This document shows positions 1 through 64,000 of a stretch of 64,000 nucleotides of DNA, one piece after another. Position 1 is the stretch's first letter. Every line of letters begins with the position of its first letter. The stretch covers positions 5,482-69,481 of the forward strand of contig JAHHHS010000028.1 of the NCBI GenBank assembly GCA_019359215.1. Direction: 5' to 3'. A program made the translations under genes and the position numbers. The notes under the pieces are model-generated. The model was given only the letters and a program-made list of their open reading frames with translations. It was not told the DNA's origin and did no database searches. This DNA comes from Nostoc indistinguendum CM1-VF10 (lineage in GTDB: Bacteria > Cyanobacteriota > Cyanobacteriia > Cyanobacteriales > Nostocaceae).

Positions 1-79
1 CACTCACAATCCCCACTTATGAGTACATTGAAGGTGGGGACTTCCGCGACACGTAAAAAAAATTGACTCTCAACTATCA

Positions 80-1612
80 ATGGTGAACTCTACCCTCGTC
101 GTCACACTCTATGTCAACCCTATGACAGGGAATGATACCAATACTGGTTCACGGTTGAGTCCGTTTAAAACCCTCACCCGTGCTTTAAAAGTAACCAGAA
201 TACTTACGAGAATTCATCTTGAATCGGGGACTTACAGCGCTGCTAATGGTGAGGTGTTCCCACTGATCGTCCCTGAAGGGGCGACAGTGGTGGGTAACGA
301 AGCGAACAAAGGTATAGAGATTGTAATTTCCGGGAGTGGCGAGTATCAAAGCCCCAGCTTTGGTATGCAAAATATCACGCTTCTCTTACTAAATAATGCC
401 AGTCTTTTCGGTGTAACTGTCACGAATAACTCAGCCAAAGGTACTGGTATCTGGATTGAATCGGCTGCACCTACTTTAGCTAACAATACTTTGAAGGACT
501 GTGGGCGGGAAGGTGTATTTACCGCCGGCACTGCCAAATCGGTAATTTTAGATAACATATTTGTGCAAAATACTGCTAGTGGGCTAGTAATGGCAGGTCA
601 TAGCCAGGGAGAAGTACTGCGGAATCTATTTGAAAGAAACCCTTTAGGCATAGTAATTAGTGACTTTGCCGCCCCTGCGATCGCAAATAACAAATTATCA
701 GAAAATCGTACCGCGATCGCACTTTCTCGCAACGCCCAACCTGTACTGCGTCAAAATCTGATTGCTAAAAATACCCAAGGTGGTCTATTAGTCAATGGCA
801 ATGCCATCCCTGACTTAGGTAATACCGAAGATCCCGCCGATAATATTTTTCGTGATAATAATGAATTTGATTTATACAATGCCACTACACAAAAGCTAGT
901 TTCCGTAGGTAATCAATTAAATCCTGCTTTAGTCAAGGGCTTAGTCGAATTGATCCCAAGCAATGAAGTAGCGGTTAATACCAATTCCTGTGATGATCCA
1001 ACACAATCCCCATCGCAAAAACTCCCCACGTCTCTTCAACTAGATGGACATTGGGCAGAACCATTTATTCAGGCATTAGTGAGCATGGATTTAACTCATG
1101 CTTTTGCCGATGGTAGCTACCAGCCAGATAAACCTATGACTCGCGCCCAGTATGCAACTGTGGTAAAGATCGCTTTTAACCTATTTCCCAAAATCCCAGC
1201 ACCTGATTTTACCGATGTACCCAAAGATTTTTGGGCTTATAGCGCTATCCAAATCGCGGCTAGTGGTGGCTTTGTTGGCGGATTTAGCGATCGTACTTTT
1301 CGCCCTGACCAAAATGTGCAACGACTACAGGTGATTGTCTCCCTAGTAAACGGGCTGGGACTACCAGCTGTTGAGAGCGATATTTTAGAAGTATATAGCG
1401 ATCGCCATACCATTCCCGACTATGCCCGAAAAGCTGTTGCCACTGCCACACAAGGAGGAATAGTTGCCAACTATCCAGATCCCCAACTACTTGCACCTTC
1501 ACGTCCAGCAACACGCGCCGAAGTTGCAGCAATGGTTTATCAGGCATTAGTCGCCATTGGGCGAACATCTGCGATTAAATCAGCCTATGTGGGGTTGCAT
1601 TCTAGGAGTTGA
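80..1612 (+). CDS. Secreted parallel beta-helix (DUF1565 / pectin-lyase fold) protein with C-terminal S-layer homology (SLH) domains
   Basis: 510-aa ORF with ATG at 80. N-terminal LYVNP..GNDTNTGS..PFKTLTRAL motif and repeated N-rich beta-helix turns. C-terminal SLH-like segments (HWAEPFIQAL..DGSYQPDKPMTRAQYATVV; FWAYSAIQIAASGGFVGGFSDRTFRPDQNVQRLQ; TRAEVAAMVYQAL). Confidence 0.8.
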   Translation: MVNSTLVVTLYVNPMTGNDTNTGSRLSPFKTLTRALKVTRILTRIHLESGTYSAANGEVFPLIVPEGATVVGNEANKGIEIVISGSGEYQSPSFGMQNITLLLLNNASLFGVTVTNNSAKGTGIWIESAAPTLANNTLKDCGREGVFTAGTAKSVILDNIFVQNTASGLVMAGHSQGEVLRNLFERNPLGIVISDFAAPAIANNKLSENRTAIALSRNAQPVLRQNLIAKNTQGGLLVNGNAIPDLGNTEDPADNIFRDNNEFDLYNATTQKLVSVGNQLNPALVKGLVELIPSNEVAVNTNSCDDPTQSPSQKLPTSLQLDGHWAEPFIQALVSMDLTHAFADGSYQPDKPMTRAQYATVVKIAFNLFPKIPAPDFTDVPKDFWAYSAIQIAASGGFVGGFSDRTFRPDQNVQRLQVIVSLVNGLGLPAVESDILEVYSDRHTIPDYARKAVATATQGGIVANYPDPQLLAPSRPATRAEVAAMVYQALVAIGRTSAIKSAYVGLHSRS

Positions 1613-1720
1613 CAAGTAGAATAGGAAACACTGCCTATTGGCTTACTAACTCGTGGAAAAAAACCATGTAGTTAAAAGCACGCTAGGCTAATATGCGATG
1701 GGTGACAAATCTTAGACCTA

Positions 1721-2500
1721 TTGCTTAAAGCTAATAGTTCCATGTTAACAACACTTCCAGACACCTCTGCCAACTTAGCGATCGCCTTATTAATTAACTA
1801 TAGTTTCGATCTCAGTGGCTATACTGCCAATGAGCTAGTTGAGCGTTGGCAAACGCAATACCCGCTTAATTGGCTACACCTGGCAGTGATTGAGGCACTA
1901 TATCAAGGTCGCTATAAAGCTGTTTCCGTGCAGCAAATTTTAGTATTTTGGCAGCGCCGGGATCAGGCTACATATCATTTCAACATGGAATTTGAACGGA
2001 TGATTTGTAGCAAGTTTCCCCAAAGTTTAACCTCATCACCTGCTCCAGCCTTACCGCTAGCCAAGAAAAACCCTATTGTAGAGAAAGTTACGAGTCCTGA
2101 ATTACCACCTGCTAAGATTCGCAACGGCTATCAAAAAAACAATACTGCAACTCTACAACTGAAAAGTTACGAACAAAAAACATCTTTAGGTGAAGAAGGT
2201 AAGGAGGAAGCTAGGGACAATAAAACTGTCCTGAAGTCTCCCCTTTCTGGAAAATTTGCTTCTTCAGCAACGCTTCAGTTATCGTCTGCTGTCAGCCAAA
2301 GGCAAGCTTCACAAGAAATACCGCCTTCACCATCACCAATTCCTTATCAACGAAAGCCAAAACTGCTCCCACCTGCTCCTATTCATGCCCCAATCGGGCA
2401 GTTTACTCCAGAAAAAAGCGGTAGCTCTGAGTCTTTTACATCTAAACTCAAAGCGATGTCTGGCGAACGGAATACGCCAGTTGGAGGGAGTGGGGAGTAG
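1721..2500 (+). CDS. Hypothetical protein with Pro/Ser-rich C-terminal half
   Basis: 259-aa ORF (TTG 1721, first ATG 1742). Ordered-looking N-terminal half, low-complexity C-terminal half. The last codons run into an STRR tract. No family recognised. Confidence 0.5.
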   Translation: MLKANSSMLTTLPDTSANLAIALLINYSFDLSGYTANELVERWQTQYPLNWLHLAVIEALYQGRYKAVSVQQILVFWQRRDQATYHFNMEFERMICSKFPQSLTSSPAPALPLAKKNPIVEKVTSPELPPAKIRNGYQKNNTATLQLKSYEQKTSLGEEGKEEARDNKTVLKSPLSGKFASSATLQLSSAVSQRQASQEIPPSPSPIPYQRKPKLLPPAPIHAPIGQFTPEKSGSSESFTSKLKAMSGERNTPVGGSGE

Positions 2501-2545
2501 GGAGTGGGGGAAGAGGAGAAGGGGGACAAGGGGACAAAAAGAATA
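2484..2545. repeat. STRR-type heptamer tract (GGGGAGT / GGGGACA units)
   Basis: ggagggagtggggagtagggagtggggg..aagggggacaaggggacaa read directly. Lies between two convergent genes. Confidence 0.6.
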
Positions 2546-2571
2546 ACAATGCCCAATGCCCAATTAGGTTT

Positions 2572-4641
2572 TTATTCCGCAACTAACTGCTTAAAACGCT
2601 CATCATCGGCAATATCATCAAAATCTAAGTCAGTTGCTGCGTCTTCTTTATACCTGGGATTAAGTTCAATTGCTTGTTGTAGAGTTAGCAGAGATAGTTC
2701 AACTTGTCTTTGTAGTGCGTAACAGGCTGCTTTGTTGTAATAGGCACTGGCATAATCTGGCTTAATTTCTAACGCTTTGTTAAAACTAGCGATCGCTTCA
2801 TCATCGCGTCCCAATCTCACCAAAGTATAACCGCGTTTATCCCAGATTTTGGGAGAGTTGGGTTGGAATTGCAAGGCTTTATCAAAAGAAGCTATTGCCT
2901 CTTCGTATTGTTCCAATGTTACTAAAGAAAGACCGCGATTCAACCAAGCAATTGCATCATCAGGCTTGATTTGTGTAGCTTTGTCAAATGAGGTAAAGGC
3001 TTGCTGATGCTGTTGTAAGTTCCCAAAAGCAACGCCGCGATCGCACCAAGCTTGATGATAATCTGGTTGAATCTCAATAGCTCTATCATAGGAAGCGATC
3101 GCATCTTTGTAACGTTTCAACCTTCCGAGAGTTAGACCTCGTTTTAACCAAGCCACAGGTTCATCAGGTTTAATTTTAAGCGCTCGGTTGTAAGCTGCGA
3201 TCGCATCTTCATAGCGCCTTACAGAAAACAGTTCATCTCCCTGTTTTACATACTCATCAGCAGTGAATTCAGGTTGTTGTGGCTGTTCCTGTATTTCTTC
3301 CTCAACTTCATGATTCACCGCCTCTAGGATAGATTCAGGTGTAATTTCAGTTAGTTCTTGAAGTATGAGATCCTTTCTTTCTTGGGCATCCAATTGTAAC
3401 TCAGAGAGTTGAGAGACAAACTCAGTTTCTAATCTTTCTAACTTCTCCAAAATGAGAATTTTTTGTTGTTGAGCATTCCATTGTAAATCTGAGAATTGCG
3501 AACTAAACTCAGAACCAGATTTTTCTAAATTCTCAATAATTAACTCTTTGTGCTTTTGAGCATCTACTTGTAATTCCGATAGTTGTTCAGCAAAGTCTGA
3601 CTGTAATGCGGCTAAACTTTCAACAGTTTTATTTTTTTGCTCTTGAGCATCTACCTGTAATTTAGATAATTGAGATTTAAATTCTTTATTTAATATTCCA
3701 AAGCTCTCAAATGCAATCTCTTTTTCTTTTTGAGCATCTCTCTGGAATTCAGATATTTTTTCAGCAAATTCTAACTGCAATTTTGTTAGATTTTCAATAG
3801 CTATATCCTTTTGGCTTTGAGCATCAGACTGCCATTCAGAAAGTTGAGATGTGAACTCAGACCTTGATACTTCTAAATCAGTAACAGCTAGTTTTTGTTG
3901 TTGCTGCACGCCTAAACTTAACTTAGAAAGTTCCTCTGCCATCACAGATGCTAATTTTCCTAAATTTTCTAGTGCTATATCTTTTTGTTGTTGAGCATCA
4001 AGCTCTAACTTAGATAGCCTAGAAGCAAATTTTGATTCTAAATTTTCTATATTTTCTTGAGATTTTTTGAGTTCATTTTCTAATGTACTTAATACTTGTG
4101 CTTTAGCTATAGCTAACTCAGAAGTAAGGATGGATAAATTTTCTTCTTGCTCATTTTTAATTTTTTGTTGTAAAGCAGTCTTTTCCTGCTCTAATTCATG
4201 ATTAATTTTTTTAGCTTCTTGAATAACATTTTCAGCTTCTTGCTTAACAGTGGTTAGCTGATTTTGTAAATTTTCCATTCCGTGTATTTGTTGCATTGCA
4301 CTATCAACAATTTCACGGATTACCACCCGTCGCAGAAGCCAAAATAAAGCAATGATTGCGACTGGAAATAGACTTAATATAACTAGCCAGATATTAATTA
4401 AAATAGTTGTACGGTTAAAAGCCCTCTTTAAATCAGATTGAACTTGCTTTTCGGCTCGTAATCGCGTCAATTCTTCCCGTTCCTGATTCGATAAGACTGG
4501 AGTAGGATTTAGTGCTGGGGGGGCTAATGGTGCAGATTGTCCACTGGCAATAGTAGCAGGTAGCACTAAAGGAAAAAAGACAATAGTGCTTTTTACAATT
4601 AAAGCGAAAATAGCTTGATTTTTGCTCTTCATAACAACCAT
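2572..4641 (-). CDS. Membrane-anchored coiled-coil / TPR repeat protein
   Basis: 689-aa ORF. N-terminal hydrophobic segment plus a second TM near aa 80-105. Eight exact-period 29-residue repeats (aa 205-436). C-terminal run of about 6-7 TPR units (AIASYDRAIEIQPDYHQAW, AIASFDKALQFQPNSPKIW and similar). Confidence 0.85.
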   Translation of the reverse strand: MVVMKSKNQAIFALIVKSTIVFFPLVLPATIASGQSAPLAPPALNPTPVLSNQEREELTRLRAEKQVQSDLKRAFNRTTILINIWLVILSLFPVAIIALFWLLRRVVIREIVDSAMQQIHGMENLQNQLTTVKQEAENVIQEAKKINHELEQEKTALQQKIKNEQEENLSILTSELAIAKAQVLSTLENELKKSQENIENLESKFASRLSKLELDAQQQKDIALENLGKLASVMAEELSKLSLGVQQQQKLAVTDLEVSRSEFTSQLSEWQSDAQSQKDIAIENLTKLQLEFAEKISEFQRDAQKEKEIAFESFGILNKEFKSQLSKLQVDAQEQKNKTVESLAALQSDFAEQLSELQVDAQKHKELIIENLEKSGSEFSSQFSDLQWNAQQQKILILEKLERLETEFVSQLSELQLDAQERKDLILQELTEITPESILEAVNHEVEEEIQEQPQQPEFTADEYVKQGDELFSVRRYEDAIAAYNRALKIKPDEPVAWLKRGLTLGRLKRYKDAIASYDRAIEIQPDYHQAWCDRGVAFGNLQQHQQAFTSFDKATQIKPDDAIAWLNRGLSLVTLEQYEEAIASFDKALQFQPNSPKIWDKRGYTLVRLGRDDEAIASFNKALEIKPDYASAYYNKAACYALQRQVELSLLTLQQAIELNPRYKEDAATDLDFDDIADDERFKQLVAE

Positions 4642-5090
4642 CCGAGTCTGTTGGTCAGTTTTTGAAGCGGCGTGCCTCTTTCCAATCTATAACAGAATTA
4701 AGTAGTTAAATGTTGTAGAGGCAGTGAAAAATGCTTAATAATCCTTAACTAATGCGTTCCCTCGCCTCTTAGTGTACGTAAAACTTTAGTGATGGAATGC
4801 AGTCAATTTTTTAACATTCTTTTTGTGAGGTATTATTATAACATTGCCAAGTTGTAGCTACTGCCAAAGACTTCAAAACCCAAGCAGCACAAATAAAACT
4901 TATCAACCTGTGGATGACAGATTACAGGAACATCGACGCTTTCTTAAACTATTCACTGAATTAGGTTCTGGCTTTGTTCCTACAGATGACAGTATGCAAA
5001 GTGCAAGTTTGCTTACTTCGCACTAACATTAGATTATCTATGGTAAGCAGATTACTTGTTGTAAAATTTACTTAACAAAGGCGGTAAAAA

Positions 5091-5351
5091 ATGGGTCGCA
5101 TAAATCCTTATACACTACAATTGCAGATTACCCGAATGTTTGAGCAAGGGCAATCATTTTTTGCCACAACCAAGGTACAAGAATGGTTGAAAGAACGCAA
5201 ACATAATCCAGAAGATTATGAGATTATTTTCCATAAAAAGTCCGCGCCTCCTGGTTCAAAAGAAGTAATGGTAGTCGAAATTGAATTACGCCGTAAAGAT
5301 GGGCAACCTGTAGATCCTTGGTTGCAGGAACAAGCAAATCTCCATGCCTGA
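5091..5351 (+). CDS. Hypothetical small protein
   Basis: 86-aa ORF with ATG start in an AT-rich region. No recognisable motif. Confidence 0.35.
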   Translation: MGRINPYTLQLQITRMFEQGQSFFATTKVQEWLKERKHNPEDYEIIFHKKSAPPGSKEVMVVEIELRRKDGQPVDPWLQEQANLHA

Positions 5352-5580
5352 TTTTAGCAACTAGTACCGCAAGGAAATGCTGGTTTTGCCAGTGTCCATT
5401 ATGAGCGATTTGATGCACAATTGCCGATTGTTAGTCCTCATATTATCGGCGTAGCGACCAAATAAAAGAACTTTTAGGGGTTGCTGAATAAAAGTATGAA
5501 TATTTCACACACAGAAGCAAGTGTGTGGGGCAAATTCATATATTCACCCAGCAATGCCTCTTTTCTGGAAAAGTATTTAT

Positions 5581-6993
5581 TTAGGAATAGATATTATCTG
5601 TGCGATTGCCCATATCAAAAACATAAAATTCAATTCCGTCTAACTTCAGCCTCAAAGCCTCTAATAAAAGATTTACTCTTTCTTCAATAAAAATCGTTAG
5701 AGCGTTTTCAGGAAGCGCATCGGCTCTTGACCATTCAAGAATCATCGTTGGTATAAGATGAGAGCCTAGCACTGTTTCTAAATCAGAATCGTCATATTCT
5801 TTAAGATAATCTAATGGATTTTTATCGCTAATTTTTAAATTAGTTATTTGAGATAGATAGGCAATATTCATCAAGCTGTCACATTCTATTTGGCTAGCAA
5901 TGCCACTTTGGTTAATAAAGTTGACTGGAAATATATGGTGCAAGTTAGGCTTATCTGTTAGCAAATAATAGACATCAGACAAAATATCTCTATGAGGTTT
6001 TGCCCAATCTTGCGGTTTGTGGTTTGCATAAAGTGATAGTATTGCTCTGGATAAGCGACCTCTATAACTGTAGAAAGATTTTCTTATCGAATTCTTATCA
6101 ATATCAAATTTATTGAATGAGTAAGTACTATTAGCCTTTTGTTGATTAATAAAATATATATGTTCCCAGAGGTGAGTAGTGTTTGTTAGTAAATCTGCAT
6201 TATGAAAACTATAATACCAAAAATACTTATTTAAAAAACTATAATCTGGTTTATCATTCCGATAAAAATATGCTGTAATAGTCAGGTATAAATATCGGGA
6301 AGGGATTAATCTTCCACCTTTAATATGCAAAATATTATCAAAGAAATCAAAAGTTTTAGCAACGGCTATTTTAAAATTAGACCATACAGCTTCAATATGT
6401 TCTGTTTTTAGTTTATTAAGATACATATCGGTAATATTTTGTATCCCAGCTTCGGGAAATTCAAGTTTTACTACTACAGCTAGCATCTGTAGCAATGTCC
6501 AATTATCAATATTGGCGTATTGGCTACTAAAAATACTTTTTTTAAATTGATCAAATAATTCACGAAGATAGAACCCAGAGATATTATTCGTCTTATTTTC
6601 AGAACGGAAGGTCTTAGCAACCACAATATCAAAGATATCCAAAGGTTTGCCAGCTTGATTAATCCGCTCAAAAATTTGGCATACTTCCGCAACTTCAATA
6701 CCTCTCAACTCAATGAAAGAAATTTTATAACTATATAAGACTTCTCTAATCCTTCTCAATTGTTGCATATAGGGATTTTCAAAGTCACCGTATCCATTTT
6801 TATGAAGATTCCTTTCTATTTCACCAGGATTTTTAATAATATCTATTAAACTGACAATTAGTTTATCTTGATAAAGGTTTTTTCTCGCAGTATTTGCTGT
6901 AAGCTTGCCATCTCTATCATCGATTTCGTCCCAAAACAAAAACCTTTTTGCATAGCTTGTGTCATCAGTCGCATCAGTAAGTTTAATAGTCAA
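5581..6993 (-). CDS. DUF262/DUF1524 (GmrSD-like type IV restriction) family protein, apparently 5'-truncated
   Basis: 470-aa ORF starting at TTG. Has the distal DUF262 motif (IFERINQAGKPLDIFDIV) and a C-terminal His-Me-finger-like HHIFP..NIAYLSQITNLKISDKN. The N-terminal DGQQR part of DUF262 is absent. The frame is open only back to 7065, with no ATG. Strongly AT-rich. Confidence 0.65.
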   Translation of the reverse strand: MTIKLTDATDDTSYAKRFLFWDEIDDRDGKLTANTARKNLYQDKLIVSLIDIIKNPGEIERNLHKNGYGDFENPYMQQLRRIREVLYSYKISFIELRGIEVAEVCQIFERINQAGKPLDIFDIVVAKTFRSENKTNNISGFYLRELFDQFKKSIFSSQYANIDNWTLLQMLAVVVKLEFPEAGIQNITDMYLNKLKTEHIEAVWSNFKIAVAKTFDFFDNILHIKGGRLIPSRYLYLTITAYFYRNDKPDYSFLNKYFWYYSFHNADLLTNTTHLWEHIYFINQQKANSTYSFNKFDIDKNSIRKSFYSYRGRLSRAILSLYANHKPQDWAKPHRDILSDVYYLLTDKPNLHHIFPVNFINQSGIASQIECDSLMNIAYLSQITNLKISDKNPLDYLKEYDDSDLETVLGSHLIPTMILEWSRADALPENALTIFIEERVNLLLEALRLKLDGIEFYVFDMGNRTDNIYS

Positions 6994-7145
6994 GTCTATA
7001 TATAGTGTTGGATCAAAGTTTTCGTTATTAGCAATTTTACCCTTGCTCCCATGTATTGAATTTAATTAAGTGGCAACTCAGATTTTAGAAAATCTCTGCA
7101 ACCTTTCTTCCATGCCTACGTTGCCCTGTAAGCCTCCTGTGTGTA

Positions 7146-8036
7146 CTAGCAGTAAGGAGTCGCCTTTACAAAAAAATTCTGCTTTAGTAAATCCATCACT
7201 CCGTAAAACATTTTGGCGGTATATACGTAATCGAGGGGTACGCCATGTTCCTCTGTGAACTGCTGGCTGAATAGTAGTAACTCATCGTTCACCTTTGCAT
7301 AGCCGCCGAAGTGGTAATCACATACCAATTCCCAGGAAGCGGGAGAACTATATGGTGAGGGTAAACCAGAGGCGAGGTAATTTGTCAATAAACTTTTGAT
7401 TTCTGGTGCAAGAAATGCGCCATTTTTCAATACTGGAAAAGCGATCGCTCTTTGTCCTTCATGCAACGAAAGCGCAATACCTGCAAGTGTGGTAGCTGTA
7501 CCACAGGCTACGCATATATGATCAAATGCGTAGGCGTAGCCAGCCGTAGGCATCGCACGATCAATTATCTCTGTGCAGCCGCGCACACCATTTAAATTAC
7601 TTCCGCCTTCGGGAATGATAAACATCTCGCCGAAACGTTGTCGCAGATATTCCTCTAATGCTGGTGTGTTGCGCTGTCGATACATCTCGCGGTTCAGGTA
7701 CACAAGCTGCATACCCTGTTGTAGAGCAAAACTCAGCGTAGGATTCAACGGTAGCCTCTCCTCGCCACGAATTACGCCGATGGTGCGAAAACCGAAAAGA
7801 TTACCAGCCGCCGCAGTTGCATAGATGTGATTGGAATAAGCGCCGCCAAAGGTTAGCAGCGTTGTGAAATTTTTCTCTTTAGCGTCCAAAAGATTGTATT
7901 TCAGCTTGAACCACTTGTTGCCGTTAACCCACGGGTGCATGAGATCGAGGCGTAGTACATAGAGATCAACACCTGCGTTACGGGCGATTTTGCTGTTGAT
8001 TTGTTGTATGGGAGGAGCAATAAAGGTTAACGACAT
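7146..8036 (-). CDS. PLP-dependent ACC deaminase / D-cysteine desulfhydrase family protein
   Basis: 296-aa ORF. NGNKWFKLKYNL (PLP-lysine motif GNKxxKL), FGGAYSNH, IPEGGSN and ACGTATTLAG motifs typical of the family. Confidence 0.8.
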   Translation of the reverse strand: MSLTFIAPPIQQINSKIARNAGVDLYVLRLDLMHPWVNGNKWFKLKYNLLDAKEKNFTTLLTFGGAYSNHIYATAAAGNLFGFRTIGVIRGEERLPLNPTLSFALQQGMQLVYLNREMYRQRNTPALEEYLRQRFGEMFIIPEGGSNLNGVRGCTEIIDRAMPTAGYAYAFDHICVACGTATTLAGIALSLHEGQRAIAFPVLKNGAFLAPEIKSLLTNYLASGLPSPYSSPASWELVCDYHFGGYAKVNDELLLFSQQFTEEHGVPLDYVYTAKMFYGVMDLLKQNFFVKATPYC

Positions 8037-8256
8037 GTGTCAACATTCTAACTTAGAATTTACATTCTTTCACGCTCATTAGTGAACATAAAAGTAATGA
8101 TAAACATTGAGTAATTCAATGGTAAATCAATCAAAATGAGCAATAAATCTTTCTGATGATTAGCTTTAGAAATTGGCATTTTACTAATTGAGTATTTCAG
8201 GTAAATATAAGGAACATAACACTCGCTCCAGATAATATTCTTTTTGGAGAAAAGAA

Positions 8257-9987
8257 ATGGTTGCACTCACACAGCTTGCTCAAGTTATTCCCAATCCAGG
8301 ACGTTTGACGATTGAAACTGTTGAAATTGCTCCTCAAACTACAGCTATCCGTTGTCTCGACTGGGATCGAGAACGTTTTGATATCGAGTTTGGTTTACGG
8401 AATGGTACAACCTACAATTCTTTCTTAATTCAGGGAGAAAAAGTTGCTTTAGTTGACACATCTCACCGCAAGTTTGAAGAATTATATCTTGAGGTAGTGG
8501 CGGGATTAATTGATCCGGCGAAAATAGATTATTTGATTATTAGCCATACGGAACCAGACCACAGTGGCTTAGTGAAAGATATTTTGCAATTAGCTCCCTC
8601 CATTACTGTTGTCGGTGCAAAGGTGGCTATTCAATTTTTAGAAAATATGGTTCACCAGCCTTTTAAATCAATGCAGGTGAAAAGTGGAGAGCGATTAGAT
8701 TTAGGCAACGGACACGAATTAGAATTTATCTCTGCACCTAACTTACACTGGCCTGACACAATCTTGACTTATGATCACAAAACTTGCACTCTTTACACTT
8801 GCGATGTGTTTGGGATGCACTACTGTGATGACCACACCTATGATGAAAATATTACTTTAATAGAGGAAGATTTTCACTATTACTATGATTGTCTCATGGG
8901 TCCAAATGCCCGATCTGTCTTGGCAGCTTTAAAGCGGATTGAAAAGTTAGATATAAGAACAGTTGCCACGGGACATGGCCCTTTATTACAACACTATATC
9001 TCCGAATGGCTTGGACGCTATCAAAACTGGAGTTTAGAACAAGCAAAAACAGAGACATTAGTGGCTCTATTTTATGTTGAAGATTACGGGCATAGCGAAC
9101 ATTTAGTCCGTTCCATAGGGCATGGATGCGCGAAAACAGGGGTGGCAGTAGAATTAGTAGACCTCAATAGTGCCGAGCCTCAAGAAGTTCGAGAATTAGT
9201 TGCACAAGCCTCTGGTTTAGTAATTGCAATGCCAGCCCAATCTTCGGTGATGGCTCAAGCGGCTTTAAGTACAATTTTAGCTGCTGTTCACAAGAAGCAG
9301 GCGATTGGTTTATTAGAGTCAGGAGGTGGAGAAGATGAACCTGTTTATCCTTTACGTAATAAGTTTCAAGAACTGGGATTAACTGAAGCTTTTACTCCTA
9401 TCTTAGTTAAGGAAATTCCTACCCAAGCAACGGAACAACTTTGTGATGAAGCGGGGACAGATATGGGTCAATGGTTAACCCGCGATCGCACCATTAAACA
9501 AATCAAATCTATCAATACCGAGCTAGAAAAAGCTTTAGGGCGGATTAGCACAGGATTGTATATTATCACCGCCAAAAAAGGAGAAATTCAGAGCGCAATG
9601 TTTGCTTCTTGGGTGACACAAGCGAGTCTTGAGCCTTTAGGAGTAGCGATCGCAGTATCCAAAGATCGGGCAATTGAATCCTTGATGCACGTTGGCGATC
9701 GCTTTGTTTTAAATGTTTTAGAAGAAGGCAAATATCAAGGATTAATGAAACATTTTCTGAAGCGTTTTGCTCCAGGTGCAGACCGCTTTGCTGGAGTGAA
9801 AACATATCCAGCAAAAAATGAATCGCCCGTTTTAGCTGAAGCTTTAGCTTACATGGAATGTGAAATTACTAGCCGCATGGATTGTGGAGATCATTGGGTA
9901 ATTTATAGCACAGTCCAAACTGGAAGAGTTGCGAATCTACATGCACTTACTGCCGCTCATCACCGCAAAATTGGCAATCATTACTAA
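8257..9987 (+). CDS. flv4: Flavodiiron protein Flv4 (metallo-beta-lactamase + flavodoxin + flavin reductase domains)
   Basis: 576 aa. Canonical diiron ligand motif SHTEPDHSG (H-x-E-x-D-H) and a C-terminal flavin-reductase-like domain. First gene of a flv4 / small membrane protein / flv2 arrangement, as in Synechocystis sll0217-0219. Confidence 0.85.
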   Translation: MVALTQLAQVIPNPGRLTIETVEIAPQTTAIRCLDWDRERFDIEFGLRNGTTYNSFLIQGEKVALVDTSHRKFEELYLEVVAGLIDPAKIDYLIISHTEPDHSGLVKDILQLAPSITVVGAKVAIQFLENMVHQPFKSMQVKSGERLDLGNGHELEFISAPNLHWPDTILTYDHKTCTLYTCDVFGMHYCDDHTYDENITLIEEDFHYYYDCLMGPNARSVLAALKRIEKLDIRTVATGHGPLLQHYISEWLGRYQNWSLEQAKTETLVALFYVEDYGHSEHLVRSIGHGCAKTGVAVELVDLNSAEPQEVRELVAQASGLVIAMPAQSSVMAQAALSTILAAVHKKQAIGLLESGGGEDEPVYPLRNKFQELGLTEAFTPILVKEIPTQATEQLCDEAGTDMGQWLTRDRTIKQIKSINTELEKALGRISTGLYIITAKKGEIQSAMFASWVTQASLEPLGVAIAVSKDRAIESLMHVGDRFVLNVLEEGKYQGLMKHFLKRFAPGADRFAGVKTYPAKNESPVLAEALAYMECEITSRMDCGDHWVIYSTVQTGRVANLHALTAAHHRKIGNHY

Positions 9988-10036
9988 ATTGGGCATTGGG
10001 CATCGGTTATTAGTCATTAGGCTCCTTACTCCCCAC

Positions 10037-10056
10037 AGACGCGATGAATCGCGTCT
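10037..10056. repeat. Dispersed hairpin repeat (AGACGCGAT..ATCGCGTCT family)
   Basis: agacgcgatgaatcgcgtct forms an 8-bp stem. The same family occurs at 29377, 29839, 57020 and 62767. Confidence 0.6.
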
Positions 10057-10079
10057 CTACAACACACTCCTAAAAAACT

Positions 10080-10592
10080 ATGTATAAATCTGTTGAAAAT
10101 ACCCCGATTACCATGTACGAAATCAATCGTGGGCGCGTCGTGCGAACCTTGGAATTTATCCAAGATCTGATTGTAATTTCTTTGTGTATCGGTTTATTTA
10201 GCTTCATGGTGCTTCAGGTGAGAGATATGTTTCTCTCCTTACTCCCGCCTCTAGATTTTCATGCTGTTACTGCCGATATTCTCTTTTTACTTATCTTAGT
10301 TGAGCTATTCCGACTGCTGATTATTTATTTACAGGAACATCGAGTATCTATTGGAGTAGCTGTTGAAGTTTCCATCGTTTCCGCTTTGCGAGAAGTCATT
10401 GTTAAAGGTGTTCTAGAAACAAGTTGGAGTCAAGTTTTAGCAACTTGTGCCTTTTTATTAGTCTTGGGAGTACTATTGTTCCTCCGAGTTTGGCTACCCC
10501 CTACCTTTGAAGGTATCGATCCCGAACAAGAAGTATCTAAACGCTATAGAAGCCGAGCCAAGTCTGAATTAATACAAAACAATGGTCATTAA
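10080..10592 (+). CDS. Sll0218-like small membrane protein of the flv4-flv2 operon
   Basis: 170 aa with about 4 hydrophobic helices. Sits between the two flavodiiron genes exactly as sll0218 does in Synechocystis. Confidence 0.7.
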   Translation: MYKSVENTPITMYEINRGRVVRTLEFIQDLIVISLCIGLFSFMVLQVRDMFLSLLPPLDFHAVTADILFLLILVELFRLLIIYLQEHRVSIGVAVEVSIVSALREVIVKGVLETSWSQVLATCAFLLVLGVLLFLRVWLPPTFEGIDPEQEVSKRYRSRAKSELIQNNGH

Positions 10593-10597
10593 AAAGA

Positions 10598-10769
10598 GGG
10601 AGTGGGGAGTAGGGAGTGGGGAGTTAGGAGTTAGAAGTTAGGAATTGGGGAGATGAGGAAGACAAGGATAATAACCAATGCCAATGCCTAATACTTAATT
10701 CCCAATACCCAATGCCCAATTCCCCATTCCCAATTCCCAATTCCCAATTCCCAATTCCCCATTCCCCAT
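10598..10769. repeat. Two STRR heptamer blocks in inverted orientation (GGGGAGT/GGAATTG then CCCAATT/CCCCATT)
   Basis: Block 1 at 10598-10651 and block 2 at 10674-10769, read directly. Block 2 creates a spurious N-terminal extension of the flv2 ORF. Confidence 0.7.
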
Positions 10770-10786
10770 TATTAACAGAGGTTATT

Positions 10787-12523
10787 ATGTCTGCTGCCAC
10801 ATTAATGCCCAACCATAGCAAAGATGTACAAGTTGTTGAAATTGGTAAAAATACTCTGATTCTACGATCGCGGACTTGGGACAGATTAAAATTTGAGGTG
10901 GAGTATTCCCGCCAACGGGGAACTACAGCGAATTCTTATCTAATTCAAGCTGATAAAAAGGCTTTAATTGACCCTCCTGGCGAATCTTTTACCGAAATTT
11001 ACCTTCAGCAACTTGCACAACATTTAGACTTTACTACCCTAGATTACATTGTTCTGGGTCATGTCAACCCAAACCGCAGCGCAACTCTGCAAGTATTGCT
11101 CTTTCAGGTTCCTCAAGCCACTATAATTTGTTCTCGCCCCGCCGCCAATGCTATCAAAACTGCCTTTCCCGAATTAGAGCCACGTATTCAAGCGGTGCGA
11201 TCGGGGGATACTCTAGATTTAGGACAAGGACATCTTCTATCATTTATCACTGTACCAACTCCCCGGTGGGCAGACGGACTTTGTACTTATGATGCTGCAA
11301 CAAAAATTCTCTACACAGATAAACTTTTTGGCGCTCATATTTGCGAAGATACTTTATTTGATGAAGATTGGAAGGGATTAGATGCGGAACGTCGTTACTA
11401 TTTTGAATGTCTCCATGCACCCCAAGCTAAACAAGTTGAAGTAGCCTTAGATAAATTGTCAGTTTTGGGAGCCAGATGTTATGCCCCAGCACATGGGCCA
11501 GTTGTCCGTTACAGCCTTAGCCGTTTTACTTATGATTACCGTCAATGGTGTCAAGGGCAAAAATCTCAAGAGTTGAGTGTCGCTTTGCTTTATGCTTCTG
11601 CTTATGGAAATACAGCAATTATGGCGAATGCGATCGCTCAAGGTTTGATCCAAAATGGAGTTAATGTAGAATCGATTAACTGCGAACTAGCAGACTCGGC
11701 GGAGATTAACCGCATTGTAGAAACTTGCGATGGCTTGATTATCGGCTCACCCACTTTAGGCGGACATGCACCTACTCAAATTCAAACTGCTTTAGGAATA
11801 GTTCTCTCGGTGGCGGCTAAAACTAAGTTAGCAGGGGTGTTTGGTTCTTACGGTTGGAGTGGCGAGGCAATAGATTTAATCGAAAGCAAGCTCAAAGATG
11901 CTAATTATCAACTAGGATTTGAAACACTTCGGGTGCGTTTCAGTCCTACTCCTGAGATTCTTCAGCAATGTCAAGAAGCAGGTGCTTTATTTGCCCAAAA
12001 CTTGAAGAAAACTAAAAAATTGCGTTCTTCCCGGCAGGTTGTGACAGAAACCCATGTAGATCGTACCGAACAAGCTGTGGGGCGGATCATTGGTTCTCTG
12101 TGTGTTGTGACAACTCGTGATGAGGAAACTCACAAAGGGGTTTTAACTTCTTGGCTATCGCAGGCAACTTTTAACCCGCCAGGAATTATGATTGCGATCG
12201 CTAACGAGCAAAATGCAGATTTAATGCATCATCCTGGTGATAAATTTGTGCTGAATATCCTTAAAGAAGGAAGAAATGTCCGACGGTATTTTTCTCGTCA
12301 TAGCACTTTAGGCGATAATCCCTTTGCAAATCTGGACACAAAAACTGCTCTTAATGGTTGTTTGATTCTGAATGAGGCATTAGCCTATTTAGAATGTACA
12401 GTGCAAAATCAGCTTGAATGTGGCGATCGATGGTTAATTTATGCCGTCATCGATCACGGTGAAGTGTTGGAAAATGAAGGTGTCACTGCTTTAGAACATC
12501 GTAAATCAGGCAGCTATTATTAA
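10787..12523 (+). CDS. flv2: Flavodiiron protein Flv2
   Basis: Same three-domain architecture as Flv4 but with a non-canonical ligand motif GHVNPNRSA, as expected for Flv2. Start placed at ATG 10787 (MSAATLMPN) because upstream codons are STRR-derived. Confidence 0.85.
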
Positions 12524-12592
12524 TCTGACTTTTTACGGTATCTGGAAAACCTCACTTCTATTTCTCTCTCCTCTTAGGCTACGGTGTACACA

Positions 12593-12697
12593 CGAGGGCT
12601 TTCGTTCAGAACGCGAGGGCTTTCGTTCAGAACATGAGGGCTTTCGTTCAGAACACGAGGGCTTTCGTTCAGAACGCGAGGGCTTTCGTTCAGAACA
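12593..12697. repeat. Tandem repeat, 21 nt x 5 (CGAGGGCTTTCGTTCAGAACR)
   Basis: Five head-to-tail units read directly, with variation only at unit junctions. Lies between convergent flv2 and the pentapeptide gene; the last unit overlaps the latter's stop codon. Confidence 0.9.
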
Positions 12698-13034
12698 CCG
12701 CAGCACGTAGATTACTATCAGAAATAAATAAGCCAGAGAGATTAGTATCAGAAAAATTAGCTGATTGTAAGTTAACTTTCTCTAACGAAACTTTATAGTC
12801 TGCATTACAACTAAAATCAATATCACCAATTTCTGAAAATCCCGATTCTCCATGATCTTCAGATATCACAATCCATCGCATCTCTGCTTGACGTAGATCA
12901 GCACCTTGTAAATTTGCACCATCTAATTTAGCATCTGTCAGTTCAGCTTCCCTTAAATCTGCTCCAGCTAAATCAGCATTTTTTAAATCTGCACCACCTA
13001 AATCACACTTAGGACATTTTTTAGTTGTCAGCAA
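12690..13034 (-). CDS. Pentapeptide repeat protein (see finding: upstream lipoprotein signal peptide interrupted by an in-frame TGA)
   Basis: 114-aa ORF from TTG with runs of A(D/N)LxG pentapeptides (ADLKNADLAGADLREAELTDAKLDGANLQGADLRQA). Confidence 0.75.
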   Translation of the reverse strand: MLTTKKCPKCDLGGADLKNADLAGADLREAELTDAKLDGANLQGADLRQAEMRWIVISEDHGESGFSEIGDIDFSCNADYKVSLEKVNLQSANFSDTNLSGLFISDSNLRAAVF

Positions 13035-13295
13035 CTGCTTTATTTGATTGAGATTTGCAGTTCTTTTAGCCTCACAATCTGTACAACCAGAAATAAAACT
13101 AATTCATAGAACTGATGCAATTAGTTTTTTTAATTTCATATAGATATTCAATTATGAATTATCAATTATTTTGATACAAAGAGATTTTTCAGGAACTTTA
13201 CCCATTATCGGCGAATCTTAGTGCCAGTCCCCCATACCCAATATCGTGATCTAAGATTGTTGGGTATTCTATAAATTGCGATCGCCACTATACCG

Positions 13296-14300
13296 ATGAT
13301 CGAAGTTGAACATTTAAGTAAAATATACGGTTCCACCCCAGCGATTACTGATGTCACTTTTAGCGTCGAACCTGGGGAGATTTTAGGGTTATTGGGCCCC
13401 AATGGCGCTGGTAAAACCACAACCATGAGGATTCTGGCTGGTTATTTACCGGCAACTAATGGAAATGCCCGGATTGCTGGTTATGATGTCCATGAAAATT
13501 CCCTAGCTGTACGCCAACGCATTGGTTATTTACCGGAAACACCGCCCTTATATCCAGACATGACGGTGGAAGGATTTTTGCATTTTGTCGCCCGAATTAA
13601 GGGAGTATCAGCAGGCGATCGCCCCAACAAGGTAACAGCCGCTATCGAACGCTGCAACTTAGAAGATAAGCGGCGGGTGATTATTCGCAAACTCTCTAAA
13701 GGATACCGCCAAAGAGTAGGAATTGCTCAAGCGATCGTCCACGATCCACCAGCGATCATTTTGGATGAACCCACCGTTGGACTCGATCCCCGACAAATAA
13801 TTGAGGTGCGGAATTTAATCAAAAGCCTTGCTGGTACTCACACAATTATTCTTTCTACGCACATTTTGCCAGAAGTGAGCATGACTTGTAGCCGCGTCGC
13901 CATCATCAATCGCGGCAAAGTTGTGGCCACTAATACACCAGAAAACTTGATGACTCAGTTGACAGGTGGTTCAGGGTATGAATTGGAAATAGAAGGAGAA
14001 GCTGCCCTAGCGAAACAAGTATTGCAAAATGTCGCGGGTGTGAGTCTGATAGAATCAATTTCCACAGCCGGAGGTCATCAACCCCAGGAAAACCGCGCTT
14101 ACCTGCGGGTAATATCGCAACCGGGAAAAGAACCAGGAAAGGATATTGTTGCAACATTAGTGCGTGCAGGCTTTGGCTTACATGAATTGAAGCGAGTTAA
14201 CGCCACCTTAGAGGATGTATTCTTGCAACTAACCACAGAAGAAAAGAATTTCGAGACTGAGGTAGACTTAGCAGCAGACAAAGAAGGAGAAGCAGCATAA
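13296..14300 (+). CDS. ABC transporter ATP-binding protein (ABC-2 / GldA-like)
   Basis: Walker A GPNGAGKTT, signature LSKGYRQR, Walker B IILDEPT. First gene of an ATPase-permease-GldG-DUF4340 cluster. Confidence 0.9.
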   Translation: MIEVEHLSKIYGSTPAITDVTFSVEPGEILGLLGPNGAGKTTTMRILAGYLPATNGNARIAGYDVHENSLAVRQRIGYLPETPPLYPDMTVEGFLHFVARIKGVSAGDRPNKVTAAIERCNLEDKRRVIIRKLSKGYRQRVGIAQAIVHDPPAIILDEPTVGLDPRQIIEVRNLIKSLAGTHTIILSTHILPEVSMTCSRVAIINRGKVVATNTPENLMTQLTGGSGYELEIEGEAALAKQVLQNVAGVSLIESISTAGGHQPQENRAYLRVISQPGKEPGKDIVATLVRAGFGLHELKRVNATLEDVFLQLTTEEKNFETEVDLAADKEGEAA

Positions 14301-15113
14301 ATGGGTGTAGTGCTGAGTAATATTATTGCCATTTATCGCCGAGAGTTACAGAGTTATTTTGTATCGCCTTTAGCTTATGCGATCGCAGGCATATTTTGGT
14401 TCATCGCCGGGTTATTCTTCGTGATGATTTTGCTAGGGCCAGATGGCATTTTGCTAGGAGTCGCGGCAATAGATGCACAAGGGCAACAACTGGGAGTGCC
14501 AACACCGCCGATAGATGTCCCCTACGAATTTATCCGGGCATTCTTGGATCGCATGGGTTGGCTATTGTTATTTATCCTGCCAATTCTCTCGATGGGACTC
14601 TATGCCGAAGAACGTAAGCGCGGCACTTTAGAACTATTAGCTACATCACCAATCACCAATTGGGCGGTAGCTATAGGTAAGTTATTAGGTGTGCTGACAT
14701 TTTTTACTACGATGGTTGTACCCATGCTAGTGTTAGAAGCGATCGCAATCAGTGGATCAAATCCACCAATAGCGTTCTCAATTCCCTTGCTGGGTCATTT
14801 TGGATTAATCTTGCTAGCAGCAGCAATTTTATCTGTAGGAATGTTTATTTCTTCATTAACAGACAGCACAATTCTGTCTGCCGTCTTCACCTTTGCAGTA
14901 ATTTTATTATTGTTATTGATTGATTTAATCGCCAAAATTGTCCCTAGCCCCGTGGGCGAAGCATTAGGTTATCTGTCGTTACTGAAACATTACAACACTT
15001 TAATTCAAGGGATTTTTGATACCAGCGCCTTAATTTTATTCGCCAGTTACATTTTTTTGGGCATTTTTCTGACCGCTCAATCAATTGATGCACTGCGCTT
15101 TCAAAGGCAATAG
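14301..15113 (+). CDS. ABC-2 type transporter permease (GldF-like)
   Basis: 270 aa with about 6 hydrophobic helices. The ATG abuts the ATPase stop codon. Confidence 0.8.
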   Translation: MGVVLSNIIAIYRRELQSYFVSPLAYAIAGIFWFIAGLFFVMILLGPDGILLGVAAIDAQGQQLGVPTPPIDVPYEFIRAFLDRMGWLLLFILPILSMGLYAEERKRGTLELLATSPITNWAVAIGKLLGVLTFFTTMVVPMLVLEAIAISGSNPPIAFSIPLLGHFGLILLAAAILSVGMFISSLTDSTILSAVFTFAVILLLLLIDLIAKIVPSPVGEALGYLSLLKHYNTLIQGIFDTSALILFASYIFLGIFLTAQSIDALRFQRQ

Positions 15114-15217
15114 TACCGCATGGCGGAAGTCAAAAGTCAAAAGTCAAAAGTCAAAAAGCTTATAGAGCAGAGTTTTTGACCATTTGAAATGGGTGGTTTA
15201 TTTACGCTGTACTGTAG
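15110..15217 (+). mobile_element. MITE-like dispersed element, copy A (CTAGTACCGCAAGG..AAGTCAAAAG(n)..ATTTGAAATGG..TTTATTTACGC..GTACTAG family)
   Basis: Ends tagtaccgca.. / ..gctgtactgtag are inverted. Internal AAGTCAA heptamer run. The terminal TAG is the permease stop codon. Related copies at 19490, 35693, 53392 and 57095. Confidence 0.65.
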
Positions 15218-15313
15218 TAGTTATATAAGTTATGAATAAAAAGTTAGGAGTGAGGAGTTCAAACTTATAACTCATAATTCCTAACTCCTGACTCCTCACT
15301 TTAGTCTAATAAT

Positions 15314-16990
15314 ATGAAGATAGTTGCAAAAAATAAACTGTGGAAATATCTGTTTTGGTTGGGCCCGTTCCTTATTGCTGTCGGCTTAACAATTGGGTTA
15401 GTGTCTGAACAGTGGGGACTAATTACATTAGCATTTTTGATTACAGGAATTGTGATCAGTGGATTGGGGATAATATGGCAAAGCTACCAGAGTAGTTGGT
15501 GGAAACGTCGTTCTACACAAGCTGGGACTAATGCCTTGGTGGCAACTCTGGCAGTGTTGGCAATTTTAGGATTGATTAACTTTTTGGGAACTCGTTATCA
15601 CTTGCGGGCAGACTTAACAGAAAGTCAATTGTTTACTCTTGCGCCCCAGTCACGGGAACTAGTGAGGGCTTTGCCACAGGCAGTTAAAGTGTGGGTGTTT
15701 GATATTAACCAAAATCCCCAAGACCGAGAACTGCTTGAAAATTATCAGAGACAAAGCTCAAAATTTCAATTTGAGTACATCGACCCGCAAGCTAGACCAG
15801 GACTTGCAGAAAAGTTTGGTGTCAAAGATTACGGAGAAGTTTACTTAGAATCTGGCGATAAACGGCAATTAGTGCAAACAGTAAATCAAAATGAGCGCTT
15901 GTCAGAAATCAGATTAACTAGTCGCCTGCAACAACTAACAAGTTCAACCACAGCCAAAGCTTATTTACTTCAAGGTCATGGTGAACGTCAACTTTCTGCT
16001 GGTAAAGGTGCAATATCACAAGCGGTTCAGGGATTAGGCGACAAAAATTTTACAACATCACCGTTAAATTTAGGAGAAACTTCCAAAGTTCCTCAAGATG
16101 CTGCTGTAGTGATAGTGGCTGGCCCCAAGCGAGGGCTGTTTGAAGGCGAAGTCAAAGCTTTGCAAGAGTATCTTAATCGCGGTGGTAATTTACTGCTGAT
16201 GATTGATCCTAATACCGATCCCAAGATTGACAGCTTGCTAAAAGAGTGGGGTGTTCGTTTAGATAATCGTTTAGCAGTCGATATCTCTAGCGAAAGCGTG
16301 GTAGGACTTGGTCCTGCTGCACCCTTAGTCACAGAATATGGAGAACATCCCATTACCAAAGATTTCGGTAACGGTAATTCTTTTTATCCGGTTGCCCAAC
16401 CACTGGAAATTACCTCTGTGCCTGGTGTTCAGGCTACTCCACTGCTACGAACCAAACCCTATCCCAGCAGCTGGGCAGAAAGCGACCTCCAAAGCGAAAA
16501 GTTGGAGTTTAATGAGGGTAAAGACCTCAAAGGGCCTCTAACCTTGGGCGTTGCCTTAACAAGAAAACAATCACCCAAATCTGCTTCCACTCCTCAAGCT
16601 ACACCGACACCTTCACCCCTACCATCACCAACCACTCAAAGCAAGGCTTCCCCCACTCCCCCTGCTCCCTCTGCCTCCCCTGCTCCGACTCCTTCCCCCA
16701 CTCCCTCATCTCAAACAACCACCGAGTCCCGTTTAGTGGTTTTAGGAAATTCTGATTTCGCCACCGATGGCTTGTTTCAACAGCAATTAAATGGAGATGT
16801 ATTCCTCAACTCAGTTACTTGGCTGAGTCAACAAGATCAACAACCCCTCTCCATTCGCCCCAAAGAACCGAAAAATCGTCGGATAACCCTAACAACCGCA
16901 CAAGGCAATCTTTTAATATTGTCATCTCTGTTGCTTTTACCTTTAATTGGGTTTACGATCGCAGTTATTATCTGGTGGAAACGACGATAA
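15314..16990 (+). CDS. GldG-like ABC-transport auxiliary protein
   Basis: 558 aa. N- and C-terminal TM anchors, large extracytoplasmic domain, Pro/Ser/Thr-rich linker (TPTPSPLPSPTT..PAPTPSPTPS). Gene context with ABC-2 ATPase and permease. Confidence 0.75.
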   Translation: MKIVAKNKLWKYLFWLGPFLIAVGLTIGLVSEQWGLITLAFLITGIVISGLGIIWQSYQSSWWKRRSTQAGTNALVATLAVLAILGLINFLGTRYHLRADLTESQLFTLAPQSRELVRALPQAVKVWVFDINQNPQDRELLENYQRQSSKFQFEYIDPQARPGLAEKFGVKDYGEVYLESGDKRQLVQTVNQNERLSEIRLTSRLQQLTSSTTAKAYLLQGHGERQLSAGKGAISQAVQGLGDKNFTTSPLNLGETSKVPQDAAVVIVAGPKRGLFEGEVKALQEYLNRGGNLLLMIDPNTDPKIDSLLKEWGVRLDNRLAVDISSESVVGLGPAAPLVTEYGEHPITKDFGNGNSFYPVAQPLEITSVPGVQATPLLRTKPYPSSWAESDLQSEKLEFNEGKDLKGPLTLGVALTRKQSPKSASTPQATPTPSPLPSPTTQSKASPTPPAPSASPAPTPSPTPSSQTTTESRLVVLGNSDFATDGLFQQQLNGDVFLNSVTWLSQQDQQPLSIRPKEPKNRRITLTTAQGNLLILSSLLLLPLIGFTIAVIIWWKRR

Positions 16991-17067
16991 GAAAAAAGTT
17001 AGGAATTAGGAGTTATGAATACTAACTCTTTACCAATGACAAATGACAAATGACAAATGACTAAAAA

Positions 17068-17691
17068 ATGAAATTGCCGAGAACGACTTTAATTTTGATA
17101 CTGCTAACGCTGGGTTTAGGTGGTTTTGTTTACTTCTATGAAATTCGGGGTGCGACTGTACGAGAAGAAATAAAGGAGCAAAAGCAGCAAATTTTCTCTT
17201 TTGCAGAAGATGATGTGCAGTCTTTAACAGTCACGACAAAAAAACTCACTCTGAATCTGGAACGTAACCCTGAATCTAGTAACCCTAAGTGGCTAATCAA
17301 ATCTCCGGTATCGGGCCCAGCAAATGATGCTATTGTTTCTTATTTAATGGATTTGTTGGTCAAGGGTAACAGCGATCAAACCTTATCAACTCCAGTAAAA
17401 GAGCTTGGAGAATTTGCCTTAGATCAACCCCAAGCAACTATTAATATCACCCTAAAAAACCGACAAAGCCATCAGTTGATTTTAGGAAAATCTAACTTTA
17501 ACGGACGTTTCTTGTACGCTCAAGCTGACCCAGCTACTAAACCTGATGGAAATATAAATGTGCTGTTGGTATCTACAGATTTTGCAAATGCCGTGAATCG
17601 GGAACTATTAGAGTGGAAACAACCTGTAGATAATGGTCAGAAACTTCCTCCACTCACCATTCCTAAACCGACTCCGAAAAACAGCAAATAA
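17068..17691 (+). CDS. DUF4340-like protein with N-terminal membrane anchor
   Basis: 207 aa with N-terminal TM. Position directly after the GldG-like gene is typical of DUF4340 partners. Confidence 0.6.
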   Translation: MKLPRTTLILILLTLGLGGFVYFYEIRGATVREEIKEQKQQIFSFAEDDVQSLTVTTKKLTLNLERNPESSNPKWLIKSPVSGPANDAIVSYLMDLLVKGNSDQTLSTPVKELGEFALDQPQATINITLKNRQSHQLILGKSNFNGRFLYAQADPATKPDGNINVLLVSTDFANAVNRELLEWKQPVDNGQKLPPLTIPKPTPKNSK

Positions 17692-17717
17692 TTAATTCAA
17701 AATCTGGTGATATTATT

Positions 17718-18572
17718 ATGACAAATCCGACAGCAACATTGCTGATTTCTTGCCCCGATCAACGGGGACTGGTGGCAAAATTTGCCAATTTCATCTATTC
17801 TAATGGTGGTAATATTATCCATGCAGATCAGCATACAGATTTTGCTGCTGGATTATTCCTTACCCGGATTGAATGGCAGTTAGATGGGTTCAATTTGCCG
17901 CGAGAATTTATTGCTCCGGCTTTTAATGCGATCGCACAACCTTTAGGAGCTAAGTGGGAAATACGTTTTTCTGATACAGTGCCACGCATTGCTATTTGGG
18001 TAAGTCGGCAAGACCATTGTCTATTTGATTTAATTTGGCGACAACGCGCTAAAGAATTTATTGCTGAAATTCCTTTAATTATTAGTAACCATTCTAATTT
18101 AAAGGTAGTTGCAGAGCAATTTAATATTGACTTCCAGCAGATTCCCATCAATAAAGATAATAAAGCAGAACAAGAAACCCAACAACTAGAATTATTACGC
18201 AAGTACAAAATAGATTTAGTTGTATTGGCTAAATATATGCAGATTGTTAGTGCAGATTTTATTAGTCAATTTCCGCAAATTATTAATATACATCATTCAT
18301 TTTTACCAGCTTTTATCGGTGCAAACCCTTATCACCGAGCTTTTGAACGTGGTGTGAAAATTATTGGTGCAACTGCTCATTATGCCACTGCTGATCTAGA
18401 TGCAGGGCCAATTATTGAACAGGATGTAGTGCGAGTTAGCCACCGCGATGAAGTTGATGATTTGGTGAGAAAAGGCAAAGATTTGGAGAGAGTTGTATTA
18501 GCAAGAGCGGTGCGATCGCACTTGCAAAATCGTGTATTAGTCTATGGTAATAGGACAGTGGTATTTGAGTAA
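17718..18572 (+). CDS. purU: Formyltetrahydrofolate deformylase
   Basis: 284 aa. N-terminal ACT-like region (LLISCPDQRGLVAKF) and formyltransferase core (NIHHSFLPAF, GATAHY..DLDAGPII). Confidence 0.9.
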   Translation: MTNPTATLLISCPDQRGLVAKFANFIYSNGGNIIHADQHTDFAAGLFLTRIEWQLDGFNLPREFIAPAFNAIAQPLGAKWEIRFSDTVPRIAIWVSRQDHCLFDLIWRQRAKEFIAEIPLIISNHSNLKVVAEQFNIDFQQIPINKDNKAEQETQQLELLRKYKIDLVVLAKYMQIVSADFISQFPQIINIHHSFLPAFIGANPYHRAFERGVKIIGATAHYATADLDAGPIIEQDVVRVSHRDEVDDLVRKGKDLERVVLARAVRSHLQNRVLVYGNRTVVFE

Positions 18573-18775
18573 TCTGCTAAAGCCGCAAAATACGTCGGTA
18601 AGGGCAGGCATTGCCGTGCCCGTACAGCATGGTCTATTTACGTAGTTTACCGCCGTAGGCATCACAGGATAATTGAGAAAAGCCTGGAAACTTCCTCAAG
18701 CTTGTTAATTCACATTACAATGCATTTGTACAGTGCCTAAGTCGTAATTTAGAACTAATTAGGAACCAAACTGTA

Positions 18776-19441
18776 CTAATATCGCTTGATAGCTAAAGTT
18801 AGTCCATCGGCGATGGGGACAAGAGAGAGAGTAACCCGTTCGTCATGATGTAACTTCTCGTTGAGTGCCCGAATTGATTGGGTGCTTTCATCTTGATTTT
18901 GCGGATCAGCAACTTGTCCTGACCATAAAACATTATCAATAGCAATCAATCCACCTGGACGAATTAATTTCAGCGAACGCTCATAATATCCATCATAATT
19001 TTCTTTATCAGCATCAATAAAAGCAAAATCAAATGTCTCTGCTTTCCCAGTTGCCAACAAATGATCTAAAGTTTCCAAAGCTGGTGCCAATCGCAGATCG
19101 ATTTTATCGGCAACCCTGGCTTCTTGCCAATACCGCCGGGCGATCGCAGTAAATTCTTCACTCACATCAGCAGCGATAATCTTGCCATCATCAGGAAGCG
19201 CTAAGGCAACTGAGAGTGAGCTATAACCAGTAAATACACCAACTTCCAAGGTTTTCTTCGCTCCAATGAGCTGTACCAGCAGTCTCATAAACTGCCCTTG
19301 TTCTGGTGAAATCTGCATTGTGCCTCTGGGATGGCTGGCGGTTTCTTGGCGCAATTTCAAAAGAATCTCCGGTTCTCGTAGCGAAACGGACAAAAGGTAA
19401 TTATAGAGTTGGTTATCAAGACCTATAGACTGTTTTGGCAT
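18776..19441 (-). CDS. Class I SAM-dependent O-methyltransferase (caffeoyl-CoA OMT-like, family 3)
   Basis: 221 aa. LEVGVFTGYS SAM-binding motif, FDFAFIDADKENY and GGLIAIDNVLW motifs. Confidence 0.85.
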   Translation of the reverse strand: MPKQSIGLDNQLYNYLLSVSLREPEILLKLRQETASHPRGTMQISPEQGQFMRLLVQLIGAKKTLEVGVFTGYSSLSVALALPDDGKIIAADVSEEFTAIARRYWQEARVADKIDLRLAPALETLDHLLATGKAETFDFAFIDADKENYDGYYERSLKLIRPGGLIAIDNVLWSGQVADPQNQDESTQSIRALNEKLHHDERVTLSLVPIADGLTLAIKRY

Positions 19442-19489
19442 GGTAGATGACAGACTTGGAAGAATCTACAGTTATACTATCGCCAAATA

Positions 19490-19579
19490 CTAGTACCGCA
19501 AGGCGGAAGTCAAAAGTATTATGGAATAAGCTGTTTAGCACTTTTTAATAGTCTGCCTATTTCCCCCGTCCTGTACTAC
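19490..19579 (+). mobile_element. MITE-like dispersed element, copy B
   Basis: ctagtaccgcaaggcggaagtcaaaag ... cctgtactac. Same termini as copy A. Confidence 0.6.
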
Positions 19580-19907
19580 CTACCATCTCAATTAACAAAA
19601 CTTGAGGCTTAAGCTAAAAACAAAGGGAATTAAGGACTGTACAAGAAAAATTTTCATATATTCTGGTGTATAAAGTTTATGAGCAATTAGGAAATTTAAA
19701 AACCTGCCAAAATGGCAACCAGACTCTGATTAACCAAGTTAAATTGTACAAAGATAAACGACTTCAAGGGTTTTGTTATCAGGGGCTACCACCTAAGTAA
19801 ATTCCTCTTGTAAAACACTATCTACTAAGTGATTTACAAAAATAACTATTTCTACTAATTATTAGCAGAGGATTTTTCTAGGCAAATAAATATTAATAAT
19901 TAGGTTT

Positions 19908-20022
19908 GGCATTTGCTGCAACAGGAATATTAAATGCGTATGGGCGTTGTTGAAGTACGCATTAGCCCCCAAATAATGGGCAACGTCTGTATACATTCCT
20001 GTTCACTTCAGTAGCAAATGGC
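19908..20022. repeat. 115-nt palindromic element (possible MITE or structured RNA)
   Basis: Arms ggcatttgctgcaacaggaat / attcctgtt..agcaaatggc. Nested 8-bp palindrome aatgcgta..tacgcatt. Confidence 0.5.
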
Positions 20023-20072
20023 AGAGTGGGAGTTTGAAAGCTGACTGATATGCTTCCTCCCACTCTCTTTTT
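20022..20072 (+). terminator. Hairpin plus T-run (candidate intrinsic terminator); a second hairpin/T-run lies at 20083-20104
   Basis: agagtgggag / ctcccactct 10-bp stem followed by TTTTT. Then gtgggaaaaacccac followed by TCTTTTT. Both could act bidirectionally between convergent transcripts. Confidence 0.4.
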
Positions 20073-20144
20073 ATAAAAAGGCGTGGGAAAAACCCACTCT
20101 TTTTAAAGATGGATGAGAAACGCCCCGATGCGGTTGACGGGTAA

Positions 20145-20191
20145 CAGTCTTTCGTGTTATCCCACCCCTAAAAAGGGATGGGATGATCTTA
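20145..20191 (-). repeat. Stop-codon-proximal hairpin element (CAGTCTTTCGTGTTATCCCAYCC..GGGATGGGAT..CTTAA), copy 1
   Basis: Near-identical copy at 36952-37000. Both abut the stop codon of a minus-strand gene. The RNA would form an AUCCCAUCCC/GGGGUGGGAU stem. Confidence 0.6.
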
Positions 20192-20195
20192 ACAA

Positions 20196-21197
20196 TCAGT
20201 ATCTCGCAGTATCCCGTAAAAACTCAAGAATCGCTGCATTCACCATCTCAAAAGCACCAGTTGAGGCATCATGATAGCAGTTAGACAAAATTTGTAATCT
20301 AGAATTGGGGATATTCTGATGTAATTTTTCACCATGACTAACAGGAAACCAACTATCTTGCTCACCCCACAAAACTAGTGTAGGACACTTAATCGCATTC
20401 AGGTTATTTTGAATTTTGGTGAGCATATTTGGCTTCTTTTCTTGCCAATTATCAATTTCTCGCGCCGCTATTTGTAAGTCTTCGGCGACTTTCGCAACCG
20501 TACCAGGAAATTCAATAAACGGGTAAGTTATCCAATAAACATCTTCTTGTGTCAAAATTGACGGATCAAATAATACCCCACGCCTTTCTATTGCCATAAT
20601 TTCTCTCAATAGAGGTGCAAACAAATATGCCAGACGTAGATAGTCAATTGTATGGATTATTTCCAAGGGCGTTTGAGCAAGTACCCACATAGCCCAATGG
20701 GGTAGACGTTCGGCAAAAACAGGTACGTTTACTACTACAAGCTGCTCGACTAACTGCGGGTTTTCTTGAGCAAGGGCAAGGGCAATTAATCCCCCCAAAG
20801 ATTCAGCCACAATCACTGCGGGTTCATCACATAATGCCTCAATAACTCTTTGAAACTCAATAACTTGATGACCGTTATGTTCTCTACGAGACAATGGTTT
20901 TTCGGAAAAACCAAAACCTTTGGCATCAAAAGAAATTACCCGGAAATATTTAGATAATGGTGTTATGCTATTGCGCCAATTATAGCTCCAACTACCCATC
21001 CCATGTAGTAAAATTAGCGGTTTACCTTTACCTTTTTCGCCATAAGCAATTTGTACAGGATATCCTTTAGCATCAGTAATAACTAGACTTTGACGCCCTT
21101 TAGGGAAAGTAGCTTGCCACCAATCTTTCATTCTGTTATCAATAAATAATTGAACTAATTCTAGGGGTTTAAGTAAAGACCAACTAACAAGCAGCAA
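20196..21197 (-). CDS. Alpha/beta-fold hydrolase
   Basis: HGMGSW oxyanion region, nucleophile elbow AESLGG, C-terminal H in CYHDAS. The ORF opens at TTG 21197; ATG 21131 (MKDWWQATF) is the more likely start. Confidence 0.8.
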   Translation of the reverse strand: MLLVSWSLLKPLELVQLFIDNRMKDWWQATFPKGRQSLVITDAKGYPVQIAYGEKGKGKPLILLHGMGSWSYNWRNSITPLSKYFRVISFDAKGFGFSEKPLSRREHNGHQVIEFQRVIEALCDEPAVIVAESLGGLIALALAQENPQLVEQLVVVNVPVFAERLPHWAMWVLAQTPLEIIHTIDYLRLAYLFAPLLREIMAIERRGVLFDPSILTQEDVYWITYPFIEFPGTVAKVAEDLQIAAREIDNWQEKKPNMLTKIQNNLNAIKCPTLVLWGEQDSWFPVSHGEKLHQNIPNSRLQILSNCYHDASTGAFEMVNAAILEFLRDTARY

Positions 21198-21395
21198 GCT
21201 TTGTGCCGGAGTCTAAATCCGAGTTGCAAAACTTAACTATTAATTACAAATTATATCAAATCCGTTTATATCAGAATTATTCCCCTTTTCCCTGCCTCAG
21301 AGTGTCTGCGGTTTTTTAATCATTCGGATGCTACCGATTTGATATTACAAATTACGTAGCTTGCTTCTCACCGGAGGCGAGTATTACAAATTATT

Positions 21396-21905
21396 TTAAC
21401 CGCCTGTTAAAAAATTCCACAGCATTCTAATTAGTAATACTGGCAATGCTACTAAAACAATGGCAATCAGCAACAATCCAACTAAAACGGCAAAGATAAA
21501 CCACTTATTCGCACTCTTTTGCTGGCTAGGAAACTTTAAGTAGTCTTCTAATAGCTTGATATTATTAGTGTTAGCTTTCCAGGCAAAATCAAAAAAGTCT
21601 CCTAAAACTGGGACAGCGCCTACCAAGCCATCAATAATCACATTCAGAACCATTTTGCCTAAAGTGGCTTTAGATACACCCAGCCGTGCTGCTTCTAAAA
21701 TGATGTAGCTAGAAAACATGATTCCTAAAAAATCACCACCAATAGGTATAAGTCCGACAATTGGATCTAGACCAAAACCAATCTGCGTACCAGGAATGGT
21801 AATAACATTATCCAGCAGCCGACTTAACTGACGCAGACGCTTCAAGGTGGGTGCTTTGGCATCAGGTTCAATCATCGAAAAGCGAGAAGGAGAATCAGGC
21901 ATCAA
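21396..21905 (-). CDS. DUF4112-family membrane protein
   Basis: 169 aa with LDPIVGLIPIGGDFLG and VPVLGDFFDF motifs and a C-terminal TM. Confidence 0.7.
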   Translation of the reverse strand: MMPDSPSRFSMIEPDAKAPTLKRLRQLSRLLDNVITIPGTQIGFGLDPIVGLIPIGGDFLGIMFSSYIILEAARLGVSKATLGKMVLNVIIDGLVGAVPVLGDFFDFAWKANTNNIKLLEDYLKFPSQQKSANKWFIFAVLVGLLLIAIVLVALPVLLIRMLWNFLTGG

Positions 21906-21994
21906 AGCGATCGCTAACTTTGTATTGAATCGTTAGACATTTTACTCCCCTACTGAACTTTTGCAAAAATTTCCTCAGGGATTTATAACGATAT

Positions 21995-22900
21995 TTACAA
22001 TTTAATATTTTTTATCAGATTCTGACTGTGCTTTTGCCGCATATCTTCGCCGACAGTCACATTCAGCTGATCGCCAATTAATAGAACAGCAGCGCTCATT
22101 GACAGCCAAAGCATTAAAACTATCACAGCCCCTACTGCACCATAGACTTTATTATAATTGCCAAAATTCGCCACATAAAGCCGAAATAGGGCAGACAATA
22201 TTGCCCAGAAAACAGCTGCTAAAATTGCTCCAGGCATCATTGGCGTGCCTGGGTTCCACTGGCTAGGACCATAGCGATAGACAAAGCTAAAAGCAACAGC
22301 AACAATACTTAAAGCTAAGGGCCAGCGTAACAACTGCCAAAGATGCAACAAGAAGATCAAAGAACCATTTTCGCGCACTACCATTCCCAACAGTAGGTCA
22401 CTAATAAACACTAAGAAAGAAGCCAAAACTAAAAGCAACATAGTACCGACTGTTAATCCCAAAGAGACAAGTTTGGCTTTCCAAAAGGGACGGATCTCTT
22501 CTGGAGGAATTTGATGGATTTGGTCGAAGGCGGTCATAGCGGTACTCACCGCCCCAGAAGCAGTCCAAATTGCTAATATAAAGCTCAGAGAAAATAAACC
22601 ACTGTTTCTAGAATTGGTAATTTCTGTGGTAGCAAAATCACGAATTAGAATCAGGGCTTCTTCAGGTAAAACTTGACTGAGTTGTGCCGCTAGCTGTTTA
22701 AAGGTAGCTTGTAAAGATTCTACCAATAAGCCAATGGCTGTGAGGACAGCAAGAATCGCTGGAAACAGAGACAATATAGCATTGAAGGCAATTTCCGAGG
22801 CAAGTCCCATCAATCGCCTTTCGATTGTTCTGGCAAAAGTTTTTTTGAGTGTGCGCCAATTGAGGTGGCGAAAGAAACGGAAAAAACGAGGCTTTGGCAT
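21995..22900 (-). CDS. YihY/BrkB (virulence factor BrkB / RNase BN-like) family membrane protein
   Basis: 301 aa. ASEIAFNAILSLFPAIL motif, six hydrophobic helices, YGAVGAVIVLMLWL. Confidence 0.8.
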   Translation of the reverse strand: MPKPRFFRFFRHLNWRTLKKTFARTIERRLMGLASEIAFNAILSLFPAILAVLTAIGLLVESLQATFKQLAAQLSQVLPEEALILIRDFATTEITNSRNSGLFSLSFILAIWTASGAVSTAMTAFDQIHQIPPEEIRPFWKAKLVSLGLTVGTMLLLVLASFLVFISDLLLGMVVRENGSLIFLLHLWQLLRWPLALSIVAVAFSFVYRYGPSQWNPGTPMMPGAILAAVFWAILSALFRLYVANFGNYNKVYGAVGAVIVLMLWLSMSAAVLLIGDQLNVTVGEDMRQKHSQNLIKNIKL

Positions 22901-23065
22901 AACTCAAGAGTTAAAACTGGTTAGTTTATTAACTACTGTGCCAAATTTTGTATAGCGATCGCATTTATCTTTTTAACGCAACAACACCGAGTGGGGAGTC
23001 TAATGGCTCTTGACTAATGACTAATCACTAATGACCATTGACTAATAACTAATGACTATTAACTT

Positions 23066-23530
23066 ATGAATCAAAATTTAACACAACAGTGGTTAACAGA
23101 AATTCAAACACTCAAAGAGCAGATGGCGGGACTTCAGAGTGATCGCGATGTAGCTTGGGAAAGTGCCCAAAAATGGCGTCAGCTTTACAACACAGAAGCA
23201 GAACAACGTCGCACAGATGCCCAACTGTCCCAACAGGCGATCGCATCCCTCAAGGCAGACTTGCATAAACTCCGGGGACTGGAGGTTGAGACACTGGCTG
23301 CTGGGACACCAGCAACAGCGATCAAACAAGAAATAGAACAACTAAAATCTGTGGAGGACTTACAAGCTAAACTCATCGTTGTAATCAAAGAACGCGATCG
23401 CCTCTTGCAAGCTTTGAAAACTGAGCAGGATAACCACGCTCAAACCCGCAATAGCCTTACTACTGCCTTAGGTGATGCTATTGATAGCTTGACACAGGAA
23501 CGAGCCAGAAAAGAAAAAGAGAGTAAATAA
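23066..23530 (+). CDS. Coiled-coil hypothetical protein
   Basis: 154 aa with heptad-rich Q/E/K composition. ATG lies directly after an STRR tract. Confidence 0.55.
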   Translation: MNQNLTQQWLTEIQTLKEQMAGLQSDRDVAWESAQKWRQLYNTEAEQRRTDAQLSQQAIASLKADLHKLRGLEVETLAAGTPATAIKQEIEQLKSVEDLQAKLIVVIKERDRLLQALKTEQDNHAQTRNSLTTALGDAIDSLTQERARKEKESK

Positions 23531-23647
23531 AGAGTTTGTAGTAAACTCCTTAACCGACAAAAAAAGGATACAGAGCAACTAAATTTATTTATGAGGATTA
23601 TTAATTTTGAATTTTAAATTTTGAATTCAAAGCAAAGCGACGTGATG

Positions 23648-26122
23648 CTATCCTTGTATTGGCTGAATGCCGGATGCAATTAATGTCTCTATCGACTTGC
23701 TATCTAGGGGTTGCGAGAAAAAATATCCCTGTGCATATTTACATTTCATTGCTCTAAGTTGTGCCAGTTGCTCTGCTGTTTCTATGCCCTCTGCTATTAC
23801 ATTTATATTTAGACTTTGTGCTAGGGTGATGATCGCTTGGACAATTTCCAAGTTTTCCCCATTAACACCAATCTTGGTAACAAAAGAACGATCAATTTTC
23901 AAGGCATTACTTGGAAAGCGGTGCAGGTAACTCAAGGATGAATAGCCTATACCAAAATCATCTAAATGTAATTGGATATTCATCTTTTGCAGTCGCAATA
24001 GCATAAAAGTTGCTGATTCAATATTTTCCATCAGTACACTTTCGGTAATCTCCAGCTTTAAATTGCTGCCTTCTAGACCAGTCTCTTGGATAATTTGGTT
24101 AATTTGTTCAATTAGCTTAGGTTGTGAAAATTGTTTAGTGGAAAGATTTACACTGATTGTCAAGGGTGGGTCAGTAGGAAATTGTATTTGCCAAGCACGC
24201 ATCTGACGACAAGCCTCGCCTAGTACCCAATAACCAATAGGGATAATCAACCCAGTTTCTTCTGCTAGTGGAATAAAGTTGTCTGGAGTAACTAATCCCA
24301 GTTGTGGGTGCTGCCAGCGAACGAGAGCCTCGAAGCCAATAATTTTGTAAGTTTCTAACAAAACAATTGGCTGGTAGTAAACCTGAAACTCCTGGCGTTC
24401 AACTGCCCGCCGTAGATCCATCTCTAACTCTAATAGCTTTGTTTGTTGGCTGTACATGGTTGAGTCAAATATCTCATGGCGTGCCTTACCCAATGCTTTA
24501 GCACGATACATTGCTATGTCAGCATCGCGCAGGAGTTCCTCTGGTAGGCTGTAACTACCCGTGCTTAGGGTGATGCCAATACTAACGGTAGTAAATACCT
24601 CATATCCACTGAGTTGGAATGCAGATGTTAGAGCTTCGTGTATTCGCTCCACTACGTTTGTTACGTCATTGATGTTGTTGAGATCATCAAGCAAAATTGT
24701 AAACTCATCTCCCCCTAGACGGGCAACGGTATCTCCAGTACGCAGACAGTTCTCCAGCCTGCGTGCAAGGGCAGTTAATAGTTGATCACCAATCATGTGG
24801 CCAAGACTGTCGTTGATAACCTTGAAGCGATCTAGGTCTAGAAACAGAACAGCAAATGTATAGTCTGGACGTCGTTTTGCCAGCATAAGCGCACGTTCTA
24901 GCCGTTCCATAAATAAAGCGCGATTTGGCAGACCGGTTAGTACATCATGAAAGGCGTCATAAATTAATTGCGCCTCTGCAAGTTTTAGAGCAGTAATATT
25001 GCGAGAAATACTTAAAACAAAATATACTGAACCATCGCTAGCTAATTCAGGCACAAGACGGGTATGGTAATATCTTGTTTGGGAAGCGATCGCTAAACTG
25101 CATTCAAACTCAGTTTCTTGCTTAGTTTCAAAAACTTGCCCAAGCTTGCGATCGCATATCCAGCAAAATTCTTCTGGCAATTTTAACTCTGCGTTTGTTT
25201 TGCCGATAAATATTTCAGTTGATATCCCTGTAATCTTTTCAATAGCTGGATTGACGTAAACGTAGCGCAATTGAGTGTTAAATCTGGAAATAATATCAGG
25301 TGCATTTTCAACTAGTGCTCTAAATTCTTGCTGGCGACGTGCTAGCGCCTCCAATATCTGCTTACGCTCGGTGATATCCTGAAAGACCAAAACTGCACCT
25401 GTAATGTTACCGTTGTCATCTTTAATAGGTGCAACGCTATCATCAATTGGTGTTTCTGTACCGTTTTTAGCAATAAGTATAGTCTGTTCTGGTAGACCGA
25501 CTGTAACACCTGACCGAAGGACTTGCATTACAGGACTTTCAATTATTGTACGAGTTTCTCCATGAGCAATATTGAATACTTCTGTTGCTTCTTTACCAAA
25601 TGCATCTGAATAATTCCAACCCGTCAGTTCTTCTGCAATAGGATTCATAAAAGTCACAGATCCAGATGCGTCGCTAGTAATCACAGCATCTCCAATACTT
25701 TTAAGTACAGTAGTCAGCCATTGTTCATTCTGTTTTAATTTTTTTTCCGTCCGATGTTTAGAAAGAGTAATTTCAATAGTGAACTTTAATTCTTTTTCTT
25801 TGAAAGGTTTGAGAATGTAGCCAAACGGCTCTGTTCCCTTTGCTCGCTCCAATGTTGATTCATCTGCATTAGCAGTAAGATATATTACTGGAATATTAAA
25901 AATATTATGAATTATCTGAGCAGCCTCTACACCGTCCATCTTTCCCTTGAGGTGAATATCCATTAAAACCAAATCTAAAGAATTATTTGCTGCTTTCTTA
26001 ATTGCTTCTTCTCCAGAATCGGCAAGCTCCAGAACAGTGTATCCAAATTTTCGTAGCCGATTTTGTATATCCATTGCTACGATGATTTCATCTTCAACAA
26101 CTAATATATTTACTGGGTTCAT
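23648..26122 (-). CDS. Response regulator receiver-PAS-PAS-GGDEF-EAL protein (c-di-GMP turnover)
   Basis: 824 aa. REC (DLVLMDIHL), two PAS regions, GGDEF (RLGGDEFTIL), EAL (FEALVRW..DDFGIGYSSLSYL). Confidence 0.9.
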   Translation of the reverse strand: MNPVNILVVEDEIIVAMDIQNRLRKFGYTVLELADSGEEAIKKAANNSLDLVLMDIHLKGKMDGVEAAQIIHNIFNIPVIYLTANADESTLERAKGTEPFGYILKPFKEKELKFTIEITLSKHRTEKKLKQNEQWLTTVLKSIGDAVITSDASGSVTFMNPIAEELTGWNYSDAFGKEATEVFNIAHGETRTIIESPVMQVLRSGVTVGLPEQTILIAKNGTETPIDDSVAPIKDDNGNITGAVLVFQDITERKQILEALARRQQEFRALVENAPDIISRFNTQLRYVYVNPAIEKITGISTEIFIGKTNAELKLPEEFCWICDRKLGQVFETKQETEFECSLAIASQTRYYHTRLVPELASDGSVYFVLSISRNITALKLAEAQLIYDAFHDVLTGLPNRALFMERLERALMLAKRRPDYTFAVLFLDLDRFKVINDSLGHMIGDQLLTALARRLENCLRTGDTVARLGGDEFTILLDDLNNINDVTNVVERIHEALTSAFQLSGYEVFTTVSIGITLSTGSYSLPEELLRDADIAMYRAKALGKARHEIFDSTMYSQQTKLLELEMDLRRAVERQEFQVYYQPIVLLETYKIIGFEALVRWQHPQLGLVTPDNFIPLAEETGLIIPIGYWVLGEACRQMRAWQIQFPTDPPLTISVNLSTKQFSQPKLIEQINQIIQETGLEGSNLKLEITESVLMENIESATFMLLRLQKMNIQLHLDDFGIGYSSLSYLHRFPSNALKIDRSFVTKIGVNGENLEIVQAIITLAQSLNINVIAEGIETAEQLAQLRAMKCKYAQGYFFSQPLDSKSIETLIASGIQPIQG

Positions 26123-26142
26123 GAGCTTTTTAAATTATAAAT

Positions 26143-27186
26143 TTAAGAGATTTTATTCGGAAATATAATTTTATACTTCACTCCGTTATTGATGCTAAAA
26201 TCGATATTGCCTCGTAGCTGATGTGTTAGGCCTTTTACTAATCGCAGACCTAATGATTCTGTAGATTGAAAGTCAAAATCTTGGGCAACACCGACACCAT
26301 TATCACTGATAGTAAGTGTAAATAGATTTGCTTCTATGGAATAAAAATCAATACAAATTTCTCCCGGTTGTTTTTCAGGAAATGCATATTTTAGGGAATT
26401 TGAAATAAGTTCATTGATAATTAAGCCGCAAGGAATAGCTGCATCAATGGCTAGAAAAACATCCTTAACGTTCATTTTCAAGGTAATAGCGCTGGAATTA
26501 ACGTTGTATGAATAAAATAAATTAGTTACTAAATCTTGGATATAGTCAGCAAAATTTATTCTTGCCAGGTCTTGAGATTGATATAGTTTCTCGTGGATCA
26601 AAGCCATTGATTCAATCCGGTTCTGGCTATCTTTGAATACCTCAATGGCTTGATTGTCCTTGAGATACTCTGCTTGCAGGTTGAGCAGACTAGAAATAAT
26701 CTGCAAATTATTTTTTACGCGATGATGGATTTCTTTCAATAGCACTTCTTTTTCTTGAAGCGACGCTTTAATCTGCTCCTCTGCTTGTTTACGTTCCCGT
26801 CTCACTTGCGCCTCACGCAACTCGCGGGCAACAGCAGGAATAAGTCGCGCTAGATTGCCTTTAATAATGTAGTCATGGGCACCAGCTTTCATCGCAGCTA
26901 CTGCGGTATCTTCACCAATAGTGCCTGAGACAATAATAAATGGCAGGTCAAGTTCGCTGTCTTTGACCTGCTTCAATGCAGCAGGGGCGCTAAAAGTGGG
27001 CATGGAATAATCGCAGATGACAACATCCCATGTTTGCCCTGCGATCGCAGCTTTCATGGCTGTGGGTGTATCAATCCGTTCAGAGGTTACTTCATAGCCA
27101 CCACGTTGCAGTTCACGCAGCACCAAAAAAGCATCATCTTCTGAATCCTCAACAAGTAATACGCGCAGAGGTGTACCCATACCCAT
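26143..27186 (-). CDS. Hybrid receiver + HisKA_2/HWE-type histidine kinase
   Basis: 347 aa. N-terminal REC ([10 protein letters not shown]), H-box [16 protein letters not shown]-terminal ATPase (ISDNGVG). Confidence 0.8.
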
Positions 27187-27192
27187 CTAAAA

Positions 27193-27621
27193 CTATACTC
27201 TCGGCGGTGATTCGTTTAAAACAAACCAGTACAACCCTAGTTGTCGCACTGATTCACTAAATTGGGAAAAATCCACTGGTTTGCGAACATAGCTGTTGGC
27301 ACCCAAGCTGTAACCATTGATTAAGTCTTGCTCCTCCTTGGATGAGGTCAGAATGACCACTGGAAGGATTTTTGTTCTGTCGTCGGCCCGCAGGTGTCGC
27401 AAAACTTCCAGACCATCCATTTTAGGCAACTTCAAATCTAAGAGGATCAGATGGGGCATAACGCTCATGTCGCGATCGGCGTACATACCTTTACCAAAGA
27501 GATAATCTAGGGCTTCTACCCCATCGCGTGCCACCACCACGTCGTTCATAATATTGTTTTTCTTGAGTGCGCGTAAGGTTAGCGCTTCATCGTCGGGATT
27601 GTCTTCTACAAGTAAAATCAT
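27193..27621 (-). CDS. Single-domain CheY-like response regulator
   Basis: 142 aa. ILLVEDNPDD, LILLDLKLPKMDG, and K in YVRKP. Confidence 0.85.
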   Translation of the reverse strand: MILLVEDNPDDEALTLRALKKNNIMNDVVVARDGVEALDYLFGKGMYADRDMSVMPHLILLDLKLPKMDGLEVLRHLRADDRTKILPVVILTSSKEEQDLINGYSLGANSYVRKPVDFSQFSESVRQLGLYWFVLNESPPRV

Positions 27622-27642
27622 GATGTATAGCGTTTCCTATAG

Positions 27643-29136
27643 TTAGAGGGTGAAGTAAAATGTTGCGCCTTGCTCTACTGCACTTTCGGCCCAAACACGG
27701 CCACCATGACGGTGAATAATTCGCTGCACAGTAGCTAGTCCAATGCCAGTGCCTTCAAACTCAGTCATAGCATGCAGGCGCTGGAAAGCACCGAAGAGTT
27801 TCTCAACATAGGCCATATCGAAGCCTGTGCCATCATCACGGACAAAATACACATGGGTGTTATCTTGCTGCAAAAGCCCAAATTCTATGCGTGCTTTTTG
27901 ATGTTTTCCTGTAAACTTCCACGCATTACCCAGCAGGTTTTCTAGCACGATCCGTAACAGATGAGTATCACCATTGGTAACTAATCCCGGTGTAATAGCA
28001 AACTCTACTTGGCGTTCTGGTTGTGTTTTGTGCAACTCTGTAGCGATCGCCTCTACCAGTGCGCTCAGATCAACCTCTTCGTAACGCATCTCACTGCGCG
28101 TTAGTCTTGACAGATTCAGTAAATCGTCGATCAGTTGTGCCATTCGCTGGGTGGCTGCACGCACTCTCTGGAGGTAGTTTTGGCCTAGCGCGTCTAGCTT
28201 GTCACTATAATCTTCTAGTAGCGCTTGGCTAAAGCCGTCGATGCTCCGTAAGGGGGCCCGCAGATCGTGAGAGACAGAATAACTAAATGCTTCCATCTCT
28301 TTGTTAGTAGCTTCGAGTTGTGCTGTGCGTTCTGCGACTCGCCCCTCAAGCTGGACGTTCAGGCGCAGAATCTCTGACTCGGCCTTTTTGCGCTCATTAA
28401 TTTCAGTTTGTAATTCTTCGTTAGTGTTTCTAAGTTCGGCAGTTCGTTTGTTAACCTCTATTTCTAACTCATCACGAGCCTTTTGCAAATAATTTTCCAT
28501 CCGCTTGCGTTTGACGAGTTCCTGATTGGTGATTATGGCTGCTAAACCGACGATCGCAGAAGCTAGAATGCTGCCAAAAATAGTCAGCAAAGTTGTTTGA
28601 TGAGCGCTGGCATTCGCCTCTATTGACCGTTCTTTCAACAACTCATTCTCTTCCTTCTCCATAGCTGTAGTGAGCATTCGGATGTCTTCCATGCTTTGCT
28701 CACCCTGATCTGTCTGAACTATTTGCAGCGCGGACTCTAAATCTTTGCTCCTGGCCTTAATCGCCTGTTCCATCAAAACCAGTTTTTTGGCAATCAGGGG
28801 TTCAAGGTTATCGAGCCGTCGCTGTTGATTGGGGTTATCCGCAGTCAATTGGCGCAGAGCCTTGAGTTTTTGATCAATCTCGCCAGTTGCATTGCGATAC
28901 GGTTTCAGATACTTTTCTTTTCCCGTGAGAAGATAGCCCCGTTGTCCAGTCTCTGCATCTTTGACCCGTGACATTACTTCTTTAGTCTTTTCAAGCACCT
29001 CGCGTGTATGTGTGACCCATTGAGCGTTTTCTCTATACTGAAGCAAACTAAGATACGAGACTGCCCCAACACCAGCCATAATTGCGACTGCTATTACAAA
29101 ACTGCCCGTATTCTTTTTGTAAATAGCCCATTCCAT
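27643..29136 (-). CDS. CHASE3-domain sensor histidine kinase
   Basis: 497 aa. TM, CHASE3-like [21 protein letters not shown], second TM, coiled coil, H-box [13 protein letters not shown], ATPase (DDGTGFD, GTGIGLA). Confidence 0.85.
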
Positions 29137-29313
29137 TTTTTACCTTCCTAATTGAAAAAGTAGCCACTGACTGAAGTGGTAAAAACGGTGAGCCAGCTCT
29201 GTAGACGGTTAACAGCGTTAGCGTCTTTGTTCAGCGCCCCGTATGCAAGCAAAAGGGTGACTAGCAGCTCCAGTCCAAGCGGCTATATCTTCGTTCCACC
29301 AAACAATACCCAT

Positions 29314-29447
29314 GAAAAACTTTTGGTATTCTTAAATAAGAAGTATGAAAATGATTTTGTTTAATGTCAAAACCCATATAGAGACGCGATATCTCGCGTC
29401 TCTATATTTGTATTCATACTTGAAATCAGTAATACCAAAAGTTTTTC
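29314..29447. repeat. 134-nt palindromic element with a nested hairpin repeat
   Basis: Outer arms gaaaaacttttggtatt / aataccaaaagtttttc. Inner arms aagtatgaa / ttcatactt. Central perfect palindrome tatagagacgcgat-atc-tcgcgtctctata (29377-29406). Confidence 0.7.
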
Positions 29448-29838
29448 ACCGTACTACTTGTCATAGCCTTGGGAACTGATACCAAGTTTCTTAACTTCAA
29501 GAGCAAATTAGCTCTAATAAAGGATATCTATAATTAGTTAATTATTGTGAGCGTATATTTTCTGACTCATAAAAAGGCAAATAATAAATTTTGTTCAATT
29601 ATTCAGTATATTTCCCCACCCATCTTCAAGAGATTTTCGCTTGCATGAATTATGCCAATGTGATATATAACCTCAGCAATTGCACTATAAAACTTTTATT
29701 TATTAGCTTGATATTAAATTGACACATTAAATACGTAGACTAAATAGAGACATACTAGATACGTAGAATAGATAGAGACATAAAATTACTTTTGCGCCCA
29801 TTCCGGCCATTTAGTTTCCATAGTTTTTCCCTATTGAA

Positions 29839-29868
29839 TGTAGAGACGTTACATTTGACGTCTCTACA
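29839..29868. repeat. Dispersed hairpin repeat (TGTAGAGACG..CGTCTCTACA family)
   Basis: tgtagagacgt tacatttg acgtctctaca forms an 11-bp stem. Confidence 0.6.
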
Positions 29869-30087
29869 TACAGCAGATTGCAAATAAGGGAGGTACAAAA
29901 TGCAGGACTCACGGATCAGATATAAAGAGTTTCTATCTCCTGCCTCCCAACTCTTGGAGAGGCTGCGCCCGAAGCGTAGCTATGCCGCAGGGTTTACGGC
30001 TGCGCTCAGTGACCTCCTGCCTCCTGCCTCCAAACCCGTAGCTTTGTACTTCATGCAAAAAAACTGCTGTAATTCTAAAGATGGCTA

Positions 30088-31290
30088 TTAAGCATCATCT
30101 AAAGCCGCAATTCCAGGCAATACCTTGCCTTCAAGCAACTCCAAGCTAGCACCGCCGCCGGTAGAGATGTGGCTCATTTGGTCGGCTAAACCAACTTTTT
30201 CCACAGCCGCTACTGAGTCGCCGCCGCCAATGATGGTGGTTGTGCCAGTTTTACCAATTTCGGCAAGGGTATGAGCGATCGCTTCGGTACCTACCGCAAA
30301 TTTATCAAACTCAAACACACCCATTGGCCCGTTCCAAATTACCGTTTTGGTATCTGCAAGAGCTTCTTGGAAAACTTTCACCGAGTCTGGCCCAATATCT
30401 AAACCCATCCAACCATCTGGGATATTCTCAATGCTAACGGTTTGAGAATTGGCATCAGGGGCAAAGTTATCTGCCACTACCACATCTGTGGGAAGCAATA
30501 AAGCAACGCCTCGTTCTTTAGCCTTAGCTTCTAAAGACTTCGCTAGTTCTAGCTTGTCTTCTTCTACCAACGATTTACCGACATTCAAACCACGAGCTTT
30601 GTAGAAGGTGAAAATCATTCCACCACCGATGATCAGCTTGTCGCATTTCTCTAGCAGTGTTTCAATTACACCAATTTTGCTGGAAACCTTGGAACCGCCA
30701 ATAATCGCCGCCAAAGGACGTTGGGGATTTTCAATGGCATTTTGCAGATATTGCAATTCCTTCTCAACTAAATATCCAGCCACAGAAGGACTGAGGAATT
30801 TTGTCACGCCTTCAGTAGAAGCGTGGGCGCGGTGTGCAGTACCAAAAGCATCATTTACATAAAAATCAGCATTAGCTGCCAATTTTTTCGCAAATTCTGG
30901 GTCGTTTTTCTCTTCTTCTTTGTAAAAACGGACATTTTCCAGCAACAGCACTTGGCCATTTTGCAACGCACCAACTTTAGCTGCAACTTCATCGCCAATA
31001 GAGTCATCAGTTTTAATGACTTCTTGCCCCAGTAACTCAGATAGACGCTTGGCAACGGGAGTTAGGCGTAACTTATCATCCACACCCTTGGGACGACCAA
31101 AATGGCTGGTGAGAATGACCTTAGCTCCCTTCTGCGTCAAATCTTTAATGGTTGGTAAAGCGGCGCGAATGCGAGTATCGTCGGTAATATTGCCTTGATC
31201 ATCCACAGGCACATTAAAGTCAACCCGCACTAAAGCACGTTTCCCAGAGATATCAGCCGAAGATAAACTTGCTAAACTTTTTTTGGACAC
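30088..31290 (-). CDS. pgk: Phosphoglycerate kinase
   Basis: 400 aa. [31 protein letters not shown] and STGGGASLE motifs. Confidence 0.95.
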
Positions 31291-31370
31291 ACCAAACTCT
31301 CCTGATTGCCTTTTTGTTATTGTTTTGAAAGTAGAACCATCAAGATTTTACCGGAGTCAGGGGTACCCAA

Positions 31371-31790
31371 GTGACAGAGATATTTAAGACAGTACTATTT
31401 CCTATTGATCAAAGCCGGGAAACGCGGGAAGCTGCTGATGTAGTTACCAACGTAGTCAAAAAGTACAGCAGTCGCTTGGTGCTGCTGTCTGTGGTGGAAG
31501 AACCGCCAAAAGACGCGGCTAGTGCAGATGATCCGATGGTGTCACCAGAGGTAGTTGCCAAGCTGCTAGAAAATGCTCAATCTTTATTTTCTGGGCAAGG
31601 AATTCAATCCGAAATCCTGGAAAGGCAAGGTAAACCAGCTTTTACTATCTGCGATGTCGCTGATGAAATCGGCGCCGATTTAATCATCATGGGATGTCGG
31701 GGGCTAGGCTTGACTGAAGAGGGGGCAGATGATAGTGTTACCACTCGCGTGATTAATCTTTCCCCTTGCCCAGTGCTGATTGTGCCCTAG
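31371..31790 (+). CDS. Universal stress protein (UspA family)
   Basis: 139 aa with GTG start. ADLIIMGCRGLG and VINLSPCPVLIV motifs. Confidence 0.8.
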   Translation: MTEIFKTVLFPIDQSRETREAADVVTNVVKKYSSRLVLLSVVEEPPKDAASADDPMVSPEVVAKLLENAQSLFSGQGIQSEILERQGKPAFTICDVADEIGADLIIMGCRGLGLTEEGADDSVTTRVINLSPCPVLIVP

Positions 31791-31850
31791 CAGTCGTTAG
31801 TGCCCAAAAGCTAGTTGTTGCTGAATACTGATAGATTTGTAGCGATCGCC

Positions 31851-32039
31851 AATAAGGGACTTCCAAATAAAAAATATTCCATCCCTGCGGGACGCTTGGC
31901 GTAGCTTGCTTCCCCCAAGGGGTACGCTTTTAGGGTAGAGGAGCAGGTAGTCACTGAGCATAGCCGAAGTGGAGCAGGGGGAGGAAAAGTCCTTTTGATT
32001 CCAAAAATTGGATAATCTATTTTTTGGAGTTCCCTTATT
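31851..32039. mobile_element. MITE-like element (about 190 nt) with about 22-bp terminal inverted repeats, carrying nested SDR-type repeats
   Basis: aataagggacttccaaataaaaaata (left) versus tattttttggagttcccttatt (right). The interior contains gacgcttggcgtagcttgcttc..ggggtacgc and gtcactgagcatagccgaagtg motifs seen elsewhere in the window. Confidence 0.6.
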
Positions 32040-32111
32040 TAAATACTTTAAATATTTTTGAAATTCATCTTAATTTTTCTTAAGAAATTAAGATGGGTTT
32101 GTTTTGTAATA

Positions 32112-33080
32112 TTAGCCCCTCTGCGCGATGCGCTGCTGGAAGATCACCACCATAAGTAGAAAGCCGCCACGGAGTACGAGCTGCCACCACGGAGTAATAG
32201 TCCCCTCAAGATTCAGAAGGTTGTACATCATTCCTAAGAGAAGGACACCGACCAGCGTCGGAAACACGCTCCCCTGCCCCCCTGCAAGAAACGTTCCTCC
32301 CATGACGGTCGCGGCGATCGCATCTGTCTCCCAGCCAAAGGCAGCCACAGGCTGACCCGCCCCTAAACGGCCTGCGAGAACAACACCGGCAAGCCCTGAA
32401 AGCAGACCGCTAAGGGTGTAGACCGCGAGTTTAACTCGGTTTGGGTTCACGCCCATGAGCCGGGAAGCCTCCTCGTTGTCACCAACAGCGAACATATGCA
32501 ACCCTAATCGGCTCCTGTGCAGCATAAACCAAGCTGCAAAATATAAGAGCGCAACCATAATCACGGGGATAGGGACAGAAGCAATGAACCCCCTACCCAG
32601 CCAAACAAGTCCCGATGCTGCCGATGATATGGCAATGGACTTTTCCTCGGTGATACTTAACGCCAGCCCGCGTGCAGCGCTGGCAGTAAATAATGTAACA
32701 ACGAACGGCTGGAGACGCGCACGCGACACAAGAAGACCGTTTACCAGACCGAGCAACGTGGTGCTGGCAATGCCGCCAACGATTGCCACGAAACTTCCTT
32801 GCCCGGCGAGCATTGCTGCGACAACGCCGCCTAGAGCGACGAGGGAACCTACGGAGAGATCGATTCCTCCACTCACGATTACGACAGTCATGCCCAGTGC
32901 GACGATCGCCAGCATACTGTTCTGTCGCATGATGTTCATGAGATTAAGAGGTGTCAGGAAGGTTTCATAACGAAAAGATGCGAAAACAGCCAAACTAAGG
33001 AGTATGAGCAGCAAGCCCTGCGAGGTGAGGAGCTTGGCGAGACGCTTCCCAGCAAGCGCAAGTGACCTTGTAGCAGCCAT
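32112..33080 (-). CDS. yjfF: Sugar ABC transporter permease, YjfF-like (CUT2 family)
   Basis: 322 aa. GGIDLSVGS motif. The C-terminal NLEGTITPWWQLVLRG resembles E. coli YjfF NFDGTLSSWWTKIAIG (recalled from memory). Last gene of an SBP-ATPase-permease-permease operon. Confidence 0.7.
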   Translation of the reverse strand: MAATRSLALAGKRLAKLLTSQGLLLILLSLAVFASFRYETFLTPLNLMNIMRQNSMLAIVALGMTVVIVSGGIDLSVGSLVALGGVVAAMLAGQGSFVAIVGGIASTTLLGLVNGLLVSRARLQPFVVTLFTASAARGLALSITEEKSIAISSAASGLVWLGRGFIASVPIPVIMVALLYFAAWFMLHRSRLGLHMFAVGDNEEASRLMGVNPNRVKLAVYTLSGLLSGLAGVVLAGRLGAGQPVAAFGWETDAIAATVMGGTFLAGGQGSVFPTLVGVLLLGMMYNLLNLEGTITPWWQLVLRGGFLLMVVIFQQRIAQRG

Positions 33081-33086
33081 GACGCG

Positions 33087-34034
33087 TTAAACCTCCTTAG
33101 GACGCTGTAAAAAAATGGCGAAAAGAATGATTACGGATTTTAAAACTAATGACCAGGTGAAGGGAATCAGGAGCATATTGAAACTGGTGGAGATCACCTG
33201 CATAAGCAAGGCTCCTACAACAGTTCCGAGAATATTCGCACGGCCGCCGGAGAAGGGCGTGCCGCCAACAACAACGGCTGCGATCGCATCGAATTCGGCG
33301 TTGACACCAACCTTACTAGGATCGCCCATACCGAGCCTCGCTGTCTCGACCAGTCCGGCTAGCCCCGCAAGCAGGGCACTAATTATATAGACGATGTATT
33401 TCACACGTTCCGCACGGATGCCCGCAAGCCGTGCGGCCTCTTCGTTGCCGCCGACTGCAACAATATGACGCCCAAAAAGCGTAGAGCGGATACAGAAGAA
33501 GGCTCCTGCAATGACGACTCCGGCAATTACAACCTGAATTGGTATAAAACCGAGATAGCCCTTTCCGAGCGCTTCAAAGGTGGGATGGACGAAGGGAACG
33601 AGCTTACCGTCTCCGACGACCTGAGCGACCCCACGCCATAAGATTAGAGCCGCCAAGGTAGTGATCAGGGCGTCAAGTTTCAAGCGTGAGATCAGAAAGC
33701 CATTGAGAAGACCAACCAACAGAGCAACGCACAAGGCAAACGAGATGGCAACAGTTATCCCATACTTAATAAACAATGCCACAATGACTGAAACCAATGC
33801 CATAGTAGAGCCGACCGTGAGATCGATGCCACGCGAGGCAATCACAAATGTCATCCCAACGGCAATAAACATTGTCGTGGATACTTGGAGCAACATATTC
33901 AGGGTGTTGCTAAGTGTAGCGAAACGTGGGGTGAAGACGGCGTTCGCAACATAGAGAATTAAAAGCGCCGCAGATGCACCGAAGTTTGGATTCCACAGGG
34001 TTCCCCAACCCCGATCAGACTTCTTGCTATTCAT
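33087..34034 (-). CDS. ytfT: Sugar ABC transporter permease, YtfT-like (CUT2 family)
   Basis: 315 aa. RGIDLTVGS motif, about 9 hydrophobic helices. Third position in the operon. Confidence 0.7.
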   Translation of the reverse strand: MNSKKSDRGWGTLWNPNFGASAALLILYVANAVFTPRFATLSNTLNMLLQVSTTMFIAVGMTFVIASRGIDLTVGSTMALVSVIVALFIKYGITVAISFALCVALLVGLLNGFLISRLKLDALITTLAALILWRGVAQVVGDGKLVPFVHPTFEALGKGYLGFIPIQVVIAGVVIAGAFFCIRSTLFGRHIVAVGGNEEAARLAGIRAERVKYIVYIISALLAGLAGLVETARLGMGDPSKVGVNAEFDAIAAVVVGGTPFSGGRANILGTVVGALLMQVISTSFNMLLIPFTWSLVLKSVIILFAIFLQRPKEV

Positions 34035-34057
34035 TTTCTGTCTTATTCTGTTTCACA

Positions 34058-35602
34058 CTATCTATCGACGGCTTCCTGACGATCTGCACCTTCCGCCATT
34101 ACATGCAGAATTGTCTTGATGTTCTTCTGTTCGCCACTGAGTTGGGCGATTGACTGCCCGTCACGGAGAACGACGACACGTTGCGAACCTTCAACTAGCT
34201 CCTCCACTTCCGACGAAATCATCAGAACCCCCAGCCCTTGCTTTGCTAGTTCGGCGATCAGCCGTTGGATCTCGCCCTTTGCACCAACGTCTATACCACG
34301 AGTTGGCTCGTCAAGGAGAAGAAGTTTTGTATTCTTGCACAGCCATCGTGCCAGAAGAACCTTCTGCTGATTGCCGCCCGATAGTTCGTGGATCTTTTGT
34401 TCGGTGCTAGCTGCCTTAATTCCAAGGCGCTGCATGAAACGGTCAACTAGCTCGTTCTGTCGTTTCCGGGAAACGATGCCCCATTGTGTAAGGTTCGGTA
34501 GTGCAGCGAGTGTGAGGTTTTCTCGCACCGAAAGCTCAGGGATAATGCCGTCCGCTTTCCGATCCTCTGAAAGGAAAGCTATCCCAGCGTCGATGGCATC
34601 ATGAGGATCACGCAGGGACAAAAGACTACCTTCAAATTTTACGGTTCCATGTTCAAGTGGTTCAGCCCCGAACAGAGCACGCAGCGTTTCACTACGACCA
34701 GAGCCGAGTAAACCCGCAAGCCCGACGATTTCACCATGCCGGATTTCAATCGATACACCATCAAGCCGTTTCTTATATTTGAGAGCTTCCGCTTGCAGCA
34801 ACACTGGCCGACCTACCGCATTTTGCGACCCTCCTGCGAACGCCGTGACTCCTTTGCTCACCTCTTCTGGTTCACGACCCAGCATATGACAGACGAGTTC
34901 TAGACGATTGAGCGTGGTCAGCGATCGCGTTACAATGTTGCGCCCATCACGTAGAACCGTCACGCGATCACACACGGTATAGAGTTCTTCAAAACGGTGG
35001 CTGACGTAAATGATGGACGTCCCTTCCGACTTTAGCCGCCGCATGACGTTAAAAAGAACAGAAACCTCAGTTTCGGTAAGCGAACTCGTGGGTTCATCGA
35101 GGATAAGCACACGCGCACCAAAAGATATAGCACGCGCGATCGCCACCATTTGCCGATGGGCAATATTTAGCGAACCAACTACCAAGCGCGGGTCAATATG
35201 CAACCCCAGGCGCTCCAATATCTCGGATGCCTCGGTATTCATCCGCCGTCTGTCAATAATCCCAAAGCGATGCGGCTCTCTGCCAAGAAAAATATTCTCA
35301 GCAACAGTCCGGAAACCCACGAGCTGGATCTCCTGGTATACAGCTACGATGCCTACCGCCTGCGCTTCGTTCGGGTTCTGGAATGCGACAGGACTCTCGT
35401 TATAATCTATAACACCAAAGTCCCGCCGATATGCTCCCGTCATAATCTTGATGAGTGTCGATTTGCCAGCACCGTTTTCTCCAACCAGTGCATGGATCTC
35501 TCCCGCCTTTAGATCAAAATCGACGCTTTGGAGCGCCGACACGCCAGAAAAACTTTTCTTTATGCCCCTCATACACAAGACAGTTTGAGTTGCCTGAGTC
35601 AT
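34058..35602 (-). CDS. ytfR: Sugar ABC transporter ATP-binding protein with duplicated ABC domains (YtfR/RbsA-like)
   Basis: 514 aa. Walker A GENGAGKST, Walker B LILDEPTSSL, second signature LSGGNQQK and LLLDEPTRGID. Confidence 0.85.
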   Translation of the reverse strand: MTQATQTVLCMRGIKKSFSGVSALQSVDFDLKAGEIHALVGENGAGKSTLIKIMTGAYRRDFGVIDYNESPVAFQNPNEAQAVGIVAVYQEIQLVGFRTVAENIFLGREPHRFGIIDRRRMNTEASEILERLGLHIDPRLVVGSLNIAHRQMVAIARAISFGARVLILDEPTSSLTETEVSVLFNVMRRLKSEGTSIIYVSHRFEELYTVCDRVTVLRDGRNIVTRSLTTLNRLELVCHMLGREPEEVSKGVTAFAGGSQNAVGRPVLLQAEALKYKKRLDGVSIEIRHGEIVGLAGLLGSGRSETLRALFGAEPLEHGTVKFEGSLLSLRDPHDAIDAGIAFLSEDRKADGIIPELSVRENLTLAALPNLTQWGIVSRKRQNELVDRFMQRLGIKAASTEQKIHELSGGNQQKVLLARWLCKNTKLLLLDEPTRGIDVGAKGEIQRLIAELAKQGLGVLMISSEVEELVEGSQRVVVLRDGQSIAQLSGEQKNIKTILHVMAEGADRQEAVDR

Positions 35603-35692
35603 CGGCTTTACCTAATTTTTGTCCTGATACCCCATAGTCATCTTTTTTATTCATCGTCCAGGTTCAACATATTTCCTGGCTATCTTTTCTTG

Positions 35693-35774
35693 ATTTATAT
35701 GGCGCAAGAAGCTCGGAATACAATTATGCTTGACTTTTGACAAATGACTTTTGACTTCCGCCTTGCGGTACTAG
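35693..35774 (-). mobile_element. MITE-like dispersed element, copy C (truncated), inside the SBP-ATPase intergenic spacer
   Basis: tggcgcaagaagctcggaatacaatt..gacttttgacttccgccttgcggtactag. Matches the corresponding part of copy D and lacks the far end. Confidence 0.6.
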
Positions 35775-35897
35775 TAGTCTGCCAAGGCAACTTTGCGAGG
35801 TTTATGGTAAGAAAATCAAGTTCTTTTCTCCCCCTGCTCCCTCTGCTCCCTCTGCTCTCTCTGCCTGCCTTCACCCGTTATTTTTGGGTTCTACTAG

Positions 35898-36899
35898 TTA
35901 GTATGCTTCATCCACAAAATCTTTGGCGTTTGTCACATCGAAGAGTCTGTCCTCAAGAATTATTCTAGGAGGAATCTTTTTGCCGGCAAAATACTTCTCC
36001 ATCGTAGCGAAAACAAGCGGGCCAAAACGCGGGTTCGACTCTACACTCACACCAAGTTCGCCGCGAATAATCGCCTCAAGCGCGGCTTTTTGACCGTCGA
36101 TTGAAACGACGATCACATCCTTACCAGGCTTCATACTTGCTGATTTGAGAGCCTGGATGGCACCCAATGCCATTTCATCATTGTGAGCATACACTGCGGT
36201 AATATCAGAACCCTTAGCCTGGATGATGTTTTCCATTACACGCACAGCCGCAGCCCGCGAAAAATCCGCCGTCTGCGTGGCGATGATCTTCATATTAGGA
36301 TAACTGGCGATCGCATCACGAAACCCTTTTGCCCGATCAATTGCGACCGATGACCCTGCTGTTCCGGTGAGTTCCACGATAGACGCCTTGCCATCAGTAG
36401 CCTGAGCCAGCCATTTGCCAACGCGGCGACCTTGGACGATAAAATCCGATCCAAGAAAGCTGACGAAATGCTCACCTGGTTTTCCCGCAGCTTCACGGTC
36501 GATGAGAAACACCGGTATTTTTGCCGCTCTTGCTGCTTCGAGAGCAGGTGTAAGACCCTCATATTCGCGTGGCGCAAGAAATATGGCATCGACTTGTCTT
36601 GCAATCAAATCTTCGATGTCGGCAAATTGCTTCGACGTCTGTCCTTGAGCATCTGTCATCAAGAAATCGTAAGTTTCCTTACGTTTGGCGGCCTCTTCTT
36701 TGATGCTATTCGTTTCGGCGATGCGCCACGGGCCGATGTTCTCCGTCTGCGAAAATCCGACAATTTTTTTCGTTTTCTCGCGTACACAGCCATACAGCGA
36801 GAATGCCGCAACAGTAATCACAGCGTAGGCGCTAAATACCAGAAATCTTGAAATATAGACTTGGACACCTGAGTATCTAAAACAGGTTTCATTCTTCAT
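35898..36899 (-). CDS. ytfQ: Periplasmic sugar-binding lipoprotein, YtfQ-like (galactofuranose-type SBP)
   Basis: 333 aa with lipobox LYGC. VGFSQTENIGPWRIAETN, VDAIFLAP, KIPVFLIDR, VELTGTAGSSVAIDRAKGF and VYAHNDEMALGAIQALK closely parallel E. coli YtfQ as I recall it. Confidence 0.8.
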   Translation of the reverse strand: MKNETCFRYSGVQVYISRFLVFSAYAVITVAAFSLYGCVREKTKKIVGFSQTENIGPWRIAETNSIKEEAAKRKETYDFLMTDAQGQTSKQFADIEDLIARQVDAIFLAPREYEGLTPALEAARAAKIPVFLIDREAAGKPGEHFVSFLGSDFIVQGRRVGKWLAQATDGKASIVELTGTAGSSVAIDRAKGFRDAIASYPNMKIIATQTADFSRAAAVRVMENIIQAKGSDITAVYAHNDEMALGAIQALKSASMKPGKDVIVVSIDGQKAALEAIIRGELGVSVESNPRFGPLVFATMEKYFAGKKIPPRIILEDRLFDVTNAKDFVDEAY

Positions 36900-36906
36900 C
36901 TAAAAC

Positions 36907-37000
36907 TGACGGTTGACGGTTAACGGTTAACTGTTAACTGTTAACAGTCAACAGTCTTTCGTGTTATCCCATCCTTTAAAAGGAGATGGGATCAGCTTAA
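36907..37000. repeat. STRR tract (ACGGTTG/ACTGTTA units, CAACAGT type) followed by copy 2 of the stop-codon-proximal hairpin element
   Basis: tgacggttgacggttaacggttaactgttaactgttaacagtcaacagt, then cagtctttcgtgttatcccatcctttaaaaggagatgggatcagcttaa. Confidence 0.7.
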
Positions 37001-39000
37001 TAGGCTGTCAATAATTGCCGAATTAACCTGGCTACAGCCTTTTGCGTGAAGCGGTTAGCAATTTGTTGACCCAAACGTTGCACATCTGAATTTACCAATA
37101 ACTGGGCAATTTGCGGCGCAAGTTGCACTGGGTCAAAGCCTCGTGTTTCTCTAAGAATACCTAATATACGTTTGATATGCTCTAAGGTTTGTTGTTGCTC
37201 AACTGTCGCCGCCGGAGTTTCATTAACTGCTGTCAACCCAACGCGTTCCCGCAGCAAATAGGTGAAGTTATGCAAAACATTTTTACCTAAAGCATCGAGT
37301 CCGTTAACAGATTCATCTACTAGCTTGTCACGAATAAAAGCACCGCGTTCAGATGCCAGAAATTCTATCCCCTGATTCAGCACTAAATTAAAGTCGTAGT
37401 CTTGACTATTACGCGCATTTTTTAACAAGTTTTCTAAGCGGTTCCAACGAAATCTGCCATCTTTAAAGAGCAAATCTTGCAATGATGCTCTTAATTGCGG
37501 TGCTGGATCGGTTAACAGGCGTTTAGAAACGTAGGGATAAGCTTCGCTGAGGACTTTAAAGTTGGGATCTATATATATTGCAATACCTTCTAGCGTCACC
37601 AAGGAGCGGATAATTAAGGCGTAGTAGGGCGGTACACGGAAAGGATATTCATACATTAAAGCCGATAGTTCATCGGTGATACTTTTAATGTTAAGTTCGG
37701 CAACACTGGCTCCTTGGGCATCAGCAAAGACTCTGGCAAAGGCTGGAATAATTGGCGTTAAATCTGTTTCTGGTGATAAGAAATCTAACTTAACGTAGTC
37801 TTTTGCTAATCCTTCAAAGTCGCGGTTGACGACGTGGACGATCGCTTCAATTAAACCATAACGCTGTGCTGGCTTAATCTCGCTCATCATTCCAAAGTCG
37901 AGATAAGCTAATTTACCATCAGTTGTTGCTAACAAATTACCAGGATGGGGATCTGCATGGAAAAATCCATGTTCTAGCAGCTGGCGCAGGGAACACTGCA
38001 CACCCACTTCAATTAGATAACGAGCATCTATACCTTGGGCGCTAATTTCTTCTGTCTGGGTTAATTTAGTACCGTTAATCCACTCCATCGTTAAGACGCG
38101 GCGATTGGTATATTCCCAGTAAATTTTCGGTACATATACGTCTTTCATGTGACCGTATAACTGGAAAAATCGCTCGGCATTTTCACCCTCGTGGATGTAA
38201 TCCATCTCTTCAAAAATGCGATCGCCTAATTCATCCAGAATCCCAACTAAGTCACTTCTTACCCGTTTAACCTTTTTCTGCACCCAAGCAGCGAGATTAC
38301 GCAAGATATATAAGTCAATGGTAATCCCCTCTCTTAAGTCGGGGCGTTGGACTTTAACGGCGACTTCTTCACCAGTTTTTAGCTTACCTTTATAAACTTG
38401 CCCCAAGGAAGCCGCAGCAATTGGCTGGGCTGAAAGTTCTGGGTAAACCTCTTCTGGAGGCGCACCTAGTTCTTCTTTGATAAACTGGTAAGCAAGTTCG
38501 TTCGGAAAAGGCGGTAATTGGTCTTGTAGCTTAGTTAATTCTTCTAGGTATACGGGAGGAACTAAATCCGGTCTGGTAGATAAAGCTTGCCCAATTTTGA
38601 TGTAAGCAGGCCCCAGTTGGGTCAGCAATACTCGTAGCTGGGTGGCTCGGCGGCGGTCATTTTTGACGACAATTCCCCGTTTACTATCCGACCACAACCC
38701 AAAAGCAAAGGATAGAGCTGGCCCCAACACGGCGAAAATCCGCCGTAGAACTTGCATTTTTCTGTTTTGGTAATGCGCCGCTATGCCTACGGGATCGTAA
38801 AGAATCTCAGGTTGGGCTGTTGTTCTCAACTGTTGGGCTGCTAAGAGTCTTGGCGAGCGCACAACTAAGCTTGGTGTACCATTTTCTGGCACTACATCAA
38901 TAACGTCCAGTTCGCCTCGGCTATTTATGCCGTTGCGGCTGTCCTCCTGAATCGGTCGGGAACTAGGGGGAAGTGTCTTAACAATCATGAAGAAGGCCAC
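36997..39000 (-). CDS. ABC1/UbiB-family atypical kinase
   Basis: 667 aa. AASLGQVYKGKL, VAVKVQRP, HADPHPGNL and LDFGMM motifs. ATG 38988 is a possible alternative start. Confidence 0.85.
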   Translation of the reverse strand: MAFFMIVKTLPPSSRPIQEDSRNGINSRGELDVIDVVPENGTPSLVVRSPRLLAAQQLRTTAQPEILYDPVGIAAHYQNRKMQVLRRIFAVLGPALSFAFGLWSDSKRGIVVKNDRRRATQLRVLLTQLGPAYIKIGQALSTRPDLVPPVYLEELTKLQDQLPPFPNELAYQFIKEELGAPPEEVYPELSAQPIAAASLGQVYKGKLKTGEEVAVKVQRPDLREGITIDLYILRNLAAWVQKKVKRVRSDLVGILDELGDRIFEEMDYIHEGENAERFFQLYGHMKDVYVPKIYWEYTNRRVLTMEWINGTKLTQTEEISAQGIDARYLIEVGVQCSLRQLLEHGFFHADPHPGNLLATTDGKLAYLDFGMMSEIKPAQRYGLIEAIVHVVNRDFEGLAKDYVKLDFLSPETDLTPIIPAFARVFADAQGASVAELNIKSITDELSALMYEYPFRVPPYYALIIRSLVTLEGIAIYIDPNFKVLSEAYPYVSKRLLTDPAPQLRASLQDLLFKDGRFRWNRLENLLKNARNSQDYDFNLVLNQGIEFLASERGAFIRDKLVDESVNGLDALGKNVLHNFTYLLRERVGLTAVNETPAATVEQQQTLEHIKRILGILRETRGFDPVQLAPQIAQLLVNSDVQRLGQQIANRFTQKAVARLIRQLLTAY

Positions 39001-39248
39001 CAGTCAGAACGATCACATTAAGGATTGTAACAATATGTTGAAGAATTGGACATGGGCCATTAGACATTGAGCATTAGAATTAAAATAATTCTTTTTCAGT
39101 ACCCAATCGCCAGTACCCAGTGGTTTGGTACACTTAAATGGGCATACTAGTTCAATAGTAGTAGGTATTGCTAGTTGCTAAAAGATGAGACTTATTATCC
39201 TGTAAGTTGGAAGTATTTGGCATCTGCCCTCATGGAGAATTTGGCTTG

Positions 39249-40997
39249 ATGTTGCTTTGCCTGCGAATTGAAAACTTTGCCCTAATTGACCAACTGGAAT
39301 TGGAATTCGGCGCGGGACTAAATGTGTTGACAGGTGAAACTGGCGCTGGAAAATCGATTATCTTGGATGCCATTGATGCGGTTTTGGGCGGTAAAGTCTC
39401 TAGTCGAGTCATTCGCACAGGAACAAATCGGGCAATGGTAGAAGCTACTTTTACCTCAAACGCCCCCCTAGCAGCTTGGTTGACCGAACAAGAAATAGAT
39501 TTGCTTGATGAAAATTCCGTAGTCATTAGCCGAGAAATTACAGCCACTGCTACTAATATCCGTAGTCGATCGCGGGTGAATGGCGTGTTGGTAAATCGGC
39601 AGATAATGGGAGGAATGCGCGATCGCTTGGTGGAAATCACAGCCCAAGGCCAAACGGTACAAGTGGGACAATCTGCCCAAGTCCGCGACTGGTTAGATTT
39701 ATATGGGGGTGACTCTCTGATGCAGCAGCGTCATCGGGTCGCTACGAGCTTCAGTAGTTACCAACAGGCGCATTCAGCACTAGAAAAACGCCGGACATCG
39801 GAACGGGAACGGTTGCAACAACTCGATTTGCTCACTTATCAAGTGCAAGAATTGGGAGCAGCAAATCTCAGCGAACCTGATGAATTGGAACAATTGGGAC
39901 AAGAACGGGAACGCCTAAATCATGTCGTTGATTTGCAACAAATGAGTTACAAGGTTTATCAGGCTTTGTATCAAAACGATAATGAAACTCCCGCCGCAGG
40001 TGATTTATTGGGAGACAGTGAGGCGATATTAAATGACATGGTGGAATATGATACGCAATTGCAACCCCTATTGGAATTGGTGAGGGACGCGCAAGCTGCG
40101 GTAATGGAAGTGGGAAGGCAGATCAATGCCTATGGGGATGGATTGGAAGCTGATCCGCATCGGTTGGAAGAGGTGGAAGAACGGATTCAGGAATTAAAGC
40201 AAATTTGCCGCAAATATGGGCCGACACTTACAGAAGCGATCGCTTATTACCAACGTATTCAAGGGGAATTAGCCCAACTTAACGACAGCGAACAATCTAT
40301 CGAAAACCTAGAACAGCAAGAAAAGGCGTGTTTTGAAAAACTCACCCAAGCAACTAATCAGTTAACTCAACTACGGAGTAAAGCGGCTGCTAATTTAGAA
40401 TCACGTTTGATAGCTGAACTCAAGCCCCTAGCGATGGAAAAGGTGAAGTTTCAGGTTGAGATAGTGCCTACTTTCCCAACTGCTATGGGAGCAGATAAAA
40501 TTACCTTTATGTTTAGTCCCAACCCTGGAGAACCACTGCAACCTTTAATGGAAATTGCCTCTGGGGGGGAAATGAGTCGCTTTTTATTGGCGCTGAAAGC
40601 TTGTTTTTCTCAGGTTGATGCAGCTGGGACAATGGTATTTGATGAAATTGATGTCGGGGTTTCGGGAAGGGTAGCTCAAGCGATCGCGGAAAAATTACAC
40701 CAGCTAAGTCAACGTAACCAAGTATTATGTGTTACTCACCAGCCTTTAGTTGCGGCAATGGCTGATCGGCATTTCCGCGTCGATAAGCAAACTGTCAATC
40801 AAGGTAAAGGGAAAAAAGCCAATAATGGTAACACTGAGCAGCGTACTGTTGTGCGAGTTACTACATTAGATAATTTAAATACTCGCCGGGAAGAACTAGC
40901 ACAGTTAGCTGGTGGTAAATCTGCAAGTGATGCGATCGCTTTTGCAGAATCTCTGTTATTACAAGCTGCTGACCACCGTCGCGGGGAGCAAACTTAA
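39249..40997 (+). CDS. recN: DNA repair protein RecN
   Basis: MLLCLRIENFALID start, Walker A GETGAGKS, long coiled coil, SGGEMSR signature, Walker B VFDEIDVGVSG. The ORF opens at TTG 39207 but ATG 39249 gives the canonical N-terminus. Confidence 0.9.
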   Translation: MLLCLRIENFALIDQLELEFGAGLNVLTGETGAGKSIILDAIDAVLGGKVSSRVIRTGTNRAMVEATFTSNAPLAAWLTEQEIDLLDENSVVISREITATATNIRSRSRVNGVLVNRQIMGGMRDRLVEITAQGQTVQVGQSAQVRDWLDLYGGDSLMQQRHRVATSFSSYQQAHSALEKRRTSERERLQQLDLLTYQVQELGAANLSEPDELEQLGQERERLNHVVDLQQMSYKVYQALYQNDNETPAAGDLLGDSEAILNDMVEYDTQLQPLLELVRDAQAAVMEVGRQINAYGDGLEADPHRLEEVEERIQELKQICRKYGPTLTEAIAYYQRIQGELAQLNDSEQSIENLEQQEKACFEKLTQATNQLTQLRSKAAANLESRLIAELKPLAMEKVKFQVEIVPTFPTAMGADKITFMFSPNPGEPLQPLMEIASGGEMSRFLLALKACFSQVDAAGTMVFDEIDVGVSGRVAQAIAEKLHQLSQRNQVLCVTHQPLVAAMADRHFRVDKQTVNQGKGKKANNGNTEQRTVVRVTTLDNLNTRREELAQLAGGKSASDAIAFAESLLLQAADHRRGEQT

Positions 40998-41090
40998 CAA
41001 GTTTAGGTAACTCCATAAGCGTTTATGCTCTTGGATCTTCCCAAAGTAACAAAAGCATTCGAGGAAAGCGATCGCATTTGAAGTTGAATC

Positions 41091-41526
41091 GTTTCAACAC
41101 CCCTTCCAGCTAGAGGCGATTTGAAAGGAGTGAACACACAAAAAAGAAAAGCAATCAAAAGTATTTCAATACCCTTCTCCCTTCTCAGTTAAAGATGGTT
41201 TAAAATCAGGAAAAATGAGACTTTGCACGATAATACTTTTTTACGTTTCAAAAGCATTCCTAGTTAGAGATGAGCTGAAATAAAACTCTGAAAATTGACA
41301 ATTTTTGGCTCTTGCGTTGGTTTTATGGTATGGCATTAAAATAGCCATTTTATAGAAAGGTTCAAAAATTTAAAATCCAGTCATAGCAAGGAATATAGGC
41401 TCTGATTAGGTTTTATTTATTATTCGACTCCATAAAAAAACTGAAGAGCCCAATTTTTTTAGTGAGAGTTTTATAAACTTCTCTTAAAAATAGGTGGGTT
41501 GAAAGATTGGTAAAAGTCATAGAATT
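41091..41526 (+). CRISPR. Decayed CRISPR-like array: one good 37-nt repeat plus five degenerate copies; the last (atypical) repeat is followed by a mutL-matching spacer
   Basis: R1 GTTTCAACACCCCTTCCAGCTAGAGGCGATTTGAAAG at 41091-41127. Degenerate copies start at 41161, 41245, 41320, 41410 and 41468 (the last ends GGTGGGTTGAAAG at 41505). Irregular 58-90-nt spacing. No cas genes in the window. Confidence 0.55.
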
Positions 41527-41710
41527 CTTGGACTAATGGGGCAAAAACTTGTCAACTTACAGCAATTTTCATTTCTTTGAACTACAAATCCTCGTAGAGG
41601 ATAAGGTCTTGCTGGCAAGGTTAATGTATGACAGTAACACACCACGCTGAGAAGTTTAACGATATTATTTTTTAAATGGTTAGCTAACACGATTTTATGG
41701 CATGTTAATG

Positions 41711-41775
41711 CGGACATTATTTTGGCAAAACGGACATTAATTTGTCAACGCAGACAAATAATTTGGCAAACGACA
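41711..41775 (+). mobile_element. Three 20-bp-spaced direct repeats resembling TnsB-binding sites of a Tn7-like (CAST) transposon end, terminating in ACA
   Basis: Cores GACATTATTTTGGCAAA (41713), GACATTAATTTGTCAA (41733) and GACAAATAATTTGGCAA (41753). The last core is followed by ACGACA, ending at 41775. Confidence 0.5.
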
Positions 41776-41813
41776 ACCTACCGCGTGGTCTAGTATTGGC
41801 ATTACTGAAAACA

Positions 41814-43496
41814 TCAAATTCCATGACTTTTACCAATTACCCAATTACGCCGGAAAAACCGGGCTAAAGCTGATTCTTCTAAAGATAAATAAATTGGTCG
41901 TCCGTGGGGACAGGTGCGAGGGTTGCGAGTACGTTGCCAATTATCTAAAAGTGTCTGCATTTCTTGTTGGTTCATAGGTGTACCATTACGAATGGCACTG
42001 CGACAGGCAACAGCTACTTGGGCTGTTTGTAAGTCGCCTCCCCAACTAAGTTCTAAAATTGCTTCTGCACAGTTGTCTCGTTGTTGCAAAGGTGCGGGTA
42101 TGTTTCGCACTGCCCAAAGTTGTTCGCCAAAGGGGTCTATTTCTAAACCGATGCGTTGCAATTGCGATACTTGCGCTGGCGATAATTGATAAAGAATAAT
42201 TGGTGGTTCGACGGGAACAAGTTGCCAATCATCACACAATTGCTCATACAAAACTCGCTCATGGGCAATGTGCTGTTCTACTAACCACATTCCCCCAGAG
42301 TGTTCCGCCACAATATAAGTGTTGCTAACTTGAGCAACAGCTTTCAAGGTGTTAGGAGTTTTGTGATTTTCGTTGGGATTTTGAGGATTGAAATTGTAGC
42401 CGCCTTTTGCTTCTGCAACTTTGAGTAATTTACTAACTCGTGTTGTGTGGACAGCTTCATTGAGATTGTTAGAAGAGATGCTGAGTGCTTGGTTAATTGC
42501 TTGGGTAATTTGCTCTTGCCAATAAATGATTTCGTTGAGGTAAATTTCTGTTTTTGCTGGATTGCGATTCCAATTAATTTGCTCAGGGGAAATCGCAAGA
42601 TGTAAGAAACAAATTGGATAGCGATCGCGTGGTAATGTTTTATGAAATGCTGATAATATTGTTTGCTCTAGTTCTGGTGTCTTAACCATCCTGCCGTTGA
42701 TGGCTACACGCACCCAATCTGGACGATGACGATGACAGCGATCAGGTAATCCTACCACTAAATTGAGTGCTGAGTGGGGAGTGGGGAGTGGGGAGTTATG
42801 CGGGTTGGGTATTTCGAGTTTCAATTCTTGCAAATCACCTTGTCGCACCTGGGGTAAAATCTGCGGTAGCAACTGCCCAGTTGTCTTAGCAGGAGAGATG
42901 CTGAACCATTGACGGTCATTTTGGCAAACTTGCCAGGTGACGTGGGGATGACATAAAGCAATTTGTTGAATTGTGGCTTGCACGGCTTTCATTTGCTGTG
43001 CGATTGTAGGCAATCCTTGACGACGAGATGAGCAATTACCGAAAAGATGAGAAACTGTTACCACTGTACCAGGTGCGATCGCAGTTACTTCAACTTGCAC
43101 AACTTCCCCACCATTGCCATAGCTAATCCGCCATCCTAATTTTCCATTCACAGGACGACTCAAAATTTCTAAATCTGCCAGAGTCGTCAAACTATGCAAC
43201 GCCTCACCACGAAACCCCAAACTGTTAATTTTCCATAAATCGGCACTAGAGCGAATTTTACTAGTGCTGTGGGCTGTGGCTGCTTGCTGCAAATCATCTA
43301 GGTTCATCCCACAACCATTATCTGCCACACGAATTCGCCATTGCTGCGGCCATAGAGAAACCACAATGCGCGTTGCACCTGCGTCTAGGGAATTTTCTAC
43401 CAATTCCCGCACCACAGAAGCAAAACAGTCGATTACCTCACCAGCTGTAATAAGATATACGACTTCTGTTGGTAGAGCTTGAATAGTAGATGCCAT
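41814..43496 (-). CDS. mutL: DNA mismatch repair protein MutL
   Basis: Start at ATG 43496 (MASTIQALPTEVV). GHKL ATPase motifs ELVENSLDAGA, DNGCGM and FRGEAL. C-terminal dimerisation/endonuclease region. The linker contains an in-frame GGGGAGT heptamer tract. Confidence 0.9.
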   Translation of the reverse strand: MASTIQALPTEVVYLITAGEVIDCFASVVRELVENSLDAGATRIVVSLWPQQWRIRVADNGCGMNLDDLQQAATAHSTSKIRSSADLWKINSLGFRGEALHSLTTLADLEILSRPVNGKLGWRISYGNGGEVVQVEVTAIAPGTVVTVSHLFGNCSSRRQGLPTIAQQMKAVQATIQQIALCHPHVTWQVCQNDRQWFSISPAKTTGQLLPQILPQVRQGDLQELKLEIPNPHNSPLPTPHSALNLVVGLPDRCHRHRPDWVRVAINGRMVKTPELEQTILSAFHKTLPRDRYPICFLHLAISPEQINWNRNPAKTEIYLNEIIYWQEQITQAINQALSISSNNLNEAVHTTRVSKLLKVAEAKGGYNFNPQNPNENHKTPNTLKAVAQVSNTYIVAEHSGGMWLVEQHIAHERVLYEQLCDDWQLVPVEPPIILYQLSPAQVSQLQRIGLEIDPFGEQLWAVRNIPAPLQQRDNCAEAILELSWGGDLQTAQVAVACRSAIRNGTPMNQQEMQTLLDNWQRTRNPRTCPHGRPIYLSLEESALARFFRRNWVIGKSHGI

Positions 43497-43695
43497 AAAT
43501 TCTAGTTTATAGCTTCTGGGTGCAAGAGAAGTGGAGAGATGTACAAGAAATTGCTGACGTGGTAACATTCATGGCGAGCTACCAATTTATAATTGGTATT
43601 ATACGCTTACTTACTAGAAAATTGATTTTTTACCTCAGAGTAAAAAATTTTGCTCGTTGTCAAAGCCAATATTCTTTTATAGTAGAGGACTGCAA

Positions 43696-44367
43696 ATGAC
43701 ACTGCGATCGTACAACAGTATATGTCTTGTTTCACTAGTTTTCTCTTTAGTTAGTGTGGGTGCGAGTACAGCAAAAGTGATCGCTCAGACTACTTATCCT
43801 TTTGAAGCTACCTACAACTCAGAAATTACCACTAAAGAAACGAACATACCATTGGTTTTAGATACAACTGTCATCGGCGAAACTCTCGATGCACCATATA
43901 ATTTAACTAACCTGATAATCAGGAACTACAGTCAGGTTGATCCTAATACTGGTGTAGCTACATACAATTCCGATCCAGCAACCTTTGGTTTACAAAACGT
44001 ACCATTTGGTACTCTTACTTTGTCTGGTCAAGGAAATGATAAACTCTTTGGAACTAATGCAGGTACTGCTTCGCTTGAGAGCGGTTCTGGTACAATAAGT
44101 ATCACTGGTGGTGAAGGTAGATTTATAGGTGCTACTGGCACCTTAGATTTATTTCAGACTATTACATCCAATCCAGACCCAACTGGGCTAACTGCACCTA
44201 TAATATCGCCGGCAAGAATAAGTGGCTCGTTTGTGGTATCCCAAGGAGTTCCGGAACCGAAAACTGATGCGATGTTAGTTGCGATAGGTGTCATTGGAAC
44301 TGGTTTGGTGCTGCGCCGACACCGCCGATCTTCGGCTGTTAGAAGTAAAGTATATCAGGTTCGTTAA
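43696..44367 (+). CDS. PEP-CTERM sorting-domain protein
   Basis: Signal peptide from ATG 43696 (MTLRSYNSICLVSLVFSLVSVGASTAKVIAQ). C-terminal VPEP + hydrophobic helix + RRHRR. The ORF opens at TTG 43657. Confidence 0.75.
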   Translation: MTLRSYNSICLVSLVFSLVSVGASTAKVIAQTTYPFEATYNSEITTKETNIPLVLDTTVIGETLDAPYNLTNLIIRNYSQVDPNTGVATYNSDPATFGLQNVPFGTLTLSGQGNDKLFGTNAGTASLESGSGTISITGGEGRFIGATGTLDLFQTITSNPDPTGLTAPIISPARISGSFVVSQGVPEPKTDAMLVAIGVIGTGLVLRRHRRSSAVRSKVYQVR

Positions 44368-44404
44368 GGGACTTTTGACAGAAATTAGATTGAAGATGTC
44401 TTAC

Positions 44405-44799
44405 AGAAAACATTAAATTCCATAACTTTTGCCAATTACCCAATTACGCCGGAAAAACCGCGCTAAAGCCGATTCTTCTAAAGATAGATAAATTGGGCGT
44501 CCGTGAGGAGAGGCGCGATTAAACCAATTCGCAAGTCGCAATTACGTTTTGTAACGGGGATTTTACCCTGACAGAAAACCTGCCGCCTGTAGAGGCAGGG
44601 CACTTAAACCCCCAAACTTTGTTAATTGCGTCCGTACTGGGGAGTGGGGAGGATTGGATATTTCGAGTTTCACCTCTTGTAAATCACCTTGTCGCACCTA
44701 GGGTAAAATCTGCGGTAGGAGTTGCCCAGTTGTCGCAGCTGGAGATATGGTGAACTATTGACGGTCATTTTGCCAAATCTGCCAGGTGACGTGACGATG
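44405..44799 (-). pseudogene. mutL relic (two collinear fragments of a second mutL copy)
   Basis: 44405-44517 aligns to 41806-41920 (mutL 3' end including stop), about 90 percent identity by hand count. 44633-44799 aligns to 42775-42949 (linker region), about 85-88 percent. Same strand and order as the intact gene; the N-terminal ATPase part is absent. Confidence 0.75.
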
Positions 44800-45158
44800 G
44801 GAGATGAAGAGGCGAATTTACGAGAAATTTTGCTTAATTGTCAAGAAAACTCAATCAAAAGGCTATTTTTGATAAATTGCTTGTGAGATGATAAGCCAGA
44901 AAACTATTTATTCCCTAATCGCTGGTTTTTTGTACTGCACATTAGACTTTTAACAAAAATCTGAATCAGCGAAAAGGAAACCACAGATAAACACCGATAA
45001 ATTCTCTGTGTACATCTGTGGTTTAATCCCTAAAAAATTGACTTTTGCAAGATATCTACTGTCCATTACAGCTTTCTCTACAGCATCATCAAAACTAACT
45101 GATTGCAACATTAATTAACATTAAATCATCTTACTTTCTGATTACCTCTAGGTGATGG

Positions 45159-46208
45159 TTAATTACTATCCCTTGTTGCCAAAACTTTAGGTGGTTCAGG
45201 TTTCAGCAACCCATTCAACAGAGATGCGGGACGTTGACTGTAAGGCCAAGCAAAAGCATGACGGAAAGCTGCATCCTGACAAGCTTGGAGTTGTGCAAAA
45301 CTGATAATGTTGTAAGTCAAGAGATTCTCATACTCAAACGGTAGACGCACATTGTGCAATCCAGCATTATCAGTACAGATAGCAATATCTACCCCAGCTT
45401 CAAAACAACGGTCAAAAACTAATTTGAGTTGACGGATATCCTGCAAAGTACCAGTTTTCAGGTAAGTTGTGGGGCAAACCTCTAAACACTGTCCGCGTTT
45501 AGCTACATCATTAAGTAACCCTGGATACAGTAGGGGAATTTGGATGCCGTGACCGATTCGCATGAGATAGGGTAATAGTTCGGGGTAACAGCCAGCAGTG
45601 GTTTCATATAGATGCCCGGTGGTCTTAACGCCCTGCGATCGCGCATAATCATATAAGCTAATCCATTCTTCTAAGCGATCGGCATAATAACTATCACCCC
45701 CCGCTACATCTACTGCACAGACATACTGCTTATTTTGCGCCGCCAAATCAACAATCGCCTTGTTCACCTCATAAGGTAGGCGCGTGTGCATACAGAGAAT
45801 TTGGCTAGTAACAATCGGATATTCTGGCTGGTGGCTGGCAAGCCCTACGACTTGTACAATTTCTGCCATCTTGTCAATTCTTTCTGATTGACTCAGATGC
45901 TCAGGTGTCCGCAAATAGGGAGTGTAGCGCAGCTCCAGATAAGCCAAATTTTCAAAAATGTAAGCGCCCCGCACCAAGCGATAGATAAAGTAAGGCAAAG
46001 TGTCCACAGTTTGCACACTTTCTACCAGGGTGTGTAATTCTAGATACTCATCCAGGGTGTTGCGTGGACGGGTGTAAAAATCTTCAAATTGTGAATAGTC
46101 AGCAAAGCGGGAAATCAACTCCGAAGAATGTCGCTCGAAATATCGCCATAAAACTCTTGGTACGACCGAGCCGCCTAGATGTCTATGTAATTCAGCATAT
46201 AAAGCCAT
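45159..46208 (-). CDS. add: Adenosine deaminase family metallohydrolase
   Basis: Start at ATG 46208 (MALYAELHRHLGGS, the HxHxxG metal motif). GHGI, and CTDNAG near the C-terminus. The longer ORF from GTG 46316 would read through a terminator-like hairpin. Confidence 0.8.
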   Translation of the reverse strand: MALYAELHRHLGGSVVPRVLWRYFERHSSELISRFADYSQFEDFYTRPRNTLDEYLELHTLVESVQTVDTLPYFIYRLVRGAYIFENLAYLELRYTPYLRTPEHLSQSERIDKMAEIVQVVGLASHQPEYPIVTSQILCMHTRLPYEVNKAIVDLAAQNKQYVCAVDVAGGDSYYADRLEEWISLYDYARSQGVKTTGHLYETTAGCYPELLPYLMRIGHGIQIPLLYPGLLNDVAKRGQCLEVCPTTYLKTGTLQDIRQLKLVFDRCFEAGVDIAICTDNAGLHNVRLPFEYENLLTYNIISFAQLQACQDAAFRHAFAWPYSQRPASLLNGLLKPEPPKVLATRDSN

Positions 46209-46274
46209 AGTGGTATTTTTATGTAAAAATTTCATCGATTGTAACAAAAACATAGAAGGAAAAATTTGGACTCG

Positions 46275-46303
46275 AAAAAAATTAGCTCCAGAGAAATTGG
46301 AGC
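46275..46303 (-). terminator. Intrinsic-terminator-like hairpin inside the add 5' leader
   Basis: On the minus strand, GCUCCA-auuucuc-UGGAGC followed by UAAUUUUUUU, about 67 nt upstream of the add ATG. Confidence 0.5.
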
Positions 46304-46319
46304 GGAGGTTTCCCACTAT

Positions 46320-46397
46320 CTGGATTTTTCAGATGAGGCTTCCGGCCTAGACGTTGCGCGAAGGTCAGGATTTTATCCTTATTTTCTGAAAATCCAG
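46320..46397 (-). promoter_or_regulatory. Structured leader element (13-bp closing helix enclosing 2-3 small hairpins) upstream of add
   Basis: ctggatttttcaga / tctgaaaatccag arms. Internal hairpins aggc-ttccg-gcct and aggat-ttt-atcct. Confidence 0.4.
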
Positions 46398-46574
46398 CAT
46401 TTATATAGTGTTTTGAGCATAAATAAACTTGACATTATCAAGATTAAATTGATAGGATTAAAAAATTTAATTTTTGTGTTATACTTAAAAAAACATTGCT
46501 ATTGTTAAGGAAAGTGAAATATAACAATATATTTTTCCTTTAACGAAGCAAATTCCTGGCAAGGTTGGTATTAA

Positions 46575-46784
46575 TTGAAAATTCAAGCGTTGGAAGTCAA
46601 GGCTGGCGATCGCATTATTGCTTACTGCAACAACAAAATGCAAACCTGTAAGGTAAAACGCATTTTAGATCCTGGTCAAGCTAATATCACACTATCAGTA
46701 TTCACCTCTGAGAATTATCGCGGCTGCTCAGTTTCATCTATAGTCCGTTTTCAGTCGAACGCTTTAGTTGATTTGGTGAGTTAA
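46575..46784 (+). CDS. Hypothetical small protein
   Basis: 69-aa ORF with TTG start and no recognisable motif. Confidence 0.3.
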   Translation: MKIQALEVKAGDRIIAYCNNKMQTCKVKRILDPGQANITLSVFTSENYRGCSVSSIVRFQSNALVDLVS

Positions 46785-47111
46785 AAATCAAGTAAATATT
46801 GAATCTCTAAAATATCTCTAGCTATTGTCCAGCCTCAAGCTGGATATAGTTATTATTAAAGGTGCGATGCCTGGTTTGGGCTACGCCTACGCACATACAA
46901 ATCCGTTAATTGTGGCTGGATAATTTTGCAGAAAAACGTCCTTACACTATAACAGTGCAGGCAGAAGTTTTTGAGAAAACTGATACTATACTCATGCACC
47001 ACCAAAAAATTAGAGAATTAGGCACAAAGTAATTAGAACTGTGCTTAGTTTCTAATAGTTTGTCAAATTTAAATTGATGGGTAATCAACTTCGCAGTAAG
47101 GACTTTAGTCC

Positions 47112-47870
47112 TTAATTTCGTTGCAACCACTCATCTAAGCGAGACATTTCCACCGCACGGTTCAACAGCAATCCATTCACCTCGTTTGAGCCGGAGTGGA
47201 GGGCTAAAATATAATACTTGCCGTTTATATTACTGATAATTGCACCTCCAGAAGCACCTTGATTAGTATCACAGTTGTGGTATAACACGTTATACTGACG
47301 GCGAAGGATACTGCATTCCAGGTGAACACCAGCAGTCATACTTTCACCAGCAGTAAGATTTTCATAACCTTTTTTCTTGGGATTGGGAAAATCACTAGAA
47401 TAGCCTACCAAAGCGAACTTTTTCGTATCGCCAACCAAACTAGGAGATGGTAGGGATTTCCAGCCCAAATAACCATATTTTTTACCAATAGGCTTGTTGA
47501 GCTTCAAAATCGCCCAATCATTTGCGTAATCGGCTAAATCGCCATTTTTAAAGTCTGTGCCGTAATAAACATTAGTGGCGTAGGCTACATCATCTTTATT
47601 TTTGACGACACCATTAGCTAAGTTTGGCTGAAATGCGATCGCTTGACTAACTTTTCCGGTTTTAGAGTTAACGACACAGTGAGCATTTGTCAAAACAACG
47701 TCTTCAGCAATCAACGTTCCCGTGCAACTGTAGCTGCTACCGTCAGTATCTACCCCCTCAATTTTACCAATGGCTGACCAAGGGTAGTCTCTGCTAGTCA
47801 TGGGAATACGGTCATCCTTTGAACCAATAATTACCCGTTCTCCGGGGAGTTTCTCTTTCTGATTTAGCAC
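47112..47870 (-). CDS. Trypsin-like (S1 family, V8/Glu-endopeptidase-like) serine peptidase
   Basis: LTNAHCV (His), DWAIL (Asp), CDTNQGASGGAI (Ser). GTG start. No signal peptide is visible; the upstream frame closes at a TGA about 80 nt above. Confidence 0.8.
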   Translation of the reverse strand: MLNQKEKLPGERVIIGSKDDRIPMTSRDYPWSAIGKIEGVDTDGSSYSCTGTLIAEDVVLTNAHCVVNSKTGKVSQAIAFQPNLANGVVKNKDDVAYATNVYYGTDFKNGDLADYANDWAILKLNKPIGKKYGYLGWKSLPSPSLVGDTKKFALVGYSSDFPNPKKKGYENLTAGESMTAGVHLECSILRRQYNVLYHNCDTNQGASGGAIISNINGKYYILALHSGSNEVNGLLLNRAVEMSRLDEWLQRN

Positions 47871-48093
47871 CGAAGGCTCCCCTTTTCCTTCTAGTTTAAA
47901 TTCTCCGGGATTTTCAACCTTGGTGGGGTTTGTGATTCGGCATCAAGTTTTTGCCTGTGTAGCCGCGAATTCCATTCGCCAAGGCAAAAGTAGACACGTA
48001 TGAGATGCGATCGCCGATTACGAAACTCAGTTTAAATGGAGAGTGGGAAGCGTAGCCGTAGCCGATCGTAGACATCGCTCTTTATAGTAGATA

Positions 48094-49480
48094 TTAACCC
48101 TGTTTTGTCACTCTGGCAGTAGTATAATAAAGTACGAATGCTAGAGCCAAGACACAGAGTATGGTACAGCCTCGTCCAGCCGCACCAACAGTAAAATTTG
48201 TGGACGAATATTGCCAATGGTATAAAAGCCTGTTTCCAGGTGTTAGGAGCTTCGAGGCTTTTAAATACCTTCATGTAGGGTGTATTTCTGAACTAAAACG
48301 GAAAACCCTACCAGAAATAGCACAAATTGTAGGATTGGACAATCACTCTTTAACTACATCACCTTGGGATATAGAGAAGTTAAGAGCTTTGCGATTAGAG
48401 CTAATTTTACAAGTTCTAAAAGGTAGACCAATCATTCTAATTATTGATGAGACAGGAAATAAAAAGAAAGGGAATAAGACAGATTATGTGAAACGACAGT
48501 ACATAGGTAATTTGGGTAAGGTAGAAAATGGAATTGTAGCAGTCACGGCGTATGGTGTATTCTGTGGGATGACTTTTCCATTACTGTTTGAAGTATACAA
48601 GCCACGCGAAAGATTAAAGCCAGGAGATAAATATCTTACTAAGCCTCAAATAGCAGCAATAATCATAAAAAAGCTAGAGTTGATGGGTTTTAACTTCAAC
48701 CTAGTACTCGCAGATAGCTTATATGGTGAGAGTAGTGCTAATTTCATATCTATATTAAACGATCTGGGGTTAAATTATCTAGTGGCGATTCGCTCAAACC
48801 ATTCTGTAGAGCTACTTCCTAGACAACATACTCAATATTTAAAGTGGCATAAGTTTAAAAGGGTATTCTCTAACTTGAGCAGTGAGAATCGGTTTATTAG
48901 GGAAATAATTCATGGTAAACGACAAGAAAAAAGGTATTGGCAGATTACTACTGACATTGAGAAATTACCCGGTAACACTACTTGGTATGTGATGAGTAAA
49001 TACGCAGACCTTACACCAAGAGATGTGGGAAACTTTTATGGTTTAAGAACTTGGGTTGAATATGGCTTGAAGCAAAGTAAAATGAATTAGGTTGGGCTGA
49101 CTACCGTTTAACTCGCTATCAAGATATTGAACGCTGGTGGGAGATTGTTTGTAGTAGCTACTTAATGGTTAGCCTTCACTCTGAACAAACGTTTTCGGCT
49201 CTCAGGCAATCAAAATTAAAATCTAATTTTGCTTCACACCCCTGGTGGGATGATGGAAAAGGCTGGAAGAATATTCTTAACAATCTCCGTTTAATAATTC
49301 AACCTTTTACTTTATTTAACCTAATATATCCCTGGTTAACAGTTTTTCCTATTCCCCAATTGTCCTTGGGTTTTTCTAAACTTCAATCTATTATTTATAA
49401 CCTCACCACTTCAATTTTTATTTTCATGACTCACCCTGATTTGTACTTTTCCTCTGCCTAGAGTGACAAAACAGGGTTAA
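48094..49480 (+). mobile_element. IS701-family (IS4 superfamily) insertion sequence, 1387 bp
   Basis: Perfect 21-bp terminal inverted repeats ttaaccctgttttgtcactct (48094-48114) / agagtgacaaaacagggttaa (49460-49480), extendable to about 26 bp with one indel. DDE transposase inside. No obvious target-site duplication. Confidence 0.85.
48161..49461 (+). pseudogene. IS701-family DDE transposase, frameshifted
   Basis: ORF A 48161-49090 (..LIIDETG.., ..LADSLYGES.., ..RTWVEYGLKQSK) continues in the -1 frame as NELGWADYRLTRYQDIERWWEIV.. to 49461. The break lies in an A-run at about 49079-49082. Confidence 0.8.
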
Positions 49481-49533
49481 ACAACTATAAGCAGTTCTTT
49501 GTCTACATCCCAGCAAAATGCGACAATATAAAG

Positions 49534-49782
49534 ATGAGGTTTACTAATTATTTGGCAATGGAAGTTTTAAAACTTACAACTAAAATCGATGAATCAGGAT
49601 ATTTAAATCTTAATATTCCAACGCAGTTAGCGGCGGTTGAAGTTGACATTGTAGTTGTTTTGAATCCAGTTTCGTCAGAGGAAAAGCAGCAACCTAGTTA
49701 TGATTTCTCTGATTTGGTGGGGCGATTAAGTTGGCGGGGAGATGCGGTAGCAATGCAGAGGAATCTACGCGATGAGTGGTAA
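49534..49782 (+). CDS. vapB: Putative antitoxin of a VapBC-type pair
   Basis: 82-aa ORF (alternative ATG 49558) overlapping the PIN toxin gene by 11 nt. Confidence 0.6.
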   Translation: MRFTNYLAMEVLKLTTKIDESGYLNLNIPTQLAAVEVDIVVVLNPVSSEEKQQPSYDFSDLVGRLSWRGDAVAMQRNLRDEW

Positions 49783-50149
49783 TCGCTACGTGTTGGATAC
49801 GAATGCGATAGTAGCTCTGCTTCAAGGAAATTCTCAACTTATTCAATTACTCCAAGATGCTGATTGGATTGGAGTTTCAGTTATTAGCAAAATTGAATTT
49901 CTCGCGTTTTCTGGGTTGAGTCAAGAGGATCGTCAGCTTTTTGAGCAGTTTTTGCAACGAGTTGAGGTTGTCAATTTAGTGGCGAGTGATGCTGTTTTGA
50001 TTAAGAAAATCATTGAAATTCGCCAGCAATATCGTTTGAAACTACCAGATGCAATTATTGCAGCAATGGCGATCCAAAATTCAGCAAGTTTGGTGACTGC
50101 CGATCAAGAGTTTGCGAAGGTAACAATTTTAACAGTAATTAATTGGTAG
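49772..50149 (+). CDS. vapC: PIN-domain toxin VapC
   Basis: 125 aa with YVLDTNAIV, LPDAIIAA and TADQEF acidic PIN motifs. Confidence 0.8.
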   Translation: MSGNRYVLDTNAIVALLQGNSQLIQLLQDADWIGVSVISKIEFLAFSGLSQEDRQLFEQFLQRVEVVNLVASDAVLIKKIIEIRQQYRLKLPDAIIAAMAIQNSASLVTADQEFAKVTILTVINW

Positions 50150-50329
50150 ATTCCATCACAATAAGTAAAAAAGTCAAATAAAAATTCTGTAGCTTGATCG
50201 CCGCAATGCTCAAGCGATAAGTAACAGAAAGCTTTGGCTATTTTTTTCGATTTAAGAGCGATGTTTACAATGGTCACTGAGCTTGCCGGAGTACGGGCTA
50301 AAAGTCTTCTGAGTCCTTATGTCAACCCT

Positions 50330-50454
50330 AATTGAGATGATCTTACCCTGGTAAAGCGATGCCTACCGCGAGCCGAGCTTCTCTACGAGACGCTCCGCGT
50401 AGCTTGCTTCCACGGAGTGGTACGCTAAGGCATTACTAAGATCATCATCCAATT
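50330..50454. mobile_element. MITE-like element with terminal inverted repeats, carrying an SDR-type repeat
   Basis: aattgagatgatcttac / taagatcatcatccaatt ends. The interior has cttctctacgagacgctccgcgtagcttgcttccacggag, as at 61170-61246. Confidence 0.5.
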
Positions 50455-50465
50455 AATTGCTTTTG

Positions 50466-50777
50466 TTAGTTCTTTTTCACATCACGAGCCATATTGAGGA
50501 AATAGTCATCAATTTTGGCATTAGAACGACGGCGGGTAGTGGCGGAAATTTTAGGAGTGTTATCCTGATTAGTTTCAATTTGCTCTTTTGCAGAAGCTTG
50601 TTTTATACCTTGCTGCTGATCAGATTCCAAGAAATAACCAGAGCTATTGAATCCAAACAGGTTGCCAAAAAAACCAAAGAAATTTCCGAAAAAATTGGAA
50701 CCACTTTGGAATAAAACACCAAAGAAGCCTTGAATCCGAATGAACAAGTTCCGAACAGTTTGAGTTAGACGAAACAT
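50466..50777 (-). CDS. Hypothetical protein with Phe/Gly-rich segment
   Basis: 103-aa ORF with a FFGNFFGFFGNLFGF stretch and a basic C-terminal half. No family recognised. Confidence 0.45.
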   Translation of the reverse strand: MFRLTQTVRNLFIRIQGFFGVLFQSGSNFFGNFFGFFGNLFGFNSSGYFLESDQQQGIKQASAKEQIETNQDNTPKISATTRRRSNAKIDDYFLNMARDVKKN

Positions 50778-51048
50778 AACAGCACCCTCTATGATTGCCT
50801 ATTATCATTGTGACTTAATTCCAATAGGAGGCATGGTGCTATGCAAAAAATCTACCAGGCGTAGGCGTGAGAGCAGCGAAAATATATTACAAGTTACATT
50901 TGAAACTTTTATACTTGGCACCACTAACCCTATAACTGCGTCAACTATCTTGCAGCTAAATTACTGTATCAGTTTTCCTGGTGTAAGAATTTAACCTTGA
51001 TATGGCATGAATATATAACCAATTAACCTCATTTAGTAAGCAGAAGTA

Positions 51049-53346
51049 ATGACAACTCAGTTCTGGAAAAAAAGCATAAAAATTAATGCTACTTTAACTA
51101 ACTTATTGTTTAAGCCTGTGCGTAGAGGCTTACTCCTATGTCGCAGTAAGTTACGCAAAGCGTCTGGTATTGCAGCTAGTCGCCAGACATCGCCTTTCAT
51201 TCATCAAGGTTGGTGGTTTTTAAGGAAGCGTCTGCTGCCATTATTATGTCTGATATCATTCGTTGCGGTATTGCTACTCAACAGCTTTGCCCCTGCTGTT
51301 GCCCAACTACCTCCTCAACCCCGTCAGGAAATTCGGGGGGTGTGGCTGAGTGGTAACGATTTTAGTGTTTTTAGAAATCGTTCAAAGGTGCAAGTAGCTA
51401 TGAGCCAACTACGGCAGCTAAACTTTAACACTGTTTATCCCGTAGTTTGGAACGATGGCTATACACATTATCCCAGTGCCATCATGCAAAAAAAAGGTAT
51501 TCCCTTCTTCTTTAAGGGAATAGATGGACAAGATGTGATTGCAGACATTATCAGCCAAGCCCGCAGAGAAGGGCTACTAGCAATACCTTGGTTTGAATTT
51601 GGTTTTATGGTTCCTCTAAGTTCGGAACTCGCATCTCAGCATCCAGATTGGCTGACACAAAAGCCAGATGGGACTCAAACTTCAATTAGTGCTGCGGGTG
51701 AAGTAGCGTGGTTGAATCCCTTTCACCCGGAAGTGCAAAAGTTTATCACCGAACTCGTGACGGAAGTCATTACTCAATACGATGCTGATGGCGTTCAATT
51801 TGACGACCACATGAGTTTACCTGTGGATTTTGGTTACGATAAATACACGATTAGTTTATATACTCAAGAAACTGGTAATCCTCCCCCAACTAATCCTCAA
51901 GCTCAAGCATGGATAAAATGGCGGGCAGATAAAATCACTGCATTCATGGTACACCTCTACCAAACCGTGAAAGCCAGAAAACCGAATGCTATTTTCTCGG
52001 TTTCTCCTAATTATTATGATTTTGCCTACAAGTTGCAACTGCAAGACTGGCTCAACTGGGTACGGTTGGGTATTGTCGATGAGTTAGTCATGCAGGTATA
52101 CCGTAATGATTTAGAAAGTTTTATCGCTCAAATTACCCGGCCAGAAATTTTAGAAACCCAAAAAGTCATCCCAACTGGTATCGGTATTATGGCGGGGTTA
52201 CGAAATCGCCCAGTTTCCATGCCACAAATCCAATCCCAGGTAGAAGCAGCACAGCAACGCGGTTTAGGTACTGGCTTTTTCTACTACGAAAGCCTTTGGG
52301 ATATTGCGCCTGAACCAGCAGCGCAACGACAGTCAGCATTTGCGGCTCTTTTCCCAAACCCAGCGTTGCGGGACATCTCTCAAAATACACCCCGCAAGCC
52401 AACTTTTGATACTATATCCCTACCTTTATATACAAAACCTTCTCTCGGTCAACGTGTTCGCGGCTATTTTCTGGAAATGGCGATCGCAAATGGTCAGCCA
52501 AAGCGTATCTTATTAGATACAGGTTCAGCAGGGCTGCGAGTTCCCAAAGAGTTTTTAGGTAATGCTCCTATCCGCAGAACAGGACAAAATATCAAGGAAG
52601 TATTGAGTGATGGCACTATCCTAGAAGGAGAATTAGTTTATACTAATGTCCGGTTTGGTTTACTTCCCGCCGCAGAACCTGTTCCGGTACAGATTGTTAC
52701 TAGTCGCCAATGTATTCCCCAAAAGCCTAATTGTTCAGCAAAGAGTGGTGTACCATTTTCCGGTATTATCGGTGTCAACTATTTTGAAAAGTCACTCCTC
52801 TATAATCCGTTGAGAAAATTACCAGGCAATCTGAGTAACGGATTTATTGTCAATGGAAATGGTGGTAGTAATAAGAATGGCAGTTTAATCCTCGGTTTGA
52901 CTGCTGATAATCAAGCAGGTTTCAAAATGGCTGCTTGGAGTAAACAAAGCGAAATCAATGGTGTACCTGGTAATAGATGGGACTCTCAACTGAGCAAAGT
53001 TTGTCTAACTCTTGCTGGGAGTTCTGCTAAAAATTCTTGTAATGGCAAAATGCTCACTGATACTGGAGCTATTAATGGTTTAACTGAATTCAAGTCAGCT
53101 TCTACAGCAGGTAAACTCAAACCAGGAGTGTTACGTTCAGCAAATGCTCTGAAAGTAGCAATTAATGGCATTTTTGATTACACCCTAACACCAGGAACCC
53201 GCGACGGATTTAATCGCTGGAATTTGAGTATCTCACCACAGGCAGAACTTCCTGTATTTATAAGTACTGGCATCGCCTTTTTTGATAAATACGATGTACT
53301 TTTTGACCCAGTTAATGGAAGACAGGGTTTTCGCAGCCGACGGTAA
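51049..53346 (+). CDS. Glycoside-hydrolase-like family 10 (GHL10/DUF187, YngK-like) protein fused to a C-terminal pepsin-like two-DTG domain
   Basis: 765 aa. Membrane anchor near aa 60-85. GHL10-like EIRGVWLS..NFNTVYPVVW..DGVQFDDH. C-terminal LLDTGSAG (Asp490) and LTDTGAIN (Asp671), ending in YDVLFDPVNGRQGF. Confidence 0.75.
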   Translation: MTTQFWKKSIKINATLTNLLFKPVRRGLLLCRSKLRKASGIAASRQTSPFIHQGWWFLRKRLLPLLCLISFVAVLLLNSFAPAVAQLPPQPRQEIRGVWLSGNDFSVFRNRSKVQVAMSQLRQLNFNTVYPVVWNDGYTHYPSAIMQKKGIPFFFKGIDGQDVIADIISQARREGLLAIPWFEFGFMVPLSSELASQHPDWLTQKPDGTQTSISAAGEVAWLNPFHPEVQKFITELVTEVITQYDADGVQFDDHMSLPVDFGYDKYTISLYTQETGNPPPTNPQAQAWIKWRADKITAFMVHLYQTVKARKPNAIFSVSPNYYDFAYKLQLQDWLNWVRLGIVDELVMQVYRNDLESFIAQITRPEILETQKVIPTGIGIMAGLRNRPVSMPQIQSQVEAAQQRGLGTGFFYYESLWDIAPEPAAQRQSAFAALFPNPALRDISQNTPRKPTFDTISLPLYTKPSLGQRVRGYFLEMAIANGQPKRILLDTGSAGLRVPKEFLGNAPIRRTGQNIKEVLSDGTILEGELVYTNVRFGLLPAAEPVPVQIVTSRQCIPQKPNCSAKSGVPFSGIIGVNYFEKSLLYNPLRKLPGNLSNGFIVNGNGGSNKNGSLILGLTADNQAGFKMAAWSKQSEINGVPGNRWDSQLSKVCLTLAGSSAKNSCNGKMLTDTGAINGLTEFKSASTAGKLKPGVLRSANALKVAINGIFDYTLTPGTRDGFNRWNLSISPQAELPVFISTGIAFFDKYDVLFDPVNGRQGFRSRR

Positions 53347-53391
53347 GAGAAAAATAAAGACTTCCTCTCTCAAAATTAATGATACAGACCA

Positions 53392-53503
53392 CTAGTAAAG
53401 CATGGCGTAAATAAACATACCATTTCAAATGGTGCAAGAAGCTCGGAATACAATTTTTTTGAATTTTGAATTTTGAATTTTGACTTCCGCGTTGCGGTGC
53501 TAG
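53392..53503 (-). mobile_element. MITE-like dispersed element, copy D (full length)
   Basis: ctagtaaagcatggcgtaaataaacataccatttcaaatgg..gaattttgaattttgaattttgacttccgcgttgcggtgctag. The terminal CTAG overlaps the stop codon of the 53500-54390 gene. Confidence 0.65.
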
Positions 53504-54390
53504 TTTTCCTGAACCAGCAAAACTGATTTTACGGGACGCTTGATAGGATTTCCCTCTAAATCAACCTTCCCGTAAAAGGTTTTGCCATTGTAATAAAGTG
53601 AAGACGAACTCCCCCCATCGAGATTCATCGCTTTATCAGCACCAAGAGTTTTCATAAAATCGGCTAGTGCTGGCAAGGATACTCCAGAGTTAGCAGAAGC
53701 CGAGGGTTTTTGAGCTACCATAACTAAAACAACGCTGCCATCACGGGTAATACCCACGGCAGTTCTGGCGTTGGGTTGGTTGCTGCCAAGTGCATCTCGT
53801 TTATTGGCATTATCTACAAACCCTTCTTTTTCTAAAGTAAGTTTTGGTAACAGGCTTGGGCCTGCACCTATAGCATCGACTAACCGACAACCTGCTGGCT
53901 GTGACGCATTGTGCAGGGCAATATCATAGCGAACAGTCTGTCCACATAGGTAACGGCGAAATTCTGTACGATTGAAAATTTGACTCAGATAAGATTTTAA
54001 GTTGGGATTGTTCACCAGTCGCTCGTTTTCCTTGGGGTTAGCTACCAACTTCCCTTGGAGGATGACATAGGATGTAGATTTTTGGTTGGCTGGGTCAAAA
54101 AAGCCTGCGTTCAAAATGGCTAAGGCTCGATGCTTCTCGGCAAATTCCTCTACTGTGGCTACCTTTTGTGATAATGCAGGAGTTACCAAAAATCTGCTAT
54201 TAGCTGGAATCAAGAGAATGTGAGCGATGCTTTGGGGCAAAGTGCGCTCGAAGTAGCGGATAGTTTTTGGTGGTGAAGATGTAATAGTTGGTATTGATGG
54301 TGTTGAGGAACGCAAATTAAACCACAACACCATTGTCAAACTAATTAATATTAAAGCCAGTAGTTTGATTTTCGTCACATTTAAACCCAC
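53500..54390 (-). CDS. Phosphodiester glycosidase family protein (DUF2233 / NAGPA-like)
   Basis: 296 aa with N-terminal anchor. NAGFFD, RTAVGITRDGSVVLV and MNLDGGSSSS motifs. Confidence 0.8.
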   Translation of the reverse strand: MGLNVTKIKLLALILISLTMVLWFNLRSSTPSIPTITSSPPKTIRYFERTLPQSIAHILLIPANSRFLVTPALSQKVATVEEFAEKHRALAILNAGFFDPANQKSTSYVILQGKLVANPKENERLVNNPNLKSYLSQIFNRTEFRRYLCGQTVRYDIALHNASQPAGCRLVDAIGAGPSLLPKLTLEKEGFVDNANKRDALGSNQPNARTAVGITRDGSVVLVMVAQKPSASANSGVSLPALADFMKTLGADKAMNLDGGSSSSLYYNGKTFYGKVDLEGNPIKRPVKSVLLVQEN

Positions 54391-54609
54391 TTGCAGTTAG
54401 CTACAGGCCCAACGGAGCGAAATGGCTTAGGGTGTAGTATAGCAGAAAAACAGATAGCATTTAACCGTTTAAAATTAAACTCAGCCCGACACTAAGGGTG
54501 GGGTTTTTACTTACCTTGAGATACAAGGATTTTTTCTCTACGAGACGCTACCGCGAACGCGCCACTTGCGGGCGAGGTTTTGAACATGAAGCGAAGCTTT
54601 TTTGATAAA

Positions 54610-56809
54610 TTAGCCATCTCCTGTAACTGATTCCAATTCTGGAGAGAGCAAATGTGTGTCTCTGAATGTTGAGGCAGGCAAGTACACTGTAAATTGAGTG
54701 CCTCTGCCTACCTGACTGCAAACATTGACAAAACCACCGTGATTCTTAATAATACCCAAAGCCGTGGAAAGTCCTAAACCTGTACCTTTGCCTACGTCTT
54801 TGGTGGTGAAAAATGGTTCAAAAATTCCGTTGCTGAACTTCCGATGACATACCCATACCAGTATCAGTTACCACGATCGCAACATAAGAACCCACTTTAG
54901 CATTAATATTAATCTGGGCAGAATGTTCACCAATCACCAGATTTTCCGCAGTAATCCTTAAGATACCGCCATTGGGCATAGCATCGCGAGCATTAACTAC
55001 TAAATTTATCAGCACCTGATGTATTTGAGTTATGTCTCCACGGACATACCACAGATTTTTAGGGATATCTGCCTGACGAATAATTGATTTGGGGAATGTT
55101 TGAGCGATAATTTGCTCAATTTCTGCCATCAATGGCTGAATTTGCACAATTGTCCGTTTGCCTTCAATACCCCGTGCAAAAGACAATACTTGCTTAAGCA
55201 GATTAGTACCGCGTTTAACATTATTTTCTAAAGTTTCCAGTATTTGCTGACTCTGCGAATCGGGCAATTTCTTCTGCAACAGTTGAACTGACATTAAAAT
55301 TGGGGATAGTATATTGTTCAGGTCATGGACGATACCGCCAGCTAACGTACCGATACTCTCCAAACGTTGCGATCGCAGAAGTTGAGCTTCTAATTGTTTT
55401 TGCTGCGTAATCTCGGTGTTCACACTCAAAATCGATTTGGGTTGTCCATTATCATCTCGGATCAGTATCCAGCGACTTTCAACGATAATTACTTTACCTT
55501 CCTTTGTCAGTTGATCCAACTCACCTTGCCACTCACCTGTATTCATCACCTTCAAGTAAGCATCTTCTAGCTGTGGTGAATCTTTATACAAAAGTTGCAA
55601 AACATTCTTACCCACAACTTCCTCAGCCTTCCAACCGTACAGACGTTCAGCACCTTGATTCCAAAACAAGATTTTGTTGTGGATATTTCGCACCAAAATC
55701 CCCTCAGTTGATACATCTAGCAGCAACCTTTGTTCACGGATTTTCTGTTCTGCTTGTTTTTGCTGGGTTATATCTCGCATCAGTGCCAAATGAATAAACG
55801 TACCATCGGATTCGTTACGCAATGGGACAGCATGAGTTTCTATGTAGCGACGGGTACCTTTAAATCCAACAATTTCAAACTTCAAGTTTCCTTTGTTACC
55901 TTGGCAAACATTTTTATGCAAGTCGGCAAAAGCTTCTCTATACTCTGGTAGAATTACCGCAGCAATTGGTTTACCAATTAATACATCAGCACTTTCCACT
56001 TCCATCATTGCCAATCCTTCTGCGTTAATTTCTAAAAGGGTGCCATCCCCGGCAATTAACTTGATGCATTCTGGTTCTGCATCTATCATGGCTCGTAAAC
56101 GGTTTTCGCTTTGACGTAAAGCCAGTTCCGTCTGCTGAAGTTGCCTGATATAACGCCACAACAAATCATACAGCAGCGCCACCAGCACAAAATCCACAAT
56201 AGCAGCGATAAAAAATGTGACTATTGCCTTTTGGGAACTTGCTTGCGACTGCTGCATTCCCTGCTGTAATAAATTTTGTTCTATCTCTAAAAATTCGTGA
56301 ATAAACTGTTGGATTTCTTTGCTGCTTTGGTTGTCTTTATCAGATAAGATTCGCTGCCGAACTGCTTCAAATCCCTGGTTTTGTCTAAGAAAAATTTCTT
56401 GTTGCAGGATGTTGAGCCTGTTGGTAATTTTCGGCTTTAGCAAAGAAATCCATTGCTGCTTTTGATGATTCTCAGCAGTTAATTTGCTAAGAGTTTGAGT
56501 CTTGCTATTAGTTTCTTGATAAACTGCAAGATAAATTTTTAAATCATCTGCATCTGCTGTAATTAAGTAATTACGTTGGGCAGTTTCAGTATCTTTGAGC
56601 GTAGATTGGATACTTTCAAGTTGAGTAATAACTTTATATGAGGAGGTCACCCTTTGCTGGTTGTAAATCAGCTGAACAGTGTTGCTATATGAGACTACAG
56701 CATTTGCAAATACAACTGCCAATGCTAAAACAAATATTGCTTTCAGCTTTTGGACTCGATACCATTTTTTGATCATGCGATCGCCCTTTCTGCCGCAGAT
56801 GCCCTCCAT
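54610..56809 (-). pseudogene. CHASE3-PAS-PAS histidine kinase interrupted by a 1-nt frameshift in the ATPase domain
   Basis: The ORF 54818-56809 ends ..[15 protein letters not shown]. The next frame continues [32 protein letters not shown].. to a stop at 54610. Likely start is ATG 56776. Confidence 0.8.
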
Positions 56810-57019
56810 CAGTTAAAATTAAAGATTAAAAACAAATACTGAGAATATTTTAATGATTGTGACAGCACAGGTAACAAAATACAATCTTTTAGAGTTGTAA
56901 ATATCTGGATTCTTTAGAATGATGATTTATACATAATAGTTACAGATAAATCCGCTAATTTTTAATATAAATTCATTTTCAGCTTTAATTAAGATTAAGT
57001 TGCCTATCCATCAAATTTG

Positions 57020-57046
57020 TAGAGACGTTGCATTGCAACATCTCTA
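57020..57046. repeat. Dispersed hairpin repeat (TAGAGACG family)
   Basis: tagagacgttgca-t-tgcaacatctcta. Confidence 0.5.
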
Positions 57047-57094
57047 TGTTTAGAATTCTAATTAACTCCCATTATCCGTAAATTCAAAATAAAA

Positions 57095-57184
57095 CTAGTA
57101 CAGCGCGGCGGAAATAAACAACCCATTCCAAATCCACGAAATATTTACACTATATTCATTTTGACTTTTACCTTGCGGTACTAG
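57095..57184 (-). mobile_element. MITE-like dispersed element, copy E
   Basis: ctagtacagcgcggcggaaataaacaacccattccaaat..ttttgacttttaccttgcggtactag. Confidence 0.6.
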
Positions 57185-57387
57185 GGCATTGGTAACCTGA
57201 TGCACGCCTAACGCGCCTAAATTGTATAAACACTCTTTACGGTCGTTAACTGTTGACGGTTAACGGTTATCAGCCATCAGCCTTCATGTAAATATTCAAG
57301 TTAAATGCGTAACAGCTTATCAACTTAATGTTACATCAACGGTTTCTAACCGTTGGAATTTAAAACTAAATATATTCTGCAATAAGC

Positions 57388-57416
57388 TTGACATGAGTCA
57401 AGCAATATGCTAATAA
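57388..57416 (+). promoter_or_regulatory. Sigma-70-type promoter candidate for purA
   Basis: TTGACA (57388-57393), 17-nt spacer, TAATAA (57411-57416), about 40 nt upstream of the purA start. Confidence 0.4.
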
Positions 57417-57445
57417 TTATAGTTTGTGGAAACTTTACTTCTTAA

Positions 57446-58798
<1,353 letters not shown>

Positions 58799-58883
58799 AT
58801 TAGTCATTGGTATCATTAGTTATTTCCTAATGACCAATGACTAACGACTAATGACTAATGACAAAGGACAAAGGACAATTTCT

Positions 58884-59489
58884 ATGACTATTACAGTCGA
58901 ATCTCAAAAACGTCCAGAAGGCAGCAAGCCAAGAGCTTTGCGGCGTTCTGGATTAATACCTGCCAATTTGTACGGTCACAAGGGTACAGAGTCAATTCCT
59001 TTGACTATTGAAGCTAAAACTGTTGAACGTTTGCTCAAAAGAGTTTCAGTCAACAATACATTGATTGAATTAAACGTTGCCGATGCACCTTGGCGCGGCA
59101 AAGCCCTACTGCGGGAACTTCAAATCCATCCAGCAAAAGGTACACCCTACCACCTCAGCTTTTTCGCGGTTGCCGGTCACGGCGACACCACTGTAGAAGT
59201 TCGGTTGCGTTTTGTGGGAGATGCTGTTGGTGTTAAACAAGAAGGTGGTGTATTAGACACCGTAATCTCCGAATTGCAAGTTAGTTGTGCGCCAGAAAAC
59301 ATCCCAGATGTAATTGAAATCGATGTTTCCAACTTGCAAATTGGAGACAGCTTGAGTATTAGTGATATACCCTTTCCTGAAGGTGTAACACCTCTAGCAG
59401 AATCAGAGCGACTTGTTGTGAGCGTTTTGCCACCACAAATTAGCGCTGAAGATGCTGGGATAGAAACTGAAACTGAAGCAGCTTCTTAA
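58884..59489 (+). CDS. rplY: 50S ribosomal protein L25 / general stress protein Ctc
   Basis: Start at ATG 58884 ([31 protein letters not shown]). Codons upstream from 58851 are STRR-derived. Acidic C-terminal tail. Confidence 0.85.
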
Positions 59490-59522
59490 GCTAAGTAAAC
59501 TGTGTAATAATTTTTGATGATA

Positions 59523-59547
59523 CCAGGGGGAAACTCCTGGTTTTTTT
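59523..59547 (+). terminator. Rho-independent terminator downstream of rplY
   Basis: CCAGGGG-GAAA-CUCCUGG stem-loop followed by seven T. Confidence 0.8.
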
Positions 59548-59588
59548 GTATTTAAACCGCAGAGGCGCAGAGAGCGCAGAGGACAGAG

Positions 59589-61118
59589 ATGACAGAAGCG
59601 ACTCTTCCAGCTTTAATTGAGCAAATGTTGCAGCCTGGATTTTATCCCCATTCGGTAACAGAACCTATTCAATTAATTCAAACCCACATTTCTTATGTGC
59701 TGCTGACTGGGGATTACGTCTATAAGGTGAAAAAACCGATGAATTTTGGTTTTTTGGACTTTTCTACTTTAGAGAAGCGGCAGCATTTTTGTCAGGAAGA
59801 GTTACGGTTAAATCAGAGGGGTGCTGGTGAACTATATTTAGAAGTTTTGCCCATAACTCTGATAGGTGAGCAATACCAACTAGGGGGAACGGTCGAGCCT
59901 GTAGAATATGTGCTGAAGATGCGGCAGTTTCCTCAAGAGGCTCTACTAAGCACACTTTTTGAACAGGGTAAGTTAAATGAGGCACGCCTAGATGAGTTGG
60001 GACGGGTGGTGGCTCAATACCATGCCGAAGCACAGACGAATGATTACATTCGCAGTTTTGGTGAAGTGCCAAAAGTCCGGGCTGCCTTTGACGAGAATTA
60101 TCAGCAAACTGAGAAGTATATTGGTGGCCCCCAGACTGAGGCGCAATTTGCAGAAACAAAGCAATATACAGATAACTTTTTCGTCGAACGTCCAGAATTA
60201 TTTGCTAGCAGAATTCAAAATAACTATATTCGTGAATGTCACGGGGATTTACATTTAAGAAATATTGCTTTGTGGCACGACAAAATCTTGCTATTCGATT
60301 GCATTGAGTTTAATGAGCCGTTTCGCTTTGTCGATGTGATGTACGATGTGGCATTCACGGTGATGGATTTGGAAGCGCGGCAACGCAAAGACTTAGGTAA
60401 TGCTTTTTTAAATGCCTACATAGAGCAAACTGGAGACTGGGAAGGCTTGCAGGTGCTACCTTTGTATTTAAGTCGTCAGGCTTATGTTCGGGCAAAGGTA
60501 ACTTCATTTTTGCTAGATGATCCGAGTGTACCCGCGACGGTAAAGGAAGAAGCGACAAAAACCGGCGCTGAATATTACAAACAAGCTTGGGACTACACTA
60601 AACCAAAGCTGGGACAACTAATTTTGATGTCGGGGTTGTCGGGTTCTGGTAAAAGTACTACAGCCAGGTATTTAGCCCGTCAACAGGGAGCGATTCACCT
60701 GCGTTCTGATGCGGTGCGGAAACATTTAGGGGGAATTCCTCTGTCGGAAAAAGGTGGCGATGATTTGTATACACCTGAGATGACCGAAAAAACCTACACA
60801 CGGCTGTTGGAATTGGGAATTATCCTAGCTAAACAAGGTTTTTCAGTGATTTTGGATGCCAAGTATGATCGGCAGCAGTTGCGGCAAGAAGCGATCGCTC
60901 AAGCTACGAAGTATCAACTTCCTCTTCAGATTATCCAATGCACAGCACCACTAGAGGTTCTAAAAGAGCGCTTGAACAACCGCACTGGTGATATCGCTGA
61001 TGCTACGGCCGATTTATTAGACTCACAACTCAAACAAGCTGAACCTTTCACTGAAGAAGAACAATCCTATGTAAAGATTTTGGATACAACTCAACCACAG
61101 CAGGCACAATTAAAATAA
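59589..61118 (+). CDS. Bifunctional aminoglycoside-phosphotransferase-like / P-loop (AAA_33-type) kinase protein
   Basis: 509 aa. N-terminal APH-like fold (HGDLHLRN, DCIEF). C-terminal Walker A GLSGSGKST. Confidence 0.75.
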   Translation: MTEATLPALIEQMLQPGFYPHSVTEPIQLIQTHISYVLLTGDYVYKVKKPMNFGFLDFSTLEKRQHFCQEELRLNQRGAGELYLEVLPITLIGEQYQLGGTVEPVEYVLKMRQFPQEALLSTLFEQGKLNEARLDELGRVVAQYHAEAQTNDYIRSFGEVPKVRAAFDENYQQTEKYIGGPQTEAQFAETKQYTDNFFVERPELFASRIQNNYIRECHGDLHLRNIALWHDKILLFDCIEFNEPFRFVDVMYDVAFTVMDLEARQRKDLGNAFLNAYIEQTGDWEGLQVLPLYLSRQAYVRAKVTSFLLDDPSVPATVKEEATKTGAEYYKQAWDYTKPKLGQLILMSGLSGSGKSTTARYLARQQGAIHLRSDAVRKHLGGIPLSEKGGDDLYTPEMTEKTYTRLLELGIILAKQGFSVILDAKYDRQQLRQEAIAQATKYQLPLQIIQCTAPLEVLKERLNNRTGDIADATADLLDSQLKQAEPFTEEEQSYVKILDTTQPQQAQLK

Positions 61119-61291
61119 TTCGTAATTCGTAATTTGTAATTCGTAATTGAACCGAAAATTACCAATTACGTTAGCGTAGCGTAAAGCCTTCTCTACGAGA
61201 CGCTACCGCGTAGCTTGCTTCTCCGTAGGAGTACGGTTAGAGCGAGTTATCGAGTGTCATTAGTAATTAGTTAATAGCCTTTTTTTACTTT

Positions 61292-61798
61292 ATGGCAGAC
61301 AAAAAGAACGACTTTTTTAGTATTTCTCCCAGCTTCTTTTCTCAACTTTTATTTGGGGCATTTTTAATATTTATATTAATAATGACCGGCTCCGCACCAG
61401 CCCTGAGCATCTTTTTGGGTATCATGGGCGGTTTCATTTTAGACTGGATCACAAATTTAACCGAAAATAGCGCCCAGCCTCCAACTGTAGCCTCCTCTGA
61501 TGGTGTTGATACAGGACTAAAATACTGGTTATTTTTCATGCTTGGCTTTGTATATTTAGGCTATCCAGCACCCATGAGTATTCTGCTAGGCGCAATAGGC
61601 GCTTTAGCTGGAGGCTGGATTACTGCTTGGTGGGGCAGTAAGGAAGAAACTAGAACTCAGTTGCAAGTTGAAGAGTCAGAAGAGGGCGAAATTGAACCAA
61701 CGAACGACAGGATCAACAAACGGCAAACAAGAAGAACCGCCCGTCGCTACCGTCGCGGTACTGGAAGTAGTATCAATTTTAGGTTTTGGGAAAAGTAG
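61292..61798 (+). CDS. Hypothetical membrane protein
   Basis: 168 aa with four hydrophobic segments and a basic C-terminal tail (RRTARRYRRG). Confidence 0.55.
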   Translation: MADKKNDFFSISPSFFSQLLFGAFLIFILIMTGSAPALSIFLGIMGGFILDWITNLTENSAQPPTVASSDGVDTGLKYWLFFMLGFVYLGYPAPMSILLGAIGALAGGWITAWWGSKEETRTQLQVEESEEGEIEPTNDRINKRQTRRTARRYRRGTGSSINFRFWEK

Positions 61799-61901
61799 TA
61801 ATTTGGGCATTGGGAATTGGGCATGGGGCATTGAACATTAGTCAATAATCAATAGTTCTTCTTCCCCTACTCCCTCATCTCCCTATTCCCCATTCCCCAC
61901 T

Positions 61902-62693
61902 ATGTTTTTATATCTCTCCAAATTATTGCCACTATTTTTTTATCCACTAGGATTAGCCTGCGTGAGCTTGGTAGTAGCATTAGTCACCTTGTGGAAACGA
62001 CCGCGCACTGCGGCGATCGCAATTGCTTTTGCCCTAATTTTATTGCTATTTTGTAGTAATGCTTGGATTGCTAAATCATTTGTGCGATCGCTAGAATGGC
62101 AAAATCTTCCACTTGCACAAATACCAGTAGCAGAAGCGATTGTGGTTTTAGGTGGCGCAACCAAATCAGCCTTTCCCCCCAGACCTACCGTTGATTTGAG
62201 CGAATCAGGCGATCGCGTGATTTATGCCGCACAACTATATCGCCAGAAAAGAGCGCCTATAATCATTCTCAGTGGGGGCCGGATTGATTGGCGTGGTAAA
62301 GGTTCATCAGAGTCGGCAGATATGGCAACAATACTTACATCTATTGGTATTCCATCTGAGGCAATTATCCAAGAACCTGACTCTCTGAATACTTATCAAA
62401 ACGCTGTAAATGTCCGTAAAATTTTGGAATCTCGTGGCATTAGTCAGGTACTATTAGTTACCTCTGCAATGCATATGCCGCGATCGCTTCAGATTTTCCA
62501 ACGTCAAGGAATCAATGCCATTCCTGCACCCACCGACTTTTTGGTTAGTAAGGGTGAACTGCAAGAACTTGGTGGCACTCCCAAAGCCGCTATACTGAAT
62601 TTATTACCTGATACTGATAACTTGCACCAATTTACCAGCGCTTTAAAAGAGTACATTGGTTCTTTAGTTTATCGCTTACGCGGTTGGCTCTAA
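61902..62693 (+). CDS. YdcF/ElyC (DUF218) family protein
   Basis: 263 aa. Two N-terminal TM helices, then IVVLGG..LSGG..S.A.M.. and TSAMHMPRS motifs typical of DUF218. Confidence 0.8.
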   Translation: MFLYLSKLLPLFFYPLGLACVSLVVALVTLWKRPRTAAIAIAFALILLLFCSNAWIAKSFVRSLEWQNLPLAQIPVAEAIVVLGGATKSAFPPRPTVDLSESGDRVIYAAQLYRQKRAPIIILSGGRIDWRGKGSSESADMATILTSIGIPSEAIIQEPDSLNTYQNAVNVRKILESRGISQVLLVTSAMHMPRSLQIFQRQGINAIPAPTDFLVSKGELQELGGTPKAAILNLLPDTDNLHQFTSALKEYIGSLVYRLRGWL

Positions 62694-62766
62694 TAAAGTT
62701 ATGAGTTATGAGTTATTAATTATAAAGTAGAGTAATTGCCTGAATTCAAAACTTCCCATTCAGTAC

Positions 62767-62786
62767 AGACACGATTAATCGCGTCT
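62767..62786. repeat. Dispersed hairpin repeat (AGACRCGAT..ATCGCGTCT family), terminator-like after the DUF218 gene
   Basis: agacacgat-ta-atcgcgtct followed by cttcttta. Confidence 0.5.
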
Positions 62787-62802
62787 CTTCTTTATTGACA
62801 TT

Positions 62803-63024
62803 ATGTCTAAAAACTTACCTTATATTATCCCATCCTCTCCACCCCAAGTTGAGGAAGCATTTGCCGCTTACCAAACAACCCATCAGTTTTACCACGAAGT
62901 TCGGTCACGGTCAGAGTTTCAGCGTTATTGTGAATGGTATTATACTACAGCAGAACAGAACCGCCAAGAGCTTAAAAGAATGCGCGGCGAACTGAATATT
63001 TTTCAGTGGTTTCGCCGCCGATAA
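62803..63024 (+). CDS. Hypothetical small protein
   Basis: 73-aa ORF with ATG start, convergent with ftrV (5-nt gap). No family recognised. Confidence 0.5.
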   Translation: MSKNLPYIIPSSPPQVEEAFAAYQTTHQFYHEVRSRSEFQRYCEWYYTTAEQNRQELKRMRGELNIFQWFRRR

Positions 63025-63029
63025 GTGAT

Positions 63030-63251
63030 TTAGATGACTTCTAACTCATTTTCACGTAAATGGGCTTTAAACTTTTTACTAAACTGGACTACAATCGGCA
63101 AATTAGCGCTTACGGGTCTGTCTCGCCATTGGGTGGCAATACCTACTACATCGCCTTCAGTGCCTTTGATATCAAAAGGCTGATTCCGATGTTCAGGATG
63201 ATGATACACTACTACCGAATCTTTAACGCGGACGCGATCGCCAACTTTCAT
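63030..63251 (-). CDS. ftrV: Ferredoxin-thioredoxin reductase variable chain
   Basis: MKVGDRVRVKDSVVVYHHPEH..GTEGDVV..W.DRPVSANLPIVVQF..KFKAHLRENELEVI closely parallels the cyanobacterial FtrV as recalled. Start at ATG 63251. Confidence 0.85.
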   Translation of the reverse strand: MKVGDRVRVKDSVVVYHHPEHRNQPFDIKGTEGDVVGIATQWRDRPVSANLPIVVQFSKKFKAHLRENELEVI

Positions 63252-63665
63252 AACAACATTTACACCTAGCATTTGCTTTTCCCCAAGTATCTGCTACAAA
63301 ATATATGATTAAATCGCTTAAAATTTGATTTAATCAGCTATTTCTTGACGCTTCACAGGGGTGCGACAGCGCATTTAACCCTCTGCGTCCAGGCACGTTT
63401 TAGCAATCCGTGCATACTTTTTTTAGTTTTTTGCCGCGTTAATACCTATCGTCCTTACCCTCTGTATTTATCCCAAAAACAGGGAAATGAAAGGAAATCA
63501 GGCGACATCAGATGTGCTTAGTACTGTGACAAGATATCTAACCCTTTTATCTTCACTCTAGGATGTTCCCCAGGTCAACTCTCTTACCAATTTTCGTGCA
63601 TGGCAGACGCGCGTCTATGACGGGCTAAGGTCTCTATTAGACTCAACACAGAAGCGCTATGGAGT

Positions 63666-64000
63666 CTAACCAAAATTTACTTGCTTGCTTAAGAAATCTC
63701 GAAAGCTTGAATGGTAAACACTGTAGCGAATTTCTCTATCTATTTGCTGGAGTGTTAAAAACTCACGCCAATTTTCTAGAATTTCTTCAACATCATATTC
63801 ATCAGCATCGATTGTACTAGCGATCGCTGCGGCGGTCACTGAGTCAAGCCGAAGTGCAGTCTGCGCCAATTCTTCTGATGAAATTTGCACTAACACACGC
63901 AGCACAGATAATTTAAATTCCCTCTCAAGAATTGGCGCATTAGGAGGAATCATCTTGTGCAAATGCTGCTGATAATACGCTTCTAAAGCAGGGGGGAATT
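63666..64000 (-). CDS. C-terminal part of a larger protein running off the window edge
   Basis: The reading frame stays open from the stop at 63666 to position 64000 (..FPPALEAYYQQHLHKMIPPNAPILE..). No domain recognised. Confidence 0.5.
   Translation of the reverse strand, partial: FPPALEAYYQQHLHKMIPPNAPILEREFKLSVLRVLVQISSEELAQTALRLDSVTAAAIASTIDADEYDVEEILENWREFLTLQQIDREIRYSVYHSSFRDFLSKQVNFG

Follow-up and report, generated by a model that had tools for sequence, protein, structure and literature searches.

A probable inactive remnant of a mutL-homing type V-K (Cas12k) Tn7-like transposon between recN and mutL in Nostoc

The spacer between recN and mutL in the 64-kb stretch of DNA analysed here (the window) is, with high confidence, an inactive remnant of about 0.7 kb of a mutL-homing type V-K (Cas12k) Tn7-like transposon of the Nostoc lineage. 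It displays the anatomy of the mutL-facing side of such an element and is homologous to intact elements, and both the transposition machinery and the second transposon end are absent from the window. The original prediction, which read the spacer as the relic end of a type V-K CAST with a diverged last crRNA directed against the 3' end of mutL, is corroborated by homology to Cas12k-bearing elements as well as by a published catalogue, and the five observations underlying it (a CRISPR repeat, a diverged copy, a match to mutL, a PAM and sites spaced by 20 bp) were all recovered. Elements of this kind are already catalogued, and the stub constitutes a genuine inactive relic that is ordinary in Nostoc. 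The locus itself, a dead remnant of a transposon family already on record, is of very little significance; the comparative by-product is modestly useful for CAST studies and leaves the understanding of how V-K systems work unchanged.

Transposon end, homing guide and repeats beside mutL

The coordinates of all features are compiled in Table 1. For comparison, 80 Nostoc species genomes were inspected at mutL with 10 kb of flank per locus, and individual loci are referred to by their labels (L020 and so forth). The mutL product of the window comprises the Pfam domains DNA_mis_repair, MutL_C and HATPase_c_3 and is 84-97% identical to MutL of the 80 Nostoc genomes. The 17-mer of the protospacer at the end of the gene is retained with 0-2 mismatches in 80/80 Nostoc loci, and the predicted GTN-type PAM is present as GTA at 41840-41838.

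Table 1. Features of the recN-mutL region (positions in the window)
Feature	Position	Strand	Remarks
recN	39207..40997	+	convergent with mutL; adjoins truncated side of relic; Pfam SMC_N and AAA_23; product 100% identical to RecN of Nostoc indistinguendum CM1-VF10
13 nt TTGAAGTTGAATC	41078..41090	+	junction with recN-side DNA
Terminal full-length CRISPR repeat R1	41091..41127	+	37 nt, GTTTCAACACCCCTTCCAGCTAGAGGCGATTTGAAAG; only full repeat left of the array
Two degenerate repeat units (R2, R3) and spacer-like DNA between them	41164..41281	+	native to the element family
144-bp MITE-like insertion	41307..41450		lacking in all other elements, intact relatives included
Attachment-site (homing) guide unit	41491..41526	+	truncated repeat and spacer
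Non-coding interior, end to guide	41527..41710	-	homology to intact elements
Left (attachment-site-proximal) transposon end	41711..41775	-	5'-TGTCGTTTGCCAAATTATTT at the terminus, followed by three 20-bp sites of TnsB type
TnsB-type sites	41753-41775, 41733-41752, 41713-41732	-	20-bp spacing
Host flank	41776..41813	-	38 nt, mutL stop codon to transposon end
mutL	41814..43568	-	intact, 584 aa; attachment-site gene
Protospacer	41817..41837	-	last 7 mutL codons (I G K S H G I), up to the stop codon
PAM GTA (GTN type)	41838..41840	-	directly 5' of the protospacer; read from sequence

The transposon end nearest the target exhibits the traits of a V-K left end, namely a TGT terminus, repeated TnsB sites and a distance of about 60-66 bp from the PAM. 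As predicted, three sites follow one another at 20-bp spacing, the outermost of which ends in ...ACGACA at 41775, and 62 bp lie between this terminus and the PAM (62 nt when counted from the first base of the protospacer). A comparison with the ends of characterised V-K CASTs, proposed along with the prediction, revealed 19/20 identical positions to the catalogued end TGTCGATTGCCAAATTATTT, which is present 18 times in Table S1 of Hsieh & Peters (bioRxiv 2021, doi 10.1101/2021.02.06.429022). Moreover, the end aligns with those of L065, L023, L074, L068 and L021. Further inward, positions 41451-41612 are 92-94% identical to the intact elements L020, L047, L055, L065 and L078. A 66-aa ORF at 41517-41717, which sits in this conserved non-coding DNA, was rejected as a gene and taken as spurious.

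The homing guide comprises the truncated repeat TAGGTGGGTTGAAAG at 41491-41505, followed by a spacer with a 17-nt core (41506-41522) whose match to the target extends to 41526. In line with the prediction, the spacer agrees with the minus strand of 41817-41837 at 20/21 positions (16/17 in the core), the sole mismatch being at spacer position 16 (41521), where the spacer reads A instead of G, and this match begins at the repeat/spacer junction and ends after 21 nt, beyond which the flanks diverge (GAAAG and CTTGG around the spacer, GGGTA and TGATG around the target). The pair ranks first among the inverted repeats of the region, and the 21-mer has three matches in the window at <=3 mismatches versus 0.00 expected. 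A truncated unit made up of a repeat tail of about 13-15 nt and a 17-nt spacer, with its protospacer downstream in opposite orientation, is characteristic of V-K systems. In the alignment of the relic with related elements the guide forms the most conserved block, and the conserved block upstream of it carries a change in the relic. The larger repeat unit of the attachment site (41469-41505) matches the V-K consensus GTTTCAACACCCCTCCCAGCTAGAGGCGGGTTGAAAG at 24/37 positions overall and at 14/15 at its 3' end. Judged by its sequence, the guide unit, still matched at 20/21 positions, could be transcribed; a promoter and terminator scan of the recN-mutL spacer returned counts at chance level.

The repeat R1 has the V-K-type form of about 37 nt, GTTTCAAC...GGTTGAAAG (in abbreviated form GTTTCAACACCCCT...GTTGAAAG), and agrees with the consensus at 34/37 positions, compared with <=20/37 for composition-preserving shuffles of the region; its assignment to the V-K type, suggested as a check of the prediction, is strengthened by its 37/37 identity to the terminal repeat of the intact element L020. 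Of the two degenerate units, R2 (~41164-41206) contains a 7-nt insertion and R3 (41245-41281) matches the consensus at 26/37 positions; the region spanning both is conserved in L020, L055, L051, L023 and L047. The full repeat thus lies where it had been predicted, but the five degenerate copies said to follow it reduce to three repeat-like units, positions 41307-41450 being an unrelated insertion. Nor do these units reflect decay that followed a deletion, since intact elements have kept R1, R2 and R3 as well. The 144-bp insertion is bounded by imperfect terminal inverted repeats, and no other copy was found in the window or in the compared Nostoc loci. No further CRISPR repeats were found elsewhere in the 64-kb window; a scan of the window for GGTTGAAAG alone was uninformative (20 matches versus 19.7 expected).

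Missing machinery and the junction with recN

The predicted lack of cas12k, tnsB, tnsC, tniQ and a tracrRNA is borne out for the window by tblastn, blastn, Pfam and Rfam searches. Neither Cas12k nor MerR gave a tblastn match in the window, the Cas12k query being taken from L047 (E = 1e-273 against the ShCas12k structure, PDB 7n3o), and the same holds true for TnsC and TniQ, for which fragments from L027 served as queries. The Pfam domains rve, TniB and TniQ are absent from the 46 scanned window ORFs, which represent all non-overlapping ORFs of >=120 aa, while the four left unscanned are short and nested antisense within annotated genes. In blastn searches of the window with the array-tracrRNA-cas12k-merR interval of L020, L047 and L055 solely the repeat was matched, and a tracrRNA was found neither with the array-to-merR intervals nor by Rfam. 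Rfam and tRNA scans of the window returned nothing; hence, neither a tRNA that could serve as attachment site nor a member of any known RNA family is present in it. An inverted second (right) end, which in a complete V-K element goes along with a 5-bp target-site duplication, was not detected in the 64-kb window at <=5/20 mismatches. The roughly 6 kb past the right end of the window contain ordinary genes, and a look-up past its left end returned only genes already inside it.

On the truncated side, homology to CASTs ends at 41091, and homology of the recN flank to four other genomes ends at ...GCGATCGCAT, 41077. The 13 nt in between are possibly the stump of the preceding spacer. Only three genomes have recN next to mutL, i.e. 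the window genome, Nostoc sp. XA013 (L002) and FACHB-888 (L082), whereas different genes follow recN in FACHB-892 and three other assemblies; the recN-mutL junction is therefore derived. XA013 and FACHB-888, the two closest genomes having this junction, share both flanks with the window, the first 31 nt of the 38-nt host flank being the same in XA013, and no transposon trace was found at the junction of either. Their use as an empty site revealing the insertion point and target duplication had to be dismissed, as the 7 nt beside the transposon end differ from the window and a middle part of ~94 bp does not match; the comparison thus demonstrates no clean insertion or excision.

Occupancy of the mutL site and the origin of the stub

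At the orthologous mutL site, cas12k is present in L020, L047, L055 and L065, which answers the expectation that relatives should harbour a CAST next to mutL. The 635-aa ORF beside the arrays of the intact elements is Cas12k (E = 1e-273 versus ShCas12k 7n3o) and is followed by a divergent MerR gene and restriction-modification cargo. The elements of L020, L051, L055 and L047 occupy the same place downstream of mutL; the segments 41451-41612 and 41091-41306 of the window are 89-94% identical to the first three and somewhat less so to L047. Across the Nostoc mutL elements, two left-end types are joined to one homing-guide module. Altogether, a recognisable end 51-62 bp from the mutL PAM (62 bp in the window) occurs in 22/80 Nostoc species genomes, and cas12k is still adjacent to such an end in only four to seven of them. 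Stubs of differing lengths are found at the mutL site of at least 13 other species, and some species keep just 7-25 bp of an end or none. Hence, the mutL site is a major V-K hotspot in Nostoc, most occupants of which are relics that are invisible to cas12k-based surveys.

In the intact element, a short guide composed of a ~15-nt repeat tail and a 17-21-nt spacer would pair with the tracrRNA and load into Cas12k, the resulting complex would bind the last mutL codons beside a GTN PAM, and TniQ, TnsC and TnsB would then insert the element at a distance of ~60 bp downstream, its guide-proximal left end turned towards mutL. Since insertion takes place at this distance from the target, mutL stays undisrupted. 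The history that we infer for the window begins with such an insertion, after which all DNA from a point within the CRISPR array up to and including the far end would have been lost by deletion or rearrangement, i.e. the other repeats, tracrRNA, cas12k, the merR-type regulator, cargo, tniQ-tnsC-tnsB and the right end. Later on, a MITE-like element would have landed in the stub, which presumably no longer has any function.

The course of the loss may have been different. The element may have been split by an inversion or translocation that broke it within the CRISPR array and carried the rest to another part of the same chromosome. In that case, the window would contain only half of a system that might still function in part, and the missing half could survive elsewhere in the genome. 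The derived junction, with recN beside mutL in only three genomes, and the coincidence of the breakpoint with the array are in accordance with such a split, as is the separation of many cas12k genes from tnsBCQ (Hsieh & Peters 2021). Nevertheless, we consider it unlikely: XA013 and FACHB-888 possess both junction flanks without transposon DNA, which renders an inversion unnecessary to explain the adjacency of recN and mutL, and simple internal deletions of many extents are found at the mutL site in other species.

That the stub has been retained for a purpose, either with its orphan guide used in trans by a resident Cas12k element or with its TnsB sites conferring target immunity, appears improbable. 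The 20/21 match of the guide, its position in the best-conserved part of the relic, the independent retention of end and guide in L023 and the target immunity that V-K CASTs seem to possess according to a review would all agree with retention. On the contrary, the stub has received a MITE-like insertion and carries the mismatch at guide position 16 as well as the alteration in the conserved stretch that precedes the guide. Retention is not consistent either, given that other species keep 7-25 bp of the end or none, and the stacked ends at the mutL site of L012 imply that immunity is not absolute. Moreover, no Cas12k bearing the name of the source organism occurs among the 120 closest homologues listed, although such a name search is a weak test. 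The more specific proposal that orphan left end and guide form a trans-acting module, providing a mutL guide for another Cas12k element or representing an immunity scar, is doubtful to a slightly greater degree; if true, TnsB sites of the scar would protect the mismatch-repair locus from further 25-kb insertions, and decayed CAST ends would be a selectable host feature.

The original prediction had left the choice between a heavily deleted CAST, which fits the data, and a miniature satellite, which does not accord with the single end in the window. A non-autonomous satellite of this kind would consist of ends and a homing guide and would be moved by V-K machinery encoded elsewhere. The stub does keep its homing guide, its left end with three transposase sites looks complete, and two-ended mini derivatives do exist, such as the 2.75-kb element at the mutL site of Nostoc sp. 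P6602 bin 13 (L027). This origin is nonetheless very improbable, because an inverted second end is absent from the 64-kb window at <=5/20 mismatches, on the recN side the stub stops at a CRISPR repeat instead of a transposon terminus, a tracrRNA is absent, and no other locus has the same boundaries, so that the stub does not belong to a propagating family. Finally, coincidental similarity, or a common host CRISPR array with no link to transposons, is favoured by nothing beyond the absence of cas genes and can practically be discarded in view of the 21-mer match (0.00 expected), the 34/37 repeat identity versus a shuffle maximum of 20 and the extended 89-94% homology to Cas12k-linked elements.

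Relation to known V-K elements

The intact V-K elements of L020, L047, L055 and L065 share with the deleted element of the window the order of mutL, ~60 bp, left end, guide, degenerate repeats and array, with guide and degenerate-repeat blocks that are mostly 89-94% identical and a terminal repeat that is the same in L020. In contrast to the window, they contain Cas12k, MerR and cargo and none has the 144-bp insertion, and most of them feature the second left-end type (TGTACATTAACTAATTATTT) and ~300 bp more DNA between end and guide. Further mutL V-K elements, in L078, L051 and L016, are cut by contig ends or truncated. The mini-element of L027 resembles the stub in attachment site, family and origin by internal deletion. 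It differs in that it retains both ends, a Fic gene and truncated tniQ and tnsC but has lost guide, array and cas12k, whereas the window keeps the guide and one end only.

ShCAST, the type V-K CAST of Scytonema hofmanni (Strecker et al. 2019), reportedly has in common with the window 37-nt repeats ending in GGTTGAAAG, a GTN PAM, a short guide (processed in ShCAST), insertion ~60-66 bp from the PAM and a left end nearest the target. Unlike the stub, it is autonomous and has a tRNA gene as its homing target, and the end sequences differ in detail.

In the catalogue of Hsieh & Peters (2021), mutL and mutS are both given as V-K attachment sites. Mention of the mutL site in the literature had been confined to its being one of "a few instances". 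Hence, mutL is not the unusual target that it had been taken for, and a near-identical guide is on record. Likewise, the array beside the target-proximal end, regarded as non-canonical in the prediction, corresponds to the canonical layout, in which the attachment-site guide of 17 nt is located downstream of cas12k and array and the protospacer further downstream in opposite orientation (Hsieh & Peters 2021); this layout is seen directly in L020, L047, L055 and L065. For the mutL elements of N. linckia z2/z6/z9 (Table S1 rows 44-46), TAGGTGGGTTGAAAG is recorded as truncated repeat, ATTGGTAAAAGTCATGG as guide and TGTCGATTGCCAAATTATTT as end, with the PAM in the context TGGGTA (Hsieh & Peters 2021). 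These elements agree with the window in attachment gene, protospacer position, TAGGTGGGTTGAAAG and GGTA context, and differ from it by 1/17 bases in the guide and 1/20 in the left end; 34/37 positions agree in the array repeat, and the distance from end to guide amounts to 267 bp versus ~253 bp in the window. At 27.5 kb, however, the N. linckia elements encompass cas12k, a merR-type gene, tnsB, tnsC, tniQ, an array of ~1.4 kb and a right end, whereas the window keeps ~0.7 kb and none of cas12k, the merR-type gene, tnsBCQ and the right end.

Degraded loci are themselves part of the catalogue, in which 130/282 cas12k genes lack tnsBCQ (Hsieh & Peters 2021). Like the window, these loci have lost part of the machinery and retain an end, an array and an attachment-site match, yet they still possess cas12k, through which they were found. 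The stub described here has lost this gene too and would thus be missed by a cas12k-based survey.

Anatomy of the recN-mutL spacer

The convergent genes recN and mutL are separated in the window by an 816-bp spacer, which holds a remnant of a Cas12k-type CRISPR-associated Tn7-like transposon (CAST, type V-K). Its homing spacer, read as the reverse complement, agrees with 41817-41837 in 20 of 21 nt (inverted repeat I1). This segment comprises exactly the seven codons ahead of the mutL stop codon, and GTA stands directly before it on the mutL strand. With up to three mismatches, the 21-mer matches three times in 64 kb, against 0.00 expected. To the right of the guide, the minus strand reads TGTCGTTTGCCAAATTATTTGTC, TGCGTTGACAAATTAATGTC and CGTTTTGCCAAAATAATGTC, with the terminal T at 41775; the protospacer starts at a distance of 62 nt from this base. 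Transposon homology ends on the other side at 41091, followed leftward by 13 nt and then by the native recN flank up to 41077. All five sequence observations of the original prediction, namely the repeat with its copies, the diverged last copy, the mutL match, the PAM and the 20-bp repeats of the end, were thus reproduced, except that three instead of five further repeat-like units follow the first repeat.

Features of the recN-mutL region and of other segments of the window
Feature	Position	Strand	Remark
recN	39207-40997	+	converges with mutL
37-nt repeat (R1)	41091-41127	+ (reading)	from sequence
Degenerate repeat units (R2, R3; n = 2)	~41164-41206 and 41245-41281	+ (reading)	
144-bp stretch	41307-41450		no repeat similarity
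Unit with final 15 nt TAGGTGGGTTGAAAG	41491-41505	+ (reading)	
Homing spacer ATTGGTAAAAGTCATAGAATT	41506-41526	+	directly after TAGGTGGGTTGAAAG
mutL	41814-43568	-	converges with recN
Second mutL copy and flank	44401-44518, 44638-44799, 43657-44367		
Trypsin-like peptidase gene	47112-47870		within 46987-50313
DDE_5 transposase	48161-49090		within 46987-50313
PIN-domain gene	49772-50149		within 46987-50313

The predicted lack of cas12k, tnsB, tnsC, tniQ and tracrRNA in the window was borne out by tblastn, blastn and Pfam scans. Neither Cas12k nor MerR gave a tblastn match in the window, TnsC and TniQ fragments from a mini-element described below (L027) were likewise negative, and blastn with the stretch from the array through tracrRNA and cas12k to merR, taken from three intact elements, matched the window in the repeat only. 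Pfam annotation covered 46 ORFs, including every non-overlapping ORF of at least 120 aa, that is, all but four short ORFs that lie antisense inside annotated genes; the genes were ordinary chromosomal ones, apart from a single DDE_5 transposase with no relation to the element. No second transposon end was found in the 64-kb window. Since both machinery and second end are missing there, the relic is a one-ended stub of ~0.7 kb (41078/41091 to 41775).

The 144-bp stretch is an insertion that interrupts the relic and is present in no relative. Judged by its imperfect terminal inverted repeats of ~20 nt (GGCTCTTGCGTTGG... / ...CTGAAGAGCC; I4, I5) and T-rich flanks, it looks like a MITE; no further copy was detected in the window or in any of the fetched loci. 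Elsewhere in the window, a 3.3-kb segment (46987-50313) is missing from Nostoc sp. XA013, where 170 bp stand instead, and another Nostoc locus (L004) carries its PIN part without the remainder; the segment is probably an IS-associated insertion.

Cas12k elements and their decay at the mutL site of Nostoc

A MutL-based scan using one genome per species yielded 80 Nostoc loci, in seven of which a Cas12k coding sequence lies immediately downstream of mutL. This Cas12k sequence is full length in L020, L047, L055 and L065, extends over 562 aa in L078 and is cut by contig ends in L051 and L016. The L047 protein matches solved ShCas12k structures (E = 1e-273), and downstream of its gene come a divergent gene of the MerR family and then cargo encoding restriction-modification functions. 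The Cas12k-bearing loci share the order mutL, ~60 bp, end, homing guide, degenerate repeats, CRISPR array and cas12k, with the guide on the strand opposite to mutL. Window segments 41451-41612 and 41091-41306 share mostly 89-94% identity with the matching parts of L020, L047, L051 and L055, a homology that upholds the reading as the relic end of a V-K CAST whose last crRNA matches the mutL 3' end.

In the alignment of the relic with the other mutL-site elements (A1), the block around the guide is best conserved. In the same part of the alignment (columns 557-660; window 41451-41560), an invariant ~45-nt block, GAGTTTTACAAACTTCTCTTAAAAATAGGTGGGTTGAAAG, precedes the truncated repeat; it hints at a conserved signal, either a promoter of the homing guide or one for its processing. 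Because R2 and R3 also occur in intact elements, they are native units and not the product of post-deletion decay. The window's sole remaining full repeat equals the terminal repeat of L020 base for base.

In 22 of the 80 loci (e.g. L020 11817, L065 2635), no more than 150 bp separate a recognisable left end from the mutL stop codon, its distance to the PAM being 51-62 bp, and about nine additional loci bear weaker CAST traces. Two left-end types, TGTACATTAACTAATTATTT and TGTCG(A/T)TTGCCAAATTATTT, are joined to one and the same homing-guide block. The protospacer is kept in all 80 genomes with 0-2 mismatches, and V-K CASTs of Nostoc have a major hotspot at the mutL 3' end. Stacked termini, TGTACATT TGTACATTCACTAATTA..., at one locus (L012, ~11870) suggest repeated insertions. 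The weaker traces take several forms: fragments of cas12k (aa 74-307) and merR abut mutL directly, with no end or guide remaining, in L005 (11697-12594); merR fragments alone persist in L028 (11848-11961) and L072 (2077-2196); a 7-bp remnant of the end runs straight into the middle of a CRISPR repeat in L048 (~11790-11890); and partial ends occur in L004, L034 and L044. An end without cas12k was found in at least 13 loci having enough flank. The deletion boundaries vary from locus to locus, which indicates independent decay products rather than copies of a mobile mini-element.

The alternative of a miniature satellite, raised in the original prediction, requires two ends and fails on this defining feature, as the window has no second end. 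Two-ended derivatives do exist: L027 (11876-14629) is a 2.75-kb mini-element at the mutL attachment site that keeps both ends and holds a Fic gene with truncated tniQ and tnsC, being devoid of cas12k, array and guide; the window stub is not among them. L056 resembles the empty-site counterpart of this mini-element.

Origin and present state of the stub

RecN of the window shows 100% identity to that of Nostoc indistinguendum CM1-VF10. Only in the window genome, Nostoc sp. XA013 (L002) and Nostoc sp. FACHB-888 (L082) does recN adjoin mutL; other genes come after recN in FACHB-892 and three other assemblies, and the adjacency is a derived arrangement. Homology downstream of recN, common to the window and four other genomes, stops in these five genomes, which have three different neighbours, at one shared point just past a HIP1 palindrome, in ...GCGATCGCAT (41077; window 40998-41090; L002 11744-11936; L082 11750-11935; L083 and L085 from 11750). 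XA013 and FACHB-888 have both junction flanks in common with the window. The spacer that these flanks enclose in the two genomes is 187-193 bp long, contains hairpins and bears no trace of a transposon, and 7 nt beside the transposon end mismatch between them and the window. They represent either the unoccupied state or entire loss of the stub. The remainder of the window's element was either deleted or relocated by rearrangement.

The window also contains a decayed second mutL copy in the ancestral position, right after the adenosine deaminase gene; the intact mutL with the relic sits beyond this copy. One internal fragment shares 84% identity with 42782-42950. The 3' end, with 90.7% identity to 41802-41919, bears its own PAM and protospacer copy (44416-44436, two mismatches); an unoccupied flank comes next, and then a 236-aa ORF that is mutL's downstream neighbour in FACHB-892 (L003). 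None of the other 80 Nostoc loci shows this decayed-plus-intact arrangement, which could be a duplication, a recombination import or a cointegrate footprint.

According to the literature and the intact relatives, the guide pairs with tracrRNA and loads into Cas12k, whereupon the complex binds the mutL 3' codons beside GTN, and TniQ, TnsC and TnsB insert the element ~60 bp downstream, with its left end closest to the target and without disrupting mutL. The window shows the product of such an insertion, with correct guide, PAM, distance and orientation; the machinery was presumably lost afterwards. The stub appears to be inert at present: it has only one end and no tracrRNA, a MITE-like insertion interrupts it, and position 16 of its guide mismatches the target. 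Its retention as a trans-acting guide or immunity scar is conceivable but unsupported, and very improbable.

Comparison with published V-K elements

In Tn7-CRISPR-Cas12k elements, a truncated repeat-spacer unit of a ~13-nt repeat tail and a 17-nt spacer lies downstream of cas12k, at or past the array end, and its protospacer is found further downstream in opposite orientation beside a GTN PAM (Hsieh & Peters, bioRxiv 2021, doi 10.1101/2021.02.06.429022). Compared with the 17 nt of the published table, the spacer matches mutL over 21 nt in every intact element of alignment A1. Most attachment sites are tRNA genes, though mutS and mutL serve as well, and cas12k loci are often degraded, tnsBCQ being kept in only 152 of 282 (doi 10.1101/2021.02.06.429022). 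Hence, of the two points regarded as unusual in the original prediction, the array beside the target-proximal end is the norm, and a protein-coding repair gene as target has a documented case in mutL (Hsieh & Peters 2021).

Table S1 of that study lists elements of ~27.5 kb with the attachment gene MutL in Nostoc linckia z2, z6 and z9, featuring the guide ATTGGTAAAAGTCATGG, the truncated repeat TAGGTGGGTTGAAAG, the PAM context TGGGTA, the array repeat GTTTCAACACCCCTCCCAGCTAGAGGCGGGTTGAAAG and the target-proximal end TGTCGATTGCCAAATTATTT, the latter occurring 18 times in the table at various attachment sites (doi 10.1101/2021.02.06.429022). Compared with these strains, the window has an unchanged truncated repeat, a single-base difference each in the guide and in the end, and three differing bases in the array repeat. 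The relic is a further, degraded member of this known and catalogued CAST family.
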